From an uncultured Actinomycetota bacterium (GTDB taxonomy: Bacteria; Actinomycetota; Actinomycetes; JACCUZ01): DNA of 64,000 nucleotides. A program made the position numbers and the translations under genes. Within the stretch, counting starts at the first letter, position 1; every line of letters starts with the position of its first letter. Location: NCBI GenBank assembly GCA_963726615.1, contig CAVSCX010000003.1:292238-356237 (forward strand). Reading direction: 5' to 3'. This document shows positions 1 through 64,000 of this stretch, one piece after another. The notes under the pieces were generated by a model. It saw nothing but the letters and a program-made list of their open reading frames with translations. It searched no databases and had not been told where the DNA came from.

Positions 1-336
1 CAGCAGCACCCACATGAGGTGGCTGAACCCCTCCTTGGCCCCGATCGTCGAGATCACCTCGGTCTCGGGGTCCAGCGAGACGCCGAACTTGCGCTGGTAG
101 AGGGCGGCGACGGCCTGGCGCAGCTTCGGGATGCCGCGGCTGGCGGAGTAGCGGTGGTTGCGGGAGTTGCGCGCGGCCTCGGCGAGCTTCTCGACCGCGA
201 CGGCGGGCGAGGGCAGGTCGGGGTTGCCGAAGCCGAGGTCGATGACGTCGCGTCCGGCCCGCCGCGCCTCCAGCTTGAGCCCGTCGATGATGGTGAAGAC
301 GTACGGCGGCAGGCCCGGGATGCGGCGGAACTCCAT
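1..336 (-). CDS. Pyridoxal-phosphate-dependent class I aminotransferase, N-terminal part (3' end runs off window)
   Basis: Reverse-strand ATG at 336 gives [44 protein letters not shown]..., the characteristic start of class-I/LL-DAP-type aminotransferases. Not captured as a separate ORF in the track. Confidence 0.55.
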
Positions 337-361
337 GCCCGCCAGGCTAGACCGGTGCCGG

Positions 362-1222
362 CTAGGTGCGGGCGGCGAGGACGGCGTCGTAGAGCGCCTT
401 GCGGGACACCCCGCGCGCGGCGGCGACCTCGGCGGAGGCCTCCTTGAGCCGCGATCCGGCAGCCACCAGCGCCTCCACCGCGGCGACGAGGTCGGCCGGG
501 TCGGCGGCCGGCGGCTCGGCTCCGGCGACCACGACCGTGACCTCGCCACGTACGCCGCCGGCGGCCCACCCGGCGAGCTCGCGCAGCCCGCCGCGGCGGA
601 CCTCCTCGTAGGTCTTGGTCATCTCCCGGCACACCGCCGCCGCCCTGTCGTCGCCCAGGGTGTCGGCCATCGCCGTCAGCGACGCCGCCAGCCGGTGCGG
701 GGCCTCGAAGAAGACCGTCGTCCGCGCCTCGGTGGCCAGCTCGGCCAGGCGCCGGGCCCGCTCCCCCGCCTTGCGCGGCAGGAACCCCTCGAAGCAGAAC
801 CGGTCCACCGGGAGCCCCGACAGCGCCAGGGCGGTGAGCACCGCGGACGGCCCCGGGGCGGCCGTGACCGCGACGCCGGCCGCGACGGCCGCCGCGACCA
901 GGCGGTAGCCCGGGTCCGAGACGGAGGGCATGCCGGCGTCGGTCACCAGCAGCACGCGGCGGCCGGCCAGCAGCGCCTCGACCAGCTCCGGGGTCCGGGC
1001 CGCCTCGTTCTGCTCGTAGTAGGAGACGACCCGCCCGGTCACCGTCACGGCGAGGGCAGCGGCCAGCCGCCGGAGCCGCCGGGTGTCCTCGGCTGCGACC
1101 ACGTCGGCCGAGGCGAGCTCACGGCGCAGCCGCGGGGTGGCGTCGTCGGGGTCGCCGATCGGCGTCCCCGCGAGCACCAGCACGCCGCTCGCACGGTCCG
1201 CACCCTCGGCCACGGGCACCAT
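362..1222 (-). CDS. rsmI: 16S rRNA (cytidine1402-2'-O)-methyltransferase
   Basis: 286 aa. Tetrapyrrole-methylase fold motifs ([34 protein letters not shown]). Divergent from pmt as in mycobacteria. Confidence 0.85.
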
Positions 1223-1254
1223 CGTGTCGGACGGCCCGTGCGTACGCTGGCCCG

Positions 1255-2835
1255 GTGCTCCAGCCGACCACCCCGCGGATCGATCGGGCCCGCGCCAGGG
1301 AGCGGCTGGTCCCCCCGATGCCGGCCGACGGCATCTGGGGCTGGCTCGCGCCGCTGCTCGTGGCTGCGGTGGCCGGAGTCCTGCGGTTCTGGCGGCTCGG
1401 CCAGCCCCGCGCGTTCATCTTCGACGAGACCTACTACGCCAAGGACGGCTGGTCGCTGCTGCACTTCGGCGTCGAGCAGAGCTACATCAAGGCGGCGAAG
1501 GACGGCGACCCCGACCCGGCCAACCTGCGGATCCTGGCCGGGAACCTCAAGGGGCTGTGGACCGGCGACCCCTCGTACGTCGTGCACCCGCCAGGCGGCA
1601 AGTGGGTGATCGCGCTGGGCGAGCAGCTGTTCGGCATGACGCCGTTCGGCTGGCGCTTCATGGTTGCGCTGCTCGGCACGCTGGCCGTGCTGATGACCGC
1701 CCGGATCGGGCGGCGCCTGTTCCGCTCGACGCTGCTCGGCTGCGTCGCCGGGCTGCTGCTGACCGTGGACGGCCTGGCGTACGTGCACAGCCGCACCGCC
1801 CTGCTCGACCCGATCCTCATGTTCTGGGCCCTCGCGGCGTTCGGTGCCCTGCTGGTGGACCGGGACCGGGTGCGCGAACGGCTGGCGGCCCGGCTCGACG
1901 ACACCGTGGGGTCGAGGTTCGGTCCCGGGCTCGGGCTCCGGCCGTGGCGGCTGCTGGCCGGGGCCTGCCTCGGGGCGGCCTGCGCGACCAAGTGGAGCGG
2001 GCTGTACTTCGTCGCGGTGTTCGGCGTCATGGTCCTGCTCTGGGACATGGGCGCGCGGCGTACGGCGGGAGTGCGCCGCCCCTGGCTCGGCGCCCTGGTG
2101 CGCGACGCCGCACCCGCCTTCGTCTCCGTGGTGCTCGTCGCCGCAGCCGTCTACCTCGCGTCGTGGACCGGCTGGTTCCTGGGCGGCGACCGCGCGTACC
2201 TGCGGTACTGGGCTGTCGACCACCCCGGGGGGCCGTCATGGCTGCCGGATGCGATGCGCAGCCTGCTGCACTACCACCACGAGGCCTTCGACTTCCACAA
2301 GAACCTGCGGACCCCGCACGACTACCAGTCCAACCCGTGGGGCTGGCTGGTGCTCGCCCGGCCGGTCTCGTACTTCTACGAGGGCCCGACCATGGGCGAG
2401 CAGGGCTGCCTGGTCGACCAGTGCTCCCAAGCGGTCACTGCCCTCGGCAGTCCCGCGGTCTGGTGGGCCGCATGCCTGGCCCTGCCCGTCCTGCTCTTCC
2501 TCTGGGCCGCGCGGCGCGACTGGCGGGCCGGCGCGATCCTCGCGGGCGTGGTGGCCGGCTACCTGCCCTGGTTCTTCTTCCAGGAGCGGACCATCTACTC
2601 CTTCTACGCGGTCGTGTTCGTGCCGTTCCTCGTCCTCGCCGTCACCCAGTGCCTGGGGCTGGTGATCGGCGGCACCGACGCCTCGGCCCGGCGGAGGCAG
2701 TGGGGAGCGGCGTTCGCCGGCGCCTACCTGCTGCTGGCGGTGGCCGACTTCATGTGGCTGCTCCCCGTCCTCTCGGCCGAGGTGATCCCGTACGCCGACT
2801 GGGCACGACGGATGTGGTGGCGGTCCTGGATCTGA
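1255..2835 (+). CDS. pmt: Protein O-mannosyltransferase (dolichyl-phosphate-mannose-protein mannosyltransferase family, GT39)
   Basis: 526 aa polytopic membrane protein. N-terminal [15 protein letters not shown] motif typical of PMT. Conserved synteny next to rsmI. Confidence 0.8.
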
Positions 2836-2888
2836 CCGCCGTGGGCCGGTCTGCGGCCGAGCCCGGTCCCCGGAGCTGAGGAGTCGCG

Positions 2889-3899
2889 GTGGCGTCGGAG
2901 AGCAAGCGCACGGTGCTGGTCGCCCTGGTTGCCAACCTGGCGATCGCCGTCGCCAAGCTCGTGGCCGGGCTGCTCAGCGGGTCGAGCGCGATGCTGGCCG
3001 AGGCAGCCCACTCGGTGGCGGACACGCTCAACCAGGTGTTCCTGCTGACCAGCCTGCGGGTCTCCCAGCGCCGGGCCGACCCCGAGCACCCGTTCGGCTA
3101 CGGCAAGGCGCAGTACTTCTGGTCGCTCATCGCGGCGGCAAGCATCTTCGTGGCCGGTGCCGTCTTCTCGGTGTACGAAGGGGTGCACACCCTCCTCTCC
3201 GCCGCCGGTGAGTCCACCGGCGTCCTGGTGTCGCTCGTCGTGCTGGGGGTCGCGTTCCTCGCCGAGGGCACCAGCTGGCTGCGGGCGATCCACCAGCTGC
3301 GCACCGAGGCGGCGGCCGAAGGCCGCACGTTCGCCCAGCACGTGCGGGCCAGCAAGGACCCGAGCGTGACCACCGTGCTGGCGGAGGACAGCGCCGCGCT
3401 CATCGGTCTGCTGCTCGCCGCGGCAGGAATCGGGCTGCACCACCTCACCGGCAGCGCCGTCTGGGACGGGGTCGCGGCGATCCTCATCGGGCTGCTGCTG
3501 GCACTGGTGGCGTTCGTGCTCGGCCACGACGTCGGTGACCTGATCATCGGGGAGTCCGCCGAGCCGGCGATGGTGGTCGACGCGTACGACCGGCTGTGCG
3601 CCTACCCCGAGGTCTCCGAGGTGGTGGAGCTGCTCACGATGCACCTCGGCCCGGCCGAGGTCCTGGTCGCCGTCCGGCTCGACCTGGACGACCGCCTGAC
3701 AGGCGCACACATCGAGGAGTTCAGCAACCGGGCCGACGCCGACCTGCGGACGGCCCACCCGGAGATCACCCAGGTCTTCCTCGACGCGACCCGCCCCGAC
3801 CCCGAGCTGGCCCGCCGGACGGCGGTCCACGTCGAGCGGCTGCGCGAGACCGCCACCCGGTCCCGGCGGGAGGCGGCTGCGCGGTCCCCCTCCGTCTGA
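2889..3899 (+). CDS. Cation diffusion facilitator (CDF) family metal efflux transporter
   Basis: GTG start. 336 aa, 6 TM plus C-terminal cytoplasmic domain. HSVADTLNQ and FGYGKAQYFWSL motifs. Confidence 0.8.
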   Translation: MASESKRTVLVALVANLAIAVAKLVAGLLSGSSAMLAEAAHSVADTLNQVFLLTSLRVSQRRADPEHPFGYGKAQYFWSLIAAASIFVAGAVFSVYEGVHTLLSAAGESTGVLVSLVVLGVAFLAEGTSWLRAIHQLRTEAAAEGRTFAQHVRASKDPSVTTVLAEDSAALIGLLLAAAGIGLHHLTGSAVWDGVAAILIGLLLALVAFVLGHDVGDLIIGESAEPAMVVDAYDRLCAYPEVSEVVELLTMHLGPAEVLVAVRLDLDDRLTGAHIEEFSNRADADLRTAHPEITQVFLDATRPDPELARRTAVHVERLRETATRSRREAAARSPSV

Positions 3900-3917
3900 C
3901 CGCGCGGGGAGGAGGGC

Positions 3918-4370
3918 TCAGGGGGCGTCGACCTCGTCGGCAGCACCGTCCCGCGTCGAGGGGCCCGACCTGCTCCGGGCCACCTGCACGGCGTACGCGG
4001 TCAGGCTGACGGCGGCGACAAGCGCGAGCAGCACCGTCAGCCGGGCGCTGTAGTCGTGGACCAGCAGGGTCTTGCTCGGCGGCTGGGTGCCCTCACGGTG
4101 GATCAGCGGCACGGCGACGACGGTCAGCACCGCGCCGACGACCAGCCCGACCTGCAGGTAGCGGCGCGCACGGGGTGGGACCAGGGTGAGCACCCGGCCC
4201 GCTCCGATCAGGCCCGGTGCGACCAGTCCGTCGTGGATGGCCACCGCCGCCGCCAGCCACAGGGCGATGAACAGCAGGTCCCGCACGGAGTTCTGGCTGA
4301 CCAGGCGCAGCACGCCGTACGCGAGCAGGAGCAGCCCGGCCAGCGCCAGGCCGCGCCGCCAACGGCGCAC
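3918..4370 (-). CDS. Hypothetical small integral membrane protein (4 predicted TM)
   Basis: 150 aa hydrophobic ORF directly downstream of, and abutting, the Moco oxidoreductase gene (stop/start adjacency at 4370/4371). Confidence 0.5.
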   Translation of the reverse strand: MRRWRRGLALAGLLLLAYGVLRLVSQNSVRDLLFIALWLAAAVAIHDGLVAPGLIGAGRVLTLVPPRARRYLQVGLVVGAVLTVVAVPLIHREGTQPPSKTLLVHDYSARLTVLLALVAAVSLTAYAVQVARSRSGPSTRDGAADEVDAP

Positions 4371-5594
4371 TCAGCTCACCTCGATCGTCGTCAGCCACTT
4401 GGTGTTCAGGACCCCGGCCCGGTTGGGAGCGATCAGCCGCAACGGATAGCCGTGGTCGATGTTCAGCCGCTGCCCGTTGATGTGGGTGGCGAGCAACGCC
4501 TCGGACAGCTGTGGCCCGGCGAGCTCGCTGCTGCGGAACGCGCCTCGAGTCTGCATCGAGACAAGCCGGACCCGCGACCCGTCGTCGCCACCGGCCCGGC
4601 GGACGACGTCGAGCAGCCGGACGCCCCGCCAGTCCGCACCGACGGACCAGCCTTCGACGCAGGCGATCGGGAGGCTGGCCTCGGCCTGCGACATCGCCTC
4701 GACCTCGTCCAGCTCGAGCCGGTACGGGCGGTCGCCGACGACCTCCAGCGACCAGCCCCCGGCCTCGACGGCCTGGACGACCCCGGCCTGCAGAGCGGTG
4801 CGGTTGACGGGCACGCCCTGGGGTCCATCGCCGGGGTCGCGGGGGGCGAGCAGCCCGAGCGGGCGCAGCGGGGTGAGCGTCTGCCCGACCGTGGTCACGA
4901 CGACGAGGCCGACACCGACACCGGTTGCCGTGAGCAGCCCTCGCCGGCTGATCGCCGGCGTCGGCGGGGGCGGGACCGTGCCGGCGTTGCTGTGCGAGGC
5001 CGGGTTCTCGCTCCACGGGACCTCGGTGAGCACGTCGGCGTCGGCCACCTTGGCGCGCAGGCCGTAGGCGATGTCGGGGAGCTTCACGGCGATGTGCAGC
5101 AGGATCGAGCCGACGACGACGTAGCCCAGGTAGTGGTGCACGCGCACGAAGTGCCACGGCCACGGGTACCAGGCCAGGACGTTGAAGAAGCCGGTGAACA
5201 GCTGCAGCAGCGAGGACCCGACGAGCACGAACACCGAGAGGCGCTCCAGCCCGTGCTTCACCGACGTCACCGGCGGCCAGCGGAACAGGTTCGGGTAGAC
5301 CGACCAGAGCTTGACCAGCAGCAGCGGGATCGTCGCGATCCCGGTGATGACGTGGGTGCCCTGGGTGACGCGGTAGAGCCACACCGGGCTGGCGGGCTGC
5401 GGCAGCCAGGACCAGGGGTTGTACTGGTAGTGGCTGAGCAGCCCGGTGGCGAAGCAGATCCCGATGCAGATCCCGAGCACCCGGCCGAGCCGGGCCGTCA
5501 CCGCGGTGGACCGCACCGGGCTGGTGAACCGCGGCCAGAACGGCGGCCTGCTGGTCGGCAGCCTGGTCCGTTTCCTGGTCGGAGCCCGGGTCAT
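4371..5594 (-). CDS. Fused MsrQ-like heme-b membrane domain / MsrP (YedY)-like sulfite-oxidase-family molybdopterin oxidoreductase
   Basis: 407 aa. N-terminal ~200 aa polytopic with conserved His pairs (HFVRVHHYLGY, LLHIAV). Internal Tat-like SRRGLLTATGVGVG motif. C-terminal Moco domain (HINGQRLNIDHGYPLRLIAPNRAG). Confidence 0.7.
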   Translation of the reverse strand: MTRAPTRKRTRLPTSRPPFWPRFTSPVRSTAVTARLGRVLGICIGICFATGLLSHYQYNPWSWLPQPASPVWLYRVTQGTHVITGIATIPLLLVKLWSVYPNLFRWPPVTSVKHGLERLSVFVLVGSSLLQLFTGFFNVLAWYPWPWHFVRVHHYLGYVVVGSILLHIAVKLPDIAYGLRAKVADADVLTEVPWSENPASHSNAGTVPPPPTPAISRRGLLTATGVGVGLVVVTTVGQTLTPLRPLGLLAPRDPGDGPQGVPVNRTALQAGVVQAVEAGGWSLEVVGDRPYRLELDEVEAMSQAEASLPIACVEGWSVGADWRGVRLLDVVRRAGGDDGSRVRLVSMQTRGAFRSSELAGPQLSEALLATHINGQRLNIDHGYPLRLIAPNRAGVLNTKWLTTIEVS

Positions 5595-5628
5595 GTCGCG
5601 CCGTCGGACCTGGTCGGGTGCCGCCGGA

Positions 5629-6249
5629 TCACTCGTGCTCGAGGGCTACGAACCACCGGTCCGCCTCCTGCCAGGTCTCGGCCGGCCGCAGGCCGGCCAG
5701 CGCGGCCGCCGGGCCGGCGTCGTGCAGCGCCAGATGGGCCCAGGGGAAATGCCGCGACACCTCACCGCCGCTGACAAGCCGCAGCCGGGTGCGACTGCTG
5801 TGCCCGGCGGGTCCCTCGACCTCCACCAGGGCACGCCCGGACGGCCCGAGCAGCTCGGCGACCCGCCGGAGCAGGACGACCGGCAGCCCGCCGATACCGA
5901 TGTTCCCGTCGACGAGCAGCACCGTGTCCCACCGGCCCGCACGAGGCACCGGTCCGAACACGGAGCACCGGCTGGCGACGGCCCCGGCCGCGCGGGCCAG
6001 CCGGACCGCGTCGCCGTTGACGTCGATGCCGACGGCCGGGACGCCGTTGCGGCGGAGTGCGGCGGCGATGCGACCCGGGCCGCAGCCGACGTCGAGGGTG
6101 GTGCCGGTGCAGCGCCCGAGCAGGCCCGTGTCCCCGGGCCGCAGCGGCCCGCGCCAGGTCTCGACCGGGACCGGCACCCGCCGGCCGTCGGGGTACTCGG
6201 CCTCCAGCGGGGCACCGTTGCGCAACGCACCGGAGTACAGCCGGCCCAT
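5629..6249 (-). CDS. Class I SAM-dependent methyltransferase
   Basis: Start taken at the internal ATG that overlaps the upstream stop (ATGA at 6249). LDVGCGPGRIAAAL glycine-rich SAM motif. Confidence 0.7.
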   Translation of the reverse strand: MGRLYSGALRNGAPLEAEYPDGRRVPVPVETWRGPLRPGDTGLLGRCTGTTLDVGCGPGRIAAALRRNGVPAVGIDVNGDAVRLARAAGAVASRCSVFGPVPRAGRWDTVLLVDGNIGIGGLPVVLLRRVAELLGPSGRALVEVEGPAGHSSRTRLRLVSGGEVSRHFPWAHLALHDAGPAAALAGLRPAETWQEADRWFVALEHE

Positions 6250-6902
6250 CACGCCGCGCCCACCGACAGCCTCCGAACGGCACCCGCGAACGCCGTCCCC
6301 GGGGCCGCCCGTGCCACGGCGACCGCGTCGGCTGCCCGGTCGACGTCCCGCTGCTCCGGCAGCGCGGTCACCCGCAGCCCCTCCTCGCGCAACCTGGCCA
6401 GCTGCTGGGCGCCGGTGTCCCCGCGCGACATCGGGACACCCACCACGTGCTCCGCGCGCGGCCGGCGCAGGCCCATGGCCCACCACCCGCCGTCCTCGGC
6501 CGCGCCGAGCACGGCGTCGGTCCCGTCGCACAGCAGCTGGTCGACCGCGTCGTCCAGGTCGGCGGCGGTGACGTGCGGGGTGTCCATCCCGACCAGAAGG
6601 ACCGGGACCGGCAGGTCGGCGAAGGCACCTGTCATCGCGGCCGCGATCCTCCGGTCCAGCGACCTACCGGCCTGCGGTCGGACCTCCAGTCCCGCCGGCA
6701 GCCAGTCACCGGGCGCACCGTCGAGCACCAGCCGGCAGTGCTGCACCGCCGCGGCGGTCGCAGCGGCGAGAGTGTCGGCGAGGGCGGCCGCCGCGAGCTC
6801 TGCGGCCTGGTGCGGCGTGTACGGCGGCGTCAGCCGGGTCTTGACCCGACCGGCCACCGGACTCTTCGCCAGCACGACGACCTGGGCCCGGCGCGTCCTC
6901 AT
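6249..6902 (-). CDS. DUF2064 / TIGR04282-like nucleotidyl/glycosyl-transferase family protein
   Basis: 217 aa from MRTRRAQVVVLAKSPVAGRVKTRLTPP.... 4-nt ATGA overlaps at both ends (6899-6902 and 6249-6251). Confidence 0.7.
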   Translation of the reverse strand: MRTRRAQVVVLAKSPVAGRVKTRLTPPYTPHQAAELAAAALADTLAAATAAAVQHCRLVLDGAPGDWLPAGLEVRPQAGRSLDRRIAAAMTGAFADLPVPVLLVGMDTPHVTAADLDDAVDQLLCDGTDAVLGAAEDGGWWAMGLRRPRAEHVVGVPMSRGDTGAQQLARLREEGLRVTALPEQRDVDRAADAVAVARAAPGTAFAGAVRRLSVGAA

Positions 6903-7549
6903 CCGGCGAGCACCGCGCGCATGTCGCGCACGGCGCGCAGGTAGCCCGGCACCGTCCCTGTCACCTTCGACCGGCCGACCCTGGGGAGGTAGGTCACCGG
7001 GACCTCCGCCACCCGCCAGCCGGCGGCATGTGCGGCGAGCAGCGTCTGCAGCGGGTAGCCGGAGCGCCGGTCGCTCAGCCCGAGACCCAGCAGGTCCTCG
7101 CGCCGGAAGGCACGCATGGGGCCGAGGTCGCGCAGCGGCAGCCCGGTACGGCGGCGCAGGGTGCGCGCCAACGCCAGGTTGGCGAGCCTGGCCGGCAGCG
7201 GCCAGGCGCGCAGGGAGCGGGTGGTGCGGCGGCCCACGACGAGGTCCGCGGTGCCCTCGAGCACCGGCCCGGCCACGGCGGGCAGCTCCGTCGGGTCGAG
7301 GGTCGCATCGGCGTCCATGACGCACACCACGTCGCTGGTGGCGGCCAGGAGCGCGGCATGGCACGCCGCGCCGTACCCACGCTGCGCGACCTCGACGACG
7401 AGGGCCCCGGCGGCACGGGCCACGTCGGCCGAGCCGTCGGCCGAGCCGTTGTCGGCGACCACCGGCCGGTAGCCCGCCGGCATCCGCCCCAGCACCCACG
7501 GCAGCGCCTCGGCCTCGTCCAGGCACGGGAGAAGGACGTCGACGGTCAC
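6899..7549 (-). CDS. Family 2 glycosyltransferase (DPM1-like)
   Basis: 216 aa. LLPCLDEAEAL...VVADNGSADGSAD...VCVMDADATLDP, a GT2 DxD region. First gene of a three-gene overlapping operon. Confidence 0.75.
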   Translation of the reverse strand: MTVDVLLPCLDEAEALPWVLGRMPAGYRPVVADNGSADGSADVARAAGALVVEVAQRGYGAACHAALLAATSDVVCVMDADATLDPTELPAVAGPVLEGTADLVVGRRTTRSLRAWPLPARLANLALARTLRRRTGLPLRDLGPMRAFRREDLLGLGLSDRRSGYPLQTLLAAHAAGWRVAEVPVTYLPRVGRSKVTGTVPGYLRAVRDMRAVLAG

Positions 7550-7649
7550 GCCTGAACGGTGCCACCTGAGATCAGTCCCAACCCTTACCGATCCGTGACG
7601 CGTGGTCTCGTCCCACCTGCCGGACTGTGTGGTCGCATAGCCTCGCCGG

Positions 7650-8966
7650 ATGCAGGCGGTCGCGGCACCGGCCGGCCGCGCCCGACTGCTCGCGGTCGTC
7701 GGCTGGGCGGTCCCGCTCGCCGTGGCCGTGGTCTGGGGGCACCAGCTGCTCCCCGGAGGGTCGCTGAACGTGCACGCCCCGCCGTTCCAGGGGCACTACC
7801 GGTTCTCCCCTCGGGCCGCCGTCCCCGGCCTGCTCGTCGCCGCCCTCGGCATCCTGCTGCTCCCGGTGCTGGCGCAACGGCTGCCCTGGCGGCTGCTCCC
7901 TCCGCTCGCAGCCGTGGGGGCCGTCGCATGGGCGGTCGCCCTCGCCGTCTGGGACGGGCACCAGAGCCTCGGCGGCACGCTGGGCCGGGCCCACGAGTAC
8001 CTGCCGGCAGTCGCCCGCGTCGGATCCGACCCGGCGGCGTTCCTCGCCGGCTTCTCCGACGCGGTGGCCCACCGGCGGTTGCCCGTGCACGTGAACGGCC
8101 ACCCGCCGCTGATGGTCCTGGTGTTCTGGGCCTGGGAGCGGCTCGGCCTCGCCGGCACGGAGTGGGCGGGCGCGCTCGTCATCGGCGTCGGGGCGTCGGC
8201 GGTGGCGGCACTGCTCGTCACGGTGCGCGCGCTCGGCGACGAGCCCGCCGCCCGGCGGGCGGCGCCGTTCCTCGTGCTCGGACCGTTCGCCATCACCATC
8301 GCGACCAGTGCCGACGCGTTCTTCCTCGGCGTCGGCGCCTGGGCGGCGGCGGCTCTCGCGGTGGGCCTGCGCCGCGGCTCGTGGCCGCTGCTGGGCGTCG
8401 CCGGCCTGCTCGCCGGGGCCCTGCCCTACCTGAGCTACGGCCTGCTGCCGTTCGGGGCGGTGCTCGTCGCTGTCGGCTGGCTCGGCGTACGCGCGCACGG
8501 TCGCCCGGCGGGTGGCCGAGCCGGTCGGGCCGCTCCGCTGCTCGCCGTGGCCCTCGGGCTCGCTGTCGTCCCGGCGGCCATGACGGCGGCCGGGTTCTCC
8601 TGGTTCGAGGGGGCCGCCGCCACCCACCGCGCCTGGTCGCTGGGCAAGGGCGACGACCGGCCCTACCTCTACTCGCTGGTCGCCGACGTCGGGATCCTGG
8701 CGGTCCTGGTGGGGCCGGCGACGGCCGCGGCCGCCACCCGGCGTCCACGGCGCATCCCGGGCCTGCTCGCCGCCGGGGCAGCGGTGGCGCTGCTGGCGCT
8801 GGCGCTCAGCGGCGTCACCCGGTTGGAGGTGGAGCGGATCTGGCTCCCGTTCGCCCCGTGGCTGGTCCTGCTGACCGCCGCGCTGCCCGGCCGGGCCCGG
8901 GGCTGGCTCGCCGCCAACGCCCTGTGCGCGATCCTCTTCCAGGTCCTGGTCCGCGACGTCTGGTGA
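7650..8966 (+). CDS. Polytopic integral membrane protein, possible GT-C-type glycosyl/mannosyltransferase (DUF2029-like)
   Basis: 438 aa, >10 predicted TM. Divergently transcribed from the GT2 operon across a ~100-bp promoter region. Confidence 0.55.
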   Translation: MQAVAAPAGRARLLAVVGWAVPLAVAVVWGHQLLPGGSLNVHAPPFQGHYRFSPRAAVPGLLVAALGILLLPVLAQRLPWRLLPPLAAVGAVAWAVALAVWDGHQSLGGTLGRAHEYLPAVARVGSDPAAFLAGFSDAVAHRRLPVHVNGHPPLMVLVFWAWERLGLAGTEWAGALVIGVGASAVAALLVTVRALGDEPAARRAAPFLVLGPFAITIATSADAFFLGVGAWAAAALAVGLRRGSWPLLGVAGLLAGALPYLSYGLLPFGAVLVAVGWLGVRAHGRPAGGRAGRAAPLLAVALGLAVVPAAMTAAGFSWFEGAAATHRAWSLGKGDDRPYLYSLVADVGILAVLVGPATAAAATRRPRRIPGLLAAGAAVALLALALSGVTRLEVERIWLPFAPWLVLLTAALPGRARGWLAANALCAILFQVLVRDVW

Positions 8967-8996
8967 CGACCGGGTCGGTCCGCCAGGCGGCGCGGG

Positions 8997-10127
8997 TCAG
9001 TCGGCGGCGAGCGGCAGCCGCACCTCGAACCGGCAGCCGGGATGGTGGTTGGCCACCGCGATCACCCCGCGATGCGCCTCGACGATGCCGCGGGCGATGG
9101 CCAGCCCGAAGCCGCCGCCCTGACCGTCCGCCGCCGTGCGCGCGGCACTGCCGCGGAACGCGGACTCGAACAGCCTCGGCAGGTCGTCCTCGGGGATCCC
9201 GCCGCACCCGTCGGCGACAGTGAAGCGGACCAGGTCGTCGCCGGCGCCGCCGGCGCTCACCGCGATCGTCCCGTCGCTGGGGGTGTGCCGGATCGCGTTG
9301 AGCAGCAGGTTGCGCATGACCCGGCCGAACTCGTCCGGGTCCACCCGCACAGGCAGGTCGGACCGCGTCTCGCCCACCAGCCGGACACCCTTGACCCGGG
9401 CCACCGGGTCGGCGCTGGCGAGCGCCTCGGCGAGCAGGTCCCCCGCCGCGACCCGTTCGAGGTGCAGCCGCATCGGCCCCTCGACGCGGGACAGCTCGAA
9501 CAGGTCGGACACCATCTGGGCGAGGCGCTCGACCTCGACGCCGAGCTGCCGGTGGTACCGCTGCACGGTGTCCGGGTCGGTGACGACGCCGTCCTCCAGC
9601 GACTCGACCATGGCCCGCATCCCGGTGAGGGGGGTGCGCAGGTCGTGGCTCATCCCGGCGACGAGCTGCCGGCGGCTGTGCTCGGTGGCCCGGACGACCG
9701 CCTGCGCTCGCTCCAGCCGCAGGTGCGCGTCGTCGAGCGCCCGGGCCACCGTGCCCAGCTCGCCGGTCGGCATCGCCGGCGCACCGCCGTACGCCGGGCC
9801 GCCGACCAGCACCGCCGAGGCGGCCAGCGAGCGGCCGGCGCCGCGCAGCGAGCGCGCCAGCACCAGCGACACCCCTGCCGCCGAGACCACGGCCAGGCCG
9901 CTGACCACGAGCACGACGTGCGAGTCGTGGTCGGACAGGAACATCGCCCTCGTGGTGAGCAGCACGGCACCGGCCACCGTGGCGAGGGCGGCGCAGCTCG
10001 TGACGAGCAGGTGCGCCAGCACCGAGCGTCCGCGCAGCAGCCGCAGCAGCAGCCAGCCGGCTACCAGCGCGGCGACCGCGCAGCCGGCGGTCAGCTGCAC
10101 GACGACGGCGAGGTCGGCCCACGGCAT
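8997..10127 (-). CDS. Sensor histidine kinase (HisKA + HATPase_c)
   Basis: Start at MPWADL... (ATGA overlap with RR stop at 10127). H-box AGMSHDLRTPLT. N/G boxes LLLNAIRHT, GGFGLAIARG. Confidence 0.8.
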   Translation of the reverse strand: MPWADLAVVVQLTAGCAVAALVAGWLLLRLLRGRSVLAHLLVTSCAALATVAGAVLLTTRAMFLSDHDSHVVLVVSGLAVVSAAGVSLVLARSLRGAGRSLAASAVLVGGPAYGGAPAMPTGELGTVARALDDAHLRLERAQAVVRATEHSRRQLVAGMSHDLRTPLTGMRAMVESLEDGVVTDPDTVQRYHRQLGVEVERLAQMVSDLFELSRVEGPMRLHLERVAAGDLLAEALASADPVARVKGVRLVGETRSDLPVRVDPDEFGRVMRNLLLNAIRHTPSDGTIAVSAGGAGDDLVRFTVADGCGGIPEDDLPRLFESAFRGSAARTAADGQGGGFGLAIARGIVEAHRGVIAVANHHPGCRFEVRLPLAAD

Positions 10128-10825
10128 CACGTCTGCTCCTGCGGCTGGTAGCGGTAGCCCGAGCCCCACACGGTCAGCACCCGGCGCGGGTCGGCCGGGT
10201 CGTCCTCCAGCTTCCCGCGGAGCCGGCGCACGTGCACCGTCACCGTGGACTCGTCGCCGACGGTCCAGCCCCACACGCTGGCCAGCAGCTCCTTGCGGGA
10301 GAACACCTGCCCGGGGTTGCTGAGGAAGAAGGCGAGCAGGTCGAACTCGCGGGTGGTGAGCGTGAGCTCGGCCCCGGACCGGACCGCGTGGCGGGCGCCG
10401 AGGTCGACGACAAGGTCGCCGTCGCGCTGGAGGCCGACCTGCCGGGTTCCGGCCGAGCCGCGGGCCCGGCGCAGCACGGCCCGGACCCGCAGGGTCAGCT
10501 CGCGGGGGCTGAACGGCTTGGTCACGTAGTCGTCCGCGCCGACCTCCAGGCCGGCGACCCTGTCGTTCTCCGCGCCGAGCGCGGTGAGCAGGACCACCGG
10601 CGTCGTGACCGACTGGCGCAGCCGCCGACAGACCTCGAGCCCGTCCAGGCCGGGCAGCATGATGTCGAGCACGACAAGGTCCGGCTTGCCGTTGAGGGCG
10701 CGGTGCAGGGCGGTCGGCCCGTCGGTGACGTGCTCGACCTCGTGGCCGTCGCGGACGAGGTAGCGGGCGACGACGTCGGCGATCGTCGGGTCGTCCTCGG
10801 CGAGCAGGATCCTGGTGCGCGCCAC
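10127..10825 (-). CDS. OmpR-family response regulator
   Basis: 232 aa, GTG start preceded by GGAGG. ILLAEDDP...DLVVLDIMLPGLDG receiver. Winged-helix C-terminus (TVWGSGYRY). Confidence 0.85.
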   Translation of the reverse strand: MARTRILLAEDDPTIADVVARYLVRDGHEVEHVTDGPTALHRALNGKPDLVVLDIMLPGLDGLEVCRRLRQSVTTPVVLLTALGAENDRVAGLEVGADDYVTKPFSPRELTLRVRAVLRRARGSAGTRQVGLQRDGDLVVDLGARHAVRSGAELTLTTREFDLLAFFLSNPGQVFSRKELLASVWGWTVGDESTVTVHVRRLRGKLEDDPADPRRVLTVWGSGYRYQPQEQT

Positions 10826-10895
10826 GACCGGACCTCCCTCCGCACGACGGCTCTGCCCCGACGCTAGGCCAGCGACGGCCCCGCTGCCCGGTCCG

Positions 10896-11969
10896 TCACC
10901 GACCTGTAAGACCTGGCGGAGCAGTGCGAGCGCCGCCGTCACCTGCCTCGGCCGCGAAGTCCGCCATCCCCTCGGCCAGCCGGACCGCGGCCCGGAACCC
11001 GAGGTCCTGTCCCGCCCGGGCCGGGGAGGCGACCACGTGCCGGACGTCGCCGAGCCGGAACTCGCCGGTGACCACCGGCGCCGGACCGCCGAGGGCGTCG
11101 GCCAGTGCCGCTGCCATCCCTCCGACCGTCTCCGGCCGCCCGCTCGCCACGTTGTACGCGGTGACCCGTCCCGACTCGGCCTCCGGGTGCTCGAGCGCGA
11201 GCCGGTTCGCCACGGCGACGTCGCGCACGTGGACGAAGTCGCGCAGCTGTCCCCCGTCCTCGAAGACGCGGGGCGGCTCGCCGCGCAGCAGGGCGGACCG
11301 GAACAGCGCCGCGACACCGGCGTACGGCGTGTCCCGCGGCAGCCGGCGGCCGTAGACGTTGTGGTAGCGCAGCGCCACCGCGGACCCGCCGGTGACCCCG
11401 GCCCAGGTCGCTGCCAGGTGCTCCTGGGCGACCTTGGTGGCGGCGTATCCGTTCCGGGGGTCGAGCGGCGCGGACTCGTCCACCTCGCGCACCGCGAGCG
11501 GCTGCGCGCAGCGCGGGCAGGCCGGCTCGAACCGGCCCCGCTCCAGGTCGGCCACCGTTCTCGGCAGCGGGCTGACGGCACCGTGGGTGGCGCAGTCGTA
11601 GCCGCCTTCGCCGTAGACGACCATGGACGAGGCGAGGACGAGCCGGTCGACGTCCGCGCCGGCCAGGGCCGCGAGCAGGACAGCCGTGCCCAGGTCGTTG
11701 CGCCGCACGTAGTCGGCCAGGTCGGCGACGCCCTGCCCGAGCCCCACCTTCGCGGCCTGGTGGCTGACCGCGTCGACGCCGGCGACCGCCGCGGCCACCA
11801 CCTGCGGGTCGGCCAGGTCGCCGACCCGCAGCTCGACGCCGTCGGGCAGGTGGTCGCGGGTCGAGGTGGACAGGTCGTCGAGCACGCGCACGTCGTGGCC
11901 AGCCGCACGCAGCTCCTCGACGACGTGCGAGCCGACGAAGCCGCAGCCGCCGGTGACCAGGACGTGCAT
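10896..11969 (-). CDS. NAD-dependent epimerase/dehydratase (UDP-glucose 4-epimerase-like SDR)
   Basis: 357 aa from MHVLVTGGCGFVGSHV (Rossmann GxxGxxG). AGGAGG RBS. YxxxK in YAATKVAQE. Confidence 0.8.
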   Translation of the reverse strand: MHVLVTGGCGFVGSHVVEELRAAGHDVRVLDDLSTSTRDHLPDGVELRVGDLADPQVVAAAVAGVDAVSHQAAKVGLGQGVADLADYVRRNDLGTAVLLAALAGADVDRLVLASSMVVYGEGGYDCATHGAVSPLPRTVADLERGRFEPACPRCAQPLAVREVDESAPLDPRNGYAATKVAQEHLAATWAGVTGGSAVALRYHNVYGRRLPRDTPYAGVAALFRSALLRGEPPRVFEDGGQLRDFVHVRDVAVANRLALEHPEAESGRVTAYNVASGRPETVGGMAAALADALGGPAPVVTGEFRLGDVRHVVASPARAGQDLGFRAAVRLAEGMADFAAEAGDGGARTAPPGLTGR

Positions 11970-12085
11970 AGGCTCCTCCTCGTGGCGACACTCGGCTCGA
12001 CTGACGTTCCGGACGAGCGAAGCATGCCCGATGCCGCTGCCGCTGCCGGTCCTCAAGCCGGTGCAGGGCCCATGGCGACTCCCGC

Positions 12086-12862
12086 GTGAGCCCACGCCGC
12101 CGGCTGTTCGTCGTCGCGGTGGCCCTGGTCGCCGTGCTCGTCGCGGTGATCGCGGCAGTCCTGGTCCGGCAGGACGGTGACGGCACGGACGCCGTCGCCC
12201 AGGCCCGGCCCGGCCCGGTGCTGCTCGTCCCCGGGTACGGCGGCGGCGTGACCGCGCTCGACCGGCTGGCCGAGGTGCTGCGGGCCGCCGGTCGCGAGGC
12301 CACGGTGGTGACCCTGCCCGGCGACGGGACCGGTCCGCTGGCGGCCCAAGCGGCGGCGCTCGCGGCCCAGGCCGCAGCGGCGGTGGCGGGAGGAGCGCCG
12401 TCGGTCGACGTCGTCGGCTACTCGGCCGGCGGCGTCGTCGCGCGGCTCTGGGTCGCCGAGCAGGGCGGGGCGGCGCTGGCGCGGCGGGTGGTGACGCTGG
12501 GCTCCCCCCAGCACGGCACCGAGATCGCCGGGCTGGCAAGCGTCCTGGCGCCGGGGTCGTGCCCGGCGGCCTGCCAGGAGCTCGCCCCCGACAGCGCGCT
12601 GCTCGGCCGGCTGAACCGCGGCGACGAGACGCCGCCGGGTCCGCGGTGGGTGAGCATCTGGAGCACGGGTGACGAGGTGGTCACCCCGCCGTCGAGCGCA
12701 TCGCTCGCGGGTGCGCTGGACATCCCGCTGCAGGACGTCTGCCCCGGCCGGCAGGTCGGGCACGGTCAGCTGCCCACCGACCCGGCGGTGCAGGCGCTGG
12801 TGGTGGCGGCACTGGGCGTGCCCGCGCCGACCCGGCCGTCGACCTGCCCGGCTGGTCGCTGA
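12086..12862 (+). CDS. Secreted alpha/beta-hydrolase lipase/esterase (PGAP1/LipA-like)
   Basis: 258 aa. Signal-anchor N-terminus. GYSAGG nucleophile-elbow variant. LVPGYGGG oxyanion region. Confidence 0.7.
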   Translation: MSPRRRLFVVAVALVAVLVAVIAAVLVRQDGDGTDAVAQARPGPVLLVPGYGGGVTALDRLAEVLRAAGREATVVTLPGDGTGPLAAQAAALAAQAAAAVAGGAPSVDVVGYSAGGVVARLWVAEQGGAALARRVVTLGSPQHGTEIAGLASVLAPGSCPAACQELAPDSALLGRLNRGDETPPGPRWVSIWSTGDEVVTPPSSASLAGALDIPLQDVCPGRQVGHGQLPTDPAVQALVVAALGVPAPTRPSTCPAGR

Positions 12863-12871
12863 CGGCCGGCG

Positions 12872-13783
12872 TCAAGCCCGGAAGTACTCGACCGACTCGG
12901 TGAGCACGACGGCGTAGCCACCGGCCGGCACCGCCGCCAGCAGCTCGGGGGCCGTGGCGGAGCGACGTGCGACCACGATCGTGTACTCCCCGCCGTAGCC
13001 CGTCAGCGCCGTCTCCGGCGAGCCGGAGTCCAGCCAGGACACCGACAGCGTGCGCCGTTCCAGGTTCCCGCCGTCGGCAGCGCTCCGGACGTACTCGGCC
13101 GACGGCAGGTCGCCGGCGCTGTAGATCCCGTCCCCGCCGATGGTCCCGGAATCGCGCGGCTGTCCGGCCAGCGGCACCCAGTAGCCGAGCAGCACCTGGT
13201 CCATCGTCATCGGGTCACGCGGCTCCCATCCGGCCGCGCGCAGGCCCGCGTCCAGAGCGCCCATCTCGGCCGGGAAGGAGTCGCCGAGCAGGGCCGCCCC
13301 GTCCGCTCCCGTCCCGTCAGGGAGGTCCGAGCCGGGCACCGGCAGCGGCACGACCCGCACCGACCCGGGCGCGGCGAGCGGCACCGACTGGGGAACCGCG
13401 ACGACGGTCCGGTGACTGCGGTGGCAGACCAGGTCGAAGTCGTCGTCGATCTTGAAGTTGTGCTGTCCGGTCCGGCAGTCGGGGGAGGACGCGGCCGAGC
13501 CGACCACGGCCGATCCCGCCGCCAGCGCCGGAGCCGCGACCCGGCCGCCCAGCCGACGGCCGCCCGTCTCGAGCGAGTCGGCCGCTCGCTCACCGGCCGC
13601 GACCACCTGCGCGTCCTCCGCCGCCGGGCCGCCGCCGCTGAACACGTCGTCCAGGCCACCCGAGACAGCGGCGACAAGCCACAGCACGAAGACACCGAGC
13701 GCGACCAGCAGGGCGACCAGGACGCCCACCACCCACAGGACGACCCGCCGTCGGGCACCGGCACCTGCTGCGCTGCTGCTCAT
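12872..13783 (-). CDS. Hypothetical membrane-anchored extracytoplasmic protein
   Basis: Start chosen at internal ATG (MSSSAAGAGARRRVVLWVVGVLVALLVALGV, signal-anchor) rather than the upstream GTG of the track ORF. No recognisable domain. Confidence 0.45.
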   Translation of the reverse strand: MSSSAAGAGARRRVVLWVVGVLVALLVALGVFVLWLVAAVSGGLDDVFSGGGPAAEDAQVVAAGERAADSLETGGRRLGGRVAAPALAAGSAVVGSAASSPDCRTGQHNFKIDDDFDLVCHRSHRTVVAVPQSVPLAAPGSVRVVPLPVPGSDLPDGTGADGAALLGDSFPAEMGALDAGLRAAGWEPRDPMTMDQVLLGYWVPLAGQPRDSGTIGGDGIYSAGDLPSAEYVRSAADGGNLERRTLSVSWLDSGSPETALTGYGGEYTIVVARRSATAPELLAAVPAGGYAVVLTESVEYFRA

Positions 13784-13987
13784 GACGTCCACGGTGCCCG
13801 TCGGCGGGCGGGCCGGGCATCCGCTCGGGTACTCAGACCGGGTGGCATCCGGGTGATGTTCGGCCGCCCGGGAGCACGAACGACGGAGGAACGGGCCACC
13901 GGACCGCCATGGGGCCGCCACCGGCGCATCGTTCCGTCGTTGGTGCCGGCTGCCGGGCTACCAGGGCGGCGGCCTCAGCCGGTGACG

Positions 13988-14809
13988 TCAGCTGGTGACG
14001 TCCTTGGTCGAGAAGCCGGCCCAGGCCAGGCCGAGGAAGACGACGGCATAGGCACCCTGCACGAGGACGCCGAGCCGGACGTCGTGCCACAGGATCGGGT
14101 CGCGGAAGAAGTCGACCCAGGCCAGCCAGTAGCGGGTGGGCAGGTACTGCTTGACCGACGACGCGGCATCCAGGGTGACCAGCACCTGGCTCATCACCAG
14201 GACGGCGAGTGCTCCGAGCGCTGCGCCCAGCGGCGAGTCGGTGAGGGTGGACAGGAACAGTGCGACGGCAGCGACGCCGAGCATCGACCAGGAGATGTAG
14301 AGGATGACCAGCACGGTGCGGGCGGTGAGCTGGGCCGGCGTGAGCGTGCTGCCGGACAGGCCGGTCACGACCTCCGCGGGAGAGCCGGGCTCCGGCACGA
14401 ACAGGTGCGTGCCGACGACGTACGCCGTGGCCGCGACGGCGGTCACCGAGACGACGAGGAACGTCATCACCGACACCAGCTTGGCGAACAGCAGCCGGGT
14501 GCGCCCGACCGGCCGGACCAGCAGGTAGCGCAGGGTGCCGGCAGCGGACTCGCCGGCCACCGCGTCACCGGCCACCACGGCCACGGCGACAGGGAGGAAC
14601 AGCGGCAGGACGATGCCCAGCGCGGCCGCCGGGAAGAGCGCCCCGTTGGCCAGCACCGCCGACAGGAACGCCGGGCCCTCGCCGGGCCGCGGGGCCACGT
14701 CGGTCGCCGCGAGGAACACCGCCACGACGGTGGGCAGCAGGCAGAGCAGCCCGATGGTCACCCAGGTCCGCGGGCGGCGGAACAGCTTGGTCAGCTCGAC
14801 GAGGGTCAT
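13988..14809 (-). CDS. ABC-2 family transporter permease
   Basis: 273 aa, 6 TM. Start overlaps ATPase stop (ATGA at 14806-14809). Confidence 0.7.
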   Translation of the reverse strand: MTLVELTKLFRRPRTWVTIGLLCLLPTVVAVFLAATDVAPRPGEGPAFLSAVLANGALFPAAALGIVLPLFLPVAVAVVAGDAVAGESAAGTLRYLLVRPVGRTRLLFAKLVSVMTFLVVSVTAVAATAYVVGTHLFVPEPGSPAEVVTGLSGSTLTPAQLTARTVLVILYISWSMLGVAAVALFLSTLTDSPLGAALGALAVLVMSQVLVTLDAASSVKQYLPTRYWLAWVDFFRDPILWHDVRLGVLVQGAYAVVFLGLAWAGFSTKDVTS

Positions 14810-15747
14810 CGTCCGGCCGCACCGGGACCGTCACCGGCGACGCGGTCCGAGCCAGGACCGGTGAGCTCCAGGACGACCTCCTCGAGTGTGCGCCGCTCGG
14901 CGCGCAGCTCGGCGAGTCGGACGCCGCTCGCGACGAGCAGCCCCGCCAGCTCGTGCGGATTCGGGTGCCGGACCAGGAGCAGGTCGCCGTCGCGGTGCTC
15001 GACCCGGCCGTCCAGGACGGCCACGGCGGCGTCCGGGTCGGGCGTGCGGACCACGACGCGGCCGGTCGGCGCCTGCATGGCGGCGATGTCGTCCTGGGCG
15101 ACGAGCCGGCCGGCCTGCAGGACACCCACCCTGGTGCACAGGCTCTCGACCTCGCTGAGCAGGTGGCTCGAGACGAACAGCGTGGTGCCGCCGCGGTTGA
15201 GGTCGAGCAGCAGGTCCCGGACCTCCCGGATCCCCTGCGGGTCCAGGCCGTTGGTCGGCTCGTCCAGCACCAGCAGCTGCGGCCGGCGAAGCAGTGCGCC
15301 GGCCAGCCCGAGCCGGGCCCGCATGCCGAGCGAGTAGGCCTTGACCGGCCGGCGCCCGATGCCGTCGAGCCCGACCTGCTCCAGCGCCGCGGCGATCCGT
15401 CGTCGCCGGGTACGCCGGCTGCCGCCCGGCCCGGCGGCATCGAGCAGCGCCAGGTTGGCGCGCGCGGAGAGGTGGCCGTAGGCGGCGGGGCCCTCGATCA
15501 GCGCTCCGACGTCAGGGAGGGCGCCCCGGGCCGGACCCGGCATCCGGCGGCCGAGCAGCTGCACCGAGCCGGCCGTGGGGTAGACCAGGCCGAGCAGCAT
15601 CCGCACCGTGGTGGTCTTGCCGGAGCCGTTCGGGCCGAGGAAGCCGTACCGGTCCCCCTCGGCCACCTCGAGGGACACGTCGTCGACGGCGAGCACGCGG
15701 CCGAAACGCTTGGTGAGCCCCTCGGTGACGATGGCGGGGCGGGTCAT
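14806..15747 (-). CDS. ABC transporter ATP-binding protein
   Basis: Start at MTRPAIVTEGLTKRFG. Walker A GPNGSGKTT. Signature YSLGMRARLG. Walker B LLVLDEPT. Confidence 0.85.
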   Translation of the reverse strand: MTRPAIVTEGLTKRFGRVLAVDDVSLEVAEGDRYGFLGPNGSGKTTTVRMLLGLVYPTAGSVQLLGRRMPGPARGALPDVGALIEGPAAYGHLSARANLALLDAAGPGGSRRTRRRRIAAALEQVGLDGIGRRPVKAYSLGMRARLGLAGALLRRPQLLVLDEPTNGLDPQGIREVRDLLLDLNRGGTTLFVSSHLLSEVESLCTRVGVLQAGRLVAQDDIAAMQAPTGRVVVRTPDPDAAVAVLDGRVEHRDGDLLLVRHPNPHELAGLLVASGVRLAELRAERRTLEEVVLELTGPGSDRVAGDGPGAAGR

Positions 15748-15760
15748 CCCTGGGTCGCGT

Positions 15761-16903
15761 TCATCGCAGCGACGGAGGGTTGTCGAGCAGGTCGCGGGCG
15801 GCATCCTGCAGCACTGCCGGGACGACGGTGCCGGCCAGCAGGTAGGACCGGCGGCCCCGGCCAGGGGTGGCGGAGCGCACGACGACGGCGTTGAGCAGCG
15901 GGGTTCCGATCAGCACCGCATCGCCGCCGGTGCCGACGTCAAGCGGTAGGCCGCCTCCGGCGGTGGCGGCCTCCGAGGCCGACCGGCCGAGCCGGTCCCA
16001 CAACGGCAGCACGACGAACCGGGCGAGGCCGCGCCCGTAGGTGGCGGAGCCGCCGCCACCGCCCAGCAGCCCGGGGCTGCGGCCGGAGCCGGCCAGCCGG
16101 GTCGGGAGCGCGAACGGCGCGTACCTGTCGACGGCCGTGGCGAGATCGGGGGTCACCGTCGTGCGCACGCGGGCCGAGGGCGGCACCCGGGGGCGGACCG
16201 TTCGGGCGGGCGGTCGGTCGAAGGACACCTCGACGAACGTCGTGCGCAGCGCGGGGGCGTCACTGCCCCGCGGCACCACCAGCAGCGAGAGCGGCAGCCC
16301 GGTGGCGGTGTCGACGTACAGGTCCAGCCGGCCCACCGTGCTCGACTCGTCGGCCGGCACGATGCGGACGCCGTCGGCGTCCCGGCCGGCCACCCGCCGA
16401 GCCGGCAGCGGCGTGACCCGGTCCCGCCGGCTGACTCCGGCCAGCGCGCGCCGGGCCGCCTGCGGCGGCAGCAGGTCGTCGACCCGGGGCAGGCGCACCG
16501 GCGAGACCCCCACCTGCTGGACGACCGCCGAGGACTCGAAGTCCCAGGTCTGCACGCCGCCGGGGATCGCATAGCTGCCGGACTCGCCGGTCGGGGTGAT
16601 CCGGTCGACCCGCCAGGACTGCGACGACCGCCACCAGACCCGGGCGCGGGTGGTGCCACCCAGGAGCGCGGCCACGTTGCCCAGCCGCGGGAGGTCCGGC
16701 AGGCCGAGCGTGCCGGTGCTGTCGGCCAGGCCGGCGTGTGCGACGCCGGCCGAGTGCCGGGCCGTCGCCACCAGCTGCTGCGGGGTCCGGCCGGACTCGT
16801 GCGCCGGCAGCCGGGCGTACGCAGGCGGGGCGAGCGCGACCGCGGTCATCCCCACGAGGGCGAGGGCCCACCGGCGGGCGGTCCCCGCCGTGACCACGCT
16901 CAT
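15761..16903 (-). CDS. Secreted hypothetical protein (signal peptide; possible lipoprotein-carrier-like accessory of the ABC exporter)
   Basis: 380 aa. N-terminal MSVVTAGTARRWALALVGMTAVALAPPAYA signal. Immediately upstream of the ABC ATPase/permease. Confidence 0.5.
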   Translation of the reverse strand: MSVVTAGTARRWALALVGMTAVALAPPAYARLPAHESGRTPQQLVATARHSAGVAHAGLADSTGTLGLPDLPRLGNVAALLGGTTRARVWWRSSQSWRVDRITPTGESGSYAIPGGVQTWDFESSAVVQQVGVSPVRLPRVDDLLPPQAARRALAGVSRRDRVTPLPARRVAGRDADGVRIVPADESSTVGRLDLYVDTATGLPLSLLVVPRGSDAPALRTTFVEVSFDRPPARTVRPRVPPSARVRTTVTPDLATAVDRYAPFALPTRLAGSGRSPGLLGGGGGSATYGRGLARFVVLPLWDRLGRSASEAATAGGGLPLDVGTGGDAVLIGTPLLNAVVVRSATPGRGRRSYLLAGTVVPAVLQDAARDLLDNPPSLR

Positions 16904-16939
16904 GCCCCCACGCTACGTCGCGCCCGGGCCGCCGGCGGA

Positions 16940-17380
16940 TCACGACCTCCGGTCGCCACCCGCGAGGTCGGGGCCACGGTCGGGCAGCCTGCGCTCGATG
17001 GTGGCGAGCCGCTGCTCGAGCGAGGCGAGCGCGCGGAGGATCGCCGCGTCGGTGGCCTCGTCGCGGATGTCGCGGGGCTGCTCCTCCTCCCGGACGAACA
17101 GCGCCGCGAGCGACGCGCTGACCATCGCGAGCAGCAGGAAGCCAAGGATCATGAGCACGGCCGACAGCACCTGCCCCGAGACCGTCTCCGGCGGCTCACC
17201 GACGAAGCCCACCGTGGTGAGCAGGCTGACCGCCCACCACAGGCCGGCCCAGTACGACGTCACGGTGCGCGACTCGATCGCGGCGGAGGCACCGGCCGCC
17301 ACGACCACCACCACGATCGCGCCGGTCAGCGCCGGGACCAGCCACGTCGCATCGAGATGGGGCCGCCGAATCTTCGCCAT
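16940..17380 (-). CDS. Small two-TM ion channel (Ion_trans_2 / K+-channel-like pore)
   Basis: Start at MAKIRRPHLD. Pore-helix/filter-like WWAVSLLTTVGFVGE with a non-canonical filter. Confidence 0.55.
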   Translation of the reverse strand: MAKIRRPHLDATWLVPALTGAIVVVVVAAGASAAIESRTVTSYWAGLWWAVSLLTTVGFVGEPPETVSGQVLSAVLMILGFLLLAMVSASLAALFVREEEQPRDIRDEATDAAILRALASLEQRLATIERRLPDRGPDLAGGDRRS

Positions 17381-17399
17381 GGGTGTCCTCACACTCGGG

Positions 17400-17758
17400 C
17401 CGGGTGGCCGGTGCCGGCGCTTGTTGCCTCCGGTAGCGACGACCCGACGACCACGATCGTCTACCACCGGCCGGAGGAGCCGCGACTCGTGGGAGCGCGC
17501 ACGCGCGGCCCCGTCGAGATCGCCCGGGCACTCGTCGGGCACCTGCGCTCCGCTTCGGCCGAGCCCGTCGTGTACGCCGAGCTGCCCGGGTCACAGCACG
17601 GCTTCGACGTGTTCCGGTCGGTCCGCTACGAGGCCGTGCTCGACGGCGTCGATGTCTTCCTCGATCACGTCCTGACGGTCGCCGGCCGGCCGCGGGCTGA
17701 GCGGCCAGACGGCGGGCTCGCCGCCGGCCAACCTCGGATCAGCCGCGCAAGGCCTTGA
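17400..17758 (+). pseudogene. C-terminal remnant of an alpha/beta-hydrolase-3 esterase (catalytic His region only)
   Basis: Tail of the track ORF 16736..17758 reads ...LVASGSDDP...VVYAELPGSQHGFDVF..., the conserved C-terminal Asp/His block of fold-3 esterases. No N-terminal nucleophile region is present. Confidence 0.35.
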
Positions 17759-17945
17759 AAGCGTCGTACACGAGCAGCGCAGGCCAGACCAGCGCCTTGA
17801 GGACGGCCAGCAGGTACTCGACGAACGAGTCGGCCTGCCGCCAGAAGAACACGAGGGCGCCGACCAGCCCGAGCCCATAGACGGCGCCGCCGCCTCCGGT
17901 GCCGGCCTGGCTCGCCCGGCGCCCGCGGCGTCCGGTGTCGGTCAT
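17739..17945 (-). CDS. Small hypothetical membrane protein (68 aa)
   Basis: Gly-rich N-terminus followed by a hydrophobic helix. Compact ORF with no overlap with other calls. Confidence 0.35.
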   Translation of the reverse strand: MTDTGRRGRRASQAGTGGGGAVYGLGLVGALVFFWRQADSFVEYLLAVLKALVWPALLVYDAFKALRG

Positions 17946-18456
17946 GGCGAGCTCCCTCCTGCCGTTTTCGTCTCACATCGTCGCCGCGTCACGGGCCGGC
18001 TCGCTAGGGCCATCAGACCCGAGATCGACCCAGGTGCCGTGGTGACGCCGTGCTCATGATCTTCGGCCTCTGCCGGCGGCACCGGGCGATGGCAAGGCCG
18101 ACGCTCCGACTCGACTTCATCTGGGCTGACGACTCCGGAACCTTCCATGACGCATGGCAGCGGGTGGGTCGTCGCCAGCGCTCGTCGGGCACGGACGTCG
18201 CCGAGGGATACAGCCCGAGCCAGCGACCGAACAACCGTGACATGAGTCCCCGCGGGCGAGCCTGGTGGCGTGGGCAGCGGCATCGCTGGTTCGCGGGACC
18301 CGCGCAGGACCTTGTCGATGTGGTGGCCTCAGCAGGCGTTGGTGGGCCTGCGGCAGGTCGGCACGTGAGGCGCCGGCGTCGGCCCACGAGGTCGTGGTGG
18401 TGGAGACCGGTGCAGCGCTGAGGCGCTTCGGCGTTCTGAGCAGCCGACAACAACGG

Positions 18457-18529
18457 TGGAGCTGAGGGGACTCGAACCCCTGACCCCCTCGTTGCGAACG
18501 AGGTGCGCTACCAGCTGCGCTACAGCCCC
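18457..18529 (-). tRNA. tRNA-Ala (anticodon CGC), CCA not encoded
   Basis: Reverse complement folds as GGGGCUG / D-arm GCGCAGCUGGUAGCGC / anticodon arm CCUCG-UUCGCAA-CGAGG / T-arm AGGGGUUCGAGUCCCCU / CAGCUCC+A. G3-U70 present. Confidence 0.85.
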
Positions 18530-18563
18530 TGGTGGAGACGTCGAGGTTATCAGGGGGCTGTGC

Positions 18564-19433
18564 TCAGTCGTTCACCGCGCGGCGCTCGATGATGGCTCCG
18601 AGCTGCTCCTCGGCCGAGTCGGCGTCGTCGACAAGCGCGGACATCCCGGAGCGTGGCGCCGCTGTCGGCTCCACCGTGGCGGCCGGGGCGGACGGAGCGT
18701 CTGTGGAGACCGCGGGCTGCGCGCGTCGGGGCGCGACCGGCTTGCTCACGTAGGTGGGCAGCGGCACCGGGACGGGGTCCCACCGGCCGGCCTCGTCGGC
18801 GGCTCGCCGCTCCTCCTGGTCGCGCAGCCGTCGCTCGGCCTCCTCCGCGGCGGCCCAGCGGGCGTCCTCGGCGGCGCGCTCCTCGGCCAGCTCCCGGCGT
18901 ACCGACATCAGCCTGTCGAGAGAGTCGAAGCGCAGCAGGCGCGAGGACATGCTGCGCCGGACGGCCTCCCTGGACCGCGTGACCTCACGGCTGCTGCGGA
19001 CCTGGGCGCGCAGGTGGGCGATGTCGGCGAGCGTGAGGACCAGCAGCGTCACCGGCGCCCACCAGGGCACCGCCGTCAGCGGGGAGAGAACCGTCGCGAC
19101 GAACGTCGAGAGCAGCAGCCCGGCAAGCACCCGGCGCCGGCGGACGGCGGCTCTGCTTGCCCGGCGCGGCCGGACGGAGGCGCCGCGCTGTGCAGGCAGC
19201 GGCGTCCGGGCCGGAAGGGTCGCTCGCGGGGCCGCCGGCCTGGGCGGCATGACCACCTGGCGCCGGTCCGGCGTGGCCTCTCGGCGCGAGAGGATCCGCA
19301 TCGCCTGGTCGAACTTCTCCACCGACCTCGTCTCGGAGAGCTCCTCGTGCCTGCGCAGCCAGCGGGGGATGAAGTACGCAGCCCACATCACGATGATGAC
19401 CGCGTAGATGATCCCGCTCCCCACCCGCGTCAC
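18564..19433 (-). CDS. Conserved transmembrane protein (Rv0996-like), two TM plus charged coiled-coil region
   Basis: Start placed at GTG before VGSGIIYAVIIVMWAAYF. Syntenic position after the rimJ-like gene as in mycobacteria. Confidence 0.5.
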   Translation of the reverse strand: MTRVGSGIIYAVIIVMWAAYFIPRWLRRHEELSETRSVEKFDQAMRILSRREATPDRRQVVMPPRPAAPRATLPARTPLPAQRGASVRPRRASRAAVRRRRVLAGLLLSTFVATVLSPLTAVPWWAPVTLLVLTLADIAHLRAQVRSSREVTRSREAVRRSMSSRLLRFDSLDRLMSVRRELAEERAAEDARWAAAEEAERRLRDQEERRAADEAGRWDPVPVPLPTYVSKPVAPRRAQPAVSTDAPSAPAATVEPTAAPRSGMSALVDDADSAEEQLGAIIERRAVND

Positions 19434-19545
19434 GGTAGGACGACTCCGCGTCACGGCCAGGGACCTGGACCGGTGTGTCGCACGATCAGTCCTGTGGCTG
19501 GTGTGACGAGTGTGACTCGACCGCCGCCGGTCGCAACCAACTGTC

Positions 19546-19599
19546 GAGTGGCGCGCTGTTGCAGTTTCCGCGCTCGAAAACTGCAACAACGCGCCACTC
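19546..19599. terminator. 22-bp near-perfect inverted repeat (stem-loop), putative intrinsic terminator/attenuator
   Basis: GAGTGGCGCGCTGTTGCAGTTT-(11 nt)-AAACTGCAACAACGCGCCACTC with 1 mismatch. Lies 22 nt downstream of the rimJ-like stop and upstream of the Rv0996-like start. Confidence 0.45.
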
Positions 19600-19620
19600 A
19601 GGGCGGGAGGCGGGCCACGG

Positions 19621-20265
19621 TCAGCGGTCGTTGCGCTGCTGCGCCACCTGCCAACGGGCCAGCAGGCCGTCCGGGACCTCCTCCGCCGTGAGGGCGAAGG
19701 ACCGGTGGTCGCGCCACGCGCCGGCGATGTGCAGGAACGCGGCCCGGGTGCCCTCCTCGCGGAAGCCGAGCTTCTCGACGACCCGCAGCGACGCCGCGTT
19801 CTCCGGCCGGATGTTCACCTCGAGGCGGTGCAGGCCGACAGTGCCGAAGCAGTGGTCCGCGGCGAGGGCGACGGCGGTCGGCATGACGCCCCGGCCGGCG
19901 ACCCGCTGGTCGACCCAGTAGCCGACGTGGCCGGAGGCCAGCGACCCCCAGGTGATGCCGCCGACGGTGACCTGACCGACAAGCTGCTCGTCGTGGGTGA
20001 CGACGAAGGGCAGCATCAAGCCCTGGCGGGCCTGGCGCCGCAGCGACCGAACCATCTGGTGGAAGCTCAGGGCCCGACCGGTGTCGCGCGGGGGGGTCGC
20101 CTCCCACGGGGCCAGCCAGGCCGCGTTGCGCGAGCGGACCTCGAGCCAGGCCGTGCGGTCATGGCGGGTGATCGGTCGCAGGCCGACCCGGCCGGCGCGC
20201 AGCGTCGCCGGCCAGCCCGTGGTCGGCCCCCTTGTCGGCCCCTTGGTCGGCCCCCGGCTAGGCAT
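19621..20265 (-). CDS. rimJ: GNAT N-acetyltransferase (ribosomal-protein-alanine acetyltransferase RimJ-like)
   Basis: 214 aa. Start ATG 2 nt after the moaB/mog stop. N-terminal GPTKGPTRGPTTG repeat. Confidence 0.7.
   Translation of the reverse strand: MPSRGPTKGPTRGPTTGWPATLRAGRVGLRPITRHDRTAWLEVRSRNAAWLAPWEATPPRDTGRALSFHQMVRSLRRQARQGLMLPFVVTHDEQLVGQVTVGGITWGSLASGHVGYWVDQRVAGRGVMPTAVALAADHCFGTVGLHRLEVNIRPENAASLRVVEKLGFREEGTRAAFLHIAGAWRDHRSFALTAEEVPDGLLARWQVAQQRNDR
20212..20258. repeat. Short tandem ~12-bp repeat (ggtcggcccc-ttg) encoding GPTxGPTxGPT at the rimJ-like N-terminus
   Basis: ggtcggcccccttgtcggccccttggtcggccccc on the + strand. Confidence 0.5.
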
Positions 20266-20267
20266 GG

Positions 20268-20738
20268 TCAGTGGTCGCTCCCGTGGACCTGCTCGACCGC
20301 GTGCACCAGCAGCGGCGCGAGCACCTCGAGCCCGTCCCGCACACCGCCCGGCGAGCCCGGCAGGTTGACCACCAGCGTGGTCCCCGCGAGCCCGGCCAGC
20401 CCGCGCGAGAGCGCCGCTGTCGGCACCCCCTTGCCGACGCCGTGGGCCCGGAGCGCCTCGGCGATGCCCGGCAGGTCGGTGTCGAGCACCTCACGGGTCA
20501 TCTCGGGGGTCCGGTCGGTGGGCGTGATGCCCGTCCCCCCGGACGTGAGGACCACGTCGTACGCCGACGCGACCGCCTCGCGCAGCACTGCCGCCACCGG
20601 CTCGCCGTCGGGCACCACCCGCGGTCCGTCGACGTCGAAGCCGAGGGCAGCGAGGCCCGCGACGAGCACCGGCCCGGTCCGGTCCTCGTAGACGCCGGCG
20701 CTGGCGCGGTTGGAGACCGACACCACGAGCCCTCTCAC
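20268..20738 (-). CDS. moaB: Molybdenum cofactor biosynthesis protein B / molybdopterin adenylyltransferase (MoaB/MogA family)
   Basis: 156 aa. VLTSGGTGITPTDRTPE signature of the MoaB/MogA fold. Confidence 0.8.
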   Translation of the reverse strand: MRGLVVSVSNRASAGVYEDRTGPVLVAGLAALGFDVDGPRVVPDGEPVAAVLREAVASAYDVVLTSGGTGITPTDRTPEMTREVLDTDLPGIAEALRAHGVGKGVPTAALSRGLAGLAGTTLVVNLPGSPGGVRDGLEVLAPLLVHAVEQVHGSDH

Positions 20739-21238
20739 GAGGGGCCGCCGTCACCGGGCGCCCGGGTCCAGGTGCCGGAGCGGCCACCGGTCTTGGACTC
20801 GACCCGCACGTCGGTGATGGTCGCGCCCTTGTCGACCGCCTTCACCATGTCGACGAGGGCGAGGCCGGCGACCGCCACGCACGTCAACGCCTCCATCTCG
20901 ACGCCGGTGCGGTCGGCGGTGCGGACCGTGGCCGTCACGTGCACGCAGTCGTCGGCGACCCGCAGGTCGACCTCGACGCCGTGGATGGCGATCGGATGGC
21001 AGAGCGGCACGAGGTCGGGCGTCCGCTTCGCAGCCTGGATCCCGGCGATCCGCGCGACCGCGATCGCATCGCCCTTCGGCAGCCCGGCGCCACGCAGCAG
21101 GGCCACCACCTCGGTCGAGACGAGGACCCGACCGGACGCCGTCGCCGTCCGCACCGTGACCTCCTTGCCGGACACGTCGACCATGCGGGCCGCACCGTGC
21201 TCGTCGACGTGCGTCAGGCGCCGCGGCTGCTCGCTCAT
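20735..21238 (-). CDS. moaC: Cyclic pyranopterin monophosphate synthase accessory protein
   Basis: 167 aa. ...LTHVDEHGAARMVDVSGKEVTVR...CHPIAIHGVEVD motif. Confidence 0.85.
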   Translation of the reverse strand: MSEQPRRLTHVDEHGAARMVDVSGKEVTVRTATASGRVLVSTEVVALLRGAGLPKGDAIAVARIAGIQAAKRTPDLVPLCHPIAIHGVEVDLRVADDCVHVTATVRTADRTGVEMEALTCVAVAGLALVDMVKAVDKGATITDVRVESKTGGRSGTWTRAPGDGGPS

Positions 21239-22485
21239 GACAACCGGCGCTCCAGGACCATCACCTCGACGGCGCCGCCCTCGGGCACCTCGGTGACCGC
21301 CTCGGGTACGACGATGAGCGCGTTCGCCTGGGCGAGCGCCCCGACGAGGTGCGAGCCGCTGCCGCCGACGGGTCGCACGACGTAGCGGCCGTCGGCCACG
21401 TCGAGCCAGCCGCGCAGGTACTGCCGCCGCCCTGCTGGCGAGGCCAGTCCTTCGACACTGACCGCGCGCACCGTCGGGCGGTGCAGCGGCTCGACGCCGA
21501 GCATCCGCCGGATCACCGGTCGCACGAAGACCTCGAACGACACGTAGGACGAGACCGGGTTCCCGGGCAGGGTGATGATCGGAGTCGAGTCTGGGCCGAT
21601 GGTGCCGAACCCCTGGGGCTTGCCGGGCTGCATCGCGACCTTCTCGAACTTCACGGTCCCGAGACGCGACAGGACCTCCTTGACGACGTCGTAGGCGCCG
21701 ACGCTGACCCCGCCGCTCGTGAGGACCAGGTCGGCGCGGATCAGCTGGTCCTCGAGAGCGTTCATGAGGGTCCGCGCGTCGTCCGGGATGATGCCGACGC
21801 GGAACGCCAGCGCGCCGGCCTCGCGCGCCGCCGTCGTGAGCATGTACGAGTTCGAGTCGTGGATCTGGCCCGCCGTCGGGCGGGTGCCCGGCTCGACAAG
21901 CTCGCTGCCGGTGGACACGATGACGACGCGGGGCCGGGGTCGCACGACGACGCGGTCACGGCCGACGGCAGCGAGCAGCCCGAGCTGTCCCGGGCCGAGC
22001 CGGGTGCCGGCCTCGAGCACGACCTGGCCGGTGGTGACGTCCTCGCCCCGGCGCCGTATGTGTGCGCCGGACTGCGCTGGCCGGTTGATCGCGACGGACG
22101 CGAGCCCCCGGTCGGTCCACTCGAGCGGCACGACGGCGTCGGCCCCGGTGGGCACCGGGGCGCCGGTCATGATCCGCACCGACATGCCGGGCTGAACCGA
22201 GTAGCTCGACGGTGCGCCGGCTGCGACGTCACCGACGACCGGCAGCCGGACGGGGTCGGCTGTCGACGCCGGGGCGACGTCGTCGACCCGGACCGCGTAC
22301 CCGTCGTGCGAGGCGTTGTCGAACGGCGGCAGGTCGACCTCGGCGGTCACCTTCTCGGCCAGGATGCAGCCGTGCGCGTCCAGCAGCTGGAGGTCGAGCG
22401 GGGCGATCGCCTCGATGGCGCCGAGGACGTCGTCCAGGTGCTGCTCGACCGACTTGAGCTCACCGGGTGACTCCAGCTCGCTCAT
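21235..22485 (-). CDS. moeA: Molybdopterin molybdotransferase
   Basis: Start at MSELESPGELKSVEQHL (ATGA overlap with galU stop). MoeA N-terminal, MoCF-binding (SGGVSVGAYD) and C-terminal domains. Confidence 0.85.
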   Translation of the reverse strand: MSELESPGELKSVEQHLDDVLGAIEAIAPLDLQLLDAHGCILAEKVTAEVDLPPFDNASHDGYAVRVDDVAPASTADPVRLPVVGDVAAGAPSSYSVQPGMSVRIMTGAPVPTGADAVVPLEWTDRGLASVAINRPAQSGAHIRRRGEDVTTGQVVLEAGTRLGPGQLGLLAAVGRDRVVVRPRPRVVIVSTGSELVEPGTRPTAGQIHDSNSYMLTTAAREAGALAFRVGIIPDDARTLMNALEDQLIRADLVLTSGGVSVGAYDVVKEVLSRLGTVKFEKVAMQPGKPQGFGTIGPDSTPIITLPGNPVSSYVSFEVFVRPVIRRMLGVEPLHRPTVRAVSVEGLASPAGRRQYLRGWLDVADGRYVVRPVGGSGSHLVGALAQANALIVVPEAVTEVPEGGAVEVMVLERRLS

Positions 22486-23402
22486 CGGGGCAGCCCGGTC
22501 GCGACGAAGTCGCGCAGCCATTCGGTGAAGTCGGGACCGAGATCGTCCCGCTCGCTGGCCAGCCGCACGACTGTCTTGAGGTATTCCAGGCGGTCGCCGG
22601 TGTCGTAGCGACGGCCCTCGAAGATGACGCCGTGCACCGGACCCTGATCGCCGGTGACGGCCATCTGCCGCAGCGCGTCGGTGAGCTGGATCTCGCCCCC
22701 GCGGCCGGGGTCGGTCTTCCGGAGGACGTCGAAGACGCCGGGGTCGAGGAGGTAACGGCCGATGACAGCAAGGTCGCTCGGCGCCTCCTCCACCGGAGGC
22801 TTCTCGACGAGGTCGGTGATGGTCACGGCAACAGGGTCTCCTGAGTCGGAGACGGCTGCGCAGCCGTAGAGGTTCACCTGGTCCTTCGGGACACGCATGA
22901 GGGCGACCACGCTCCCGCCGTGCCGGGCCCGTACGTCGAGCATCGTCGAGAGCAGGTTGTCGCGCACGTCGATCAGGTCGTCGCCGAGCAGGACGACGAA
23001 CGGCTCCGAGCCGACGTGCCGGGCGGCGCAGAGCACGGCGTGCCCGAGGCCCCGCGGGTCGCCCTGCCGGGTGTAGTGCATGTCGGCGCCGACAGCGGAC
23101 TCGCGCACCCGCGCGAGCCGTTCGGTGTCGCCCTTCGCCTCGAGCGCGGCCTCGAGCTCCCAGTTGCGGTCGAAGTGGTTCTCGATGGCGTTCTTGTTGC
23201 GCCCGGTGACGAGCAACACGTCTGTCAGCCCCGCGGCGACAGCCTCCTCGACGACGTACTGGATGGCCGGCTTGTCGACGACGGGGAGCATCTCCTTCGG
23301 CGTCGCCTTGGTCGCCGGGAGGAACCTGGTGCCCAGCCCGGCAACCGTCACGACGGCCTTGGTCACAGGACGGTGCGGCGCGGTCGGCGGGTCGCTGGCC
23401 AT
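22482..23402 (-). CDS. galU: UTP--glucose-1-phosphate uridylyltransferase
   Basis: 306 aa. AVVTVAGLGTRFLPATKATPKEMLPVVDKP N-terminal nucleotidyltransferase motif. Confidence 0.85.
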   Translation of the reverse strand: MASDPPTAPHRPVTKAVVTVAGLGTRFLPATKATPKEMLPVVDKPAIQYVVEEAVAAGLTDVLLVTGRNKNAIENHFDRNWELEAALEAKGDTERLARVRESAVGADMHYTRQGDPRGLGHAVLCAARHVGSEPFVVLLGDDLIDVRDNLLSTMLDVRARHGGSVVALMRVPKDQVNLYGCAAVSDSGDPVAVTITDLVEKPPVEEAPSDLAVIGRYLLDPGVFDVLRKTDPGRGGEIQLTDALRQMAVTGDQGPVHGVIFEGRRYDTGDRLEYLKTVVRLASERDDLGPDFTEWLRDFVATGLPR

Positions 23403-23423
23403 GACGCAGACCCTAGTGGCCGC

Positions 23424-25397
23424 CTAGGAGCCGGCCGCGCCCACGTTGTCGACGTCGGGCACGTACCACTGGTCCCGGCCGGCCGCCTTGGCCGTGTACA
23501 GGGCCTGGTCGGCGGCCCGCATCAGCGTCGCCGGGGTCTGCCCGTGCGCCGGGAACGACGCCACACCGATCGAGACCGAGATGTCCAGCGCCTCCTCCCC
23601 GTCCTGCCGGAACGGGTTCCGGCGCACCGCTACACAGATCCGCTCGGCCAGCTGGACCGCCCCCTCGACCGAGGTCTCCGGGAGGACCACGACGAACTCC
23701 TCGCCCCCGTAGCGGGCGAACGTGTCCACCTCGCGGACCTGCTCCTGGACCCGGTGCGACAGCTCCCGCAGGACTGCGTCCCCACGTGCGTGTCCGTGGC
23801 GGTCGTTGACCCGCTTGAAGTGGTCGAGGTCGAGCATCAGAACGGCCAGCGGACGGTCGAACCGGGTGGACCGCTCGATCTCCCGGGCCAGGCTCATCGA
23901 CAGGTAGCGGAAGTTCCACAGGCCGGTCAGCGCATCCGTGGTGGACAACCGCTGCGCCTCATGGTGCAGGTGGATGTTGTCCACCGCGATGCTCGCCTGG
24001 TTGGCGAGAGTGCGCAGCGCATCCTCGTCGGCCGCGTCGAAGCTCCGTCCGTCCAGGCGGTCGTACAGCGCGACAACAGCGACGACGTTGCCCATGCTGC
24101 GCAACGGAACCGCGAGCACGACGCCTTCGGCCGGCTCGGTGCCGGCTGCCGCCAGCCCCGCGGACCCCAGCCGGCCCCGCGCGCACTCGCCGGTCGACAG
24201 CACCCGGCCGAGGACCCCGGCGCCGGGAGCAACCGACACCGGCGGCGGCAAGCCGCTCTCGTGCAGCCCGTGCTCGGCGACGAGCTGGAGCCGGTCGGCC
24301 TGCAGGTGCAGGACGGCGCCCGCCCTTGCCTGCAGGGTGACCACCGCGGTCTCGAGGACGACGTGCAGCAGGCCGTCGAGGTCGTGGGTGCTGGTGAGCG
24401 TGTCGCCGATCCGCTCGAGCGAGTCGCGCAGGTCGTCCCGGCTGCGCTCCACCTCGGCGACGCTGCGGCGCAGCTCGCCGGTCAGCGTGTTGAAGGCGCT
24501 GCCCAGACGTCCCGCCTCACCGTCGGTGGTTGCGGAGATGCTGGCGTCGAGGTCGCCGCCGGCGACCCGTTCGGCGGCCTCGGTGATCTCGGCGTAGGGC
24601 CGGCTCAGGTTCCGAGCCACGACCGTGACGAGGGCTCCGGCCGCCAGCGCGCCGGCCACCAGGATCAGTGTCAGCAGCCCGACGCTGCTGCCCCCGGTGT
24701 CGCGCACCGCGACCACGGTGGTCCAGGGGATCCCTCCCTGCGGGGGGCCCACCCGCGCGGTCCAGCCGTCGACGGCGACAACCCCGGTCCGGTCCCGGGT
24801 GGCTCGGACGAGGTCGGCGGTCGGGGCCGGGCCCAGGGTGGACAGGACGACGTCGTCCCCGGCCAGCAGGACGATCTCGCCTGGTGTACCGGACCGCTGC
24901 CGGACGTCGTCGAGCAGCTCACGGTCGAGCCGCTTGGCCACCACCGCGGTGGGCACCGGGTCGCCGGCCCCGTCGGGGGTGAACTCCTGAGCGACCACCG
25001 GGGCGGCTGCGGCACCCAGGCCGGCGACCGGGTCGTCGGTGCAGCGCGGCAGGTCCGTGACCTGGGCACCGTCCGGCAACCGGCCGGCGGATGCCTGCAC
25101 CGCACCGTCCGAGTCCAGCACCGCGGCGTAGTCGACGGAGCTCCCGACCACGGTGGCGACCGCCGCCTCCGGCGTCCCGGCGACCGCCGTGAGTGCCGTG
25201 AGCTGGGCCGCGAGGTTGACCTCGGTGCACTCGTCGCGCAGCTCGGAGCGCACCGCAGCCGACGCGGTCGAGGCGTCGCCCGCCGAGCGGTCCGACCGCG
25301 CGTCCGGGACCGCGACCAGCAGCACGAGGGCGCCGACCACCAGAGGGACCAGGAACAGGCCGGCGAGCACGAGCCAGAGCCGGCGTCGCAGGCTCAC
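23424..25397 (-). CDS. Membrane-bound sensor diguanylate cyclase (periplasmic sensor-HAMP-GAF-GGDEF)
   Basis: GTG start before VSLRRRLWLVLAGLF TM. C-terminal RYGGEEF GGDEF active site plus RxxD I-site-like region. Confidence 0.75.
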   Translation of the reverse strand: MSLRRRLWLVLAGLFLVPLVVGALVLLVAVPDARSDRSAGDASTASAAVRSELRDECTEVNLAAQLTALTAVAGTPEAAVATVVGSSVDYAAVLDSDGAVQASAGRLPDGAQVTDLPRCTDDPVAGLGAAAAPVVAQEFTPDGAGDPVPTAVVAKRLDRELLDDVRQRSGTPGEIVLLAGDDVVLSTLGPAPTADLVRATRDRTGVVAVDGWTARVGPPQGGIPWTTVVAVRDTGGSSVGLLTLILVAGALAAGALVTVVARNLSRPYAEITEAAERVAGGDLDASISATTDGEAGRLGSAFNTLTGELRRSVAEVERSRDDLRDSLERIGDTLTSTHDLDGLLHVVLETAVVTLQARAGAVLHLQADRLQLVAEHGLHESGLPPPVSVAPGAGVLGRVLSTGECARGRLGSAGLAAAGTEPAEGVVLAVPLRSMGNVVAVVALYDRLDGRSFDAADEDALRTLANQASIAVDNIHLHHEAQRLSTTDALTGLWNFRYLSMSLAREIERSTRFDRPLAVLMLDLDHFKRVNDRHGHARGDAVLRELSHRVQEQVREVDTFARYGGEEFVVVLPETSVEGAVQLAERICVAVRRNPFRQDGEEALDISVSIGVASFPAHGQTPATLMRAADQALYTAKAAGRDQWYVPDVDNVGAAGS

Positions 25398-25481
25398 GCC
25401 GGGCCGCCGCGCACGCCCCGGCGCCGTCCCGGCCGCCGGTCGAGCCTGCCGCGACCCGCCCACGGCTGGGACGATGACCGC

Positions 25482-26087
25482 GTGACGGCTGGGACGGGAG
25501 TCGACGTGGGAGGCGCCAAGGCCCGGCTGCGCGCGGCCGTCATCGCCGCGCGCCGGGCGATGTCCGGCCCGGAGCGCGCTGCCGCCGCCTCCTCGGTCAC
25601 TGCCGCCCTGCTCTCCCTTCCTCAGGCCCGGTCCGCCCGGACCGTCGCCCTCTACGTCTCCCTCGGCACCGAGCCTGCCACCGACGAGCTGCTGGAGGCG
25701 TTCCGGTCGGTCGACGTCCGGGTGCTGCTCCCCGTGGTTCGCGGCGACCTCGACCTGGACTGGGCAATCTACGCAGGAGTGGAGCATCTGTCGCCCGCCG
25801 CACGGGGGACCCGGGCACCCGACGGGGAGCTCCTGGGCGTGGCCGCGGTCTCAGGGGCCGACCTGGTTGTCGTCCCGGCCCTGGCCGTGGGGCCGGACGG
25901 CTCCCGCCTGGGCCGCGGCGGGGGGTCGTACGACCGCGCGCTGAGCCGGGTGCCGCCCGGGCGGGCGGTGGTCGCCCTGCTCTACGACGGGGAGCTGCTC
26001 CCGTCCGTACCCAGCGAGCCGCACGACCGGCCCGTCACCCTCGCGGTGACGCCCTCCGGGGTGCACCGACCGGACCCGGGCCCGTGA
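25482..26087 (+). CDS. 5-formyltetrahydrofolate cyclo-ligase
   Basis: 201 aa (GTG start) in the C-terminal frame of the giant spurious track ORF 22920..26087. Conserved neighbour of galU (as Rv0992c). Confidence 0.65.
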   Translation: MTAGTGVDVGGAKARLRAAVIAARRAMSGPERAAAASSVTAALLSLPQARSARTVALYVSLGTEPATDELLEAFRSVDVRVLLPVVRGDLDLDWAIYAGVEHLSPAARGTRAPDGELLGVAAVSGADLVVVPALAVGPDGSRLGRGGGSYDRALSRVPPGRAVVALLYDGELLPSVPSEPHDRPVTLAVTPSGVHRPDPGP

Positions 26088-27610
26088 GCATCCACGAGCT
26101 CGACGTGTTCCTGCTCGTCGGGGCCGTCGTCCTGCTGGTGTCGATCGCGGCTGTCCGGCTGGCGGTGGGGAGCGGCCTGCCGACGCTGCTGCTCTACCTC
26201 GGCGTCGGCCTGGTGCTCGGCGAGAACGTCCTCGGGCTGGGCTTCGACGACGCCCAGCTGGCGCGGGTGCTCGGGTACGCGGCCCTGGTCGTCATCCTGG
26301 CCGAGGGCGGGCTGACGGCGTCGTACTCCAGCATCCGGGCGGCGGTGCCGTCGGCCGCCGCACTGGCGACACTGGGCAGCGCGGTCTCGGTGGCGGTCGT
26401 CGCGGGCGCGGCGCACCTCGTGCTCGACGTCGGCTGGCGCGACGCCCTGCTCATCGGTGCCGTGCTCGCACCCACCGACTCGGCGGCGGTCTTCTCCGTC
26501 CTGCGCAAGGTGCCACTCCCCCCTCGTGTCGGCGGCCTGCTCGAGGCCGAGTCCGGCTTCAACGACGCACCCGTCGTCATCCTGGTGGTCGCCCTCGCCG
26601 GGTCGGAGGCCCCGACCTGGTGGGGGCTGTCGCTGCTGATCGGCTACGAGCTGGCCCTCGGCGCAGTCGTGGGCCTGGCGGTGGGGTTCGCCGGCGCCTG
26701 GGGCGTGCGTCGGATCGCGCTGCCCTCGTCGGGTCTCTACCCGTTGGCCGTGCTCGCGCTCTGCGTGACGGCCTACGGCGCGGCGGCCGTGGCGCACGCG
26801 AGCGGCTTCCTGGCCGTGTACCTGGCGGCCCTCGTCCTGGGCAACGTGCGGCTGCCGCACCGTCCGGCAACGCGCGGTTTCGTCGAGGGGGCCGGCTGGC
26901 TGGCGCAGATCGGCCTGTTCGTCATGCTCGGCCTGCTCGCGACGCCCTCCGAGCTGGGTTCCTCCGTCCTGCCGGCTTTGGCCATCGGGCTGGTCCTGCT
27001 CGTGGTGGCCAGGCCGCTCGCCGTGATGGCGTCGCTGCTGCCGTTCCGGTGGTCCCTGTCCCGGCTCTCGTTCCCCGGGTGGTGGCACTTCCCGACCACG
27101 CGCCCCGAACTGCTGCTGCTGTCCTGGGCCGGCCTGCGCGGCGCCGTACCCGTCGTGCTCGCCACCGTGACGGCAGACCAGGAGATCTTCAACCTGGTCT
27201 TCGTCCTGGTCGTCGTCTTCACCCTCGTCCAGGCACCGACGCTGCCCTGGGTCGCGCGAAAGCTCGGGGTGGTGGACGAGGAGGAGGCGCACGAGCTCGA
27301 CATCGAGTCGTCGCCGCTGACCAGGCTCGACGCCGACCTGCTCCAGGTCCACGTCGCCCCCGGATCACGTCTGGCCGGGGTGGAGGTGGTGGAGCTGAAC
27401 CTGCCGAGGGGCGCCGCGGTCACGCTGATCGTCCGCGGCGGGCAGGCGTTCGTGCCGACGTCGAGCACGCCGTTGCAGGTGGGCGACGACCTGATCCTTG
27501 TCGCCACCGAGTCGGTGCGCACCGAGGTCGAGCGCCGGTTGCGCGCCGTCTCACGCGGCGGCCGGCTGGCCGACTGGCAGAACCCGGTACGCCGGCCCCG
27601 GCGCCCCTGA
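26084..27610 (+). CDS. K+/H+ (monovalent cation/proton) antiporter, CPA1/NhaP2 family with C-terminal TrkA-C domain
   Basis: 508 aa. GTG start overlapping previous stop (GTGA). ~12 TM plus RCK_C-like tail. Confidence 0.8.
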   Translation: MSIHELDVFLLVGAVVLLVSIAAVRLAVGSGLPTLLLYLGVGLVLGENVLGLGFDDAQLARVLGYAALVVILAEGGLTASYSSIRAAVPSAAALATLGSAVSVAVVAGAAHLVLDVGWRDALLIGAVLAPTDSAAVFSVLRKVPLPPRVGGLLEAESGFNDAPVVILVVALAGSEAPTWWGLSLLIGYELALGAVVGLAVGFAGAWGVRRIALPSSGLYPLAVLALCVTAYGAAAVAHASGFLAVYLAALVLGNVRLPHRPATRGFVEGAGWLAQIGLFVMLGLLATPSELGSSVLPALAIGLVLLVVARPLAVMASLLPFRWSLSRLSFPGWWHFPTTRPELLLLSWAGLRGAVPVVLATVTADQEIFNLVFVLVVVFTLVQAPTLPWVARKLGVVDEEEAHELDIESSPLTRLDADLLQVHVAPGSRLAGVEVVELNLPRGAAVTLIVRGGQAFVPTSSTPLQVGDDLILVATESVRTEVERRLRAVSRGGRLADWQNPVRRPRRP

Positions 27611-27733
27611 CTCCGCCGCGACACCAGCAACAGCGGAACACCAACGACGGCGAAACACACCCCCGGCGGCGAGTCGCCGTCCCCGGACGGGGTTGTGCCG
27701 TCGTCCGTGCGCGGACGCGGAGTACTGCCTGGC

Positions 27734-29095
27734 TCAGGTCAGCGGGACCCCGAGGACGGCGGCCGCCACCCCCAGCAGCGCGCACGCGCCGAGGGTGCGG
27801 AGCACCGACCACCGGTACCGGAACAGGAGCACCGCGGCGAGCAGGGCCGCGACGACAGCGAGCGGGCGCAGGGTCGTGACGTCCGGGACGTCGAGGTGCA
27901 AGGGCCCGGCGTCGCGGCGGTCCACCTCGGCGAACAGTGTGTGCAGGGCGAAGAACAGCGCGAGGTTCGCGATCACCCCGACCACCGCCGCGGTGACGCC
28001 CTGCAGCGCGGCGGCCACGGCCCGGTTGCTGCGCAGCCGCTCGACGTACGGCGCCCCGAGGAACACCAGCAGCATGGCGGGCACGAACGTCACCCACGTC
28101 GTGAGCAGGGCGCCGAGCGTGGCCGCCACCCACGGGTCGAGCCCACCTGGGTCGCGGTAGGCACCGAGGAAGCCGACGAACTGCAGCACCATGATGAGCG
28201 GGCCAGGGGTGGTCTCGGCGAGGCCGAGGCCGCGGACCATCTCCCCCGGCCCCAGCCAGCCGTAGGACTCGACCGCGTGCTGCGCGACGAAGGAGAGCAC
28301 GGCGTACGCGCCACCGAAGGTCACGAGTGCGGTGCCCGAGAAGAAGAGGCCCTCGGTCGTGAGGGTGCTGCCGCGACCGGTGGCGACGACCACGACGAGC
28401 ACGGGCAGCCACCACACGACCAGCCCGAGGGAGAGCACCCGGCCGGTCCGCGCGAGGCTGGGGCGGTCGTCGTGCAGGGCGTCGTCGCGGACGAGCGGCG
28501 CGGCGCCCTCGCCGGCGTCCCCGTCCGGTGCCGTCAGCGCATCGGGGCGGGCCCGCCCGAGCAACCAGCCGGTCAGGCCCGCGGCGAGCACCACGACGGG
28601 GAACGGCACCGCGAACAGCGCCAGGGCTGCGAACGCCAGCACCGCGACCGCCACCAGGGACCGGCGCCGGAGGGCACGACGGCCCAGCCGGACCAGGGCC
28701 TGCGCCACGATCGACAGCACGGCCGGAGCGATCCCGGCGAACAGCGCCGTGACCGCCGTGGTGGTGCCGTAGGCGACGTACACCGCGGAGAGCGCGAACA
28801 GGGCGATGGCGCCCGGCAGCACGAACAGAGTCCCGGCGAGCAGCCCGCCCCGCGTCCCGTTGAGCAGCCAGCCGACGTACACCGCGAGCTGGGTTGCCTC
28901 GGGGCCGGGCAGGATGGTGCAGAAGTTCAGGGCGTGCTGGAACCGGCCTCGGCCGATCCAGCGGCGCTCGTCCACCAGGGTCCGCTGCATGACCGCGATC
29001 TGGCCGGCCGGACCGCCGAAGGACTGGAGCGCGACAAGGCCCCACACCTTGGCCGCGGTCCGCAGCGGGACCACGTCCTGCCCGGCCCCACCCAC
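27734..29095 (-). CDS. chrA: Chromate transporter ChrA (tandem CHR domains)
   Basis: Start uncertain (GTG around 29074-29095). LVALQSFGGPAGQIAVMQ and second-repeat ...FGGAYAVLSFVAQHAV... motifs. Confidence 0.7.
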   Translation of the reverse strand: MGGAGQDVVPLRTAAKVWGLVALQSFGGPAGQIAVMQRTLVDERRWIGRGRFQHALNFCTILPGPEATQLAVYVGWLLNGTRGGLLAGTLFVLPGAIALFALSAVYVAYGTTTAVTALFAGIAPAVLSIVAQALVRLGRRALRRRSLVAVAVLAFAALALFAVPFPVVVLAAGLTGWLLGRARPDALTAPDGDAGEGAAPLVRDDALHDDRPSLARTGRVLSLGLVVWWLPVLVVVVATGRGSTLTTEGLFFSGTALVTFGGAYAVLSFVAQHAVESYGWLGPGEMVRGLGLAETTPGPLIMVLQFVGFLGAYRDPGGLDPWVAATLGALLTTWVTFVPAMLLVFLGAPYVERLRSNRAVAAALQGVTAAVVGVIANLALFFALHTLFAEVDRRDAGPLHLDVPDVTTLRPLAVVAALLAAVLLFRYRWSVLRTLGACALLGVAAAVLGVPLT

Positions 29096-29112
29096 ACGGG
29101 GCAGCGTAGGGG

Positions 29113-31467
29113 TCAGACCACCGCCCCGCTGCCGTCGCGCTGCGAGGAGCGACCGGTGGGTCTCGACGTCCGGACCGGAGGCGGCGGCGAGGGGCTGCGC
29201 CGCTCCAGCTCGATCGCCAGCGGGGCGGCGGTGAACATCGAGGAGTAGGTGCCGACCGCGATGCCGATGAGCAGTGCGATGGCGAAGTCCGTCAGGGAGT
29301 CGCCGCCGAGGACGGCGAGCGCCGCGAGGATGAAGACGGCACCCAGCCCGGTGTTGACCGTACGGGGCACGGTGCTCAGGATCGCGGAGTTCACGACCCG
29401 GTCGAACCCGCGACGTCGCTGGGAGCCCCACAGCTCGCGCACCCTGTCGAAGACGACCACCGAGTCGTTCACCGAGTAGCCGATGACTGTCAGCAGGGCG
29501 GCGAGGAAGACGCCGTCGATCGGCTTGCCGAGCCAGGCGAAGACACCGACGAGCACGAGCACGTCGTGGGCCATGGCGCCGACAGCGGCCGCGCCGAAGG
29601 TCCAGCGGAACCGCACCGCCAGGTACAGCAGCTGCACCACCAGCGCGACCCCGAGCGCGATGAGCGCCTTGCGGCGTAGCTCGTCGCCGAGGCTGGGCCC
29701 GATCAGCTCGTCGCGCTGCTTGACGACGTCGCCACCGGATGCGTCGGCGAGTGCGGCCCGCACTTCGGCCTCCTGGTCGTTGGTCATGTCAGCGGTGCGG
29801 ATCGAGATGTCGTCGGCTCCGCTCTCCTGCACGACCGCCCGCGGGAAACCAGAGTCCGAGACGACGGCTCGGGCCTCGTCGACGCTGATCGGCGCCGTCG
29901 TCGAGTACTCGACCAGGCGGCCGCCGGTGAACTCCACCCCGAGGTCGAGCCCGCGCCAGCCGATGCCGGTCAGGGCCAGCACCAGTGCCGCACCGGACAC
30001 GGCCAGCCACCGCCTGCCCAGGCGCATCAGGTCGGGGTCCCGCCTGGTGAGCCAGCTGCGGACCCGCCCGGGGGTGGAGATGCCGGTCACGCCGGGTCGC
30101 CGTACGACGGCTTGTCGACGCACCACCCAGTCGGCCAGCACCCGGGTGATGACCAGGGCCGACACCATCGAGGCGAGCACGCCGATGCCGAGGGTCACCC
30201 CGAAGCCGCGAACCGGGCCGGACGCCAGGTAGAACAGCAGGGCAGCCGCGAGCAGCGTCGTGACGTTCGAGTCGATGATCGCGCTCCACGCGTTGCGGAA
30301 GCCCGCAGTCACGGCCTGGCGCAGACCCTTGGCCGGCTCGGCGGCGTACTCCTCCTTCGCGCGTTCGAAGACGAGGACGTTCGCGTCGATCGCCATGCCG
30401 ATGGCCAGCACGAAGCCGGCCAGCCCCGGCAGCGTGAGCGTCGCACCGAGCCACGCCAGGGTGGCGTAGCTGATGAGCGCGTAGCTCGCGAGCGCGACGA
30501 CCGCCAAGGCACCGAGGAGCCGGTACACCACCATGATGAACACGGCGGTCAGGGCGACGCCGATGAGGGCTGCCTGCGCGCTCGCCTCGATCGCGGCCGC
30601 ACCGAGGGTGGGGCCGACGGTGCGCTGCTCGATCACCTCGACCGGCACCGGCAGCGCGCCACCACGGATCAGCACCGCGAGGTCCTTCGCCTCGTCCGGG
30701 GTGAAGTCACCGGTGATCTGGGTGGCACCACCGGCGATGCCGACGTCGCAGGCCACGGACGGGTCGACCTGCGGCGACGAGATGACCTGGTCGTCGAGGA
30801 CGATCGCGACCCGCCGCTGCGGGTCGCCCGGCGGCGCGCAGGCCGCGGTCCCGGTGAGCTGCTGCCAGGCGGAGCCGCCGGACCCCTTGAAGTCGATGGA
30901 CACGTACCACCCGCCCAGTCCCTGCGGGTCGATCTCGGCGGACGCGCCGTCGACGCCGTCACCGGTCAGGGCGGCCGGGCCGAGCTGGATGTCCTGACCC
31001 GTCTCGTCCGGCAGCACCACGGCGTCGCCGGGCTCCGTCGGCTGCTGCGACGGCTGGTCCGTCGGCGAGGGTGAGGACGTGGACCCCGGTGGCTGCACAC
31101 CCTGCACCGGGTGGAAGGTGAGCTGGGCCGTACGGCCGATCACGTCGGCGGCCTCGCGCGGGTCCTGCAGGCCGGGCAGCTCGACGATGATGCGCCGGTC
31201 GCCCGAGCGGGTCAGCGTGGGCTCCGCGATGCCGAGCGCGTCGACCCGGCGCCGCAGCACTTCGACAGCGCGGTCGGTGGACTCGGAGTCCGCGGTGACC
31301 GTGGCCGAGTCCCTGGTCTCGAGGACGATCTGGGTGCCGCCGCGAAGGTCGAGACCGAGGCGGACGGGAGTCGTGGCGGTGATCCACACGGCACCGGCGA
31401 GGATGCCGAGGGCGACGAGCGCACGGACGACGGGTGCGGACACGGGTGCCTCCGGGGGCACGGGCAC
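29113..31467 (-). CDS. secDF: Fused protein-export membrane protein SecDF (SecD and SecF in one polypeptide)
   Basis: 784 aa, GTG start. SecD periplasmic (LGLDLRGGTQIVLE) and TM regions followed by SecF periplasmic (LGVEFTGGRLVEY) and TM regions. Confidence 0.8.
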   Translation of the reverse strand: MPVPPEAPVSAPVVRALVALGILAGAVWITATTPVRLGLDLRGGTQIVLETRDSATVTADSESTDRAVEVLRRRVDALGIAEPTLTRSGDRRIIVELPGLQDPREAADVIGRTAQLTFHPVQGVQPPGSTSSPSPTDQPSQQPTEPGDAVVLPDETGQDIQLGPAALTGDGVDGASAEIDPQGLGGWYVSIDFKGSGGSAWQQLTGTAACAPPGDPQRRVAIVLDDQVISSPQVDPSVACDVGIAGGATQITGDFTPDEAKDLAVLIRGGALPVPVEVIEQRTVGPTLGAAAIEASAQAALIGVALTAVFIMVVYRLLGALAVVALASYALISYATLAWLGATLTLPGLAGFVLAIGMAIDANVLVFERAKEEYAAEPAKGLRQAVTAGFRNAWSAIIDSNVTTLLAAALLFYLASGPVRGFGVTLGIGVLASMVSALVITRVLADWVVRRQAVVRRPGVTGISTPGRVRSWLTRRDPDLMRLGRRWLAVSGAALVLALTGIGWRGLDLGVEFTGGRLVEYSTTAPISVDEARAVVSDSGFPRAVVQESGADDISIRTADMTNDQEAEVRAALADASGGDVVKQRDELIGPSLGDELRRKALIALGVALVVQLLYLAVRFRWTFGAAAVGAMAHDVLVLVGVFAWLGKPIDGVFLAALLTVIGYSVNDSVVVFDRVRELWGSQRRRGFDRVVNSAILSTVPRTVNTGLGAVFILAALAVLGGDSLTDFAIALLIGIAVGTYSSMFTAAPLAIELERRSPSPPPPVRTSRPTGRSSQRDGSGAVV

Positions 31468-31563
31468 GGTGCGGCGACGGGTCGCGCGGACCGTGCGGAT
31501 GGCTGGTGGGGCGCGGCGGCGAACGTCTGTCGGCGCGCGGCGGTGGGTGCTGTGGCGCTCGGG

Positions 31564-32007
31564 TCAGGCGAAGGCGAGCGCAGGCGGGGCCCGGTCCCGG
31601 CGCGCACCGGTGCGGCGCTGCACCCGCGGGGCCGTCGTGGCGACGGTCAGCAGACCGAGCGACAGGACCGCCACCACGAGGATCCCCGCGGCGACGGCGC
31701 CGGCAGGTGCCACCGCACCGGGCCGCATGCCGCGACGCGCCGTCTCAGCCGTGGGCGCCGCCTGCTCGCGGGCACCGCGCCGTACCCCTGCCCGGGCAGC
31801 GGCCCGGCCGTCACGGTGGGCGCTGCTGTACGTCGACGCGGCGGCCGCGACCGAGCTCCGGGTCGCTGTGCCCGCCGGGTACGCGACCTCCCCGGCCCGC
31901 GCGCCTGCTGTCGGCGCCAGGAGGAGCGCAGCCAGGACCGCACAGGCGGCGAGGAGCACAGCGACGACGCTGCTGGCTCCGCGGTGCGCGCGGGTCCTGG
32001 GGGTCAC
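31564..32007 (-). CDS. Hypothetical small secreted/membrane protein
   Basis: 147 aa. N-terminal signal-like segment and C-terminal TM. Upstream of secDF. Ala/Arg-rich, weak support. Confidence 0.3.
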   Translation of the reverse strand: MTPRTRAHRGASSVVAVLLAACAVLAALLLAPTAGARAGEVAYPAGTATRSSVAAAASTYSSAHRDGRAAARAGVRRGAREQAAPTAETARRGMRPGAVAPAGAVAAGILVVAVLSLGLLTVATTAPRVQRRTGARRDRAPPALAFA

Positions 32008-32079
32008 GGGCTCATCCTTGTCGGGGCGGCGGGCTGTCCACGGTACCCGTGGAGGGCCCGCCGGCTGCCCCGGACGGCG

Positions 32080-32550
32080 TCACGCCTCGCGGAGAGCCGT
32101 GGCGAGGGCCACGACCCCGAACAGTGCCACCGCGAGCACGTGCACGACGGTGCACCACAGGCAGATCGCGTCGACACGGAACAGCTCCGCCCACACGAGG
32201 TACAGGACGAACAGCGCGCCAGCCGCGACCGCGGTCAGCCTGGCACGGTGGACCGCGCCGACGCGCGAGCGCCAGGCAACCGGAAGGCAGAGCCCCACCA
32301 TGAGGACGAAGAACGCCAGCCCGAGCACCGCCACGGGGACGCCGAGCAGCTCCGAGTAGGAGCTCGTCGTCACCTTCACGCAGTTGATGACACCGGTGTC
32401 CGGACAGGCGAGCGTGGTGGACGAGGAGTAGTGCTCCACGGTGAGGTACGCCGACACCGCGACGCCGAGCAGGGCGAGCGCCAGCGAGGCGGGGCCGGCC
32501 CACCGGGGGGCGCTGACCGTCACGCCGACCTCGGCAGGAGCGCCGCTCAC
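32080..32550 (-). CDS. Vitamin K epoxide reductase (VKOR) family membrane protein
   Basis: GTG start overlapping the upstream stop (GTGA at 32547-32550). CxxC in TGVINCVKV... and a second Cys pair (LWCTVVH). Confidence 0.7.
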   Translation of the reverse strand: MSGAPAEVGVTVSAPRWAGPASLALALLGVAVSAYLTVEHYSSSTTLACPDTGVINCVKVTTSSYSELLGVPVAVLGLAFFVLMVGLCLPVAWRSRVGAVHRARLTAVAAGALFVLYLVWAELFRVDAICLWCTVVHVLAVALFGVVALATALREA

Positions 32551-33473
32551 CTCGCCTGTGCCCCGGCGACCGCCTTCGCGGCGGCCGTCACGCCGGGCGA
32601 GGTGCACACGTCGGCGGGTTGCCCGGACGTGGCCTCGCACAGGGCCGCCGTGAGCACGTTGGCACTGCCGTCCACGGCCTTGGCGACCGGGCTGGTCGGG
32701 TCGGACAGGGACGCGGCGATCTCGGCCCGGGACATGCCCTTGAGCAGCTCCGGGCTGTAGGTCGCGCCGGACGTGACGTACTTCCCCGCCACGTCGAGGA
32801 ACGGGATGCTCCCCTCGGACGACGTGTACGGCGGCTTGTTGTAGGTCTGCACGATCTTCGCGTCCGCGGGGGCGAGCTCGTCCAAGGGCTCGTACACATC
32901 GCCGCTGCGAGTGTTGCCGGCGGTCTCGACCCCGGTGAAGGACAGGTAGTCGCTCGTGTACGCCGCGCCGTGGAAGGACAGCGTCTGGGTGTCCGGGTAG
33001 ACGTCCTCGGTGGCCGAGTGGCTCGCGCCGAGCCGGGACCACGTCCCGAACCGGGAGAGCGCCACCACGACCGGCCAGCGCTCCGCGGCGCAGTAGGGGC
33101 AGTACTCCGCACCGACGTAGAGGACCTTGGGCTTCCCGCCCTGCTCGAGCAGCGGGGCATCGATCTTCGCCGGCGCCGTCTGGGCGGCGCCGACACCGAT
33201 CGTGTCCAGGACCGCGGCGGGCACGTTCGTCACGTCGCGGACCACACCCGCCGCGGCGGGTCCACCGCTCGTGGCGCCGGTCGAGGGGCTGTCCGATCCG
33301 GACCCCAGCCCGGCCGCCTTGGCGACCACCAGGCCGATCACCACGACGAGGACGAGGCCGAGAGCCCCACCCGCGAGGAGAACGCGACGGCGCCGGGCGG
33401 TCCGCGCCTCGGTCGCTCGCATCGCGGCCACCCGCTCCCGACCGGCGGCCCTCGCGTCGACCCGGCTGCTCAT
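32547..33473 (-). CDS. DUF929 thioredoxin-fold (DsbA-like) protein, signal-anchored, CPYC active site
   Basis: Start at MSSRVDA... (alternative MRATEAR at 33422). YVGAEYCPYCAAERW. Confidence 0.7.
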   Translation of the reverse strand: MSSRVDARAAGRERVAAMRATEARTARRRRVLLAGGALGLVLVVVIGLVVAKAAGLGSGSDSPSTGATSGGPAAAGVVRDVTNVPAAVLDTIGVGAAQTAPAKIDAPLLEQGGKPKVLYVGAEYCPYCAAERWPVVVALSRFGTWSRLGASHSATEDVYPDTQTLSFHGAAYTSDYLSFTGVETAGNTRSGDVYEPLDELAPADAKIVQTYNKPPYTSSEGSIPFLDVAGKYVTSGATYSPELLKGMSRAEIAASLSDPTSPVAKAVDGSANVLTAALCEATSGQPADVCTSPGVTAAAKAVAGAQAR

Positions 33474-33588
33474 CGGTCTGCCTCCCTCGGCGCGGCGCAC
33501 ATCACGGTCCTGCAGGCTACGTCGTGCGCCTGGGCGCCGGCTGGGACAGACACCCGGCCGTGACCGGGCCGAGACACGGCCACCGGTG

Positions 33589-33858
33589 TCACCAGGCCCG
33601 CGGGTCCGGCCGGCGGCCCGGTCGGGCGGGGGTCGCGTCGGGTCCGGCCCGGCGCACCGAGGTGTCGTCCAGGTGCCGGCAGTCGGCGGCCGGCATCGCC
33701 CGCACGTAGGTCTGACCCGCTCCGGTCGTGTAGCGCACGACGACCCGCCAGCTCCCGTCGGAGCGGGAGCGGTACTGGTCGAGCAGCGTCGCGACCCGGA
33801 ACCGGCCGTCGTCGTGCGGGGCGAGGATCTGGGTGACGACGGCTCGGCCGGGTCGCAT
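33589..33858 (-). CDS. Hypothetical small protein (89 aa)
   Basis: Non-repetitive, beta-rich-looking sequence. No homolog recognised. Confidence 0.3.
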   Translation of the reverse strand: MRPGRAVVTQILAPHDDGRFRVATLLDQYRSRSDGSWRVVVRYTTGAGQTYVRAMPAADCRHLDDTSVRRAGPDATPARPGRRPDPRAW

Positions 33859-34018
33859 CGGGGCCTCTGGCGCGCTGGTGGCTGCTCGTGCAGCCGGACG
33901 GCTCGACCCCGGACGACCTGACCGTAGCGTGAGGCAACAGCCTCAGCGACGACGAGGGCCGGGTCGTGGCGACCCGGCCCTCGTCGACTCTCGTCGACTC
34001 TCGAAGATCAGTCAGCGA

Positions 34019-34092
34019 TCAGTCGTCGTCGCCGTCCTCGCCCTCGTCGTCGTTGTCGTCGTCGTTGTCGTCCTCGTCGTCGTGGTCGTCGC
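34019..34092. repeat. (GTC/GAC)n-type imperfect trinucleotide tract encoding the poly-Asp/Glu tail
   Basis: gtcgtcgtcgccgtcctcgccctcgtcgtcgttgtcgtcgtcgttgtcgtcctcgtcgtcgtggtcgtc. Confidence 0.6.
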
Positions 34093-34618
34093 ACTGCTGC
34101 CCGGAGCTCGCCGTGGGGGCGTCGTCCTCCTCTTCGCAGTCGTCGTTGCCGTTGTCGCCGTCGAGCTCGTCGTCGCCGGTGCCGCCGGACAGGTTGTCGT
34201 CGCCGCGGTTGCCGTGCAGCGAGTCGTCGCCGTCCTCGCCCCACTCGTCGTCGTCCCCGGTGCCGCCGGAGATGCTGTCGTCGTCCGACCCGCCGCGAAG
34301 CGCGTCGCGCCCGGCGAAGCCGAGGATCCGGTCCCGGCCGCCGCCGCCGAACACCCTGTCGCGCCCGCTGGACCCGCAGAGCAGGTCGTCGCCGCCGCGC
34401 AGCCGCACGACGTGGCCGGAGCTCTTCACCACGACGACGTCGCGGTGCCGGGTGCCTCGCACGACGTGCGCGGAGCCGGAGTCCACGACCATGGTCGCCG
34501 CCTGGCCGGCGCAGGTGGGGGTGGCCGCTGACACCGGCAAGGCCTGGTAGCCGAAGAACGCGAAGGGCAGCGTCGCGGTCAGCGACAGGGCGCGGAGCTT
34601 CTGCCGAGAGAGGGTCAT
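34019..34618 (-). CDS. Secreted calcium-binding RTX-type (GGxGxDxL) repeat protein with poly-acidic C-terminal tail
   Basis: Start at MTLSRQKLRALSLTATLPFAFFGYQALPVSAA (signal peptide). Repeats GGGGRDRILGFAGRDALRGGSDDD..GGTGDDDEWG..GGTGDDELDGDNGND. Tail DDNDDDNDDEGEDGDDD. Confidence 0.6.
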   Translation of the reverse strand: MTLSRQKLRALSLTATLPFAFFGYQALPVSAATPTCAGQAATMVVDSGSAHVVRGTRHRDVVVVKSSGHVVRLRGGDDLLCGSSGRDRVFGGGGRDRILGFAGRDALRGGSDDDSISGGTGDDDEWGEDGDDSLHGNRGDDNLSGGTGDDELDGDNGNDDCEEEDDAPTASSGQQCDDHDDEDDNDDDNDDEGEDGDDD

Positions 34619-34840
34619 GAGGGTGGGCTCCCGTGGTCCGGCCGAGTCGCTCGATGCGTCCGGCGTCGCAGATGTCATCGCGGAGCGCCGCTGCGGGGAT
34701 ACGGCTCAGGACGTGACAGTCGCCCGGACGGCGCATCGCAGACGGTTTCCGGGCGCACCGCGGGGCCACCGTTGGGCATCGCTTTGCCTGGGGGAAACCC
34801 GGACGTGGAATCGTGCTCAGCCCGGCGCCCGTACCTGTCG

Positions 34841-35485
34841 ATGGTGCTCTGGAACACGGAGCGAGAACGGTCGGAGGACGGCGTGGAGGAGGACCTGGAC
34901 CCGCTCGTCGACGCTGCTCGCGCCGGCGGCGGCCGGGCCTTCGGCCGGCTGTGGGAGCTGCTCGCTCCCCCGGTGGCCGCGTACCTGCGTCGTCGGCGGG
35001 TTCGCGACGTCGACGACGTCACGTCCGAGGTGTTTCTCGCCGCCTTCGCCGGCATCGGCCGGTTCGACGGCGACGGCCGGGCGTTCCGGGCGTGGGTGTT
35101 CACCATCGCCCACCACAAGAGCGTCGACGCCGCCCGCCGGGCGGGTGGTCGCGAGCTGCTGGTCGACACGTACGAGAGCACCGACGGGGACCGGGTCGCG
35201 AGCCGCCAGGACCTCCGCAGCGCGGAGGACGAGGCCGTGGACCGGATCGCGACGTCCGATGCCGTGCGCCGGCTGGACGTCCTGACCGAGGACCAGCGCG
35301 CCGTCCTGCTGCTGCGGGTGGTTGCGGACCTGTCGCTGGCCGAGACCGCCACCGTCCTCGGTCGACCGGTGGGCGCCGTCAAGGCTCTGCAGCACCGGGC
35401 GCTCGCCCGGCTGCGCTCCACCCTTGCCGGTTCACCCGACGCCGTATCCCCGCCGGCCGCCACCACGATGTGGAGGGTGAGATGA
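34841..35485 (+). CDS. ECF (group IV) RNA polymerase sigma factor
   Basis: Region 2 (FRAWVFTIAHHKSVDAARR) and region 4 (DQRAVLLLRVVADLSLAETATVLGRPVGAVKALQHRA). Confidence 0.8.
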   Translation: MVLWNTERERSEDGVEEDLDPLVDAARAGGGRAFGRLWELLAPPVAAYLRRRRVRDVDDVTSEVFLAAFAGIGRFDGDGRAFRAWVFTIAHHKSVDAARRAGGRELLVDTYESTDGDRVASRQDLRSAEDEAVDRIATSDAVRRLDVLTEDQRAVLLLRVVADLSLAETATVLGRPVGAVKALQHRALARLRSTLAGSPDAVSPPAATTMWRVR

Positions 35486-36288
35486 CCGACCTCCTCGCCG
35501 AGCTGCGCCGATCGACCCGACCGGGCGACGATCGGGTCGCCGACCTCTTGACGGTCCTGCGCGCCGGCGAGGGCGCGACACCGCGGGCCAACGAGCAGCT
35601 CGCCACCTTCCTCAGCGCACGGGTCGGCGGTGTGACGGCCCGGCCGGCGCATGAGCTGGACCCGGCAGAGCCCGAGCTTGTCGTGGTGCTCGGTCCGGCC
35701 CGGGTCGCCCGTCGGCCACGGCGCTTCGGTGCTGCTCTGGCCGGCGGCATCTGGGTCAAGGTCGCGCTGGGCGCGGCGGCCGCGGTCGCCGCGACCGCCC
35801 TCGCCGCTGGGGAAGGCCCGGCGCGCGACGTCGTGGTCCGGCCCGCCGCGAGCCCCACGCCCACGGCCCCCGCCGGCCCGCTGGCCGGTCCGGACGACGG
35901 CGAGCCCACACCGCGCGCCCGGCACCTGGCGCCCGTCGGCCCGACCGGCCCCCGGGACAGCGAGCGCGCATCGGCGCCCACCGTCCGACCGGGCTCCACT
36001 GCCGCGCCTGCGGCCGGGGCCGGCCCGAAGGCCGGCCACGACGAGCAGCGCGCGGGGCAACGACCCGGAGGGGGTCGGGACGACACCGGCGCCAGGTCGG
36101 GAGGGTCCGGCGGCATCGGTGCTGAGGCGGACGACGGGGACGAGGGCGATCAGGGCGGCGAGGGCGACGAGGGCGGCGAGGCCGACGGCGACGAGGTCGA
36201 CGGCTCCGGGTCGTCCGGGTCGTCCGGGTCGTCCGGGTCCGGGTCCGACGAGAGGCCAGGCTCGGCCGACGCCGACGGGGGCGACTGA
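35482..36288 (+). CDS. Putative anti-sigma factor (single TM) with Gly/Asp/Glu/Ser-rich low-complexity C-terminus
   Basis: ATG overlaps sigma stop (ATGA). GGAGGG RBS. 268 aa. TM FGAALAGGIWVKVALGAAAAV. Located in the C-terminal frame of track ORF 34813..36288. Confidence 0.55.
   Translation: MTDLLAELRRSTRPGDDRVADLLTVLRAGEGATPRANEQLATFLSARVGGVTARPAHELDPAEPELVVVLGPARVARRPRRFGAALAGGIWVKVALGAAAAVAATALAAGEGPARDVVVRPAASPTPTAPAGPLAGPDDGEPTPRARHLAPVGPTGPRDSERASAPTVRPGSTAAPAAGAGPKAGHDEQRAGQRPGGGRDDTGARSGGSGGIGAEADDGDEGDQGGEGDEGGEADGDEVDGSGSSGSSGSSGSGSDERPGSADADGGD
36208..36246. repeat. Tandem 9-bp repeat (GGGTCGTCC)x3 plus degenerate copy, encoding (GSS)n
   Basis: gggtcgtccgggtcgtccgggtcgtccgggtccgggtcc inside the anti-sigma C-terminus. 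Confidence 0.6.
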
Positions 36289-36446
36289 GTGCGCGCCCGG
36301 TGTCCGCTTCGTCATGCTCTCACCCGAACGGCGGTAAAGCGGAGGTCAAGAGATCCCGAAGCACACACCATGAACCTCCGCTGCAGCCCAGCCCCAGCTG
36401 CGCCGTCCGGGCCGTCCGGCACTGCCGGCGCGTCGGCGGTGTCCGC

Positions 36447-36647
36447 ATGAGCGAGGTCACGCGGCTGGCCGAGCGGCCCCTGCTCTCGGTCGCCGAGGCG
36501 GCGTCGTACGCCGGCGTCGGCCCCGAGCTGCTGACCGGCCTGCCGGTCCTTGTGGCGGACCCGTGGTCGCACGCCGACTCGCTCGTCGAGCGCCGGGCGG
36601 TCGACGCCTGGTGGCGCGAGCAGGTGCTCGCCCGCCCCGTCGCCTGA
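36447..36647 (+). CDS. Small hypothetical protein with HTH-like segment (66 aa)
   Basis: Internal ATG of track ORF 36300..36647. ...PLLSVAEAASYAGV... resembles excisionase/MerR-type HTH. Weak support. Confidence 0.3.
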   Translation: MSEVTRLAERPLLSVAEAASYAGVGPELLTGLPVLVADPWSHADSLVERRAVDAWWREQVLARPVA

Positions 36648-36692
36648 CCGGCCCGCCCGCGCGCCCTCCGCTGGGGTCGCGATGATGTCCGG

Positions 36693-37358
36693 GTGAACGG
36701 ACGGGTGCTGGTCGTCGAGGACGACCACGGCCTGCGCGACGTGGTGGCCCGCGGGCTGCGCGAGGCCGGCTTCGAGGTGACGACGGCGAGCGACGGGACG
36801 GGGGCCCTGCGCACTGCGGGGGCCGGGCAGTTCGACGTCGTGGTGCTGGACATCGGCCTGCCCGATGCGGACGGCCGCGACGTCTGTCAGGCGATGCGCG
36901 CTGCCGGGACCAGGGCACCGGTGGTGTTCCTCACCGCCAAGGACGGCGTCACCGACCGCCTGTCGGGCTTCGCCGCCGGCGGGGACGACTACCTGGCCAA
37001 GCCGTTCCACCTCGCGGAGCTCGTCGCCCGGCTGCGGGTCGCCGTCCGCCGCGGCGGGGAGCTCGCCGGGAGCACCGTCGGCGACCTGCAGGTGGACCCG
37101 GCCCGCCACGACCTGTCCGGACCGGCCGGGTCCGTGTCGCTGTCGCCCACGGAGTTCCGGCTGCTGGCCCGGCTGATGGCTCAGCCCGGCAGCGTCACCC
37201 GGCGGCACGAGCTCGTCGCAGCCGCCTGGGCCCATGGTTCCGTCGTCGCCGACAACACCCTGGACCAGTACGTCGCGAAGCTGCGCCGCAAGCTGGTCCA
37301 GGCGGGCAGCGAGCAGTCCATCGACACTGTGCGCGGCGTGGGCTACCGGCTCACGTGA
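36693..37358 (+). CDS. OmpR-family response regulator
   Basis: GTG start. VLVVEDDHGLRD...VVVLDIGLPDADG...LTAKDG. Winged helix TVRGVGYRL. Confidence 0.85.
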   Translation: MNGRVLVVEDDHGLRDVVARGLREAGFEVTTASDGTGALRTAGAGQFDVVVLDIGLPDADGRDVCQAMRAAGTRAPVVFLTAKDGVTDRLSGFAAGGDDYLAKPFHLAELVARLRVAVRRGGELAGSTVGDLQVDPARHDLSGPAGSVSLSPTEFRLLARLMAQPGSVTRRHELVAAAWAHGSVVADNTLDQYVAKLRRKLVQAGSEQSIDTVRGVGYRLT

Positions 37359-38683
37359 GGCGGCCACGCGCTCTGCGCAACCGGCTTGCCCTGGTCGCGC
37401 TGCTGAGCACCGGCGCCTGGGTGCTCGTGCTGACCGCCGTCTTCAACCTGCTGCTCACCGCACAGCTGAGCCGGCAGGCGGATGACGTGCTGCGCACCAG
37501 GGCAGCTGCTGTGGCCTCGACGGTGCTCGTGGCCGACGACGGGTCGGTGTCCCTGCGCGAGCCACCCAACGACGAGGCGCTGGACGCGGGGGTGTGGGTG
37601 TTCGCCGGGAGCACCGTGCTGGAGCAGCCGCGCGCCTCACCGACAGCCACCGCACAAGCCAGCCGGATGGCCTTGCGCGGCGGCCCGAGCTTCCGGGACG
37701 TGGCCGGCTCACCCACGGTCCGCCTGCACGTGCGCCCGTTGCGGCACGACGGGGCAAGGGTCGGGGCGATCGTCGTCGAGACCAGCCTGGAGCCGTACCG
37801 CCGGCCGTCGCGCGCGGCACTGGTGGGCTCGGTCCTGCTGGCGATGCTGGTGCTGGTCGGCGCCTTCGCAGCCACCCGGCAGGTGGTGCGCCGAGCCCTG
37901 GTGCCGGTGTCGGAGATGGCCGAGCAGGCGGCGCGGTGGAGCGCGCACGACGTCGGGCAGCGCTTCGGCGACGACCCGCGACCGGACGAGCTCCGCGATC
38001 TGGCAGGCAGCCTGGACGCCGTCCTCGACCGGATCGGCTCGGTGCTGCGGCACGAGCAGCAGCTGGCTGCCGAGATCTCGCACGAGCTGCGCACCCCGCT
38101 CGCCGTGATCTCCACCGAGACCGAGCTGCTGCTGTCGGGCGAGCGCGACGAGGACGAGCGACGGCGCGCCCATCGCGCGATCGCCGACACCGCGGACCGG
38201 ATGTCCACGCTGCTCGACGCCCTGCTCGCCCAGGCCGCCCAGGACGTCACCGAGGCGCCGGGGAGCTGCGTGGTCGCGCCGGTCGCCGAGCAGGTGCTGG
38301 CGTCGACCGGACCCTCCCCCACGACGTACGACGTCCAGGTGCCGGCCGACCTGGAGGTCGGCGTGACGGGCGACGTCCTCGCCCGCATCCTCATGGCGCT
38401 GGTGGGCAACGCGATGCGATACGCCGACGGGCGGGTCACGGTGGACGCTGTCCGGGCCGGGCACGAGGTGCGCATCCGCGTGCGCGACGACGGGCCGGGG
38501 GTGCCCGCCGCGTTCCGGGCCGACGTCTTCGAGCCGGGCCGCCGCGCCGAACCGGGTGACGGGCACCCCGGCGCCGGCCTCGGGCTGGCGCTGGCCCGAC
38601 GGCTGGCCCGCGCCGCCGGCGGGGACATCACCCTCGACGGCGACGCGGGGTCCGAGTTCGTCGTCGTCCTGCCACCCGCCTGA
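37355..38683 (+). CDS. Sensor histidine kinase
   Basis: GTG start overlapping RR stop (GTGA). Two TM. H-box AAEISHELRTPLAV. HATPase_c (LVGNAMRYA, GAGLGLALARR). Confidence 0.8.
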   Translation: MRRPRALRNRLALVALLSTGAWVLVLTAVFNLLLTAQLSRQADDVLRTRAAAVASTVLVADDGSVSLREPPNDEALDAGVWVFAGSTVLEQPRASPTATAQASRMALRGGPSFRDVAGSPTVRLHVRPLRHDGARVGAIVVETSLEPYRRPSRAALVGSVLLAMLVLVGAFAATRQVVRRALVPVSEMAEQAARWSAHDVGQRFGDDPRPDELRDLAGSLDAVLDRIGSVLRHEQQLAAEISHELRTPLAVISTETELLLSGERDEDERRRAHRAIADTADRMSTLLDALLAQAAQDVTEAPGSCVVAPVAEQVLASTGPSPTTYDVQVPADLEVGVTGDVLARILMALVGNAMRYADGRVTVDAVRAGHEVRIRVRDDGPGVPAAFRADVFEPGRRAEPGDGHPGAGLGLALARRLARAAGGDITLDGDAGSEFVVVLPPA

Positions 38684-38703
38684 GCGTGGGCAGGACAGCG
38701 ACG

Positions 38704-39501
38704 TCAGAGCGCGCGGACCTCCTCGACGTCGACCCTGGTCGCGGTCAGGTACGCGACCAGCACGAGGATCGCGCCGAGGAACGCGTAGCTCGTTCCCGTG
38801 GTGCCGAGGCCGATCCCGCCGTGCTTGTTCGACTGCGACATCAGGTCGCCGATCGAGGCACCAAGCGGGCGGGTGAGGATGTAGGCCAGCCAGAACGTCA
38901 GGACAGCGTTGGCCTTGAAGCCGTAGTGCGCGACGGCAACCAGGGCGATCGCCGCCGCGAACAGCAGCACCGACACGCCGTACCCGAGGGCGAACTGCTC
39001 GCCCACGAGGTCACCCGCGGCGGTGCCCAGGGCGAAGGTGAACAGGATCGCCAGCCAGTACCAGCTCTCGCGGCGCGACGTCACGATGCTGTGGATCGAC
39101 AGCGTGCCCTCGCTGCGGTACCAGAGGGCGAACGTGCCCGCGAGCAGCACGGCGAACACCGCCGTGCTCAGCGGCAACGGCACGCCGAAGCGGTCAGTGA
39201 GGTTGTCCGTGAGCAGCGTGCCGACCACGCTGATCACGACAACGGCCGCCCAGTAGACCGGTGCCACGTAGCGGCGGCTGCGGAACTGCCCGACCAGCAG
39301 GACCACGAGCAGCGCGGACGTCGCCACCGTCGTCCAGGTGAGGCCGAAGCCGAGCGTGTCGTTGAGGTAGTCGGCGGCCGTCTCGCCGACCGTCGTGGCC
39401 AGCACCTTGATCAGCCAGAAGTACAGCGTGACCTCGGGGACCTTGTTCAGCATCACCCGCACGGCGTCGCGGCGCGGGCTCGTCGTAGATGTCTCAGTCA
39501 T
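38704..39501 (-). CDS. Uncharacterised polytopic membrane protein (COG4705-like)
   Basis: Start at MTETSTTSP within the longer track ORF. ~7 TM. Confidence 0.55.
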   Translation of the reverse strand: MTETSTTSPRRDAVRVMLNKVPEVTLYFWLIKVLATTVGETAADYLNDTLGFGLTWTTVATSALLVVLLVGQFRSRRYVAPVYWAAVVVISVVGTLLTDNLTDRFGVPLPLSTAVFAVLLAGTFALWYRSEGTLSIHSIVTSRRESWYWLAILFTFALGTAAGDLVGEQFALGYGVSVLLFAAAIALVAVAHYGFKANAVLTFWLAYILTRPLGASIGDLMSQSNKHGGIGLGTTGTSYAFLGAILVLVAYLTATRVDVEEVRAL

Positions 39502-39579
39502 GGTGATCACGGTGACCGGCTGTGCCTGAACCCGACCTGACCAGTGGTTGGCGTCCCCGGGAGCGGGCAAGCGGGCCAC

Positions 39580-39960
39580 ATGGACGAGACATGGGACCTG
39601 TGGATCCGTGCGGTAGGGGCGACGGGGCTGTCGTTCGCGAGGGCGACTGTCGCCGCGGCGGCCGCCCGCGACCGGGTGCTGGTGCACGCCGCGCCGGAGC
39701 AGCTGGAGGTCGTGGTCCGGGACGGGAACGGCACCCTCGTCGCGGAGGGACGGGAGCTGGCGCGGGGCGAGCCCGGACCCATGACCTACCTGGTGCGGGA
39801 CGGGGACCAGATCCGGCTCGAGGACGGCTGGCCCACCGACGCCGACCTGGGTCGGCTGGTGATCCTGCCCGGCGGCGAGGCCGGTGTGCTCACCGCGTGG
39901 TGGCACGCGGAGGACCGGTCCGAGTGGCGCTGGTCGGTCGAGTTCGCCAACCACGTCTGA
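39580..39960 (+). CDS. Hypothetical protein (126 aa)
   Basis: Start at MDETWDLW. No recognised family. Divergent from the TauE gene. Confidence 0.45.
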   Translation: MDETWDLWIRAVGATGLSFARATVAAAAARDRVLVHAAPEQLEVVVRDGNGTLVAEGRELARGEPGPMTYLVRDGDQIRLEDGWPTDADLGRLVILPGGEAGVLTAWWHAEDRSEWRWSVEFANHV

Positions 39961-39988
39961 GCAGCCAGACCGTCGTCACCGGTGCGGC

Positions 39989-40768
39989 TCAGCTGCCGGC
40001 CCCCGGGTTGACCACCGCCTGCACGGCGACGAACGCGGCGACCAGCAGGACGAGCCCGGCGAACCCTCGACGCAGACGGTCCGCGGGCAGGCGGGTGGCC
40101 AGTCGCGCCGCGGCCAACGAGCCGGCGACCGCGGCACCGGTGAACACGGCGGCGAGGCCGTAGTCGACCTCCGCGCCGCCGACGTGCGCCGCGAACCCGG
40201 CGGCGGAGTTCACGGTCACCACGACCAGGGACGTGCCGACGGCGACCGCCATCGGCAGCCCCAGCAGCAGGACGAGTGCGGGGACCACGAGGAAGCCGCC
40301 CCCGACGCCGAACAGGCCGGTGAGCAGCCCGACGGCGACGCCCGACCCGATCGCCTTCGGCAGGCAGCCGCGCCAGTCCACCCGGCCGCCCGGCAGCGCG
40401 CAGTCCCCGCCGGCCTCCGGCTGCTCCCGGAGCATCCGGACAGCCGCCACGACCATCACCAGGGCGAAGCCGATGAGCACCATCCGGGGGTCCAGCGCCC
40501 GGTTCACCGCGGTCCCCGCGTAGGCGGCGGGGATACCAGCGGCACCCACGACCGCTGCGATGCGCCACTGGACCTGCCGCGCCCGGATCCGCGGGACGAC
40601 CGCAGCGGCGGCCGAGACCCCGACGACGAGCAACGACGTCGGCACCGCCGCCGACAGCGGCTGATCGGCGCCGTAGACCAGTGCCGGGACGGCGAGGATG
40701 CTGCCTCCGGCACCGAGCAGCCCGAGCAGGACCCCGATGGCCAGCCCGAGCGCGGCCGCGACAGCCAT
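39989..40768 (-). CDS. TauE/SafE (DUF81) sulfite/anion exporter family permease
   Basis: 259 aa. Two internal repeats each with GxGGG ([12 protein letters not shown] and [11 protein letters not shown]). ATGA overlap with upstream gene at 40768. Confidence 0.8.
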
Positions 40769-42153
40769 CAGCGGGCTGCGGCCGTCCTCGGCGCCTCGAG
40801 CCCGGCCTCCGCCGCCGCCGCGTAGTCCTCGTTCACGTGCACGACAGTCCGCCGGTCGACGTCGAGCATCGACGCGGCGATCGCGGCCCGGTACCCGGAG
40901 CCGCAGTACACCCACACCTCGCCGTCCGGCACCTCGGCCAACCGGTCCGGCAGCTCGTGGATGGGGATGTGCATCGACGCTTCGACATGTCCCGTGGCGC
41001 GCTCGTCGTGCCGTCGCGCGTCGAGCACGTGCACCTCGGCACTGTCGTCCTCCCCGAGACGGGCGGCGAGCCCGGCGAAGTCGGAGACGCGGTAGGTGCG
41101 CAGCGGACTTCCGGCGGCCATGGCCTCGACGTCGCCTACCGCGGCGCCCGCCAGCTCGTCGATACCGATGCGCACGAGCTCGCGCCGCGCATCGGCGACC
41201 TGCTCGGACGTCTCGCCGATGAGAGTGAGCGGGGCGCCCCACGGCACCAGCCATCCCACGTAGGTGACGAAGTTCGTACCCAGCTCGAAGTTCCGGCTGC
41301 CCGTCAGGTGACCGGCCGCGAACGCTGTCCGTTCGCGCAGGTCCACGACCCACTCTCCGGCCTCGATCCGTGAGCGCAGCTCGGCCGGGTCGACCGGCCG
41401 GGGGGCGCCGAGGTCGACCGGCTCCGGGCCGCGGTTGTTGGCCGGCCCCATGTGCGCGTAGTAGGCGGGGTAGGCGTCCAGCCCGGCGAGCAGCGTCTCG
41501 ACGTAGGTCTGCTCGTCCTGGGTGAGGGCCGGGTTCGTGGCACGCTGCTCCGCCACGGTGGAGTCGTCGCCTGAGGTCGGGGTGGCCGAGCAGAAGCTGC
41601 CGAACCCGTGGGTGGGCAGCACCTGGGCGTCGGACGGCAGGTCCGCAGCCAGCCGGCGCACCGACCGGTACTGCGCGCGGGTCAGGTCCACGGTGTGCTC
41701 CGGGCCGACGAGGTCCGTCCGGCCGGTGGAGCCGAACAGCATGGACCCGCCGGTCAGGACTGCCTGGACCGGGCCGTCCAGCACCGCGACGGCGTAGGCG
41801 ACGTGGTGGTGGGTGTGGCCCGGGGTGTGCAGCACCGACACCCGTAGGTCCCCCACCTCGAACGTGTCACCGTCGGCCACCGGCGTGTGCGGGAACTGTG
41901 CACCCATGTCGTGCGGCACGACGTAGGAAGCCCCGGCGACAGTCGCCAGCTCGAGGCCGCCGGTGACGTAGTCGTTGTGCCCGTGGGTCTCCGCGACGGC
42001 TGCGATGCGGACTCCCAGCGTCTGCGCCAGGTCCAGCACTCGGTCGATGTCGCGCTGCGGGTCGACGACAAGGGCGACGGTGCCGTCGGTGAGCAGGTAG
42101 CTGCGGTCACCGAGCGACGGTGTCTCGATCACGTGGTGGGTGAGTCCGGACAT
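40768..42153 (-). CDS. Persulfide dioxygenase (ETHE1-like MBL fold) fused to C-terminal rhodanese domain (CstB-like)
   Basis: Start at MSGLTHHV. MBL metal motif AETHGHNDYVTG plus HTPGHT. C-terminal rhodanese with active-site CGSGYRA. Confidence 0.8.
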   Translation of the reverse strand: MSGLTHHVIETPSLGDRSYLLTDGTVALVVDPQRDIDRVLDLAQTLGVRIAAVAETHGHNDYVTGGLELATVAGASYVVPHDMGAQFPHTPVADGDTFEVGDLRVSVLHTPGHTHHHVAYAVAVLDGPVQAVLTGGSMLFGSTGRTDLVGPEHTVDLTRAQYRSVRRLAADLPSDAQVLPTHGFGSFCSATPTSGDDSTVAEQRATNPALTQDEQTYVETLLAGLDAYPAYYAHMGPANNRGPEPVDLGAPRPVDPAELRSRIEAGEWVVDLRERTAFAAGHLTGSRNFELGTNFVTYVGWLVPWGAPLTLIGETSEQVADARRELVRIGIDELAGAAVGDVEAMAAGSPLRTYRVSDFAGLAARLGEDDSAEVHVLDARRHDERATGHVEASMHIPIHELPDRLAEVPDGEVWVYCGSGYRAAIAASMLDVDRRTVVHVNEDYAAAAEAGLEAPRTAAAR

Positions 42154-42169
42154 CTCGCTGCCTCCCGTC

Positions 42170-42517
42170 TCAGGCCGGCTCCGAGCCGGCGACAACCGGG
42201 TTGCCCGCCTTCATCCAGCCGCCGGTGCCCCCGGCGACCGAACGCGCGTCCGCACCGGCCTGGCCGAGCAGCCCGGCGCCGGCCTTGCTCCGGTTCCCCG
42301 AGGCGCAGACGACGAACACCGGGGCTCCGGCTGCCTCCCGTACCAGGTCGTCGGTGTGACGTCCGAGCTGGTCGAGCGGGATGTTGCGCGCGCCAGGGAC
42401 GTGGCCGCCGACGTACTCGTCCGGCTCGCGAACGTCCACGGTCAGCGCGCCCGCTGCATGGGCGGTGGCGAAGTCGGCGAGCTCGGTCTCACGGACGGTG
42501 TTGCCTTGGCTGGACAT
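42170..42517 (-). CDS. Single-domain rhodanese-like sulfurtransferase
   Basis: 115 aa. GAGGAG RBS. Active-site loop CASGNRS. Confidence 0.75.
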   Translation of the reverse strand: MSSQGNTVRETELADFATAHAAGALTVDVREPDEYVGGHVPGARNIPLDQLGRHTDDLVREAAGAPVFVVCASGNRSKAGAGLLGQAGADARSVAGGTGGWMKAGNPVVAGSEPA

Positions 42518-42529
42518 CAACACTCCTCT

Positions 42530-42545
42530 ATACGGGTGGGGGTAT
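42530..42545. promoter_or_regulatory. Operator-like box 1: ATACGGGTGGGGGTAT (ATAC-N8-GTAT), in the 5'UTR of the rhodanese operon
   Basis: Exact reverse complement of box 2. Sits immediately upstream of the rhodanese RBS. Confidence 0.5.
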
Positions 42546-42655
42546 CGTTCGAACCTATCAAGGCGCCGGGACCGGCCCTCATTCCGGTCTGCCCCGGTCA
42601 ACCTCCGACATACCCCGGCGGGGGCGTCTCGCACTCCTGCTTGCGGTATGGCAAC

Positions 42656-42671
42656 ATACCCCCACCCGTAT
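42656..42671. promoter_or_regulatory. Operator-like box 2: ATACCCCCACCCGTAT, 24 nt upstream of the MMPL GTG start
   Basis: Exact reverse complement of box 1, 110 nt away. Same ATAC-N8-GTAT architecture. Confidence 0.5.
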
Positions 42672-42694
42672 CCGAGAAACCGCGAGGACCCTCC

Positions 42695-44869
42695 GTGACG
42701 ACTGCCCCGACCGCCCGCGACACGAGCGTCAGCGGCCCCAAGAACACCAGGGACGACGGTAATGCCCGGCTGGGCCCGCTCGGCCGCCTCGGTGTGTGGA
42801 CCGCCACCCGTGCCCGGACTGTCTTCGTCGTGTGGCTGCTGATCGTCGTCTCCCTGGGGGCCTTCGCGCCGAAGGTGGAGCACGCGCTCGCCGGCGCCGG
42901 CTGGGAGGCGTCGGGGTCGGAGTCGGTCGCCGTGCGGGACATCGCGCACCGCGAGTTCGGCGGGATGTCGAGCGCCGCTCTCCAGGTCGTCGTGCACACC
43001 GACTCGGGCACCGTGACCACCGGTCCCGGCCGGGTCGCGGTCGACCGGGCCGTGGCACTGCTGCGCGCCGACGATCGGGTCTCCACCGTCCAAGCGCCGC
43101 GGCCCGGCACGTCGCTGTCCCCCGACGGACGCACTGCACTGATCCGCGGCGGCGCAGCCAGTGCCAACACCAACGAGATGGTCCGCGCGGCGGACGACCT
43201 CAAGGGACCGGTGCGCGACCTGAGCGGTGACGACGTGACTGTCGCGCTCACGGGGTCGTCCGCGCTGTGGAGCGACTTCAACGCCGCCAACCTCGACGCG
43301 ATGATGAAGAGCGAGCTCATCAGCTGGCCGGTCACACTGGTCATCCTCGTGCTCGCGTTCGGGTCCCTGGTGGCCGCCGGCCTGCCGCTGATGCTGACGA
43401 TCACCGGGCTGGTCGCCGCAGCCGGATCCCTCTACCTCGGCACCCTGCTCGGTGACATCAGCATCTGGGCGATGAACTTCGCGCTGATGTTCGCGCTCGC
43501 GCTGGGCATCGACTACGCACTGTTCGTGGTCGTCCGGTACCGAGCCGCGCGGTTCGGAGACCACCAGAACACCCGGTCAGCCGTTGGCGAGACCATGGAC
43601 ACGGCCGGCAAGGCGGTCCTCTTCTCCGGCGTCACCGTCCTGGTCTCCCTGTCGGCAGTGATGCTGGTGCCGTCGCCGGCCTTCCGCTCGATGGCCCTCG
43701 GCATCATGCTCGCCGTCGTCTTCGTCCTGGCCGCGACGCTGACCCTGCTCCCGGCCGTCCTCGGGAAGCTCGGTCACCGGGTGGACGCCCTCGCACTGCC
43801 CTGGGTGCACGCCGGTGAGCACCGGTCGCTCCGCTTCGAGCGGTGGGCCCAGCGGTTGTGGCGTCGGCCGGTCGGCTACGGACTGCTCGCCCTCGTGGCC
43901 CTCGCTGTCCTCGCAGCCCCGGTGCTGGGACTACGGACCGGGATGCCCTCGATCAAGGTCGTTCCGGAGACCGACTCCAGCCGGGTCGGCTACGCCGCCG
44001 TCCAGGACGCGTTCGGCCCGGGCGCACCAGGCACGCTGCAGGTCGTCGTCCCCCAGGACCGGGCCGGCCGGGCCGCGGCCGTGCTCGCCGACGATCCGGG
44101 AGTGGTCATGGTCATGCCGCCCGCTGCCGGCATTGGGAAGAAGGTCCTGCTGGCCGCCGTACCCGACGACGGCCCGTCCACCCGCGCCCTGGGCACGACG
44201 ATCGACCGGCTCCGTGCCGACCTGCCGTCGGAGGCCCTCGTCGGAGGCCCCTCGGCCGAGAACCACGACCTCGAGCGGCTGCTGGCCGACAAGACACCAC
44301 TGGTCATCGGCGTCGTGCTGGCGCTCGGCTTCCTGCTGCTGCTGGTCGCCCTGCAGGCGCCGCTGGTGGCGGCTCTGGGCACCCTGACGAACCTGCTCGC
44401 CACCGGTGCCGCCTTCGGCGTGGCGAAGCTGATCTTCCAGGACGGGCACGGATCGGGCCTGCTCGGGTTCGAGCCGCAGGGCTTCCTCGACGCCTGGGCT
44501 CCGGTGTTCTTCTTCGCCATGATCTTCGCCATCGGCATGGACTACACCGTCTTCCTGCTGGCGTCCGCGAAGGAGCACTGGGAGCGGTCGAACGACGCAC
44601 GCGAGGCGATGGTGGGCGGGCTGGCGCACTCCGGCCGGGTCATCTTCGCCGCTGCCGGCGTGATGGTCGCTGTCTTCTTCACCTTCGCCCTGTCCGGCCC
44701 GCTCCCCCCGAAGGAGATGGGTGTCGTCCTCGGCGTCGCCGTGCTCCTCGACGCAGCGCTGGTCCGTCTCCTGCTGCTGCCGGTGCTCCTGCGACTCAGC
44801 GGCCGAGCCGCGTGGGCTTCGCCCTCCTGGTTGCGCCGGCTGCTGCCGCGGGTGCGGTTCAGCCACTGA
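42695..44869 (+). CDS. MMPL-family (RND superfamily) membrane transporter
   Basis: 724 aa from GTG preceded by GAGGA. Two 6-TM bundles each followed by an extracytoplasmic domain. Confidence 0.8.
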   Translation: MTTAPTARDTSVSGPKNTRDDGNARLGPLGRLGVWTATRARTVFVVWLLIVVSLGAFAPKVEHALAGAGWEASGSESVAVRDIAHREFGGMSSAALQVVVHTDSGTVTTGPGRVAVDRAVALLRADDRVSTVQAPRPGTSLSPDGRTALIRGGAASANTNEMVRAADDLKGPVRDLSGDDVTVALTGSSALWSDFNAANLDAMMKSELISWPVTLVILVLAFGSLVAAGLPLMLTITGLVAAAGSLYLGTLLGDISIWAMNFALMFALALGIDYALFVVVRYRAARFGDHQNTRSAVGETMDTAGKAVLFSGVTVLVSLSAVMLVPSPAFRSMALGIMLAVVFVLAATLTLLPAVLGKLGHRVDALALPWVHAGEHRSLRFERWAQRLWRRPVGYGLLALVALAVLAAPVLGLRTGMPSIKVVPETDSSRVGYAAVQDAFGPGAPGTLQVVVPQDRAGRAAAVLADDPGVVMVMPPAAGIGKKVLLAAVPDDGPSTRALGTTIDRLRADLPSEALVGGPSAENHDLERLLADKTPLVIGVVLALGFLLLLVALQAPLVAALGTLTNLLATGAAFGVAKLIFQDGHGSGLLGFEPQGFLDAWAPVFFFAMIFAIGMDYTVFLLASAKEHWERSNDAREAMVGGLAHSGRVIFAAAGVMVAVFFTFALSGPLPPKEMGVVLGVAVLLDAALVRLLLLPVLLRLSGRAAWASPSWLRRLLPRVRFSH

Positions 44870-44876
44870 AAGGCGC

Positions 44877-44892
44877 ATACCCTGGCGTGTAT
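44877..44892. promoter_or_regulatory. Operator-like box 3: ATACCCTGGCGTGTAT, 19 nt upstream of the CstR-like gene
   Basis: Same ATAC-N8-GTAT frame as boxes 1 and 2, with a less G/C-run core. Confidence 0.4.
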
Positions 44893-44910
44893 CGAGAGAG
44901 TGGAGTCGTC

Positions 44911-45171
44911 GTGCAGGTGGACCTCGAGACCGTCGGACCGGTCGTGAACCGGCTCAAGCGCGCCCAGGGGCAGCTGGCCGGGGTGCTGCGGATGCTGGAG
45001 GAGGAGCGGGACTGCGCGGACGTCGTGACCCAGCTCGCCGCGGTGTCCCGTGCGCTGGACAAGGCAGGGTTCGCCCTCATCGCGGCCGGCCTCGAGCAAT
45101 GTCTCCGTGCCGGCGACGACGGTGCGCTGGACCGCGAGAAGCTCGAGAAGGTCTTCATGTCGCTGGCCTGA
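44911..45171 (+). CDS. CsoR/RcnR-family (DUF156) repressor, CstR-like (two Cys, no His)
   Basis: 86 aa from GTG. VNRLKRAQGQLAGVLRMLEEERDCADVVTQLAAVSRALDKAGFALIAAGLEQC. Cys residues 29 apart, as in S. aureus CstR. No His at the Cu-ligand position. Confidence 0.7.
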   Translation: MQVDLETVGPVVNRLKRAQGQLAGVLRMLEEERDCADVVTQLAAVSRALDKAGFALIAAGLEQCLRAGDDGALDREKLEKVFMSLA

Positions 45172-45245
45172 CCTGGCTGCCGACCGGCACGGCATTGGCC
45201 GGCTCGGCCGTGCGGGGTCCGACGGCAGCTCGCGGCGATCCAGGC

Positions 45246-45857
45246 TCAGGCGGACCCGGTCAGGGCAGGCAGCCGTCGCCGGCGGCGCACCGCCACTGCG
45301 CTGAGCGCGAGCAGGACGACGGCGAGCGCAGCTGCACCGGCCAGCACCCGACCGGCGACGGGCTGCGGACCGTCGTCGCCGAGCGGGCCCGGGTCGAACG
45401 AGGCGCTGAGTCCCAGTCCGCGGACGGGACCGGCCTCGGCGACGTGGACCTCGCCGGTGGCCGTCCCGACTGTGGGCCCCAACGTCGCCACCCGCAGGAC
45501 CCACCGGCCGGCCGGCAGGTGGATCCGTGCGGTGTAGAGACCGGGCGCGGACCGGTCCGGCATCAGGCGCACGGAGCGCTCGCCCTGGGGGCCGGACAGG
45601 GCCGCCAGCACGAACTCGTCCACGACCGGCTCGCGGTCGCCGGCGTAGACGACGAGGGCCTGGACGACGGCGGCCGATGCGTCACCGGCCACCGCCAGCC
45701 TGATCTCGGAGGTGCCGCTGTGGGCGTCGGCCGGCGCCGACGCCAGGCCGGTCAGGGCTGCGACGAGGCATAGCAGCGCGACGTACCGACGGACCGCCCT
45801 GGGCGCGCGGGCGCGAAGCGGCTTTCCGGCAGGCGCCGCCTTCGCTGTCCCGACCAT
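45246..45857 (-). CDS. Secreted, C-terminally TM-anchored hypothetical protein with predicted mature N-terminal His
   Basis: Start at MVGTAKAAP... Signal ...LTGLASAPADA|HSGTSE. C-terminal TM plus RRRRR stop-transfer. Confidence 0.45.
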   Translation of the reverse strand: MVGTAKAAPAGKPLRARAPRAVRRYVALLCLVAALTGLASAPADAHSGTSEIRLAVAGDASAAVVQALVVYAGDREPVVDEFVLAALSGPQGERSVRLMPDRSAPGLYTARIHLPAGRWVLRVATLGPTVGTATGEVHVAEAGPVRGLGLSASFDPGPLGDDGPQPVAGRVLAGAAALAVVLLALSAVAVRRRRRLPALTGSA

Positions 45858-45991
45858 GACGACGACGCTAGGCAGTTCCGACCCCGCGCACGCCGGCCGC
45901 GTCCGGACTGTCATCGACCTGTCATGCGGCCCCGACCGCTGCTGGCGTCACCGCGGACGACCACCCGGGGGACTGACCCCGGGCTGTCCGC

Positions 45992-46669
45992 TCACGACGC
46001 GCCGGACTCCAGGGCTCCCTCGAGGCCGTCGAGCAGGAGGTCGAGACCGAACGCGAACTCCTTGCCGTAGTCGTAGCCCGGCTTCAGGACGTGCTCGAAG
46101 GTGAGCTCGGCGAGGTGCGGGTACTCGTCGACCGGGAACCGCGCGAGGATTGCCTGCGCGAGCTCGGCGATCTGCTCCGGGGACTCGAACGGCAGGGCCC
46201 GATCGGACATCGCGAAGCCGTAGATGTAGCTGTCGAGGGCGGCGTACGCGTGCGCGACGAGCGCGATGGGGAAGCCGGCGCGCCGGAGGCAGGCGATGAC
46301 GTCGTCGTGGTGCCGGAGGTTGGCGGGCCCGGGTGCGCTGCGGGACTCCATCAGCCCGTTGGCCCACCGGTGGCGGCCGAGGACCTCGCGGACGGACACG
46401 CCGCGGGCTCGCATCGCGGTCTTCCAGTCGACGTCGGACGGGATCTCGATCTCGGCGAAGACGAGGTCGATCATGCCGTCGAGGAGGTCGTCGCGGTTCG
46501 CGACGTGGTGGTACAACGACATCGCCTCCACCCCGAGCGCGTTGCCCAGCTTGCGCATGCTGAGCCACTCGAGACCGTGCTCGTCGGCAAGCGCCAGCCC
46601 CGTACGCAGCACGCGCTCCCTGGACAGCGGGGTCCGCGGTTCGGGTCGGACGTCGGACGACGCGGACAT
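45992..46669 (-). CDS. TetR/AcrR-family transcriptional regulator
   Basis: Start at MSASSDV. N-terminal HTH ([27 protein letters not shown]). Confidence 0.75.
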
Positions 46670-46754
46670 CGTCGGCTCCTCTCGCGGCATGCCCCCGGGG
46701 TTCCGGTCGGCTGTCGCGCCCATCTTACGTTGTAAGGCACGGGTGCCGCGCCGT

Positions 46755-47006
46755 TCAGCGGCGGTTGAGCAGCCAGACGCGGACGCGGTGCAGCTGCGGC
46801 ATCACGCCGTAGATGACGACGGGGACGGCGATCGTGGCGAGGACGAGGGTCCGGACGACGACCGACAGGTCCTGCAGGTACGGACCCAGTGACACGTTGA
46901 GCACGGTCAGGGTCGGGAAGACGGCGACCCAGATCATCAGGGCCAGCTGGTGCTTGGTCGGCGGGGTCATCCTGGCCGGCGGGACGGCGACGGGCTGGTT
47001 CGACAT
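46755..47006 (-). CDS. Small membrane protein (83 aa, 2 TM)
   Basis: Immediately upstream of the TetR gene, same strand. Confidence 0.45.
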
Positions 47007-47087
47007 GGTGATGCTCCTTTATGTGGTGGGGATGAAGGGGTCGGCGGGAGCCGCCGCCACAGGCGTCGGCTGCCCGGATCGTTCGGG

Positions 47088-48020
47088 CTAGCGCGCGAGT
47101 TCGCCGCGGTGGCGGACGGCTCGGTCGACGTCCTCCTCGACGAGGTCGGCGTTGATGGCGATGGCCGCCGTCGAGCCTTCACCGGCAGCGGTGATGACCT
47201 GGGCCCGCGGATTCGCGAGGTTCCCGGCGACCCAGACGCCGGTCACAGTGGTGCGTCCGGTCGGGTCTGTCTCCGGCCAGCCGGCGCTGTCGACGGCGCA
47301 CCCGAGGTCCGTCAGCAGGTCGTTGTGGGGGACGAAGCTCGGGCGGACGAACACTGCCGCCCGGGGAACGGCCCGGCCGTCCTCGAGCTCGAGGCCGCGG
47401 AGCACGTCGTCGACGACGGCGACACGGGCCACGGCGCCGTCGACGACACCGATGCCCCGGGCGGCAAGCTGCTCCCGCTGGTCGGCGGTCGATGGGTCGG
47501 TGTGGGTGAACAAGATGACGTCGGAGGACCACTGCCGCACCAGCTGCGCATGGGCCATCGCCTCCGGCGTCCCACCGAGCACGGCGATCGGCTGGTCACG
47601 CACCTCGTACCCGTGGCAGTACGGGCAGTGCAGGACGTCCCTGCCCCACCGCTCCCGCAGTCCGGGGACGTCCGGGATCTCGTCTCGTAGGCCGGTGGCG
47701 ACCAGCAGGCGGCGGGCCATCAGCTGCGACCCGTCTCGCAGGCGCACCTGGAAGCCGGGCCGGCCCACCACGTCGACCGCGACCACCCGGCCGTCGAGAA
47801 GGCGCCCGCCGTAGCCGGCGACCTCCTCCCGGCCGGCGGACAGCAGGTCCCTGGGAGACATGCCGTCCCTGGAGAGGAAGCCCTGCATGTGGGCGGCCGG
47901 GGCGTTGCGCGGCTCACCCGCATCGACAACCGTGACGGTGCGCCGCGCCCGGGTCAGCACGAGTGCCGCCGACAGCCCGGCGGCGCCGCCGCCGATGATC
48001 ACCACGTCGTTGTCGTCCAT
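47088..48020 (-). CDS. NAD(P)/FAD-dependent oxidoreductase (thioredoxin-reductase-like, CPYC motif)
   Basis: Start at MDDNDVVIIGGGAAGLSAAL (GxGxxG). HCPYCHGYE redox-active site. Confidence 0.75.
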   Translation of the reverse strand: MDDNDVVIIGGGAAGLSAALVLTRARRTVTVVDAGEPRNAPAAHMQGFLSRDGMSPRDLLSAGREEVAGYGGRLLDGRVVAVDVVGRPGFQVRLRDGSQLMARRLLVATGLRDEIPDVPGLRERWGRDVLHCPYCHGYEVRDQPIAVLGGTPEAMAHAQLVRQWSSDVILFTHTDPSTADQREQLAARGIGVVDGAVARVAVVDDVLRGLELEDGRAVPRAAVFVRPSFVPHNDLLTDLGCAVDSAGWPETDPTGRTTVTGVWVAGNLANPRAQVITAAGEGSTAAIAINADLVEEDVDRAVRHRGELAR

Positions 48021-48098
48021 GCCCTCGACGGTGCCCGCGCCACGCCGGATCGACAACTCTTGTTGCCATAACCGGGAACTGCGCCGTTCACTGGTGCC

Positions 48099-48698
48099 AT
48101 GGACTCCGCTACCGCCATGGCCGCCGCGCTCGAGCAGGTCGGGCCGCGCATCAAGCGGATCCGCTCCCAGCGGGGCATCACGCTGACCGCACTCGCCGCG
48201 ACGACCGGCATCTCCATCAGCACCTTGTCACGCCTCGAGACCGGGCAGCGGCGCCCGAGCCTGGAGCTGCTGCTGCCGCTGGCCCAGGCCTACCGCGTGC
48301 CCCTCGACGACCTCGTCGGGGCGCCGGAGGTCGGCGACCCGCGGGTCCGGCCCAAGCCGCGGCGCGTCAACGGCCGTACCGTCCTGCCGCTGACCGGCCA
48401 GCCCGGAGGCATGCAGGCCTGGAAGATCCTCGTCCCCGCGTCCCAGACCGAGCCGCAGCTGAAGGCGCACGAGGGGTACGAGTGGCTCTACGTTCTCGCC
48501 GGTCGGATGCGCCTCGTCCTCGGTGACCACGACCTCGCGCTCGGCGCCGGCGAGGTGGCCGAGTTCGACACCCGGGTGCCGCACTGGTTCGGAAGCACGG
48601 GTAAGGGCCCCGCGGAGATCTTGAGCCTCTTCGGGCCGCAGGGCGAGCGGTTGCACGTCCGGGCGAAGTCCAGACGGGACGACACCGGTCAACCATGA
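48099..48698 (+). CDS. XRE-family HTH regulator with C-terminal cupin domain
   Basis: HTH IKRIRSQRGITLTALAATTGISISTLSRLETGQRRPSL. Cupin GYEWLYVLAGRMRL. Divergent from the oxidoreductase. Confidence 0.75.
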   Translation: MDSATAMAAALEQVGPRIKRIRSQRGITLTALAATTGISISTLSRLETGQRRPSLELLLPLAQAYRVPLDDLVGAPEVGDPRVRPKPRRVNGRTVLPLTGQPGGMQAWKILVPASQTEPQLKAHEGYEWLYVLAGRMRLVLGDHDLALGAGEVAEFDTRVPHWFGSTGKGPAEILSLFGPQGERLHVRAKSRRDDTGQP

Positions 48699-48903
48699 GC
48701 ACGACCGGCAGCACGGCGGCGTGCACGCTTCTGTGCACCGGACGCGACGCGTTCACGGACCATGTCGGCTCCGTCGCTACGGGGCCGGTAGCCCGGACCC
48801 GGTACGCGATGCACCCGCGTCGTGGGTGGCGCTGCCCGGGTCGACAGGCCGCATCCGTGGCCGCGCAGAGCGCGGTAACGGCGACTCGCCGGCCAGGGCA
48901 GCG

Positions 48904-50250
48904 TCATCGCACACCGCGCACCGGCAGGATGCACGCCGCCGCGACCAGAGCACACAGGCCGGCCACGGCGTACAAGGCCGGGTAGCTGCCGAGCGCGAGT
49001 ATGCCCGGTGCCAGGGCCGGAGCGAGCGAGTACGGCAGGGCTCCGGCGATGTTGAACACGCCGAGGTCCTTCGCTGCGGTGGCGGGGTCGGGCAGCACGT
49101 CGACGACCAGCGCGAGGTCGATGGCGACGTACAGGCCGAGCCCGACGCCGCTGATGGCCAGCGCGAGGTAGAACCCGGCAAGCTGCGAGCTTGATGCGAG
49201 CACGAGCATGGCGACGCCGAACACGGCTGCGGCCACCATCACGAACACCTTGCGACGGCCGGTGCGGTCGGACAGCGGACCCCCGACCAGCGAGGCGGTG
49301 ATGACCAGGGCGGACTGCAGCGCGGTGGCGAGGAACACCTGGTCGGGCACGTCGTGGTCCGGGCTGCCGAGATGGTCGAGGAGGTAGAACGCCTCGTAGG
49401 TGGTGAGGCAGGCATAGGCGAACACGAACAGGAACCGGCTGGCGAACGCCCACAGGAAGTCGCCGCTGGCATGCGGCCGCACCCAGAAGGTGCGCGCCAG
49501 CTCTCCCCACGACCAGGGCGCCCGACCGGCCGGGTCGAGTCGCCGGTCGTCGAGGCGCCACATGAACCACCCGATGGCGACTCCGCCGACGAGGCACGGC
49601 GCGAGGAACATGGCCAGCGCGTGCGGGCTGAACACCTTCACGAGCAGGGTCCCGAGCACCGAAGCGACCGGAAGGCACACGCCGAGCACCCCCGACACCA
49701 TCCCTCGCTGCCGGGAGGGGACCTGGTCGGGCAGCACCGCCAGCAGGGCCGCGAGCACCGCGTTCAGGAACAGCTGCGCCAGGCACCAGCCGAGCACGAC
49801 GACCGCGACGTTGGGGGCCAGGGCGACGATGACCGTACCGACGGTGCCGCCGGCCAGGCCGACGAGCACCCACGGCCGGCGCATCCCCAGCCGTGAGGTG
49901 GTCCGGTCCGAGAGCCGGCCGAACACCGGGTTCCCGACCACCGCGACCAGCGACCCCAGGCCGGCGACAACGGCGAGGCGGTTCGGCGCCTTGTCGCCGA
50001 CCAGCGCGTCGAGCTTGAGCGCCAGGGTCACGACCAGCGGCGCGACGAGCATGACGATGACCCCGGTGTAGGCGGCCGCGAACTCCACGACGAACCGCCA
50101 CCCGACCGCGACCACGTCCGGCCGGCCGTCGCCACCGCCGACCGACAGCGGCGCGAACGGCGGTCCCGGCAGCGCGGACGTGGGTGACGTGTCGGACATC
50201 GCGGCCCCCGCGGGAGACTGGGCGATGACAGACGCCTCGCTCGTGATCAT
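48904..50250 (-). CDS. MFS transporter
   Basis: Start ATG with GGAG 8 nt upstream. 12 TM. GRLSDRTTSRLGMRRP loop 2-3 motif. C-terminal portion of the giant track ORF 48904..52590. Confidence 0.75.
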   Translation of the reverse strand: MITSEASVIAQSPAGAAMSDTSPTSALPGPPFAPLSVGGGDGRPDVVAVGWRFVVEFAAAYTGVIVMLVAPLVVTLALKLDALVGDKAPNRLAVVAGLGSLVAVVGNPVFGRLSDRTTSRLGMRRPWVLVGLAGGTVGTVIVALAPNVAVVVLGWCLAQLFLNAVLAALLAVLPDQVPSRQRGMVSGVLGVCLPVASVLGTLLVKVFSPHALAMFLAPCLVGGVAIGWFMWRLDDRRLDPAGRAPWSWGELARTFWVRPHASGDFLWAFASRFLFVFAYACLTTYEAFYLLDHLGSPDHDVPDQVFLATALQSALVITASLVGGPLSDRTGRRKVFVMVAAAVFGVAMLVLASSSQLAGFYLALAISGVGLGLYVAIDLALVVDVLPDPATAAKDLGVFNIAGALPYSLAPALAPGILALGSYPALYAVAGLCALVAAACILPVRGVR

Positions 50251-50322
50251 GAGACTGCTCCTGCAACCTGACTGCCGCAAGAGCCGTCCCGCGCCTCGGC
50301 GCGCGTTCGTATCTCGCGCCGC

Positions 50323-53191
50323 GTGAGACGGCCTTGCGGTGTCGCGGGTCTGCGCGACGATGGCCGGGTGGGAGGGACGGGGTCGCGCGCGCCGAGGGGT
50401 GCACCGCTCGTCCAGACCAAGCTGCACGTGCCCAGCGGCCGCGCGGCCGCGGTGCCCCGGCCACGGCTGTCCGACCGGCTCGCGCGAGGGCTGACGGGGA
50501 AGCTCACGCTCGTGTCGGCTCCGGCGGGGTTCGGCAAGACGACGGTGCTGGCGCAATGGCTCGCAGAGTCCCGTCAGGCACCTGGTGGTCCGGCGGTCGC
50601 GTGGGTGTCGCTGGACGAGCACGACAGCGAGCCGGGCCGGTTCTGGTCGTACGTCGTTGCTGCTCTGGCCGGCATCAGCGACGCCCTGCACGCCGACTCG
50701 TTGCCGCTGCTGCAGGGCCCGTCCGCAGCGAGCGAGGCGGCGATGGCCTCGCTGCTGAACGCTCTCTGTGAGCTGCCCGTGGACGTCGTGCTGGTCCTGG
50801 ACGACTACCACACCGTGACAGCGCACGAGATCCACGAGGCGGTGGGCTACCTGCTCGACCACCTGCCGTCGCAGGTGCATCTGGTGCTCTCGTCGCGATC
50901 CGACCCGCCGTTGCCGCTGTCCCGGCTGCGGGCCCGCGGCGACCTCGTCGAGGTGCGCTCGGCCGACCTGCGGTTCACCCGGGACGAGGCCGCGCAGTAC
51001 CTGACCGGTTCGATGGGGCTCGACCTGGCGGCAGCCGAGGTCACGCTGCTCGCCGAGCGCACCGAGGGGTGGGCAGCCGCGTTGCAGCTGGCGGGCCTGT
51101 CGCTGCGGGACCGCGACGACACGGCCGCGGCCGTCGCCGGGTTCGCCGGCGACGACCGGTTCATCGTCGACTTCCTCGCCGAGGAGGTCCTGACCCGGCT
51201 GCCGGCCGATGCGCGGGAGTTCCTCCTGCGGACCGCGGTCCTGCGGCGGCTGACCGGGCCGCTGTGCGACGCCGTCACGGGACAGACCGGCGGCGCGGCA
51301 CGGCTCATCGAGCTCGAGCGGGCCAACATGTTCCTGGTCCCGCTCGACGACCGCCGCGAGTGGTACCGGTACCACCACCTGTTCGGTGACGTGTTGCGCG
51401 CGCACCTGTCCGAGCAGCATCCGGACGAGGTCGCGGCGTTGCACCGGCGCGCCAGCGACTGGTGGCACGGCCGGGGTGACGCTGCCGAGGCCGTCGAGCA
51501 CGCGCTCGCCGCCGACGACCCGGAGCGGGCAGCCGAGCTGATGGAGCTCGCCTTCCCGCTGATGGCGCGTGAGCGGCGCGAGGCCGAGCTCGCCCGCTGG
51601 GTCGGCGCCCTCCCGGACGACGTGGTGCGGACCAGGCCGGTGCTGGCCATCGCCTTGGCAGGCGCACTTGCGCAGGTGTCCGACTTCGCGACGGTCGAAC
51701 AACGACTTGACGACGTCGAGCGGCTGTTGGTCGATGCGGACGGCAGGTGGCCAACCGAGCCGCCGGACGGACTGGTCGTCGTCGACACCGACGGCTTCAG
51801 GGCCCTGCCGGCGACGGTGCACATGTACCGGTCGGCGCTGGCGTTGTCCCACGGCGACCCAGCCGGAACGCTCGGGCTCGCCCGGCGCGCGCTGCAGCTG
51901 GCGCCTGAGGGCCACCACCTGCTCCGGGCGGGTGCCCGCGCCCTGGCGGGGCTTGCTGCCTGGGGCATGGGAGATCTGACGGCCGCCCACGCCGCCTACA
52001 CCGACTCGACCATCGACATGCGCCGGGCCGGGCACCTGGCCGACGTCCTGGGGCTGTGCATCACCCTCGGCGAGCTGTGCCTGGCACAGGGGCGCCTGAC
52101 CGACGCCGAACGAACCTTCCGGGACGCCCTCGACCTCACCGCAACCGTTGACGGAGCGCCGCTGCGCGGCACTGCCGACATGCACGTGGGCCTCGCCGGC
52201 GTACTGCTGGAGCGCGGCGACATCGCCGGAGCCGCCGCCGAGCTGGTCACCGCCGACGCCCTCGGTGAGCACAAGGGGCTGCCGCAGAACCCGTACCGCT
52301 CTCGGGTTCTCCACGCATCGCTGGCCGAGACCGCGGGGGACCTCGACGCCGCGCTGAGCCTGCTCGACGAGGCGGAGCGGGTCTACAACGGTGACTACGC
52401 CCCGGACGTGCGGCCGGTGCCCGCGGTGCGAGCCCGGCTGCGGCTGCGCCGCGACGAGCTCGACCTCGCCGAGGCATGGGCCCTTGAGCGACACCTCGCG
52501 CCCGCCGACGAGCTGTCGTACCTGCGTGAGTACGAGCACATCACCCTCGCCCGGCTCCTGCTCGCACGGCACGGGACCGGCGGGGCGCACACGGCAGCCG
52601 GTGGCTCACCGCCGCTGGACGAGGCGACCGGCCTGCTCCAGCGGCTGGCCGCCGCGGCCGAGACCGGCGGCCGCGTGCGACCGCTCATCGAGATCCTCGC
52701 CCTGCTGGCGCAGGCCCACGCGGCGCGTGCCGAGCGCGACACCGCCCTGAGCACCTTGCGGCGGGCGGTCGAGCTCGCTGAGCCCGAAGGACATGTCCAC
52801 GTTTTCACCGGCGAAGGACCCGCGCTGGCCAGCCTGCTGCGGGCTCTCTCACGTGCCGAGCCAGGCTCCGCGTTACCTGCGGCGACTCGCGACAAGCAGC
52901 GAGCCGGAGCCGACCGGAGCGCGCACCGCTCGGCAGACCGCCGCGGAGCACCCGGACCGACCCTGGGGGCACACGCTCGTCGAGCCGCTGTCGGAGCGGG
53001 AGCTGCAGGTTCTGCGGCTGCTGGCCACCGACCTCGACGGCCCGGACATCGCTCGCGAGCTGCACATCTCGCTGAACACGATGCGCACCCACAGCCGCAA
53101 CATCTTCCGCAAGCTGCAGGTCACCAGCCGCCGGGCCGCGGTACGGCGGGCCGTCGAGCTCGACCTGCTGCCCCGCCGACGCCGCACCTGA
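50323..53191 (+). pseudogene. LAL/MalT-type LuxR-family regulator (AAA ATPase + TPR-like + C-terminal LuxR HTH) interrupted by a +1 frameshift near 52.87 kb
   Basis: Walker A LVSAPAGFGKTT. The LuxR HTH ([43 protein letters not shown]) lies in the +2 frame (track ORF 52793..53191). The main frame continues into Pro/Arg-rich nonsense to 53295. Confidence 0.6.
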
Positions 53192-53357
53192 CCCACACCG
53201 GCAAGCGGGCCGCCGCGCGGCGCGCACGTTCACCATGCCGCTCACCAGATGTGGTGACGACGGCTCACCACATCGGTTCCTACCTTCCCGGGTGATGGGG
53301 GACGCGAACCCGCGCCGACCCCCGCCGGAACAGCCCACAACTCCCACGAGGTGTCCC

Positions 53358-53534
53358 ATGTGCCAGCACCAGCCCCAGTGCCCTCCCGCCGACAGCCCGG
53401 CGCGCCAGCTCGCGCGCACCGTCGCGGGCCACCCGGATCAGGGCTGGAGCCTCCTGTGCAACGGGGTCGTCGTGTTCGACGACCTCGGCGAGCTGCTGCC
53501 GCACGGCGCCCCGGGCGTCGCGCAGGCCGCGTGA
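53358..53534 (+). CDS. Small Cys-containing protein resembling the actinobacterial DUF5999 family (58 aa)
   Basis: MCQHQPQCPPADSPARQLARTVAGHPDQGWSLLCNGVVVFDDLGELLPHGAPGVAQAA. Internal start of track ORF 53235..53534. Confidence 0.5.
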   Translation: MCQHQPQCPPADSPARQLARTVAGHPDQGWSLLCNGVVVFDDLGELLPHGAPGVAQAA

Positions 53535-53667
53535 GGGGCGTGACTGCCGTGCGCCAGGTCCAGCAGAGGCGGCTCCCGCGGCCGGCTCGCCCGGCAGATC
53601 TCGACCTCACCACCCCGTCCGGCCGATCCCTGCCCTTCTGACCAGCCGAGAACCGGAAGGACATCCG

Positions 53668-54006
53668 ATGAGAAACGCGAACCCGACGACCCGCCCGCGG
53701 GAGCCGAGGCAGTACGCGATCCGAGTCGACAGCCTCCTCGACCAGAGGTGGGCGACGTGGTTCGACGGGCTCACGCTCACCCACCAGGACGACGGCACCA
53801 CCGTCCTCGACGGAGCCGTGGCCGACCAGGCCGCCCTGCACGGTCTGCTCCAGAAGATCCGCGACCTGGGCCTACCGCTGCTGTCCGTCACGCCCGCAGA
53901 CACCACGACCAGCCCCGCCACCGACGACCCCACCGACCGGCCCGGGGCGGGCGCCTCGACACCCACCACCACGACCACCACCGCGACCACCGGGAGCTCC
54001 TCATGA
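53668..54006 (+). CDS. Hypothetical soluble protein with Thr/Pro-rich tail, translationally coupled to the MMPL gene
   Basis: ATG with GGAAGGA RBS. Stop overlaps MMPL start (ATGA at 54003-54006). Confidence 0.5.
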   Translation: MRNANPTTRPREPRQYAIRVDSLLDQRWATWFDGLTLTHQDDGTTVLDGAVADQAALHGLLQKIRDLGLPLLSVTPADTTTSPATDDPTDRPGAGASTPTTTTTTATTGSSS

Positions 54007-56225
54007 ACCGCTTCATCCGTCGCCTCGGCGACCTCAGCGCCCGCCGCCCCTGGACCATCATCGGAACCTGGGCCGTCGTGGCCGCGCTCGTGGCCGTGCT
54101 CTCCGGCGCACTCGGCGGCGCGTTCGTCGACGACTTCAGCGCACCCGGCAGCGACAGCGCCAACGCCATGGACCTGCTCGACGAGCGGTTCCCCGCCGTG
54201 GCCGGCGGCACCGCCGTCGCCGTGTTCGCCGCCCCCGAAGGTCAGCAGGCAACGGCTTTCCGGCCCGCCGTCGACGCCGCACTGTCCCGGGTCGCGAGGA
54301 TCGACCACGTCGCCGCCGTCGGCGACCCGTTCGCCGCCGGGCACGTCTCCCCCGACGGTCGCGTCGCCTACGCGGACATCGCCCTGGACGTGCCCTCGAC
54401 CCAGTTCGGACGCGACACCGCCGCCACCCTCGTGCACGCCCTCAAGACAGCCCAGGTGAACGGGCTGCGGACCGAGTTCGGCGGCGACGCAGCGTTCCTC
54501 AACGCTGAGGAGGAGAAGTCCGGCTCCGAGGTCTTCGGCATCGTGGCCGCCCTCGTCGTGCTGCTCGTCGCGTTCGGGACCGTCGTGGCCGCACTCGTGC
54601 CCATCGTCCTCGCGCTGGTGGCGGTCGGTGTCGGGCTCGCCGGCATCGTGCTGCTGGCCGGCGGCATCACGGTCTCCACCGCCGCACCGACCATCGGGGC
54701 CATGGTGGGACTGGGCGTCGGCATCGACTACGCGCTGCTGATCGTGTCCCGCTACCGCGAGAACCGTGCCGCCGGGCACGCCAACGGCCCCGCGCTCTCG
54801 GTCGCCATGAGCTCGTCCGGCACCGCCGTGTTCTTCGCCGGTGGCACCGTCGTGCTCGCGATGGGTGCCCTCGTGCTCACCGGCGTCGGCTTCCTCGCCT
54901 CCATCGGCATCAGCACCTCCATCGTCGTCCTGTTCGCGGTCGCCACCGCAGTCACCCTGCTGCCCGCGCTGCTGTCCGTCCTCGGTGACCGCATCGACGC
55001 TGTGCGGGTCGTCGGCCGTCGCCGCGACAGGACCGCCAAGGCGGCGAAGCCGGTGGAGGCGACCGTCTGGTGGCGGCTCGCGCACCGCATCTCCGCCCGG
55101 CCCGTCCCGTACCTCGTCGCCGGTGCTCTGGTCATGCTGACGCTGGCCGTCCCGGCCCTGTCGCTGCAGACCGGCTTCCCCGACGCGAGCGACAACCCGT
55201 CCGGCCACACCGAGCGCAAGGCGTACGAGCTGCTCGCCGACGGCTTCGGTCCCGGCTACAACGCCCCGCTCGTCGTGGTCGCCGACCTGCGCGCCGCCCA
55301 CCTCGACCCGATCGACGTCTCGTCGCTGGCGGCCGACATCGGCGCCGTCCCCGGAGTCGCCCAGGTCGGCGAGCCGCGCACCAACCGGGCCGGCGACACC
55401 GTCGTGCTGCCCACGCTGCCGACCACCGATCCCTCGGACCCGGCGACCGTGCGCACCCTCGAGCGGGTCCGTGCCGTCACCCCGCCCGGGGTCTTCGTGA
55501 CCGGCCCGACCGCGCTGACCCTCGACCTGGACAGGCAGCTGTCCGAGACTCTGCCGCTGTTCATCGGCGCCATCCTCGCGACCTCGATCCTGCTGCTGAT
55601 GATCGTGTTCCGCTCGATCGCCGTGCCGCTCAAGGCCGCCGTGATGAACATGCTGTCCATCGGTGCCGCCTACGGGGTCGTGGTCGCCATCTTCCAGTGG
55701 GGCTGGCTTGCCGGCGCGTTCAACATCCACGACACGTACCGGATCGCCTCGCCCCTGCCGGTCATCTTCTTCGCGGTGCTGTTCGGCCTCTCGATGGACT
55801 ACGAGGTGTTCCTCGTCTCCCGGATCCGCGAGTCCTACGAGGCCACCCGGGACAGCACGGAGGCGGTCGCCCGCGGCCTGGCGTCCACCGGACGGGTCGT
55901 GACGTCCGGCGCGCTGATCATGGTGCTGGTGTTCCTGTCGTTCGTCACGAACCCGTCCCCGTTCGTCAAGATGATCGGCATCGGCCTGGCCACCGCGATA
56001 GCGCTGGACGCCACGGTCGTCCGCATGGTGCTGGTGCCGGCCACGATGGCTCTGATGGGCCGGACCAACTGGTGGCTGCCCGGGTGGCTGGACCGAGTCC
56101 TGCCGCACCTGAGCCTCGAAGGTCCCTCAGCCCAGCCGCCCGCCGCTCCGGTGCCCGTGCCCGCGCAGGGCGACAACCGCGCCCCGGAACCGGACGCCAC
56201 GCCGGTCCCGAGCGCCTCTCGCTGA
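54003..56225 (+). CDS. MMPL-family (RND superfamily) membrane transporter
   Basis: 740 aa from MNRFIRRLGDLSARRPW. Duplicated 6-TM plus periplasmic domain architecture. Confidence 0.8.
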   Translation: MNRFIRRLGDLSARRPWTIIGTWAVVAALVAVLSGALGGAFVDDFSAPGSDSANAMDLLDERFPAVAGGTAVAVFAAPEGQQATAFRPAVDAALSRVARIDHVAAVGDPFAAGHVSPDGRVAYADIALDVPSTQFGRDTAATLVHALKTAQVNGLRTEFGGDAAFLNAEEEKSGSEVFGIVAALVVLLVAFGTVVAALVPIVLALVAVGVGLAGIVLLAGGITVSTAAPTIGAMVGLGVGIDYALLIVSRYRENRAAGHANGPALSVAMSSSGTAVFFAGGTVVLAMGALVLTGVGFLASIGISTSIVVLFAVATAVTLLPALLSVLGDRIDAVRVVGRRRDRTAKAAKPVEATVWWRLAHRISARPVPYLVAGALVMLTLAVPALSLQTGFPDASDNPSGHTERKAYELLADGFGPGYNAPLVVVADLRAAHLDPIDVSSLAADIGAVPGVAQVGEPRTNRAGDTVVLPTLPTTDPSDPATVRTLERVRAVTPPGVFVTGPTALTLDLDRQLSETLPLFIGAILATSILLLMIVFRSIAVPLKAAVMNMLSIGAAYGVVVAIFQWGWLAGAFNIHDTYRIASPLPVIFFAVLFGLSMDYEVFLVSRIRESYEATRDSTEAVARGLASTGRVVTSGALIMVLVFLSFVTNPSPFVKMIGIGLATAIALDATVVRMVLVPATMALMGRTNWWLPGWLDRVLPHLSLEGPSAQPPAAPVPVPAQGDNRAPEPDATPVPSASR

Positions 56226-56286
56226 CCGGATCCCGGCGACCGGCCGTCCCACCACCCGCAGACCGCGCACAGACAGGACCAGACCG

Positions 56287-57273
56287 ATGATCCAGGCCCG
56301 CAACATCACCAAGCACTACGGCGACAAGGTGGCCGTCGACGACATCAGCTTCACCGTCGCCGCCGGCAAGGTCACCGGCTTCCTCGGCCCGAACGGCGCC
56401 GGCAAGTCCACCACGATGCGCATGGTCGTCGGGCTGGACCGTCCGACCGCCGGCACCGTGACCGTGAACGGCCGCCGGTACGCCGAGCACGGGTCGCCGC
56501 TGACCGAGGTCGGCGTGCTGCTCGAGGCGAAGGCCGTGCACACCGGTCGGTCCGCGGTGGACCACCTGCGCGCCGTGGCCGCCACCCATGCCTTCGGCCG
56601 CCGCCGCGTCGAGCAGGTCATCGACATGACCGGCCTGCACAGCGTCGCCGGCAAGCGGGTCGGCGGGTTCTCCCTCGGCATGGGCCAGCGCCTCGGCCTG
56701 GCAGTCGCGCTGCTCGGGGACCCGCACACCCTCATCCTCGACGAGCCCGTCAACGGGCTCGACCCGGAAGGGGTTCTGTGGGTGCGGAACCTGCTGCGGC
56801 AGCTCGCCGCGGAAGGGCGCACCGTGTTCCTGTCCTCGCACCTGATGAGCGAGATGGCCCTGACCGCCGACCACATCCTGGTGATCGGACGCGGCCGTAT
56901 CATCGCCGACGCCCCGGTCGCCGACATCATCGCCCGCTCCAGCGGCACCAGCGTGACCGTCCGCACGCCCGAAGCCGGCAGGCTGGCCGATCTGCTGCGC
57001 GGCCCCGACGTCACTGTCATCCCGGCGGACGACGGCCGCCTCGAGGTCCGCGGTACCAGCGCCCAGGTCATCGGCGAGGCGGCAGCCTCCGCCGGCCTGG
57101 TGCTGCACGAGCTGGCCCCGCACCGCGGCAGCCTCGAGGACTCCTACATGTCGCTGACCGCCGACGCCGTCGAGTACCACGCCGCCGGCAGCCCCTCCGC
57201 CGACCCGACCCCCCAGACCGCACCGGTGCCCGCCACCCGGCAGGCGCCGAACTCGAAGGAGACCCACCGATGA
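56287..57273 (+). CDS. ABC transporter ATP-binding protein
   Basis: Walker A GPNGAGKST. Signature FSLGMGQRLG. Walker B LILDEPV. Confidence 0.85.
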   Translation: MIQARNITKHYGDKVAVDDISFTVAAGKVTGFLGPNGAGKSTTMRMVVGLDRPTAGTVTVNGRRYAEHGSPLTEVGVLLEAKAVHTGRSAVDHLRAVAATHAFGRRRVEQVIDMTGLHSVAGKRVGGFSLGMGQRLGLAVALLGDPHTLILDEPVNGLDPEGVLWVRNLLRQLAAEGRTVFLSSHLMSEMALTADHILVIGRGRIIADAPVADIIARSSGTSVTVRTPEAGRLADLLRGPDVTVIPADDGRLEVRGTSAQVIGEAAASAGLVLHELAPHRGSLEDSYMSLTADAVEYHAAGSPSADPTPQTAPVPATRQAPNSKETHR

Positions 57274-58148
57274 GCACTCTTACCGCCCCCGCCCCCGCCC
57301 CCGCAGTCGCCCGCGCCCGCGCGCACCACGTGACGTTCCCCCGGGTGCTGCACGCCGAGTGGATCAAGTTCTGGTCGCTGCGGTCGACAGTGTGGACCGT
57401 CGCCGCGACCGTCGTCGTCATGGCCGCCGTGAGCTGGCTCGCCGCGTTCTTCACCGCCCGCGAGGCCACCAGCCCCAGCACGACGCCGCAGGACGCCGCC
57501 GAGCTGACCCGGCTGCTGCACGACCCGGGCCTCATCCTGACCGGCACCGAGCTCGCCAAGCTCGTCGTTGCCGTCCTCGGTGTACTCATCATCACCGGTG
57601 AGTACTCCACCGGCATGATCCGCTCCACGCTCACCGCGGTCCCACGCCGCCTGCCGGCCCTGTGGGCCAAGGCGCTCGTGCTCTTCGCGGTCACCACCGG
57701 CACCGTGGTGGTCGCCGAGGGCCTCTCCTGGCTGGTGGCCGCCCCGACCCTGCACTCCCACGACGCCGCCCTGGACCTGGGTTCCGCCGAGACGCAGCGC
57801 ATCCTGCTCGGCGGCGTCCTCTACCTGGCCGGCATCGCCCTGCTCGCGTTCGCGGTCGGCGCCATCATCCGGGTGGCTGCGGGCGCCCTCGCGACCGTGC
57901 TCGGCCTGCTGCTCGTCGTCGAGGTCCTGTTCCGCACCTTGCCGGTCGACTTCTTCCGCCAGGTCAGCCCGTTCCTTCCGGCAACCGCCGGGCACCAGCT
58001 GCTCGTCACCCAGTCCAGCATCGAGCAGGCCCGCGCCACCACCAGCGCAACCGTCCTCGAACCCTGGGTGGGGTTCTCCGTGATGGTCGCCTGGGTCGCA
58101 GTCGCACTCGCCGTTGCCGCCGTGCAGCTGCGCCGTCGCGATGCATGA
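57270..58148 (+). CDS. ABC-2 family transporter permease
   Basis: ATG overlapping ATPase stop (ATGA). GAAGGAG RBS. 6 TM. Confidence 0.7.
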   Translation: MSTLTAPAPAPAVARARAHHVTFPRVLHAEWIKFWSLRSTVWTVAATVVVMAAVSWLAAFFTAREATSPSTTPQDAAELTRLLHDPGLILTGTELAKLVVAVLGVLIITGEYSTGMIRSTLTAVPRRLPALWAKALVLFAVTTGTVVVAEGLSWLVAAPTLHSHDAALDLGSAETQRILLGGVLYLAGIALLAFAVGAIIRVAAGALATVLGLLLVVEVLFRTLPVDFFRQVSPFLPATAGHQLLVTQSSIEQARATTSATVLEPWVGFSVMVAWVAVALAVAAVQLRRRDA

Positions 58149-58632
58149 GCAGCAGCAGCGTGCAGATATCGGAAACAGCTGGGGCAGGAACCGAGCTCCA
58201 CCGTCGTCACCATGAGCACGCCACACCGGTCGGAGTCCGCGGACGCAGCCGAAGCCGCGGTGGGGGGCGACCAGCGTTCGGACGAGCATGCCGGTGCCAG
58301 TCGTCTGCGGCCGCCCCGCCTGGTGGTTACCGCCTGGCGGCAGTCCTGCCCGCCGATCGGGTGAGGACGGCGAGGACGGCCGCGGTGAGCAGCACCCAGA
58401 CGGCGGCCACGTTGAGCGCGGACGCTGCTGGACGTCCAGGTACAGGAGCCCCGCGTCGGCATGCCCGACGACGGCGACGGCGGCGAGCAGTCCAACGGCT
58501 CGGTGCCACCGGCGGCCGAGCGTCCTGCGGTGGCGCCAGCCGCGACGGTGATCATCATGGTGCTGGTGTTCGCGGCGTTCATCCCCGCGCCGGACATCAC
58601 CACCAATCTGGGCCCGTCGTGCGAGTCGGCGG

Positions 58633-59751
58633 TCAGATGAGCAGGTCGGCCGGCAGGGCCTGGGCTCGTGACGACGCGAGCTCGTCGCGGATGTGGTCGG
58701 CGAGCCAGGCGGCGTCGTCCTTCACGTATCCGAGCAGCGCGGAGCCGCGGGTGTGCAGCCAGGGCTGCCCCACGACACTGAGCCCTGGGACCGGGCTGAT
58801 GCCGCGCTCGTTCGCGACCGTGCCGTCGACGACGGCGCCGGGGATGTCGAGCCACGAGTAGTCGGTGCGGAACCCGGTGGCCCAGACGACTGCCGTGACA
58901 TGGGTGACGCTGCCGTCTGCGAACATCGCCCGGGTCAGGTCGACGTCGTCCAGGCGGGGCCGGACCCGGACGCCGAGCCGGGTGAGGTCGCGCCAGCGGG
59001 TGCCGATGACCAGGTCGCCCTTCTTCTGCGCGCGCCGCGCGAGGCGGGAGTCCGCGGTCTTGGCGAGCAGCCCGAGCCGGGACAGCCACCAGAACAGGTC
59101 CCGGCCGAAGACGCGCTGGGGCAGCATCGGAGACCGGGTGCCCACGGCGACGGTGACGGGCCGGGAGGCGGCGAGCTCGCGGGCGATCTGCAGCCCGGAG
59201 TTGCCGGCGCCGACGACCAGCACCGGCCCGTCCGGCAGCTGGCCCGGGTTGCGGTAGGCCGACGAGTGCAGCTGGACGACGTCGGCCGCCAGGTTGTGGG
59301 ACAGGGTCGGGACGACCGGGGTCTGGAAGGGGCCGGTCGCGACGACGACCTGCCGGGCGGTGATGAGGCCGGTCGAGGTGTCGGCGTGGAAAAGGTCGCC
59401 GGCCCTCGACAGGCGGATGGCGCGCGTGTTGAGGCGGACCGGAAGCTCGAACGCTGCCGCGTACCTGCGCAGGTAGTCGGCGACCTGGTCCTTGCTCGGG
59501 TAGGTCCCGGCGGGGGCGGGGAACGGCATGCCCGGCAGCGCGTCGTACTCGGCGGGGGTGAACAGCCGCAGCGAGTCCCACCGGTTGCGCCACACGTGCC
59601 CGACCTCCGGGCCGGCGTCGATGAGCACGAACGAGCGGATGCCCTGCTGGCGCAGGTGCCAGCCGATGGCGAGGCCGGCCTGGCCGGCGCCGACGACGAG
59701 CACGTCGACGTGCTCCGCGAGGGCGGGATCCTGCTGGTCGGGGGTCTGCAT
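58633..59751 (-). CDS. Flavin-containing monooxygenase / NAD(P)-binding oxidoreductase (CzcO-like)
   Basis: Two dinucleotide motifs VLVVGAGQAGL and VLVVGAGNSGLQIA. Confidence 0.75.
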   Translation of the reverse strand: MQTPDQQDPALAEHVDVLVVGAGQAGLAIGWHLRQQGIRSFVLIDAGPEVGHVWRNRWDSLRLFTPAEYDALPGMPFPAPAGTYPSKDQVADYLRRYAAAFELPVRLNTRAIRLSRAGDLFHADTSTGLITARQVVVATGPFQTPVVPTLSHNLAADVVQLHSSAYRNPGQLPDGPVLVVGAGNSGLQIARELAASRPVTVAVGTRSPMLPQRVFGRDLFWWLSRLGLLAKTADSRLARRAQKKGDLVIGTRWRDLTRLGVRVRPRLDDVDLTRAMFADGSVTHVTAVVWATGFRTDYSWLDIPGAVVDGTVANERGISPVPGLSVVGQPWLHTRGSALLGYVKDDAAWLADHIRDELASSRAQALPADLLI

Positions 59752-59907
59752 GGTGGCTCCCGGTGCTCGGGGTGGTGACGCGGGCGGTCGGACGCGGACT
59801 GGTCGGAGGCTGATCAGTGCGTGTGGCGGGCGGGCTGTCGGCAGCCGGTCAGCGGCTGGGCTGCCGGCCGGCTGCCTCGCTCGCCCCGCTTACGGGTGCA
59901 GGTCATG

Positions 59908-60066
59908 TCAGAGGACGCCGCGCAGCCGGGTGGACTGCGGGTCGAGCTCGTGGAAGTGCGACCGGGGCGCCACGAACGAGCGGTCACCGCGGACGACGGC
60001 GGACAGTCGGGCCATGACAGCGGCGACGGCGACGATGGCGAGGGCGATGAGGACGAGAGCGAACAT
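59908..60066 (-). CDS. Small single-TM protein (52 aa)
   Basis: AAGGAG 6 nt upstream of ATG. MFALVLIALAIVAVAAVMARLSAVVRGDRSF.... C-terminal end of track ORF 59908..60654. Confidence 0.4.
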   Translation of the reverse strand: MFALVLIALAIVAVAAVMARLSAVVRGDRSFVAPRSHFHELDPQSTRLRGVL

Positions 60067-60392
60067 GACGGGCTCCTTCGGGTTGCGGGTGGTGGTCGAG
60101 CGGGACATCTCGAGGTTGCGGCGGCGGCACGGGGCTCGCGCCGGCAGAACCGCCAGGTCTGACTGGACGGGCAGCGCGCGGTCCGGCGGCCGACGGGACG
60201 GGCCGAGGGCGTCGGGCGGTGCGGCAAGGCGGCTGCGCCACGGCGGCCGGGCCGGGTGACCCTTGCGTTGCGGGTCTGCGCGGAGTCGAACCTGGCAGTT
60301 TCGCCGGCTCGAACCTGGCCGTCGCTTCCTAGCGTCGTTCGTGTCAGCCGAAGCACCCCGACGCTCGGCCGGCACCCCGGAAGGAGACCCCG

Positions 60393-60485
60393 ATGACCCA
60401 GACGCAGATCCGCCGCCCGGCCCGCCCGGCGCAGCCGGCGACCCTCGACCGGCGCACCCCGTCCGGGCGTCTCCTCCCGTTCTGA
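60393..60485 (+). CDS. 30-codon Arg/Pro-rich upstream mini-ORF (possible leader peptide)
   Basis: GGAAGGAG 7 nt upstream of ATG. MTQTQIRRPARPAQPATLDRRTPSGRLLPF. Ends 29 nt before the GNAT start. Not in ORF track. Confidence 0.3.
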   Translation: MTQTQIRRPARPAQPATLDRRTPSGRLLPF

Positions 60486-60514
60486 CCACGTCCCACTCCT
60501 TCTCCGGAGCTCCG

Positions 60515-61261
60515 ATGACCGCCTCGACCATCGCCACCGCCGCTACGTTCGGCGCCGTGACCGTGCTGCCGCCGACGCTGCGGCAGCACCTGTCGGGTTG
60601 GGTCGGATCCCCTCCGGGCGAGACGCCGGTCCTGGTGGTGCCGAACCCGCGCAACGCCGCATCTGGCTGGGACCGGCGCCCGCCGCTGCTGACCGGCCTG
60701 GTCGACCCGGCCGGCCACGCTGTGGTCGCGCTGCCGCCGGCCGTCGCCGCCCCCGGAGCTCGGCTGCTCGCGCAGGCCCGTGACCTCGCCGAGGTCGACG
60801 CCGGCCTTCAGCTGCTGCCCGGCCTGCTCGGCAAGCCTGGTCACGCCGTCGAGCGGGTGGCGTTCCGCTGGACAGTGCGCCCGGCAGACCTCCCAGACGC
60901 CGGTGTCTGGGTCGACACCGACACGCCCGGGCTGCCCGGCTGGCTGCGACCGTTCGGCGGTCAGGCTCTGGTCGCGTTCGACGACCGCGGCCGGTACCTC
61001 GCCGGGGTCGGCATCAAGCGCCACGACCGATGCGGGCGCGAGATCTCGGTCGGGACCGAGCCGCACGCCCGTGGTCAGGGCCTGGCCCGGCGCCTGGTCG
61101 CCCAGGCCGCCCGGCACCTCCTCGACCATGACCGCGTCCCGACGTACCTGCACACGTTCGACAACGTGGCCTCGTCGCGGGTCGCGGCCGCCGCCGGCTT
61201 CGACGACGCGGGCTGGTCCGCACTGATGCTCAGCGACCACCCGGCTGCGGCGGCCGCCTGA
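60515..61261 (+). CDS. GNAT-family N-acetyltransferase with N-terminal uncharacterised domain
   Basis: Start at MTASTIATAA. C-terminal GNAT motif A (RGQGLARRLVAQAARHL). Confidence 0.6.
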   Translation: MTASTIATAATFGAVTVLPPTLRQHLSGWVGSPPGETPVLVVPNPRNAASGWDRRPPLLTGLVDPAGHAVVALPPAVAAPGARLLAQARDLAEVDAGLQLLPGLLGKPGHAVERVAFRWTVRPADLPDAGVWVDTDTPGLPGWLRPFGGQALVAFDDRGRYLAGVGIKRHDRCGREISVGTEPHARGQGLARRLVAQAARHLLDHDRVPTYLHTFDNVASSRVAAAAGFDDAGWSALMLSDHPAAAAA

Positions 61262-61264
61262 GGT

Positions 61265-61408
61265 TCAGCGCACCATCGTGCCGTTGAGCAGGGTCAGCAT
61301 CCAGCTCGCGCTCGGCTGCTGACCGGTCCTGCGGGTCACCCTGCGGCGGTCGGCACGACCGGCACGACCGGCGAGGATCGAGGTGTGGGTGCTGGATGTG
61401 CGGGCCAT
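61265..61408 (-). CDS. Small basic protein (47 aa)
   Basis: AAGGAG 6 nt upstream of ATG. MARTSSTHTSILAGRAGRADRRRVTRRTGQQPSASWMLTLLNGTMVR. Confidence 0.35.
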   Translation of the reverse strand: MARTSSTHTSILAGRAGRADRRRVTRRTGQQPSASWMLTLLNGTMVR

Positions 61409-61515
61409 GGTCGACTCCTTGGTGGAAGGGACCTCACCATGGGCCGCTTGCCTGTTCGGCGGCTGTCGCGCCGGCGTCCGGAGCCTGTCGCGGCCGCAGC
61501 ACGCTCGCGCTTCTC

Positions 61516-64000
61516 TCAGTCGAGGGTGAGAGCCATCAGCTCGGCCCGTGAGGTGACGCCGACCTTGGTGAAGACGTTGCGCAGGTGGAAGTCGACCGTG
61601 CGGGGGCTGACGAACAGCTGCCCGGCGACGTCTCGGTTCGACATACCCTGCCGGACCAGACGCGCCACGTTCAGCTCCTGCGCGGTCAGGTCGGTCGCGG
61701 TCGACACGTCCCGGCGTCGGGCGGTCTCCCCGGATGCGCGCAGCTCCGCCGCGGCCCGGTCCGCGAACGGTGCCGCGCCGAGCTCCTCGAACGTCGCCAG
61801 CGCGGCCCGCAGGTGCACCCGGGCGTCGACCCGTCGGCGGCCGCGACGGAGGAACTCGCCGTACGCGAGCTCGGTCCGCGCTCTGGCCGGCGGACGCGCG
61901 GACGCGGCGTGCTGGGCGAGAGCCGCCTCGAAATGCCGCTCGGCGTCGTGGGCCTCGGTCGCGAGCAGTGCGGCGCCGTGCTCGGCGACCGCGAGCGCCC
62001 ATGACGCACCGGTCTGCTCGCCGTAGAGCTGCATCTCGTCCGTCCACGCTCGGGCCGCGTCGTGCTGGTCGGCGCGCACCGCCGCCTCGATGCGGTCCAG
62101 AGCCGCGAACCGCCGGACCGGCCCGTCATGGATGTGCTCGAGGAGGTGGAAAGCGGTTGCCGGCGCCCCGCCGGACCGCGCGGCGACCACGGCCTTCGCC
62201 CAGCGGGCGAAGTCGCCCAGCAAGTGCTCGGCGACACCCACCGGGTACGCGGCCGCAACCTGCTCGGCCTCCGCGAGCCGATCCTCGAACTGCTCGTCGC
62301 CGCGGAACGCCGCGACCAGCGCCGCCTCCGCGAGCGGCAGCGCGGCCAGCCCTGGCTGCCCCGAGCCCTGCGCCAGCGGCATCGCCTCCGATGCGCCGGT
62401 GACCAGCGACGTCCACCGGCCGGTGACGAGCTCGATGAGGCCGCGGCGGGTCAGCGCGTACAGCACCATGATGAGCGCCCCGGTCGCGCGCGCCCCCGTC
62501 AGCAGCATGTCGTGGTAGCGGAACGCGAGCTCGTCGTCGCCGACGTGGAACGCGGCGATGCCGAGGTTCGGCAGCAGGTCCTGGTCGTCGCCCTCGACGA
62601 ACTCGGCGCGCTCGAACGCCTCCCGGAGCGCCGGCATGGCCTGCGGCCACTCCGCGCGACGCACATGGTCCAGCCCGACCAGCAGCCAGTAGAACGAGTG
62701 CGCCCGCGCCGGCTCGTCCGGCCCAGGCGGCGGCGCGACCGTCGTCGGGTCGACCTCGAGCTGCGCGTGCGGGTTGAACGACGCGAGCGCCGCGGCGAAC
62801 ATCGCCATCTCCCGGGCGCGTCGCGGGTCGTGCGGCGCGACATCCCGGGCGCCGCGCAGCACCATGGTGATGCCGTCGTGCACCGACCCGGTGTTCCACT
62901 CGATGCGGGCCCGCAGCCGTGCGATGTCCGCACCGAGGAGTGGGTCGCTGACCGCGTCAGCGGCAGCGGCCGCCAGCGCGCGTGCCCGGCCGGGCTGTGC
63001 GGCCAGCCACGCTCCCCACGCCGCGCCGAAAAGGCGCCGCGCCCGTGCCTCCCGGTCCGCCGACAGCTCCGCGGCCCGCTCCCACGCCGCCGATGCGGCC
63101 TCGTGACCGCCACGAGCACTACCGCGCTCCGCCGCGGCGTCCAGCGCCGCGACCACCGTGTCGTCCGGACCTTCCGCGGCGGCCGCGAGATGCCACGCGC
63201 GCCGGTCGTCGTCGCCGGTCGACGCGAGCGCGTCGGCGAGGGCCCTGTGTGCGCGTCGCCGCTCGAGGCTGGTCGCCGCGCCGTACACCGCGGACCGGAC
63301 CAGCGGGTGCCGCATCGCGACAACTCCGTCGCGCACCTGAGCCAGCGCGGACCGCTCGACCTCCTGCTGCGCCTCCTCGTCCGACCCGAGGGCGGCCGCC
63401 GCCGCGCCGACGGCGGCCGCGTGCCCAGAATCGTCGGCGGCCGCGACCAGCAGCCACGTCTGGGACGGCTCCGACAGGCGGCGGAACCGGTCCAGGAACG
63501 CCCGTTCGACTCCCTCGGTCAGCGGCAGTGTCGCCGGAAGCGGCACGACGCCGCGGAGCTGGTCAGGGGACAGCGCGTCGGCCATCTCGACGAGCGCCAG
63601 CGGGTTCCCGCCGGTCTCCTGCGCCAGCCGCTGCGCGACGCCGGCGGCGACGGTCGTGCGCGCGTGAGTGCTGAGCAGCTCGGCCGTACCGGGTTCGTCG
63701 ACCCCGCCGAGAAGCAGCTCCGGCAGGTCGCCGGAGTCGAACCGGCGCACGTCACCGTCGCGCGCGGCGAACAGCAGTGCGACCCGCTCGTCCGAGAGCC
63801 GGCGGGCCACGAACTGCAGCGCGGCCGCGGACGCGTCGTCGAGCCAGTGCGCGTCGTCGACCACCGCCAGCACAGGCGCCTCGTCAGCCGCCTCGCTGAG
63901 CAGGCTCAGCGCGCCCAGGAACACCAGGAATCGGTCACCGTCGCCGTCGGCCTGCCCGAACACCGCCCGCAGCGCCCGGCTCTGCGGCTCCGGCAGCCTC
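61516..64000 (-). CDS. LAL/MalT-type LuxR-family transcriptional regulator (N-terminus beyond window)
   Basis: >815 aa. C-terminal LuxR HTH LTAQELNVARLVRQGMSNRDVAGQLFVSPRTVDFHLRNVFTKVGV. Reading frame continues past 64000. Confidence 0.75.
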   Translation of the reverse strand, partial: RLPEPQSRALRAVFGQADGDGDRFLVFLGALSLLSEAADEAPVLAVVDDAHWLDDASAAALQFVARRLSDERVALLFAARDGDVRRFDSGDLPELLLGGVDEPGTAELLSTHARTTVAAGVAQRLAQETGGNPLALVEMADALSPDQLRGVVPLPATLPLTEGVERAFLDRFRRLSEPSQTWLLVAAADDSGHAAAVGAAAAALGSDEEAQQEVERSALAQVRDGVVAMRHPLVRSAVYGAATSLERRRAHRALADALASTGDDDRRAWHLAAAAEGPDDTVVAALDAAAERGSARGGHEAASAAWERAAELSADREARARRLFGAAWGAWLAAQPGRARALAAAAADAVSDPLLGADIARLRARIEWNTGSVHDGITMVLRGARDVAPHDPRRAREMAMFAAALASFNPHAQLEVDPTTVAPPPGPDEPARAHSFYWLLVGLDHVRRAEWPQAMPALREAFERAEFVEGDDQDLLPNLGIAAFHVGDDELAFRYHDMLLTGARATGALIMVLYALTRRGLIELVTGRWTSLVTGASEAMPLAQGSGQPGLAALPLAEAALVAAFRGDEQFEDRLAEAEQVAAAYPVGVAEHLLGDFARWAKAVVAARSGGAPATAFHLLEHIHDGPVRRFAALDRIEAAVRADQHDAARAWTDEMQLYGEQTGASWALAVAEHGAALLATEAHDAERHFEAALAQHAASARPPARARTELAYGEFLRRGRRRVDARVHLRAALATFEELGAAPFADRAAAELRASGETARRRDVSTATDLTAQELNVARLVRQGMSNRDVAGQLFVSPRTVDFHLRNVFTKVGVTSRAELMALTLD

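Follow-up and report, generated by a model that had tools for sequence, protein, structure and literature searches.

A predicted sigmaD/ShbA-type ECF sigma/anti-sigma module facing a secreted RTX beta-roll gene in an uncultured Actinomycetota bacterium

Genes and encoded proteins of the locus

The stretch of DNA analysed here (the window, 64 kb) comes from an uncultured Actinomycetota bacterium and carries an ECF sigma gene whose end overlaps, as ATGA at 35482-35485, the start of a gene encoding a single-pass membrane protein. An earlier note on this DNA had described an ATGA-coupled ECF sigma/anti-sigma pair divergent from a secreted RTX gene, and all three genes lie where it had placed them. 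Together with the genes downstream, the locus comprises the following features:

34019..34618, minus strand: RTX gene (199 aa, coordinates including the stop codon), encoding a secreted beta-roll protein of the RTX type that ends in a poly-acidic tail
34526..34618, minus strand: Sec signal peptide of the RTX protein (residues 1-31, MTLSRQKLRALSLTATLPFAFFGYQALPVSA followed by A; cleavage inferred from sequence)
34133..34519, minus strand: predicted beta-roll of the RTX protein (residues about 34-162; nonapeptides after an N-terminal cap)
34022..34132, minus strand: disordered Asp/Glu/Asn tail of the RTX protein (residues 163-199)
34673..34704, minus strand: predicted sigmaD/ShbA-type promoter of the RTX gene (CCGTATCCCCGCAGCGGCGCTCCGCGATGACA; -35 GTATC, -10 CGAT)
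34805..34858, plus strand: conserved non-coding block directly 5' of the sigma start
34883..35485, plus strand: ECF sigma gene (200 aa, GTG start), sigmaD/ShbA/BldN-like lineage
35442..35473, plus strand: predicted sigmaD-type promoter of the anti-sigma gene (CCGTATCCCCGCCGGCCGCCACCACGATGTGG), within the 3' end of the sigma gene
35482..36288, plus strand: anti-sigma-like gene (268 aa, single-pass membrane protein)
35482-35736, plus strand: its cytoplasmic domain (three short helices)
35737-35808, plus strand: its TM helix (residues 86-109)
35809-36285, plus strand: its acidic, disordered, low-complexity ectodomain (158 aa)
36447-36647, plus strand: 66-aa ORF, a conserved neighbour
36693-37358, plus strand: OmpR-type response regulator (RR), a conserved neighbour with Pfam and NCBIfam matches
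37355-38683, plus strand: histidine kinase (HK), a conserved neighbour with Pfam and NCBIfam matches

The sigma factor belongs to the ECF class (group IV), with sigma2 and sigma4 domains only in about 200 aa. It matches Pfam Sigma70_r2 at 2.3e-12 and the r4 and r4_2 models at about 2-4e-12, and scores 75.6 bits against TIGR02937 sigma70-ECF (cut-off 42.9). GTG 34883 is its true start; the frame ahead of it is disrupted by indels in the related locus L001, and in L002 it runs into a stop codon. Among NCBIfam models the best is ShbA/SigD (PRK09648, NF007230), at 116.2 bits and below its cut-off of 209, and the BldN family model reaches 81 bits (cut-off 206). The best PDB sequence matches are 6dxo (70 bits), the RsbN-BldN complex entry, whose chain A we take to be BldN, followed by 9isn (64 bits, entitled 'ECF sigma factor') and SigD 3vep. 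All 80 related genome loci derive from Actinomycetota MAGs or isolates, which fits the restriction of ECF40 to Actinobacteria.

The protein encoded directly after the sigma factor has an RsdA-like architecture, comprising a cytoplasmic N-domain, one TM helix and a long disordered ectodomain. RRPRR on the N-terminal side of the TM helix assigns it an N-in topology, and its AF2 model (mean pLDDT 71.6, pTM 0.31) contains helices at residues 2-10, 14-28, 38-48 and 86-109. Foldseek and PDB sequence searches with the N-domain returned no significant match to any PDB chain, RsbN included, and the Pfam model RsdA_SigD_bd (PF16751) found no match in the window protein, in 23 family members or in 10 anti-sigmas of related loci; an RsdA sequence used as a control matched it at 6.3e-17. 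When compared by hhalign with an 18-sequence RsdA alignment, the protein gave a probability of 4.3% and an E value of 0.0095, with only the local motif DPxDxxLAxLL...P(P/R)A(S/N) aligning. Binding and inhibition of the sigma factor by this putative anti-sigma factor are proposed solely from synteny, translational coupling and topology.

A gene of the same topology lies 3' of sigma in most of the related loci. The acidic Gly/Asp/Glu/Ser region that the earlier note had described beyond the single TM helix proved to be real and conserved: the last 70 residues of the window protein contain 30% D+E, 33% G and 17% S, and an acidic ectodomain is present in all 27 representatives aligned and examined for tail composition, out of about 30 cluster representatives; in these 27, D+E makes up 0.13-0.63 of the final 70 residues, and K+R no more than 0.10 of the C-terminal region. 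The acidic tail is present in L090 and L006 as well, even though the local target there is a non-RTX protein. Judged from these alignments, such a tail characterises the anti-sigma family as a whole.

The divergent gene encodes a protein whose predicted signal peptide, as read from its sequence, combines a positive n-region, a hydrophobic core and an AXA-type site ending in VSA before A, and is kept in L001, L002, L085, P0003 and P0004. A longer ORF starting from ATG 34678 was rejected, being not conserved and overlapping the promoter. Past an N-terminal cap with the motif TPTCxGxxAT...CG, the protein carries nine consecutive full GGxGxDxLx nonapeptides (residues 82-162) preceded by one partial repeat, where the earlier note had counted three to four, and it matches Pfam HemolysinCabind with an E value of 8e-13 and 48.5 bits (cut-off 23). 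The AF2 model (pLDDT 82.6, pTM 0.71 for the whole protein) places 14 short strands at 9-residue spacing over residues 43-162 with pLDDT 94-98, and the top Foldseek matches are CyaA RTX blocks (IV and V) and Ca-dependent beta-rolls; the best PDB matches, those to the CyaA blocks, have probabilities of 0.98-1.0 and an E value of only 0.02. In the model, the protein is a confident beta-roll, and family membership suggests that it would bind Ca2+. Its 37-residue tail, with pLDDT 52-66, is 65% D/E/N, and the figure of about 70% given earlier is fair because the final 24 residues reach 83%; tail length varies among the relatives in L001, L002 and L085. The N-terminal Sec signal peptide, the finding of no T1SS genes among the neighbours of the RTX gene, and RTX_toxin and serralysin model scores of 20-31 bits, under cut-offs of 500-1000, speak against an identity as an RTX toxin or T1SS substrate.

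The full module, with the RTX gene facing a sigma-anti-sigma-small ORF-RR-HK series, recurs in L001, L002 and L085, with the small ORF, RR and HK in the same order and an anti-sigma identity of 40% in L085. The adjoining two-component system is most like heavy-metal sensor systems, well under cut-offs, and the more distant sigma/anti-sigma loci have no such system. L010/L011 and L059, with sigma identities of 54% and 41%, likewise have an RTX gene divergent from a sigma gene. RTX targets recur in at least two lineages, or three counting L010/L011. In Marmoricola (L004), which has the closest named RTX homologue, the gene has no adjoining sigma gene and no promoter site of the kind described below. 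Taken on gene order across these loci, the RTX/sigma arrangement is not a chance juxtaposition.

Twin promoter-like sites and their conservation

The window contains exactly two copies of the pattern CGTATCCC-N15-CGATG (equivalent to GTAWC-N17-CGAT), against 0.07 expected, and none of 100 dinucleotide-preserving shuffles reaches two. One copy lies upstream of the RTX gene, with a predicted transcription start near 34670 and a leader of about 50 nt, and the other within the sigma gene. A position weight matrix (PWM) was trained on 31 sigma-3'-end sites, equal to 8.1 effective sequences, from loci other than the window, L005 and L002. It ranks the same two sites first and second in the window, with 16.8 bits at 34704(-) and 14.7 at 35442(+), followed by a third match at 8.7. 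The PWM score alone is not decisive, because 3 of 20 mononucleotide shuffles of the window also yield matches of 16-17 bits. The promoter argument therefore rests on the position, orientation, duplication and conservation of both predicted sites.

The RTX promoter site is invariant across the alignment of the window, L001, L002 and L085, and equivalent sites score 21.9 bits in L002, 19.2 in L085 and 15.8 in L059. The sigma-3'-end site recurs in 49 related loci and uses the Val codon GTA, which is rare at a genome GC3 above 90%; very divergent loci also use the GTA codon and keep the -35, the -10 and the distance between them unchanged, with a variable spacer sequence. In L001, L002, L085, L059 and L052, the two best PWM matches per locus are the sigma 3' end and a site facing the divergent gene, which encodes an RTX protein in all of these except L052, where the contig end cuts it off. 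The fourth base of the -35 is T in the clade of the window and A in L059, L052 and Solirubrobacterales loci, and the L010/L011 lineage has a degenerate motif with a -35 of GTGAC or GTACC and PWM scores under 11. Other loci carry the same promoter before assorted small secreted or membrane proteins, including further acidic secreted ones (e.g. 29% D/E in L084) and, in L062 and L026, some that are basic or hydrophobic. In the window, the PWM scan found no sigmaD-type site upstream of the sigma gene or before the small ORF, RR and HK. The block at 34805..34858, near-identical in the window, L001 and L002 and partly so in L085 with diverging flanks, is not a sigmaD-type site by the same scan and may act as an operator or as a promoter for the sigma gene itself.

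The sigmaD consensus of Mtb and C. glutamicum is GTAAC-N17-18-CGAT (ECF40; PMC12019637, PMC6338062), and the GTATC-N17-CGAT sites of the window fit this published promoter type in silico. The earlier note had anticipated an ECF promoter of the AAC...CGT type upstream of 34618; a promoter is indeed predicted there, as the twin of the anti-sigma site, with the different motif GTAWC-N17-CGAT, and the regulatory link from sigma to the RTX gene that the note had suggested gains in silico support from this sigmaD/ShbA-type site. Because the twin sites are top-ranked, and related loci share both the sites and the pairing of the genes, the sigma factor very probably controls the RTX gene directly. Judging from the site that precedes it, the anti-sigma gene very probably closes a feedback loop of the kind known for Corynebacterium sigD-rsdA.

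Proposed circuit and candidate signals

It is likely, from sequence comparison, that the module is an actinobacterial ECF sigma/anti-sigma system of the sigmaD-RsdA, ShbA or BldN-RsbN type, whose local regulon consists of its own anti-sigma gene and the divergent RTX gene. Gene structures, protein families, predicted folds and the two promoter-like sites with their conservation, all observed in silico, can be joined into a mechanism. [quoted passage not shown] Released in this way, the sigma factor would initiate transcription from the two GTATC-N17-CGAT promoters: the site within the sigma gene's 3' end would restore anti-sigma expression as negative feedback, and the site some 50 nt ahead of the divergent gene would express the RTX protein, which would be exported by Sec and fold into a beta-roll on binding Ca2+, carrying its poly-Asp/Glu/Asn tail.

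Which signal the module responds to, be it Ca2+, another cation or a defect of the envelope, is a matter of speculation. A plausible reading, held with slightly less than even confidence, is a generic envelope-stress module like sigmaD-RsdA, in which the ectodomain reports wall or envelope integrity and the RTX protein is one surface or structural protein of the regulon, its acidity being unrelated to the signal. The closest characterised relatives of the sigma factor and the promoter type both belong to ECF40 (PMC12019637, PMC6338062); the RsdA periplasmic domain is disordered and about 160 aa long, and RsdA is processed by MarP, Rip1 and ClpXP upon envelope damage (PMC11175481). The assorted small secreted and membrane targets of other loci point the same way. 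On the other hand, these organisms may lack a mycolate envelope, homology to RsdA is not demonstrable, and the strong conservation of the acidic tail in the anti-sigma family would be left unexplained.

The earlier note had proposed Ca2+ or other divalent cations as the signal and as a ligand shared by the two proteins; neither proposal gains support here, and we consider such a sensing module unlikely. In this reading, cation occupancy of the ectodomain would alter its conformation or protease sensitivity and free the sigma factor, and the RTX protein would buffer or capture envelope Ca2+ in a homeostatic loop. Consistent with this are an output that combines a beta-roll of the Ca2+-binding type with a D/E/N-rich tail, the acidic ectodomains of all aligned anti-sigma factors, the recurrence of RTX targets across lineages, the same promoter before the acidic secreted protein of L084 and the nearest, sub-threshold likeness of the adjoining two-component system to heavy-metal sensors. 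Against it stand the acidic tails without an RTX neighbour (L090, L006), the basic or hydrophobic targets of L062 and L026, the commonness of acidic disordered ectodomains, and the association of the disordered sigmaD-RsdA ectodomain with envelope defects (PMC11175481). More doubtful still is the specific proposal that the acidic ectodomain is a Ca2+ sensor and the poly-acidic RTX protein its effector, perhaps Ca2+-bridged to the anti-sigma tail, in a self-contained circuit for extracellular Ca2+ homeostasis or capture; no such ECF signal was found in the literature searched.

It is improbable that the locus represents an envelope operon like SigE-CseA-CseB-CseC, with the gene after sigma encoding a CseA-like modulator and the downstream RR and HK controlling sigma transcription. 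The order of sigma, membrane protein, (small ORF), OmpR-type RR and HK is kept in four genomes, and no sigmaD-type site precedes sigma, so that another regulator must drive the sigma gene, whose start is preceded by the conserved block. However, the SigE-family model TIGR02983 reaches 57 bits (cut-off 141.55) and the CseB model 154.8 (cut-off 350), the second gene is ATGA-coupled and encodes a protein with the topology of an anti-sigma factor (one TM helix, N-in, no lipobox), and more distant sigma/anti-sigma pairs lack the two-component system, which may control sigma transcription as an added layer. Very improbable is chance adjacency of the RTX and sigma genes, with the sigma-3'-end site reflecting coding constraint (conserved C-terminal V-S-P) and the intergenic copy a random match: that site does lie within coding sequence, shuffles occasionally score similarly by PWM, and in Cellulomonas-type loci the called anti-sigma start falls between -35 and -10, but the rare GTA codon and fixed elements in widely diverged loci, an identical bipartite motif that keeps its register and stands at a promoter-apt distance from the RTX start in non-coding DNA of the window, L001, L002, L085 and L059, the fit to an independently published consensus and the excess over dinucleotide-preserving shuffles argue against it.

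If both promoters work as predicted, the locus would represent a compact ECF circuit in uncultured soil Actinomycetota, made up of a single sigma factor, a single anti-sigma factor and a single secreted output, and would extend sigmaD/ShbA promoter logic, including the anti-sigma-only feedback of Corynebacterium, to a far broader range of actinobacterial lineages. It also defines an anti-sigma family outside Pfam coverage, characterised by an acidic disordered ectodomain, and offers a candidate for studying signal sensing by disordered ectodomains and a possible role of cations as an ECF signal; should the Ca2+ idea fail, it would be one more ECF module with a secreted target.

Comparison with known systems

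The sigmaD-RsdA systems of C. glutamicum and Mycobacterium (ECF40) share with the window an actinobacterial ECF sigma factor followed by a single-pass anti-sigma factor with a long disordered ectodomain, a closely similar target promoter and a regulon of envelope or secreted proteins. In C. glutamicum, sigmaD drives rsdA and not sigD, from a promoter (PrsdA) of the form GTAAC-15 nt-CTCGAT (PMC6338062), and the window likewise has a site before the anti-sigma gene and none 5' of sigma. The differences are that the window sigma factor stays under the SigD/ShbA cut-off (116 vs 209), its putative anti-sigma factor lacks RsdA_SigD_bd and has a strongly acidic ectodomain, the -35 is GTATC instead of GTAAC, and the local target is an RTX beta-roll in place of a mycolate or cell-wall enzyme.

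Streptomyces BldN-RsbN (ECF121) provides the best solved sequence match to the window sigma factor. RsbN is a single-pass protein with three helices on flexible linkers, unlike other anti-sigmas, and is itself a BldN target; BldN otherwise acts on the chaplins and rodlins, small surface proteins that are secreted (PMC6101532). The window anti-sigma model also has three short helices before the TM helix, whereas RsbN, a class III anti-sigma domain, clamps a long alpha3 between sigma2 and sigma4, and helix 3 of the window protein spans only about 11 residues. Moreover, the window anti-sigma factor shows no sequence or fold match to RsbN, homologues of which are reported only in Streptomyces, and the window sigma factor lacks an N-terminal pro-sequence and falls far below the BldN model cut-off (81 vs 206 bits). 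Streptomyces ShbA (ECF40s2) corresponds to the best NCBIfam model, and its hrdBp1 promoter, CGTAAC-N16-CGATGA, is nearly identical to the CGTATC-N17-CGATGA upstream of the RTX gene (PMC12019637). In contrast to the window, with its coupled anti-sigma gene and secreted target, ShbA has no anti-sigma factor in its genomic context and drives the housekeeping gene hrdB (PMC12019637).

The RTX protein resembles the CyaA RTX blocks, serralysin C-domains and AlgE R-modules in its GGxGxDxLx nonapeptides, HemolysinCabind match and predicted parallel beta-roll. It differs from them in its predicted export through an N-terminal Sec signal in place of a C-terminal T1SS signal, in its small size (168-aa mature form) without a catalytic or toxin domain, and in the combination of a Cys-containing N-terminal cap with a poly-Asp/Glu/Asn tail.

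Gene neighbourhood

The window has a G+C content of ~74%, which is usual for actinobacteria. The public sequence closest to it is contig_1960 from a MAG that bears the label 'uncultured Solirubrobacterales bacterium MFD04212.bin.2.42'; the sigma factor there is 95% identical. The elements described in an earlier note, an ECF sigma/anti-sigma pair divergent from a secreted, poly-acidic RTX protein, were all found in the window, including a real ATGA overlap of the sigma and anti-sigma genes (35482-35485). The genes of this neighbourhood are as follows.

29113-31467, minus strand: SecDF
32080-33500, minus strand: VKOR and a DsbA-like DUF929 protein
33589-33858, minus strand: 89-aa ORF between the DUF929 and RTX genes
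34019-34618, minus strand: RTX protein (Pfam HemolysinCabind)
34883-35485, plus strand: ECF sigma factor with sigma2 and sigma4 domains
35482-36288, plus strand: anti-sigma-like protein
36447-36647, plus strand: 66-aa ORF between the anti-sigma and response regulator genes
36693-37358, plus strand: OmpR-type response regulator
37355-38683, plus strand: histidine kinase
38704-39501, minus strand: DUF347 membrane protein

Just past the RTX gene, the VKOR homologue and the DsbA-like DUF929 protein adjoin SecDF and together constitute an actinobacterial disulfide-forming pair, of which the RTX protein could be a substrate given its four Cys residues (C36, C81, C161 and C176). The 89-aa ORF has no family match and is kept in two related loci of the window's own clade, L001 (99%) and L002 (78%). 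The 66-aa ORF (MSEVTRLAERPLLSVAEAASYAGV...WWREQVLARP) is kept in L001, L002 and L085, a third locus of that clade; it has no match in Pfam or NCBIfam and may, from the look of its sequence, be a small excisionase-type helix-turn-helix protein. The response regulator, the histidine kinase and the convergent DUF347 gene (36693-39501) accompany the module in four genomes, and the closest models for the two regulatory proteins are heavy-metal sensor systems (CztS/SilS/CopS), with scores far under the cut-offs. An antisense ORF of 546 aa (34675-36315, minus strand) spanning the sigma and anti-sigma genes has no family match and was rejected as a high-GC artefact, because its GC2 is 0.72 and it sits opposite two genes backed by family matches and synteny. 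Scanning of 33800-36800 found no intrinsic terminators or sigma70-type promoters, and an Rfam scan of 33000-37500 gave matches at chance level only.

Twin predicted promoter sites

The promoter analysis started from a search for bipartite motifs common to the intergenic regions of RTX-linked loci, which yielded CGTA...CGA on the RTX strand; in view of how many motifs were tried, this alone does not reach significance. Two further results made the lead convincing, namely a second, independent site within the sigma gene and a cross-genome position weight matrix (PWM). A looser regular expression detected the same motif in the 3'-terminal part of the sigma gene, just ahead of the anti-sigma start; this holds for the window and for dozens of related loci, and the sites align without gaps as (G/C)(G/C)GTA(A/T)CCC-N14-(G)CG(A/C/T)T. 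The Val codon GTA within this site is rare at >90% GC3, yet it is kept in highly divergent loci while the spacer drifts, which points to selection on the motif as DNA rather than as protein. The PWM was trained on 31 sigma-3'-end sites from other loci, leaving out the window's own clade (8.1 effective sequences), and was run over the full 64 kb of the window on both strands.

Highest-scoring PWM matches in the window
Rank 1: 34704, minus strand, 16.8 bits; upstream of the RTX gene
Rank 2: 35442, plus strand, 14.7 bits; sigma 3' end
Rank 3: 9389, plus strand, 8.7 bits; unrelated site elsewhere in the window

An ECF promoter upstream of 34618 had been put forward as a check on the module, and the in silico scan places its top-ranking match, a predicted sigma-type site, in exactly that region. 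The motif reads GTATC-N17-CGAT, extended to CGTATC-N17-CGATGA in the RTX copy, and the exact pattern CGTATCCC-N15-CGATG occurs in the window only at 34704 (minus strand) and 35442 (plus strand), against 0.07 expected from dinucleotide-preserving shuffles. The PWM score alone is no proof, since 3 of 20 mononucleotide shuffles of the window also scored 16-17 bits. The top site lies inside the 264-nt intergenic region in the right orientation, ~50 nt from the RTX start codon, and is invariant in the window, L001, L002 and L085 while its flanks diverge. The case for a predicted promoter is thus carried by location, orientation, distance, duplication at the predicted second position and invariance combined. 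In each of five other loci (L001, L002, L085, L059 and L052), the PWM likewise scores two sites highest, the one at the sigma 3' end and one facing the divergent gene, which in L052 is lost at the contig end.

Upstream of the sigma gene itself, unbiased bipartite k-mer enumeration over 78 sigma genes revealed no common autoregulatory promoter, only clade-specific conservation within neighbouring coding sequence. Directly ahead of the sigma start lies a ~50-nt block (34805-34858, plus strand) that is near-identical in the window, L001 and L002 and partly conserved in L085, with diverging flanks; it contains no sigmaD-type site, is not consistently coding, and may represent either the promoter of the sigma gene or an operator, possibly one bound by the neighbouring response regulator.

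The RTX protein and its pairing with the sigma factor

The RTX protein matches Pfam HemolysinCabind with 48.5 bits (cut-off 23) and begins with a Sec-type signal peptide (MTLSRQKLRALSLTATLPFAFFGYQALPVSA, with the cleavage point before A). A longer reading frame from ATG 34678 was rejected, as it is not kept in L002 and overlaps the predicted RTX promoter. The calcium-binding repeats reported previously are present, but their number had been set too low at three to four: nine full GGxGxDxLx nonapeptides follow one another at residues 82-162, preceded by a partial one. The AlphaFold2 model (pLDDT 82.6, pTM 0.71) contains 14 three-residue strands at nine-residue spacing across residues 43-162 (pLDDT 94-98), and the tail at residues 163-199 is modelled with low confidence. 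In Foldseek, this model finds its best PDB matches in RTX blocks from adenylate cyclase toxin and in further beta-rolls that depend on Ca2+, at weak E-values (0.02). Asp, Glu and Asn make up 65% of the tail overall and 83% of its last 24 residues. Triplet repeats rich in GAC/GAT encode this tail (34022-34132, minus strand; compared with L001 4502-4610 and L085 152-260), whose length and sequence differ among close relatives, with 12 more residues in L001, which suggests expansion and contraction by slippage.

The pairing of the RTX and sigma genes extends over several lineages. In the window's clade (L001, L002 and L085), the entire block is kept, with the RTX gene divergent from the sigma, anti-sigma, small ORF, response regulator and histidine kinase genes, and the DUF347 gene convergent to them; L085, whose anti-sigma is 40% identical to that of the window, retains an RTX/acidic orthologue and both predicted promoter sites (19.2 and 19.8 bits). 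The same divergent layout occurs with a degenerate motif in the related loci L010 and L011 (sigma 54% and RTX protein 37% identical), and in L059, from a Solirubrobacterales MAG (sigma 41% identical), where a four-repeat RTX protein is divergent from the sigma gene with a 15.8-bit site. In other lineages, the majority of related loci have another neighbour in place of the RTX gene. Taken together, the RTX gene appears, on this comparative evidence, to be a recurrent but not universal local target of the sigma lineage.

Where sites adjoin the module in other loci, the gene behind them encodes a small secreted or membrane protein, acidic in some cases and not in L062 and L026. Such genes include one for a 204-aa repeat protein with 29% Asp/Glu in Blastococcus saxobsidens (L084, 4140-4886, plus strand) and those for Pro/Thr/Glu-rich proteins in Cellulomonas (L008 3714-4322, L009 6392 and L014 6307-6950), all behind the same motif. 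Two sigma paralogues of the family occur on the L010 contig (1582-2969 and about 6600-7100), one with its own anti-sigma gene and the other divergent from the RTX gene and syntenic with L011. In a Marmoricola MAG (L004, 6001-7463), the RTX homologue directly adjoins a DUF347 gene, with neither a neighbouring sigma gene nor such a promoter site.

The sigma factor, its putative anti-sigma and known ECF systems

GTG 34883 is taken as the start of the sigma gene, because indels in L001 and a stop codon in L002 interrupt the frame upstream of it. Its best NCBIfam model is ShbA/SigD (PRK09648; 116 bits, under the cut-off of 209), followed by the BldN family (81 bits), and the closest solved structures are 6dxo (70 bits), an RsbN-BldN complex entry whose chain A is taken here to be BldN, 9isn (64 bits), whose sole label is 'ECF sigma factor', and SigD of M. 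tuberculosis (3vep). These models and structures place the predicted protein in the SigD/ShbA/BldN neighbourhood, yet it misses the curated SigD/ShbA threshold. A SigE-CseABC reading, prompted by the order of sigma, membrane protein, response regulator and histidine kinase genes, was rejected because of the model scores and the topology of the second gene's product. In the current ECF classification, SigD and ShbA form the Actinobacteria-only group ECF40, and BldN belongs to ECF121 (PMC12019637, PMC7826278).

We infer an anti-sigma function for the product of 35482-36288 from its translational coupling to the sigma gene, its invariant place after that gene in nearly all related loci, its topology and the predicted sigma-type promoter before it. 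The protein has a single transmembrane helix (residues 86-109), preceded by RRPRR, and the acidic Gly/Asp/Glu/Ser ectodomain described earlier (D+E 19% overall; 30%, with 33% Gly and 17% Ser, in the last 70 residues). When its first 125 residues were searched exhaustively as a profile against 1.84 billion proteins, 30 cluster representatives were retrieved, sharing (D)DLLxELRRSxDPxDRRLAxLL...PRAxExLAxFLA followed by DLVVxLG, an Arg-rich stretch, the transmembrane helix, VVVxPA and a disordered tail. This tail is acidic in 27 of 27 aligned members (D+E 0.13-0.63 in the last 70 residues, median about 0.30), with K+R <=0.10 across the C-terminal region. In Phytoactinopolyspora alkaliphila (L024, 5564-6748, plus strand), the ectodomain consists of ~25 tandem (K/N)PDE(N/H)PG repeats and is another extreme low-complexity acidic ectodomain of the family. 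The N-domain has no matches in Pfam, NCBIfam or PDB sequence searches, and Foldseek gave no meaningful matches with the AlphaFold2 model, which cannot be trusted at a pTM of 0.31; kinship with RsbN or RsdA was found by neither sequence nor fold search. An hhalign comparison with an RsdA alignment, whose seed sequence is validated by a Pfam match of 6e-17, was not significant (probability 4.3%), with a local DPxDxxLAxLL...P(P/R)A(S/N) common to both.

A regulatory architecture of sigma factor, anti-sigma feedback and RTX output seems rather probable, and by analogy a sigmaD-RsdA-like switch is its best-supported model. The sigma factor would be sequestered at the membrane until an extracytoplasmic cue lifts the sequestration, and freed sigma would then transcribe the anti-sigma gene as feedback and the RTX gene as output. 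A generic envelope cue may be the signal, a tentative reading that falls a little short of probable. Cations as the signal, proposed earlier on the idea of one ligand common to the anti-sigma's acidic ectodomain and the likewise acidic, putatively Ca2+-binding output, would fit the acidic tail across the whole anti-sigma family as well as the recurrent RTX and acidic targets, but the shared-ligand argument is weakened by family members without RTX partners, and this signal is unlikely.

ECF sigma/anti-sigma pairs, the ECF40 promoter and anti-sigma-only feedback are already known. New are an unclassified anti-sigma family outside Pfam coverage whose acidic ectodomain is conserved, a predicted direct local target of the sigma factor in the form of an RTX beta-roll that ends in a poly-acidic tail, and a PrsdA-like arrangement spread over many non-mycolate Actinomycetota. 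No relevant paper turned up when the literature on Actinobacteria was searched for ECF sigma factors together with RTX or calcium-binding proteins.

Published ECF40 promoters read GTAAC-N17-18-CGAT for mycobacterial and corynebacterial sigmaD and CGTAAC-N16-CGATGA for ShbA-dependent hrdBp1 (PMC12019637). In C. glutamicum, the rsdA promoter (GTAAC-15 nt-CTCGAT) is kept in 37 of 38 Corynebacterium species, and sigmaD controls rsdA and not its own gene (PMC6338062); likewise, in the window a predicted sigma-type promoter precedes the anti-sigma gene, and no such site was found ahead of the sigma gene. MarP, Rip1 and ClpXP take part in RsdA release, and the disordered periplasmic domain of RsdA (~160 residues) has been proposed to sense envelope defects (PMC11175481). 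The three short helices predicted by AlphaFold2 ahead of the transmembrane helix (residues 2-10, 14-28 and 38-48) also recall the class III domain of RsbN, which has three helices (PMC6101532).

Follow-up and report, generated by a model that had tools for sequence, protein, structure and literature searches.

A predicted CstR-controlled gene cluster for sulfane sulfur homeostasis in an uncultured Actinomycetota bacterium

Gene layout of the divergon

In the window, the whole stretch of 64 kb that was analysed, five genes and three predicted repressor operators form a divergon, in which rhd-pdo-tauE faces mmpL-cstR. The minus-strand arm had been presented in a preliminary description of this DNA as a compact three-gene operon, in which the MMPL gene, the CstR-type repressor gene and the three operators had been missed; the five-gene unit takes its place. 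The coordinates given for the three linked minus-strand genes are the same in a gene call made independently on the source contig. A whole-window gene calling based on GC3 was dropped as too strict, as it missed TauE.

The first gene of the effector operon (42170..42517, minus strand) encodes a single-domain rhodanese of 115 aa (PF00581, 1.6e-15). It runs from an ATG at 42517, with GAGGAG located 4 nt upstream of the start, to a TGA at 42172-42170, and its sole cysteine, Cys71, lies in the loop CASGNRS. The second gene (40768..42153, minus strand) begins with an ATG at 42153, exactly 16 nt past the rhodanese stop as previously noted, is preceded by GGGAGG 7 nt upstream and ends with a TGA at 40770-40768. 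Its product of 461 aa is predicted from full-length matches to 3tp9 and 3r2u to be a CstB-like type III fusion of persulfide dioxygenase (PDO), pseudo-rhodanese and rhodanese. The junction to the third gene had been read as an ATGA overlap at 40768; it is in fact cgcTGATGgct, a 1-nt overlap in which stop and start share base 40768. This third gene, with its ATG at 40768-40766 and its end at 39989 (39989..40768, minus strand), encodes a predicted anion exporter of the TauE/SafE (TSUP) family with 259 aa (PF01925, 3.6e-49; 168 bits at a cut-off of 32.6, with profile positions 2-235 of 237 covered). Of 51 aligned TauE sequences, comprising 50 orthologues and the window protein, 44 retain the pair Cys123/Cys135 in the central loop.

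The plus-strand arm, divergent from the rhodanese operon, opens with the GTG start of an MMPL-family RND transporter of 724 aa (42695..44869; PF03176, 6.6e-70) and continues with a CstR-type repressor of the CsoR family with 86 aa (44911..45171, plus strand; PF02583, 1.9e-22). Just downstream, at 45246-45914, a secreted protein is encoded whose predicted mature N-terminus is a histidine. No promoter was recognised by a sigma-70 scan of the cluster, and one weak terminator-like site only was obtained in the promoter/terminator scan, inside the MMPL gene.

The window had been described as free of a sulfide:quinone oxidoreductase (SQR), and a Rossmann-motif scan, which an atypical SQR could escape, found none in the 64 kb. 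Only two ORFs with an FAD-Rossmann motif were found and both encode other flavoproteins, namely a TrxR-like protein (47088-48020), which had correctly been set apart from SQR before, and an FMO-like protein (58636-59751). An SQR would be dispensable here, because the circuit handles persulfides that arise inside the cell.

Repressor, operators and related loci

Among solved structures, the best relative of the repressor is CstR of S. pneumoniae (7MQ1-3, 7e-14), and its Cys35 and Cys64 align with both cysteines of that protein (7MQ1). Four residues before the second cysteine, a Gly is found where CsoR has a Cu(I)-ligand His, which gives the x-C-x-C signature. Actinomycete CstR-like proteins form an x-C-x-C cluster, persulfide sensors with this pattern show no copper response in cells, and release from DNA by persulfide or polysulfide was shown for CstR of both S. 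aureus and S. pneumoniae (PMC8643695). The repressor also matches ScCsoR from Streptomyces coelicolor in motifs decoded from the primers for the latter (CEDVVTQLA, LQQCM and LFLSLA*). The DNA target of ScCsoR is ATACCn6GGTAT, and polysulfide releases the protein via Cys37/Cys66 (Lu et al. 2020, PMC7533328).

Three sites of this kind are predicted in the cluster. Operator 1 (42530..42545) reads ATACCCCCACCCGTAT on the minus strand, leaving 12 nt between its end and the rhodanese ATG; operator 2 (42656..42671), its inverted copy, reads ATACCCCCACCCGTAT on the plus strand and ends 23 nt upstream of the MMPL GTG. Operator 3, ATACCCTGGCGTGTAT (44877..44892), is located between the MMPL stop at 44869 and the repressor start at 44911 and is a candidate site of autoregulation. 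When up to one mismatch is allowed, ATACCN6GGTAT matches three times in the 64 kb, in each case in the cluster, with 0.03 matches expected. By sequence, the three sites are GC-rich pseudo-palindromes at promoters for sulfur detoxification, as expected for operators of CstR. In two related loci, operators 1 and 2 are the only long invariant blocks of an otherwise diverged intergenic spacer, and equivalents of operator 3 are found in the same place. The CCCGTAT variant of operator 2 occurs upstream of orthologous MMPL genes in five loci.

Gene neighbourhoods were compared in 80 genome loci encoding a relative of the fusion protein, or 81 together with the locus of the source contig. Near the fusion relatives of the 80 loci, a TauE gene is present in 47 and a CsoR-family gene in 49 cases (both in 40), and a separate small rhodanese in 34. 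The linkage of PDO, TauE and CsoR across Actinomycetota is more than chance. In 58 of the 81 loci, the operator motif is located upstream of pdo, rhd, tauE, csoR and mmpL genes. MMPL orthologues with 60-84% identity were detected in 12 loci, comprising the source contig and 11 of the 80 genome loci. Four loci of Blastococcus carry the MMPL gene after CsoR-Rhd-PDO in the same orientation, and in three of them TauE comes next. All seven MMPL orthologues sampled elsewhere adjoin CsoR-family or ArsR regulators, and DUF302, TauE, rhodanese, OsmC or DsrE genes are near six of these seven. The MMPL protein belongs to a conserved orthogroup whose genes adjoin those for regulators of the CstR-like or ArsR type and for the handling of sulfur.

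A resemblance to the cst operon of S. aureus had been proposed for the minus-strand genes. This holds as an analogy, but the closest described system is the ScCsoR/ScPDO circuit of S. coelicolor, consisting of ScPDO (SCO0618), TauE (SCO0619), ScCsoR (SCO0620) and Rhod (SCO0621) (PMC7533328). Common to this circuit and the window are the four protein types, the operator consensus ATACCn6GGTAT, the two-Cys pattern of the repressor and the adjacent, co-oriented genes pdo and tauE, which are co-transcribed in S. coelicolor (PMC7533328). The gene order differs, since rhd-pdo-tauE form one operon in the window, whereas in S. coelicolor pdo-tauE stand together and rhod is divergent from csoR. Furthermore, the window has an MMPL gene between operon and repressor gene, sharing the operator region, whereas the S. 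coelicolor circuit as described is without MMPL. The S. aureus operon (tauE, cstR, cstA, cstB, sqr) likewise combines a persulfide sensor of the CsoR family with TauE; in contrast to it, the window has neither sqr (none found in 64 kb) nor the multidomain cstA and encodes the single-domain rhodanese of 115 aa instead.

We regard the three minus-strand genes as the effector arm of a CstR-controlled module for the homeostasis of sulfane sulfur (persulfide/polysulfide), orthologous to SCO0618-0621, with a probability of roughly 0.8. A circuit by which excess reactive sulfur is sensed, oxidised and exported has been described before, and the cluster is its copy in an actinobacterium. It is ordinary save for two points, an enzyme without one textbook iron ligand and an MMPL membrane pump alongside.

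The fusion enzyme and its predicted iron site

The gene content proposed earlier, a rhodanese, a CstB-like fusion and TauE, was upheld by domain matches and by full-length matches to homologues of solved structure. The domain searches suggested at that time recovered PF00581 and PF01925, but PF00753 reached only 20.0 bits in the fusion protein, below its cut-off of 22.7, and the MBL/PDO assignment therefore relies on solved-structure homologues and on the structural model. PF00581 matches the fusion protein in two stretches (3e-15). The best sequence match is 3TP9, an MBL-rhodanese protein of Alicyclobacillus acidocaldarius (5e-63, residues 24-431); S. aureus 3r2u is matched at 4e-41, also over the full length. 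An AF2 model was obtained with a pLDDT of 82.5 and a pTM of 0.84, least confident at residues 140-147, just past Gly136, and in the Cys188 loop. In a Foldseek comparison, 3tp9 was again the best match (TM 0.85, 34% identity, all three domains), and the nearest structures are PDO-rhodanese fusions, not hydrolases; the TM score to S. aureus CstB (3r2u) is 0.86, target-normalised. As in CstB, an MBL-fold PDO domain is followed by a pseudo-rhodanese and a C-terminal catalytic rhodanese, and the middle domain is Cys-less, since the protein has cysteines only at 188 and 417.

The enzyme had been called ETHE1-type. The assignment as a persulfide dioxygenase stands, but the type is imprecise, as the protein is a type III, CstB-like one. 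ETHE1 (human 4CHL, Arabidopsis 2GCU) and Burkholderia PRF (5VE3-5) have the MBL fold (TM 0.82-0.86, target-normalised) and the first and second iron-ligand His in common with it, but are matched only at 1e-14 to 1e-18 with 24-28% identity. ETHE1 consists of one domain only and has a glutathione-persulfide pocket, whereas the window fusion is multidomain and its Asp ligand is missing.

Iron is bound by H56, H119 and D145 in CstB and by H79, H135 and D154 in ETHE1 (CstB numbers here and below from PMC12934615). The fusion protein has H57, H59 and H113, and two of the three iron ligands are conserved. At the position of CstB Asp145 and ETHE1 Asp154, Gly136 is found (TGGS versus SGD). A loss of the ETHE1 metal-binding residues had been named as an argument against the assignment; it applies in part, to the third ligand, while both His ligands are kept. 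Asp16 occupies the position of CstB Q13, and with Asp16 at the Thr and Gly at the Asp position the Thr-Asp-water network of canonical, single-domain type I PDOs is absent. Cys188, Cys417 and Arg422 correspond to C201, C408 and R413 of CstB and Arg380 to about R370; all four align and are invariant in the surveyed relatives. The loop Cys is followed by Ser or Ala in the clade and by Gly in CstB, so that the C201-G202 "glutathione mimic" of CstB is Cys-Ser in the window fusion. 3TP9, to whose PDB entry no function is assigned, differs from the window fusion by the canonical SGD Asp and a Cys-Gly loop.

Gly replaces the ligand Asp in all of 120 close homologues, in all 81 centre genes of the loci and also in most of the 150 best representatives from a clustering at 50% identity. 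Either Asp or Asn covaries with this Gly at the second-sphere position of CstB Q13 (Thr in ETHE1). A sequencing error or a pseudogene as source of the substitution was ruled out, because every close homologue bears the same Gly. Many loci of mycobacteria encode a canonical paralogue with the Asp beside the Gly type, and in at least eight Mycobacterium or Mycolicibacterium loci both stand in tandem in the same operon; the two paralogues may differ in their job. No canonical paralogue is found in the flanks in the window and in most loci.

For ScPDO, the motifs THVHNDY, TGGSLL and SLGNRSYL were decoded from published primers (TGGSLL from the sgRNA primer), corresponding to THGHNDY, TGGSML and SLGDRSYL in the window fusion. 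By these primer-decoded motifs, with one further decoded peptide, HTPHHTSY, having no confident placement, ScPDO belongs to the same enzyme clade, Gly included; position 16 is Asp in the window enzyme and Asn in ScPDO. For ScPDO, consumption of O2 with GSSH (1.19 U/mg) and formation of sulfite were reported, and deletion of Scpdo led to higher cellular sulfane sulfur (PMC7533328). The activity evidence for the Gly clade comes from one study, with the non-native substrate GSSH and a modest rate; for an Acidithiobacillus PDO, 111 U/mg has been reported. By proxy from ScPDO, the window fusion would oxidise persulfides in an iron- and O2-dependent manner. Gly136 does not refute this function, because it is clade-wide and occurs in ScPDO, which was reported to be active. 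With the carboxylate ligand absent, metal binding and dioxygenase chemistry in the clade are therefore unexplained by the textbook site.

Both unusual points of the cluster may be combined in one tentative reading, which we think less probable than its opposite: the enzyme would have a clade-wide remodelled iron site, and a dedicated MMPL/RND pump, under CstR-type or ArsR-type sensors, would regularly form part of the reactive-sulfur regulons of actinobacteria. The site would characterise a clade of CstB-like enzymes that is very large and mostly actinobacterial, in which the Asp is always Gly, and would imply a relocated carboxylate or carboxamide ligand, or a 3-His site as in cysteine dioxygenase. 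The tandem paralogues of mycobacteria would then reflect different substrates or products. In the literature searched, we found no persulfide dioxygenase with a 3-His site, no description of the Gly-for-Asp exchange with covarying Asp or Asn, none of an association of MMPL with sulfur regulons and nothing on persulfide dioxygenase together with MmpL.

It is rather unlikely, though worth weighing, that the module responds to reactive sulfur while the Gly136-type fusion is no persulfide dioxygenase. Its MBL domain could be a glyoxalase II-like hydrolase of a sulfur adduct (for example thiosulfonate, polysulfide or thioester) or a sulfur-carrier scaffold for the rhodanese domains, and true dioxygenation would be left to the canonical Asp-containing paralogue where one is present. 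The invariant exchange of Asp to Gly in the clade fits such a role, as do the low value of the sole measured activity and a phylogenetic screen of 2017, in which no pdo was counted in S. coelicolor. Many hydrolases are built on the MBL fold, relatives of glyoxalase II occur among the sequence and structure matches, and the tandem arrangement in at least eight mycobacterial loci suggests that the two types are non-redundant. However, ScPDO has the same substitution, and O2 consumption with GSSH, sulfite formation and a lowering of sulfane sulfur in vivo were reported for it; since a canonical paralogue is absent from the flanks in the window and in most loci, the whole pathway there would depend on the Gly type. 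Of the residues needed for catalysis by CstB, both His ligands, H59, the loop Cys and the Cys and Arg of the rhodanese are all kept, and the closest structures again argue for a PDO-rhodanese fusion, not a hydrolase.

Direction of the pathway and proposed mechanism

Much less probable is a role of the cluster in sulfur acquisition, with import of sulfite, thiosulfate or sulfonate by TauE and processing by the rhodaneses and the MBL protein for assimilation. TauE is annotated by its TSUP/TauE family only, from which the direction of transport cannot be read, and rhodaneses are also active in thiosulfate assimilation. However, a CstR-type repressor is released by persulfides, so that the cluster would be switched on by excess sulfane sulfur and not by starvation, deletion of the orthologous pdo raises cellular sulfane sulfur, and the ORFs examined at about 36.3-48.7 kb showed no cys genes and none for sulfate assimilation. 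A copper-sensing CsoR that controls the MMPL, TauE and rhodanese genes as a copper-stress regulon is hardly credible and was rejected on the x-C-x-C pattern, with Gly for the Cu(I)-ligand His as in persulfide sensors. In its favour, the Pfam family is named "metal-sensitive transcriptional repressor", RicR is the best NCBIfam match, with a score far under the cut-off, the operator is similar to sites of CsoR/RicR and the secreted protein with the N-terminal His lies downstream. Against it, neither CopA nor CopZ was detected in the neighbouring genes that were examined, sulfur enzymes are encoded next to the repressor and the orthologue ScCsoR responds to polysulfide.

For a sulfane sulfur homeostasis module, the following course can be proposed. 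At low levels of reactive sulfur, the repressor would occupy the three operators and keep rhd-pdo-tauE, mmpL and its own gene off, as suggested by orthology and operator conservation; for ScCsoR, this step was demonstrated by experiment. Persulfides or polysulfides would modify Cys35 with Cys64 as partner, and the DNA would be released as known from ScCsoR and CstR. Cys71 of the small rhodanese may take sulfane sulfur from low-molecular-weight persulfides, probably those of mycothiol, CoA or Cys, and pass it to the fusion enzyme. Here, the iron- and O2-dependent PDO domain would oxidise the persulfide, with the sulfur probably carried on the mobile Cys188 loop and with participation of Cys417, either to sulfite as reported for ScPDO or to thiosulfate as for CstB. 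The resulting oxyanion would leave the cell by TauE; a role in the export of sulfite or a related oxyanion is suggested by its family, by the linkage to PDO and by the co-transcription in S. coelicolor. The flow from persulfide to oxidised sulfur to export, as outlined in the preliminary description, is thus retained as a proposal. The co-regulated MMPL pump probably removes, as we speculate, another compound related to sulfur stress, which may be a hydrophobic sulfur species (zero-valent sulfur, organic polysulfide) or a sulfur-damaged lipid.

Above all, the cluster bears out a broad distribution of the CstR/PDO/TauE circuit known from S. coelicolor across Actinomycetota, uncultured lineages from soil among them. 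This is of use for annotation, as relatives of the fusion protein currently carry generic MBL-hydrolase or rhodanese names ("MBL fold metallo-hydrolase", "hydroxyacylglutathione hydrolase", "rhodanese-like domain-containing protein"). If the enzymes without the carboxylate are truly dioxygenases, the active-site rules by which PDOs are recognised in genomes need revision. If the MMPL pump is wired to persulfide sensors, it would be a new output of bacterial H2S and reactive-sulfur homeostasis and an export route outside current models. In S. coelicolor, the level of sulfane sulfur influences antibiotic production (PMC7533328), and the lineages concerned include mycobacteria, rhodococci and antibiotic producers.

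Gene content and predicted control of the cluster

Three minus-strand genes encode a small rhodanese (42170-42517, 115 aa, with an ATG start and a GAGGAG Shine-Dalgarno sequence), a metallo-beta-lactamase (MBL)/persulfide dioxygenase (PDO)-rhodanese fusion (40768-42153, 461 aa) and a TauE protein (39989-40768, 259 aa). The reading frames in the window, which has a G+C content of about 74%, agree with independent gene calls on the matching source contig, the 1.9 Mb contig_2619 of the ENA metagenome assembly ERZ25039476. The 16 nt between the rhodanese and fusion genes contain GGGAGG. In place of the ATGA overlap described at 40768, the actual junction is TGATG, where stop and start have one base (40768) in common; this is the sole error in the preliminary description of the genes.

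Pfam searches found Rhodanese in the small protein (1.6e-15) and in two stretches of the fusion protein (3e-15 for the whole protein), as well as TauE (3.6e-49), whereas the metallo-beta-lactamase model reached only 20.0 bits in the fusion protein, just under the cut-off of 22.7 bits. The MBL assignment is secure because the fusion protein aligns end-to-end with the solved MBL-rhodanese proteins 3tp9 from Alicyclobacillus (5e-63) and 3r2u from S. aureus (4e-41), and because its AlphaFold2 model (pLDDT 82.5, pTM 0.84) matches all three domains of 3tp9 with a TM of 0.85, and 3r2u with a TM of 0.86 normalised to the target. The next structural matches are PDO-rhodanese fusions and ETHE1s; alignment with ETHE1-type persulfide dioxygenases is weaker (1e-14 to 1e-18). 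The only cysteines of the protein are Cys188 and Cys417, and the middle rhodanese-like domain is therefore Cys-less, as in CstB. Cluster-linked TauE proteins have a Cys123/Cys135 pair in the central cytoplasmic loop (motif G[DT]AC...x11...NWRxC), kept in 44 of 51 aligned sequences (50 orthologues and the window protein), which may serve in redox chemistry or sulfur handling.

The three genes had been described as a compact operon, but the unit is larger and includes a divergent gene for an MMPL-family RND transporter (42695-44869, plus strand, Pfam 6.6e-70) and, after it, a CsoR-family repressor gene (44911-45171, plus strand, 86 aa, PF02583 1.9e-22). The closest solved relative of this repressor is CstR from S. 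pneumoniae (7MQ1-3, 7e-14), with both sensing cysteines of which its Cys35 and Cys64 are aligned, and it has Gly where true CsoRs carry the His that binds Cu(I). The repressor has the x-C-x-C pattern assigned to persulfide sensors by Fakhoury et al. (PMC8643695), whose actinomycete cluster includes the S. coelicolor CsoR/CstR.

A search of the whole 64 kb for the ScCsoR consensus ATACCN6GGTAT with at most one mismatch yielded three sites, 0.03 being expected, and all three lie within the cluster. One (42530-42545) stops 12 nt before the rhodanese gene begins and another (42656-42671) 23 nt before the MMPL gene; the third (44877-44892) lies in the gap that separates the MMPL gene from the repressor gene. 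The first two are inverted copies of ATACCCCCACCCGTAT, each facing its own gene. When the intergenic spacer is aligned with those of two relatives that share about 77% identity with the window in the fusion protein, they are the only long invariant blocks. A third, half-operator-like element (GGGGTAT; 42572-42590, minus-strand GCCGGGGTAT) lies between these two full operators; it is also kept in the closest relatives with aligned spacers, L002 and L003, and in L002 it counts as a complete operator if one mismatch is allowed.

The repressor gene converges with the gene of a 222-aa protein (45246-45914, minus strand) without Pfam or NCBIfam match, with a signal-peptide-like N-terminus and a predicted C-terminal membrane anchor. 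The predicted cleavage (ADA/HSGT) would make His the first mature residue, a layout that recalls histidine-brace copper-binding proteins. As none of the other loci has a counterpart, the gene is probably outside the module. A separate small group at 46755-48698, not conserved with the cluster, comprises an 83-aa membrane protein (46755-47006, precomputed match Y2318_C), a thioredoxin-reductase-like flavoprotein (47088-48020, minus strand) and a divergent XRE-cupin regulator (48099-48698, plus strand), and a TetR regulator (45992-46723) belongs to it. Downstream of and convergent to tauE lies a DUF7712 gene (39580-39960, plus strand), followed outwards by a DUF347 membrane protein (38704-39501, minus strand) and a plus-strand two-component system (response regulator 36693-37358, histidine kinase 37355-38683). 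DUF347 and DUF7712 occur near the cluster in L002 and L003 only.

Comparison with known persulfide systems

The module is of the same type as the four-gene circuit of S. coelicolor (PMC7533328), which consists of ScPDO (SCO0618, PDO and rhodanese), TauE (SCO0619), ScCsoR (SCO0620) and a rhodanese (SCO0621); it differs from it solely in gene order and in the extra MMPL gene. In that circuit pdo and tauE share a transcript, ScCsoR recognises ATACCn6GGTAT and comes off the DNA when polysulfide acts on Cys37/Cys66, and deletion of Scpdo leads to higher cellular sulfane sulfur; with GSSH as substrate, O2 is consumed by recombinant ScPDO at a Vmax of 1.19 umol/min/mg and a Km of 94 uM (PMC7533328). 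The proposed likeness to the S. aureus cst operon was upheld as a parallel, although the window lacks sqr and cstA. In agreement with the preliminary description, no sulfide:quinone oxidoreductase (SQR) was found in the window: when all long ORFs were scanned for Rossmann motifs, just two flavoproteins emerged, the thioredoxin-reductase-like protein and an FMO-like protein (58636-59751), neither of which is an SQR. SQR is absent from the S. coelicolor circuit, too.

The observation is confirmed, and its interpretation as a persulfide detoxification unit is supported with corrections. In the most likely mechanism, a CstR-type repressor would be released on persulfidation, the small rhodanese and the CstB-like fusion enzyme would convert thiol persulfides and O2 to sulfite or thiosulfate, TauE would export this product, and the MMPL pump would be co-regulated with the sulfur genes. 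We put the probability of this explanation as a whole at roughly 80%.

The putative iron site of the fusion enzyme

In the CstB structures of 2026 (PMC12934615), Fe(II) is bound by H56, H119 and D145, H58 hydrogen-bonds a bound water, C201-G202 lies on a mobile loop and becomes S-sulfonated, and C408 of the rhodanese domain with R370 and R413 completes thiosulfate formation. According to the 3r2u alignment, against which the CstB numbering was verified, the fusion protein keeps H57, H59 and H113 as well as C417, R422 and R380, and has C188 followed by Ser instead of the Cys-Gly of CstB. The preliminary description had tied function to the ETHE1 metal residues; H57 and H113 are present, but the Asp ligand is replaced by Gly136 (TGGSMLFGSTGRTDL versus SGDFIFVGDIGRPDL). 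An error is ruled out, as the same Gly stands in 120/120 close homologues and in the central genes of 81/81 loci; in a library clustered at 50% identity, most of the 150 top-ranking representatives share it. Gly136 covaries with the position of CstB Q13, where canonical PDOs have the Thr of a Thr-Asp-water network (PMC12934615): the representatives with Gly carry Asp (58), Asn (40) or His (5), those with Asp136 His or Gln (8/8). Model confidence reaches its minimum in residues 140-147, shortly behind Gly136, and in the loop that carries Cys188. Iron could be held by a 3-His site (H57, H59, H113) or with a ligand from position 16; no literature on iron binding by Gly-type enzymes was found.

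In our view Gly136 does not refute function, as ScPDO, which has been characterised, is itself a member of the Gly-type clade. Published ScPDO primers translate to THVHNDY (RACE primer), TGGSLL (sgRNA spacer), SLGNRSYL, PAYYA and VHLPVHEI, motifs that are all diagnostic of this family. The activity evidence for the clade is thin: it comes from a single study, in which the thiol was non-native and the rate modest; for an Acidithiobacillus PDO, 111 U/mg has been reported. A 2017 genome survey (PMC5702731, Table 2) listed zero pdo genes for S. coelicolor M145, and in 2020 the same group characterised SCO0618 as a PDO (PMC7533328). The Gly-type clade was apparently missed by the phylogenetic screen of 2017, and the distribution of PDOs in Actinobacteria may therefore be undercounted.

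All the hallmarks of CstB (HFHADF, TGD, Cys-Gly loop, versus HxHNDY, TGGS and Cys-Ser loop in the Gly type) are retained by a second actinobacterial family, which forms tandem pairs with the Gly type in several operons of mycobacteria. Two such paralogous fusions lie close together in many Mycobacterium/Mycolicibacterium loci, and also in L012, L037 and L041. The order canonical paralogue, TauE, Gly type is found in eight loci (L029, L042, L051, L053, L058, L060, L061, L066); a divergent CsoR-like gene and 3-4 operators accompany the paralogues. This suggests that the two types differ in role.

Related loci and the MMPL transporter

Homologues of the fusion protein number in the thousands; the best 120 are 66-100% identical and mostly from Actinomycetota. 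Among 80 genome loci (Geodermatophilaceae, Pseudonocardia, Mycobacterium/Mycolicibacterium, Rhodococcus, Gordonia, Actinomadura and many MAGs), a TauE orthologue lies within 7 kb in 47, a CsoR-family gene is present in 49, both in 40, a separate small rhodanese in 34 and an MMPL orthologue in 11. With the source-contig locus included, operator-like sites precede cluster-type genes in 58 of 81 loci, and MMPL orthologues (60-84% identity) occur in 12. The matched regions of L035 (labelled Streptomyces sp. NPDC126510) and L036 (labelled Nocardioides sp. NPDC126508) are identical in match statistics, gene coordinates and operator sites, which suggests that one of the deposits is cross-contaminated or mislabelled, or that a very recent transfer took place; their MMPL-TauE-CsoR-PDO arrangement is also found in the Rhodococcus loci L026 and L032.

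The MMPL orthologues are tightly conserved (top 120 matches 71-100% identical), and the orthogroup includes the window gene (42695-44869, plus strand) and those of L082-L088, L014, L016, L021, L024, L026, L032 and L033. In four Blastococcus loci (L014, L016, L021, L033) the MMPL gene lies behind CsoR-Rhd-PDO in the same orientation, and in three of these TauE comes next. Seven further orthologues, sampled on diversity and contig size alone, all adjoin a CsoR-family or ArsR-type regulator, with DUF302, TauE, rhodanese, OsmC or DsrE/DsrC nearby in six. Wherever a CsoR-like regulator is present, operator-like sites precede the MMPL gene, often in the same ATACC...CCCGTAT variant as in the window. 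L082 (contig_4920), from a second genome of the same metagenome (ERZ25039476), has MMPL-CsoRlike-DUF302-TauE without an adjacent PDO; one operator variant ends at the first base of the called MMPL start and one lies just inside, which suggests that this start may be mis-set.

In the literature searched, no link was found between MmpL proteins and persulfide dioxygenases or persulfide metabolism. The association of this transporter with sulfur regulators and genes is solid. Together with the non-canonical iron site, the MMPL linkage is what adds to an otherwise known type of system.

Follow-up and report, generated by a model that had tools for sequence, protein, structure and literature searches.

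Two 16-bp ATAC-N8-GTAT boxes, located between a rhodanese operon and a divergent MMPL transporter gene in an uncultured actinobacterial genome, are very probably DNA operators of a CstR-type (CsoR-family) persulfide-sensing repressor, the candidate gene for which lies close by at 44911-45171. The window, i.e. the whole stretch of DNA analysed here, is 64 kb long. This type of switch is already known from Streptomyces coelicolor (ScCsoR/CstR), and the comparisons described below support the view that the present locus is of the same kind. The new aspects suggested by the sequence are minor ones, namely a conserved non-palindromic form of the operator, an extra autoregulatory box together with a half-box, and the presence of an MMPL transporter in the predicted regulon.

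Box 1 occupies 42530-42545 on the minus strand (plus strand ATACGGGTGGGGGTAT; ATACCCCCACCCGTAT in the orientation of the rhodanese gene), and box 2 occupies 42656-42671 on the plus strand (ATACCCCCACCCGTAT). As a first-pass annotation of the window had reported, each box is the exact reverse complement of the other (100% complementary), and 110 nt lie between them. Its placement of box 1 at the ribosome-binding site of the rhodanese gene, and of box 2 just upstream of the MMPL GTG, is likewise correct. Between box 1 and the rhodanese ATG (42517, minus strand) are 12 nt with a GGAG Shine-Dalgarno sequence, and 23 nt separate box 2 from the MMPL GTG at 42695. The intergenic region between the two divergent genes is 177 bp in length and had been described as AT-richer than its surroundings. 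Its GC fraction of 0.633 is indeed the minimum of the neighbourhood, but only slightly under the dips of 0.65-0.66 inside the MMPL gene. The description of the boxes as pseudo-palindromes has to be given up. None of the four inner base pairs is complementary in either box, and dyad symmetry is confined to the ATAC and GTAT ends. Instead of a C tract with a G tract behind it, the interior consists of one continuous C tract with a single interruption (CCCCACCC).

The motif ATAC-N8-GTAT has three matches in the window, with an analytic expectation of 0.04 at 73.9% GC, and it was found in none of 100 dinucleotide shuffles of the window. The 7-mer ATACCCC is present three times in the window, always within 42539-42662; two of these copies are part of the boxes, and the third is located at 42610-42616. 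When the motif was relaxed to TAC-N8-GTA, five more matches appeared in the window; these have no A/T flanks, three or more of them lie in coding frames, and they were not counted as operators.

The minus-strand operon starts with a gene for a single-domain rhodanese of 115 aa (rhod, 42170-42517; Pfam match and gene call). The next gene (pdo, 40768-42153, minus strand) encodes a CstB-like fusion of an MBL domain with two rhodanese domains, 461 aa in length, which is a putative persulfide dioxygenase-sulfurtransferase. Its product matches 3TP9 (5e-63), 3R2U (4e-41) and ETHE1 (4CHL, 4.5e-14) in the PDB, and Pfam recognises Rhodanese twice, with Lactamase_B just under the cut-off. The last gene encodes a TauE/SafE sulfite exporter of 259 aa (tauE, 39989-40768, minus strand; Pfam TauE, 9e-49). 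Since the gap between rhod and pdo is 16 nt and pdo overlaps tauE by 1 nt at the pdo stop, the three genes are taken as one operon. On the plus strand, the first gene behind box 2 encodes an MMPL/RND-type transporter of 724 aa (42695-44869; Pfam MMPL, 6.6e-70). Domain matches and gene calls agree with the neighbourhood as first annotated, with the rhodanese on the minus strand and the MMPL and CsoR-family genes on the plus strand, and independent public gene calls (ENA ERZ25039476 contig_2619, a metagenome assembly) give identical genes and coordinates. As a control, the paralogous MMPL gene at 54021-56120 was inspected, and no box was found at it.

The cstR-like repressor gene (44911-45171, plus strand) encodes a protein of 86 aa with the PF02583 domain (E = 1.2e-22; 80.5 bits against a cut-off of 22.8), and an identical public protein is precomputed as a member of the same family. 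The protein carries the x-C-x-C motif (Cys35, Gly60 and Cys64). In an alignment of 26 homologues, Arg14 and Arg17 of the RLxR motif, Gln41, Cys35 and Gly60 are invariant, and Cys64 is nearly so. Copper sensors have a Cu(I)-ligating His at the position of Gly60, and no His is available there in this protein. Among solved structures, the best match is to Streptococcus pneumoniae CstR (SpCstR; 7MQ1/7MQ2/7MQ3; 7e-14), in which Cys30 and Cys59 align with Cys35 and Cys64. The features expected of a CstR-type regulator are found together at this locus: the PF02583 domain, the x-C-x-C motif, a sulfur-gene neighbourhood, and putative operators with TAC/GTA dyads at the predicted promoters.

Related loci were collected by a regulator-alignment scan with one genome per species, which gave 80 loci (882 kb) from a wide range of Actinomycetota, including uncultured lineages, Arthrobacter, Nocardioides, Pseudonocardia, Kribbella, Streptomyces and Kitasatospora. 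The regulator is about 61% identical to its Streptomyces/Kitasatospora homologues (L074, L076 and L079). ATAC-N8-GTAT was observed 117 times in these 80 loci against about 1.6 (1.5-1.7) expected, and 71 of the 80 contain at least one box. A box is located no more than 150 nt before cstR in 39 loci and within 1 kb upstream of it in 63, and nearly all boxes adjoin homologues of the rhodanese, persulfide dioxygenase, TauE, MMPL or cstR genes. In most of the 80 loci, genes for a rhodanese, an MBL-rhodanese fusion and TauE are found together with the regulator homologue, as in the window. MMPL orthologues (64-84% identical) are found beside cstR in 17 of the 80 loci, either directly downstream of a box or at the end of a rhod-pdo-tauE-mmpl operon that is under the control of a box. 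The top-ranked results of a literature search included no link of MmpL to CstR or persulfide. The MMPL transporter would seem to be repeatedly part of the controlled gene set, which appears new relative to the literature found. The exact 16-mer is also present in at least 120 metagenome contigs, and sulfur-cluster genes are recognisable in 31 among the matches listed; many of the low-GC metagenome matches are probably due to chance.

For footprinting, the window was aligned with L001-L004, four genomes that have exactly its gene order. All 16 columns of box 1 and 15 of the 16 columns of box 2 are invariant, as are all eight of a half-box described below, compared with 26 of the 129 columns (20%) in the remaining intergenic region. 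The only other invariant runs of five columns or more are the MMPL Shine-Dalgarno sequence (GAGGAC) and the start codon.

The 120 boxes of the window and the 80 loci divide into 72 palindromic ones, 37 of the C-tract form seen in boxes 1 and 2, and 11 mixed ones. The clade of the window has the C-tract form throughout. Elsewhere, C-tract and palindromic boxes share loci and are often neighbours, as in the Arthrobacter loci and in metagenome pairs spaced 54-57 bp apart before TauE, and presumably one repressor accepts both forms. The 80-genome comparison suggests that the S. coelicolor-type 16-bp ATAC-N8-GTAT operator is used throughout Actinomycetota, with about one third of the sites being non-palindromic. 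The current understanding of CstR-type regulation is left standing by these data.

In the window and in L001-L006, the C-rich strand of every box is the coding strand of the gene downstream. As a general rule this orientation was rejected, with 20 cases in agreement and 22 in disagreement by a crude flank-coding test in high-GC loci; L092 is a clear exception, with a minus-strand ORF that begins 22 nt downstream of a box and has the G-rich strand as its coding strand. The exact reverse complementarity of boxes 1 and 2 results from one non-palindromic variant preceding both of the divergent genes, oriented alike with respect to each. A single-base difference separates the two boxes in L001 and in L004, and exact identity is therefore not itself selected.

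A scan of 42400-42800 for strict sigma-70 consensus promoters and for terminators found nothing, so the promoter positions and the overlap of operators with promoters come from a comparative reading only, in which promoter elements were read from orthologous sequences anchored on the boxes. In the rhodanese orientation, TGnnAnnnT is found 6-8 nt upstream of box 1 in all five genomes. In the window, this putative extended -10 element of the rhod-pdo-tauE promoter (TGATAGGTT; 42552-42560, minus strand) lies 6 nt upstream of box 1, and at this distance box 1 would cover about +1 to +16. The rhodanese transcript would begin at about the first base of box 1, with a leader of about 28 nt. On the other side, CAnnAT is present in all five genomes, and its final AT is at the same time the beginning of box 2. 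In the window it reads CAACAT with TG before it (TGGCAACAT; 42649-42657, plus strand), giving a putative extended -10 element of the mmpl-cstR promoter that shares its last 2 nt with box 2. TTGACG stands 18 nt upstream of CAnnAT in L002-L004, instead of which the window and L001 carry the TG extension. The arrangement is different in L005 and L006, with the boxes still overlapping likely core promoter elements. Each of boxes 1 and 2 would sit on its own core promoter, one for each divergent operon. The divergent cst promoter of Staphylococcus aureus carries two operators.

A third match, box 3 (ATACCCTGGCGTGTAT; 44877-44892, plus strand), is located in the 41-nt spacer between the MMPL gene and cstR, 18 nt before the cstR GTG, and its ATACCCT...GTAT pattern is kept in seven genomes. 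Box 3 is likely the autoregulatory site of cstR. No -10-like element was seen upstream of it; in many of the other loci, a box lies 29-55 nt before cstR genes that must have their own promoter. A weak internal promoter may be the target of box 3, or the box may form a roadblock within the mmpl-cstR transcript. In addition, a predicted degenerate or half operator is found at 42610-42625 (plus strand), in which the 5' half ATACCCCG (42610-42617) is kept and the 3' half is not: in the window and L001-L004, only two of the eight columns in the 3' half are invariant. The half-box is 46 bp upstream of box 2 and directly upstream of the -35 position of the putative MMPL promoter; in L002 and L003 it reads ATACCCCGCTG[G/A]GCAT, followed by TTGACG. 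Both elements, box 3 and the half-box, had been overlooked in the first-pass annotation. Its proposal of one repressor for both divergent units is supported by the signature of the regulator, the co-occurrence of motif and regulator, the footprint and the ScCsoR precedent; the layout differs from a single shared site in that two separate operators are proposed, each on a predicted promoter of its own.

The closest precedent is provided by ScCsoR (SCO0620) of S. coelicolor, the repressor of pdo-tauE, rhod and its own gene (Lu et al. 2020, PMC7533328). ScCsoR binds 16-bp ATACC-N6-GGTAT sites in EMSA, two of which are in the promoter of pdo, at -48 and -9, with a further one upstream of csoR/rhod; polysulfide frees the protein from DNA, for which Cys37 and Cys66 are needed, and similar circuits are present in hundreds of Streptomyces genomes (PMC7533328). 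The regulator described here is likewise an actinomycete two-Cys CsoR-family repressor, with pdo (MBL-rhodanese), tauE, rhod and its own gene as predicted targets, and its putative sites share the length of 16 bp, the ATAC...GTAT ends and the 8-bp interior. Compared with the ScCsoR consensus, which was derived from a few sites in one species, boxes 1 and 2 (ATACC-N6-CGTAT) and box 3 (ATACC-N6-TGTAT) each agree at nine of ten positions. The ScCsoR sites in the pdo promoter are about 40 bp apart, and the half-box and box 2 are separated by 46 bp. Different from S. coelicolor, rhod, pdo and tauE form one operon that is divergent from mmpl-cstR, and an MMPL gene belongs to the controlled unit. The assignment of the boxes to the CsoR/CstR type of operator, made in the first annotation by reference to the 17-bp B. 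subtilis copZA operator, stands as regards the family, and the better model is the 16-bp ScCsoR/CstR site of actinomycetes.

Among the firmicute proteins, SpCstR is a demonstrated persulfide sensor, and the x-C-x-C motif is defined in 'W-X-Y-Z' terms; the actinomycete candidates, including S. coelicolor CsoR(CstR), fall into x-C-x-C SSN clusters 4 and 10, as opposed to cluster 3 of the firmicute CstR proteins (PMC8643695). The present regulator resembles the CstR proteins of Staphylococcus aureus, Enterococcus faecalis, Streptococcus pneumoniae and Streptococcus mitis in its x-C-x-C motif and in its predicted sulfurtransferase and persulfide-detoxification targets. The firmicute core operator, however, is palindromic and 17 bp long, e.g. 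ATACCCTTATGGGGTAT (N9) in S. mitis, whereas the boxes here have an 8-bp interior, and the firmicute regulons differ as well, consisting of cstA/cstB/sqr or coaP/rhdA/rhdB (PMC8643695).

With the Cu(I) sensor CsoR of S. lividans (PMC3902906), the regulator shares the fold and the RLxR and Gln contacts (R14, R17 and Q41). Type-2 operators of S. lividans CsoR consist of GTA dyads around G/C tracts that tend towards the A-form (PMC3902906). That protein has an x-C-H-C Cu site, copZA as a target and the consensus ATATACCCCTNAGGGGTATAT with TAC-X9-GTA, whereas Gly60, sulfur genes and an X8 spacing are found here. The type-1 site of E. coli RcnR (TACT-G6-N-AGTA, PMC3902906) is similar to boxes 1 and 2 in its near-unbroken G/C tract between short AT-rich inverted repeats (TAC-GGGTGGGG-GTA in the boxes). 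The boxes differ from it in their ATAC/GTAT ends and 8-bp interior, and the loci of other genomes mix in palindromic boxes. In the terms of PMC3902906, the boxes have the appearance of type-1 sites and the dimensions of type-2 sites.

These resemblances also provide the case for a different user of the boxes, namely another CsoR-family paralogue (a Cu(I) CsoR/RicR, or a Ni/Co or formaldehyde sensor), which would make the locus responsive to a metal rather than to sulfane sulfur. Operators of Cu-CsoR also have TAC/GTA dyads around G/C tracts (PMC3902906), the single interrupted G tract of the boxes (GGGTGGGGG) resembles the type-1 RcnR sites, and the view is one of 64 kb, with the rest of the genome able to encode a second CsoR-family protein. 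We consider this unlikely. The adjacent regulator has Gly60 in place of the His ligand, its scores with the NCBIfam models of RicR (44.1 bits against a cut-off of 175), RcnR (28.1 against 138) and FrmR (28.5 against 133) are far below the cut-offs, and it lacks the H-C-H-H (RcnR), P-C-H-x (FrmR) and x-C-H-C (Cu(I)) motifs. The dyad spacing is TAC-X8-GTA, whereas the Streptomyces CsoR consensus has X9. Neither copZ/copA nor rcnA-like genes are found among the called neighbours, the 64-kb window holds no second CsoR-family gene, and in 71 of the 80 loci the motif goes together with sulfur genes and with homologues of the present regulator.

The perfect 16-bp complementarity could also point to a structural role of the inverted repeat, as a long-range 16-bp RNA stem, a leader element masking the ribosome-binding site, or a DNA cruciform, and box 1 would indeed lie within the rhodanese leader if the transcription start is as proposed above. 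Such a role is very improbable, given that the proposed starts place boxes 1 and 2 on different, divergent transcripts, the leader folds no differently from shuffled sequences (z from -1.5 to +2.1) with no conserved pairing of the Shine-Dalgarno sequence, and Rfam gives no match. Moreover, the one-base difference between the boxes in L001 and L004 is uncompensated, and box 3 and most boxes elsewhere have no inverted partner. Perfect 16-bp inverted ends around a 110-bp core could equally be the terminal repeats of a miniature mobile element, or simply a chance repeat. This we regard as hardly credible: chance is excluded by the shuffles, no target-site duplication is visible in the flanks (...CCTCT / CCGAG...), no further copy is present in the window, and, from genome to genome, the boxes keep their orthologous position around a core that has diverged. 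Among the listed contigs carrying the 16-mer, the recognisable contexts are sulfur clusters, and the low-GC ones look random rather than like copies of an element.

On the preferred reading, that of operators for the CstR-type repressor, tetramers of the reduced protein would occupy each ATAC-N8-GTAT box. Box 1 would cover the putative start of the rhodanese/persulfide dioxygenase/TauE operon, and box 2, aided by the upstream half-box, would cover the -10/start region of the MMPL-cstR operon, with box 3 before cstR allowing autoregulation. A rise in sulfane sulfur (persulfide or polysulfide) would lead to the modification or cross-linking of Cys35 and Cys64, the modified repressor would leave the DNA, and both divergent units would be transcribed. 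The enzymes would then oxidise persulfide to sulfite, which would be exported, and fresh reduced repressor would shut the switch again. This reading supplies a regulatory annotation for an uncultured actinobacterial genome, with predicted persulfide-stress genes and the exact DNA sites proposed to control them.

A more far-reaching proposal, which we put forward as tentative and rather doubtful, is that the C-tract boxes (ATACCCC[C/T]ACCCGTAT) form an operator class that stands between types 1 and 2, and that the MMPL transporter is an unrecognised export component for sulfane sulfur. The C-tract boxes would keep one consensus half-site and only the GTAT anchor of the other half. If they are a distinct class, the stoichiometry or affinity of CstR should differ from that at palindromic boxes, for example with one tetramer bound or with weaker binding, and a graded order of derepression could follow from such a difference. 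The MMPL/RND transporter would then be an export part of actinobacterial sulfane-sulfur homeostasis.

Helical phasing for DNA looping between boxes 1 and 2 would be approximate only, as their start-to-start spacing ranges from 123 to 126 bp across the orthologues; in the window it is 126 bp, or 12.0 helical turns.

Orthologues of the MMPL transporter encoded at 42695-44869 of the window, with 64-84% identity to it, adjoin cstR-type regulator genes (CsoR family, PF02583) in 17 of the 80 species-level genomes, namely at loci L001-L006, L012, L017, L022, L027, L043, L045, L047, L052, L062, L070 and L071. At these loci the transporter gene lies either directly 3′ of an ATAC-N8-GTAT box, the predicted operator, or at the end of a putatively box-controlled rhod-pdo-tauE-mmpl operon (rhodanese, persulfide-dioxygenase-like fusion, TauE/SafE exporter and MMPL). 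The four-gene circuit of S. coelicolor (PMC7533328) is without an MMPL/RND transporter; among its top-ranked papers, a literature search found no link between such a transporter and a cstR-type circuit. The window encodes a second MMPL protein (54021-56120, plus strand), 33% identical to the first over about 700 residues. The window scan found no box near this paralogue, which makes it a negative control from within the window.

Bordering the sulfur operon are genes for a DUF7712 protein (39544-39960, plus strand), a DUF347 membrane protein (38704-39516, minus strand) and a two-component system (36693-38683, plus strand), with no box 5′ of any of them within 36693-39960. DUF7712 is found beside tauE also in L001 and L002, which share the gene order of the window. 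When the motif was relaxed to TAC-N8-GTA, eight matches were obtained in the 64-kb window against 0.6 expected. Five of them (12984, 47608, 48971, 52519 and 59462) are outside the locus. None of these five has the outer A/T, and three or more of them fall within open reading frames of high GC3; the excess over shuffled sequences may be a codon-usage effect.

Among the matches listed for metagenome contigs in the exact 16-mer scan, a C-tract box and a palindromic box recur as a pair with a spacing of 54-57 bp; a TauE gene follows about 100 nt downstream (L086, 6958/7012; L095, 1723/1779; L140, 363/418; L172, 210/267; L200, 8130/8186). The pair is a fixed two-site architecture of another lineage. 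Contig L092 carries an exact ATACCCCTACCCGTAT (2691-2706) 22 nt 5′ of an 86-residue ORF (2410-2670, minus strand), about 300 nt downstream of a pdo gene, and the coding strand for this ORF is the G-rich strand of the box. The sole domain match of the ORF is a sub-threshold one to DUF6907, and its product may be an uncharacterised regulon member. By a crude test, seven more high-GC contigs among the matches listed (L090, L100, L102, L105, L132, L146 and L179) show the same flank-strand signature and probably share the arrangement of L092.

The dioxygenase-like domain encoded at 40768-42153 (minus strand) of the window scores 20.0 bits against Pfam Lactamase_B, for which the cut-off is 22.7, and the protein matches solved structures strongly (3TP9 at 5e-63). 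Pfam alone would label the product merely 'rhodanese', which is also its precomputed public annotation. Taxonomic labels among the related bins are inconsistent: L001 (CAWDBV010000002.1), a near-identical relative whose proteins at the locus share about 98% of their amino acids with those of the window, bears the label 'uncultured Solirubrobacterales bacterium', and other close relatives are labelled Actinomycetes, Actinomycetota or Sporichthyaceae.
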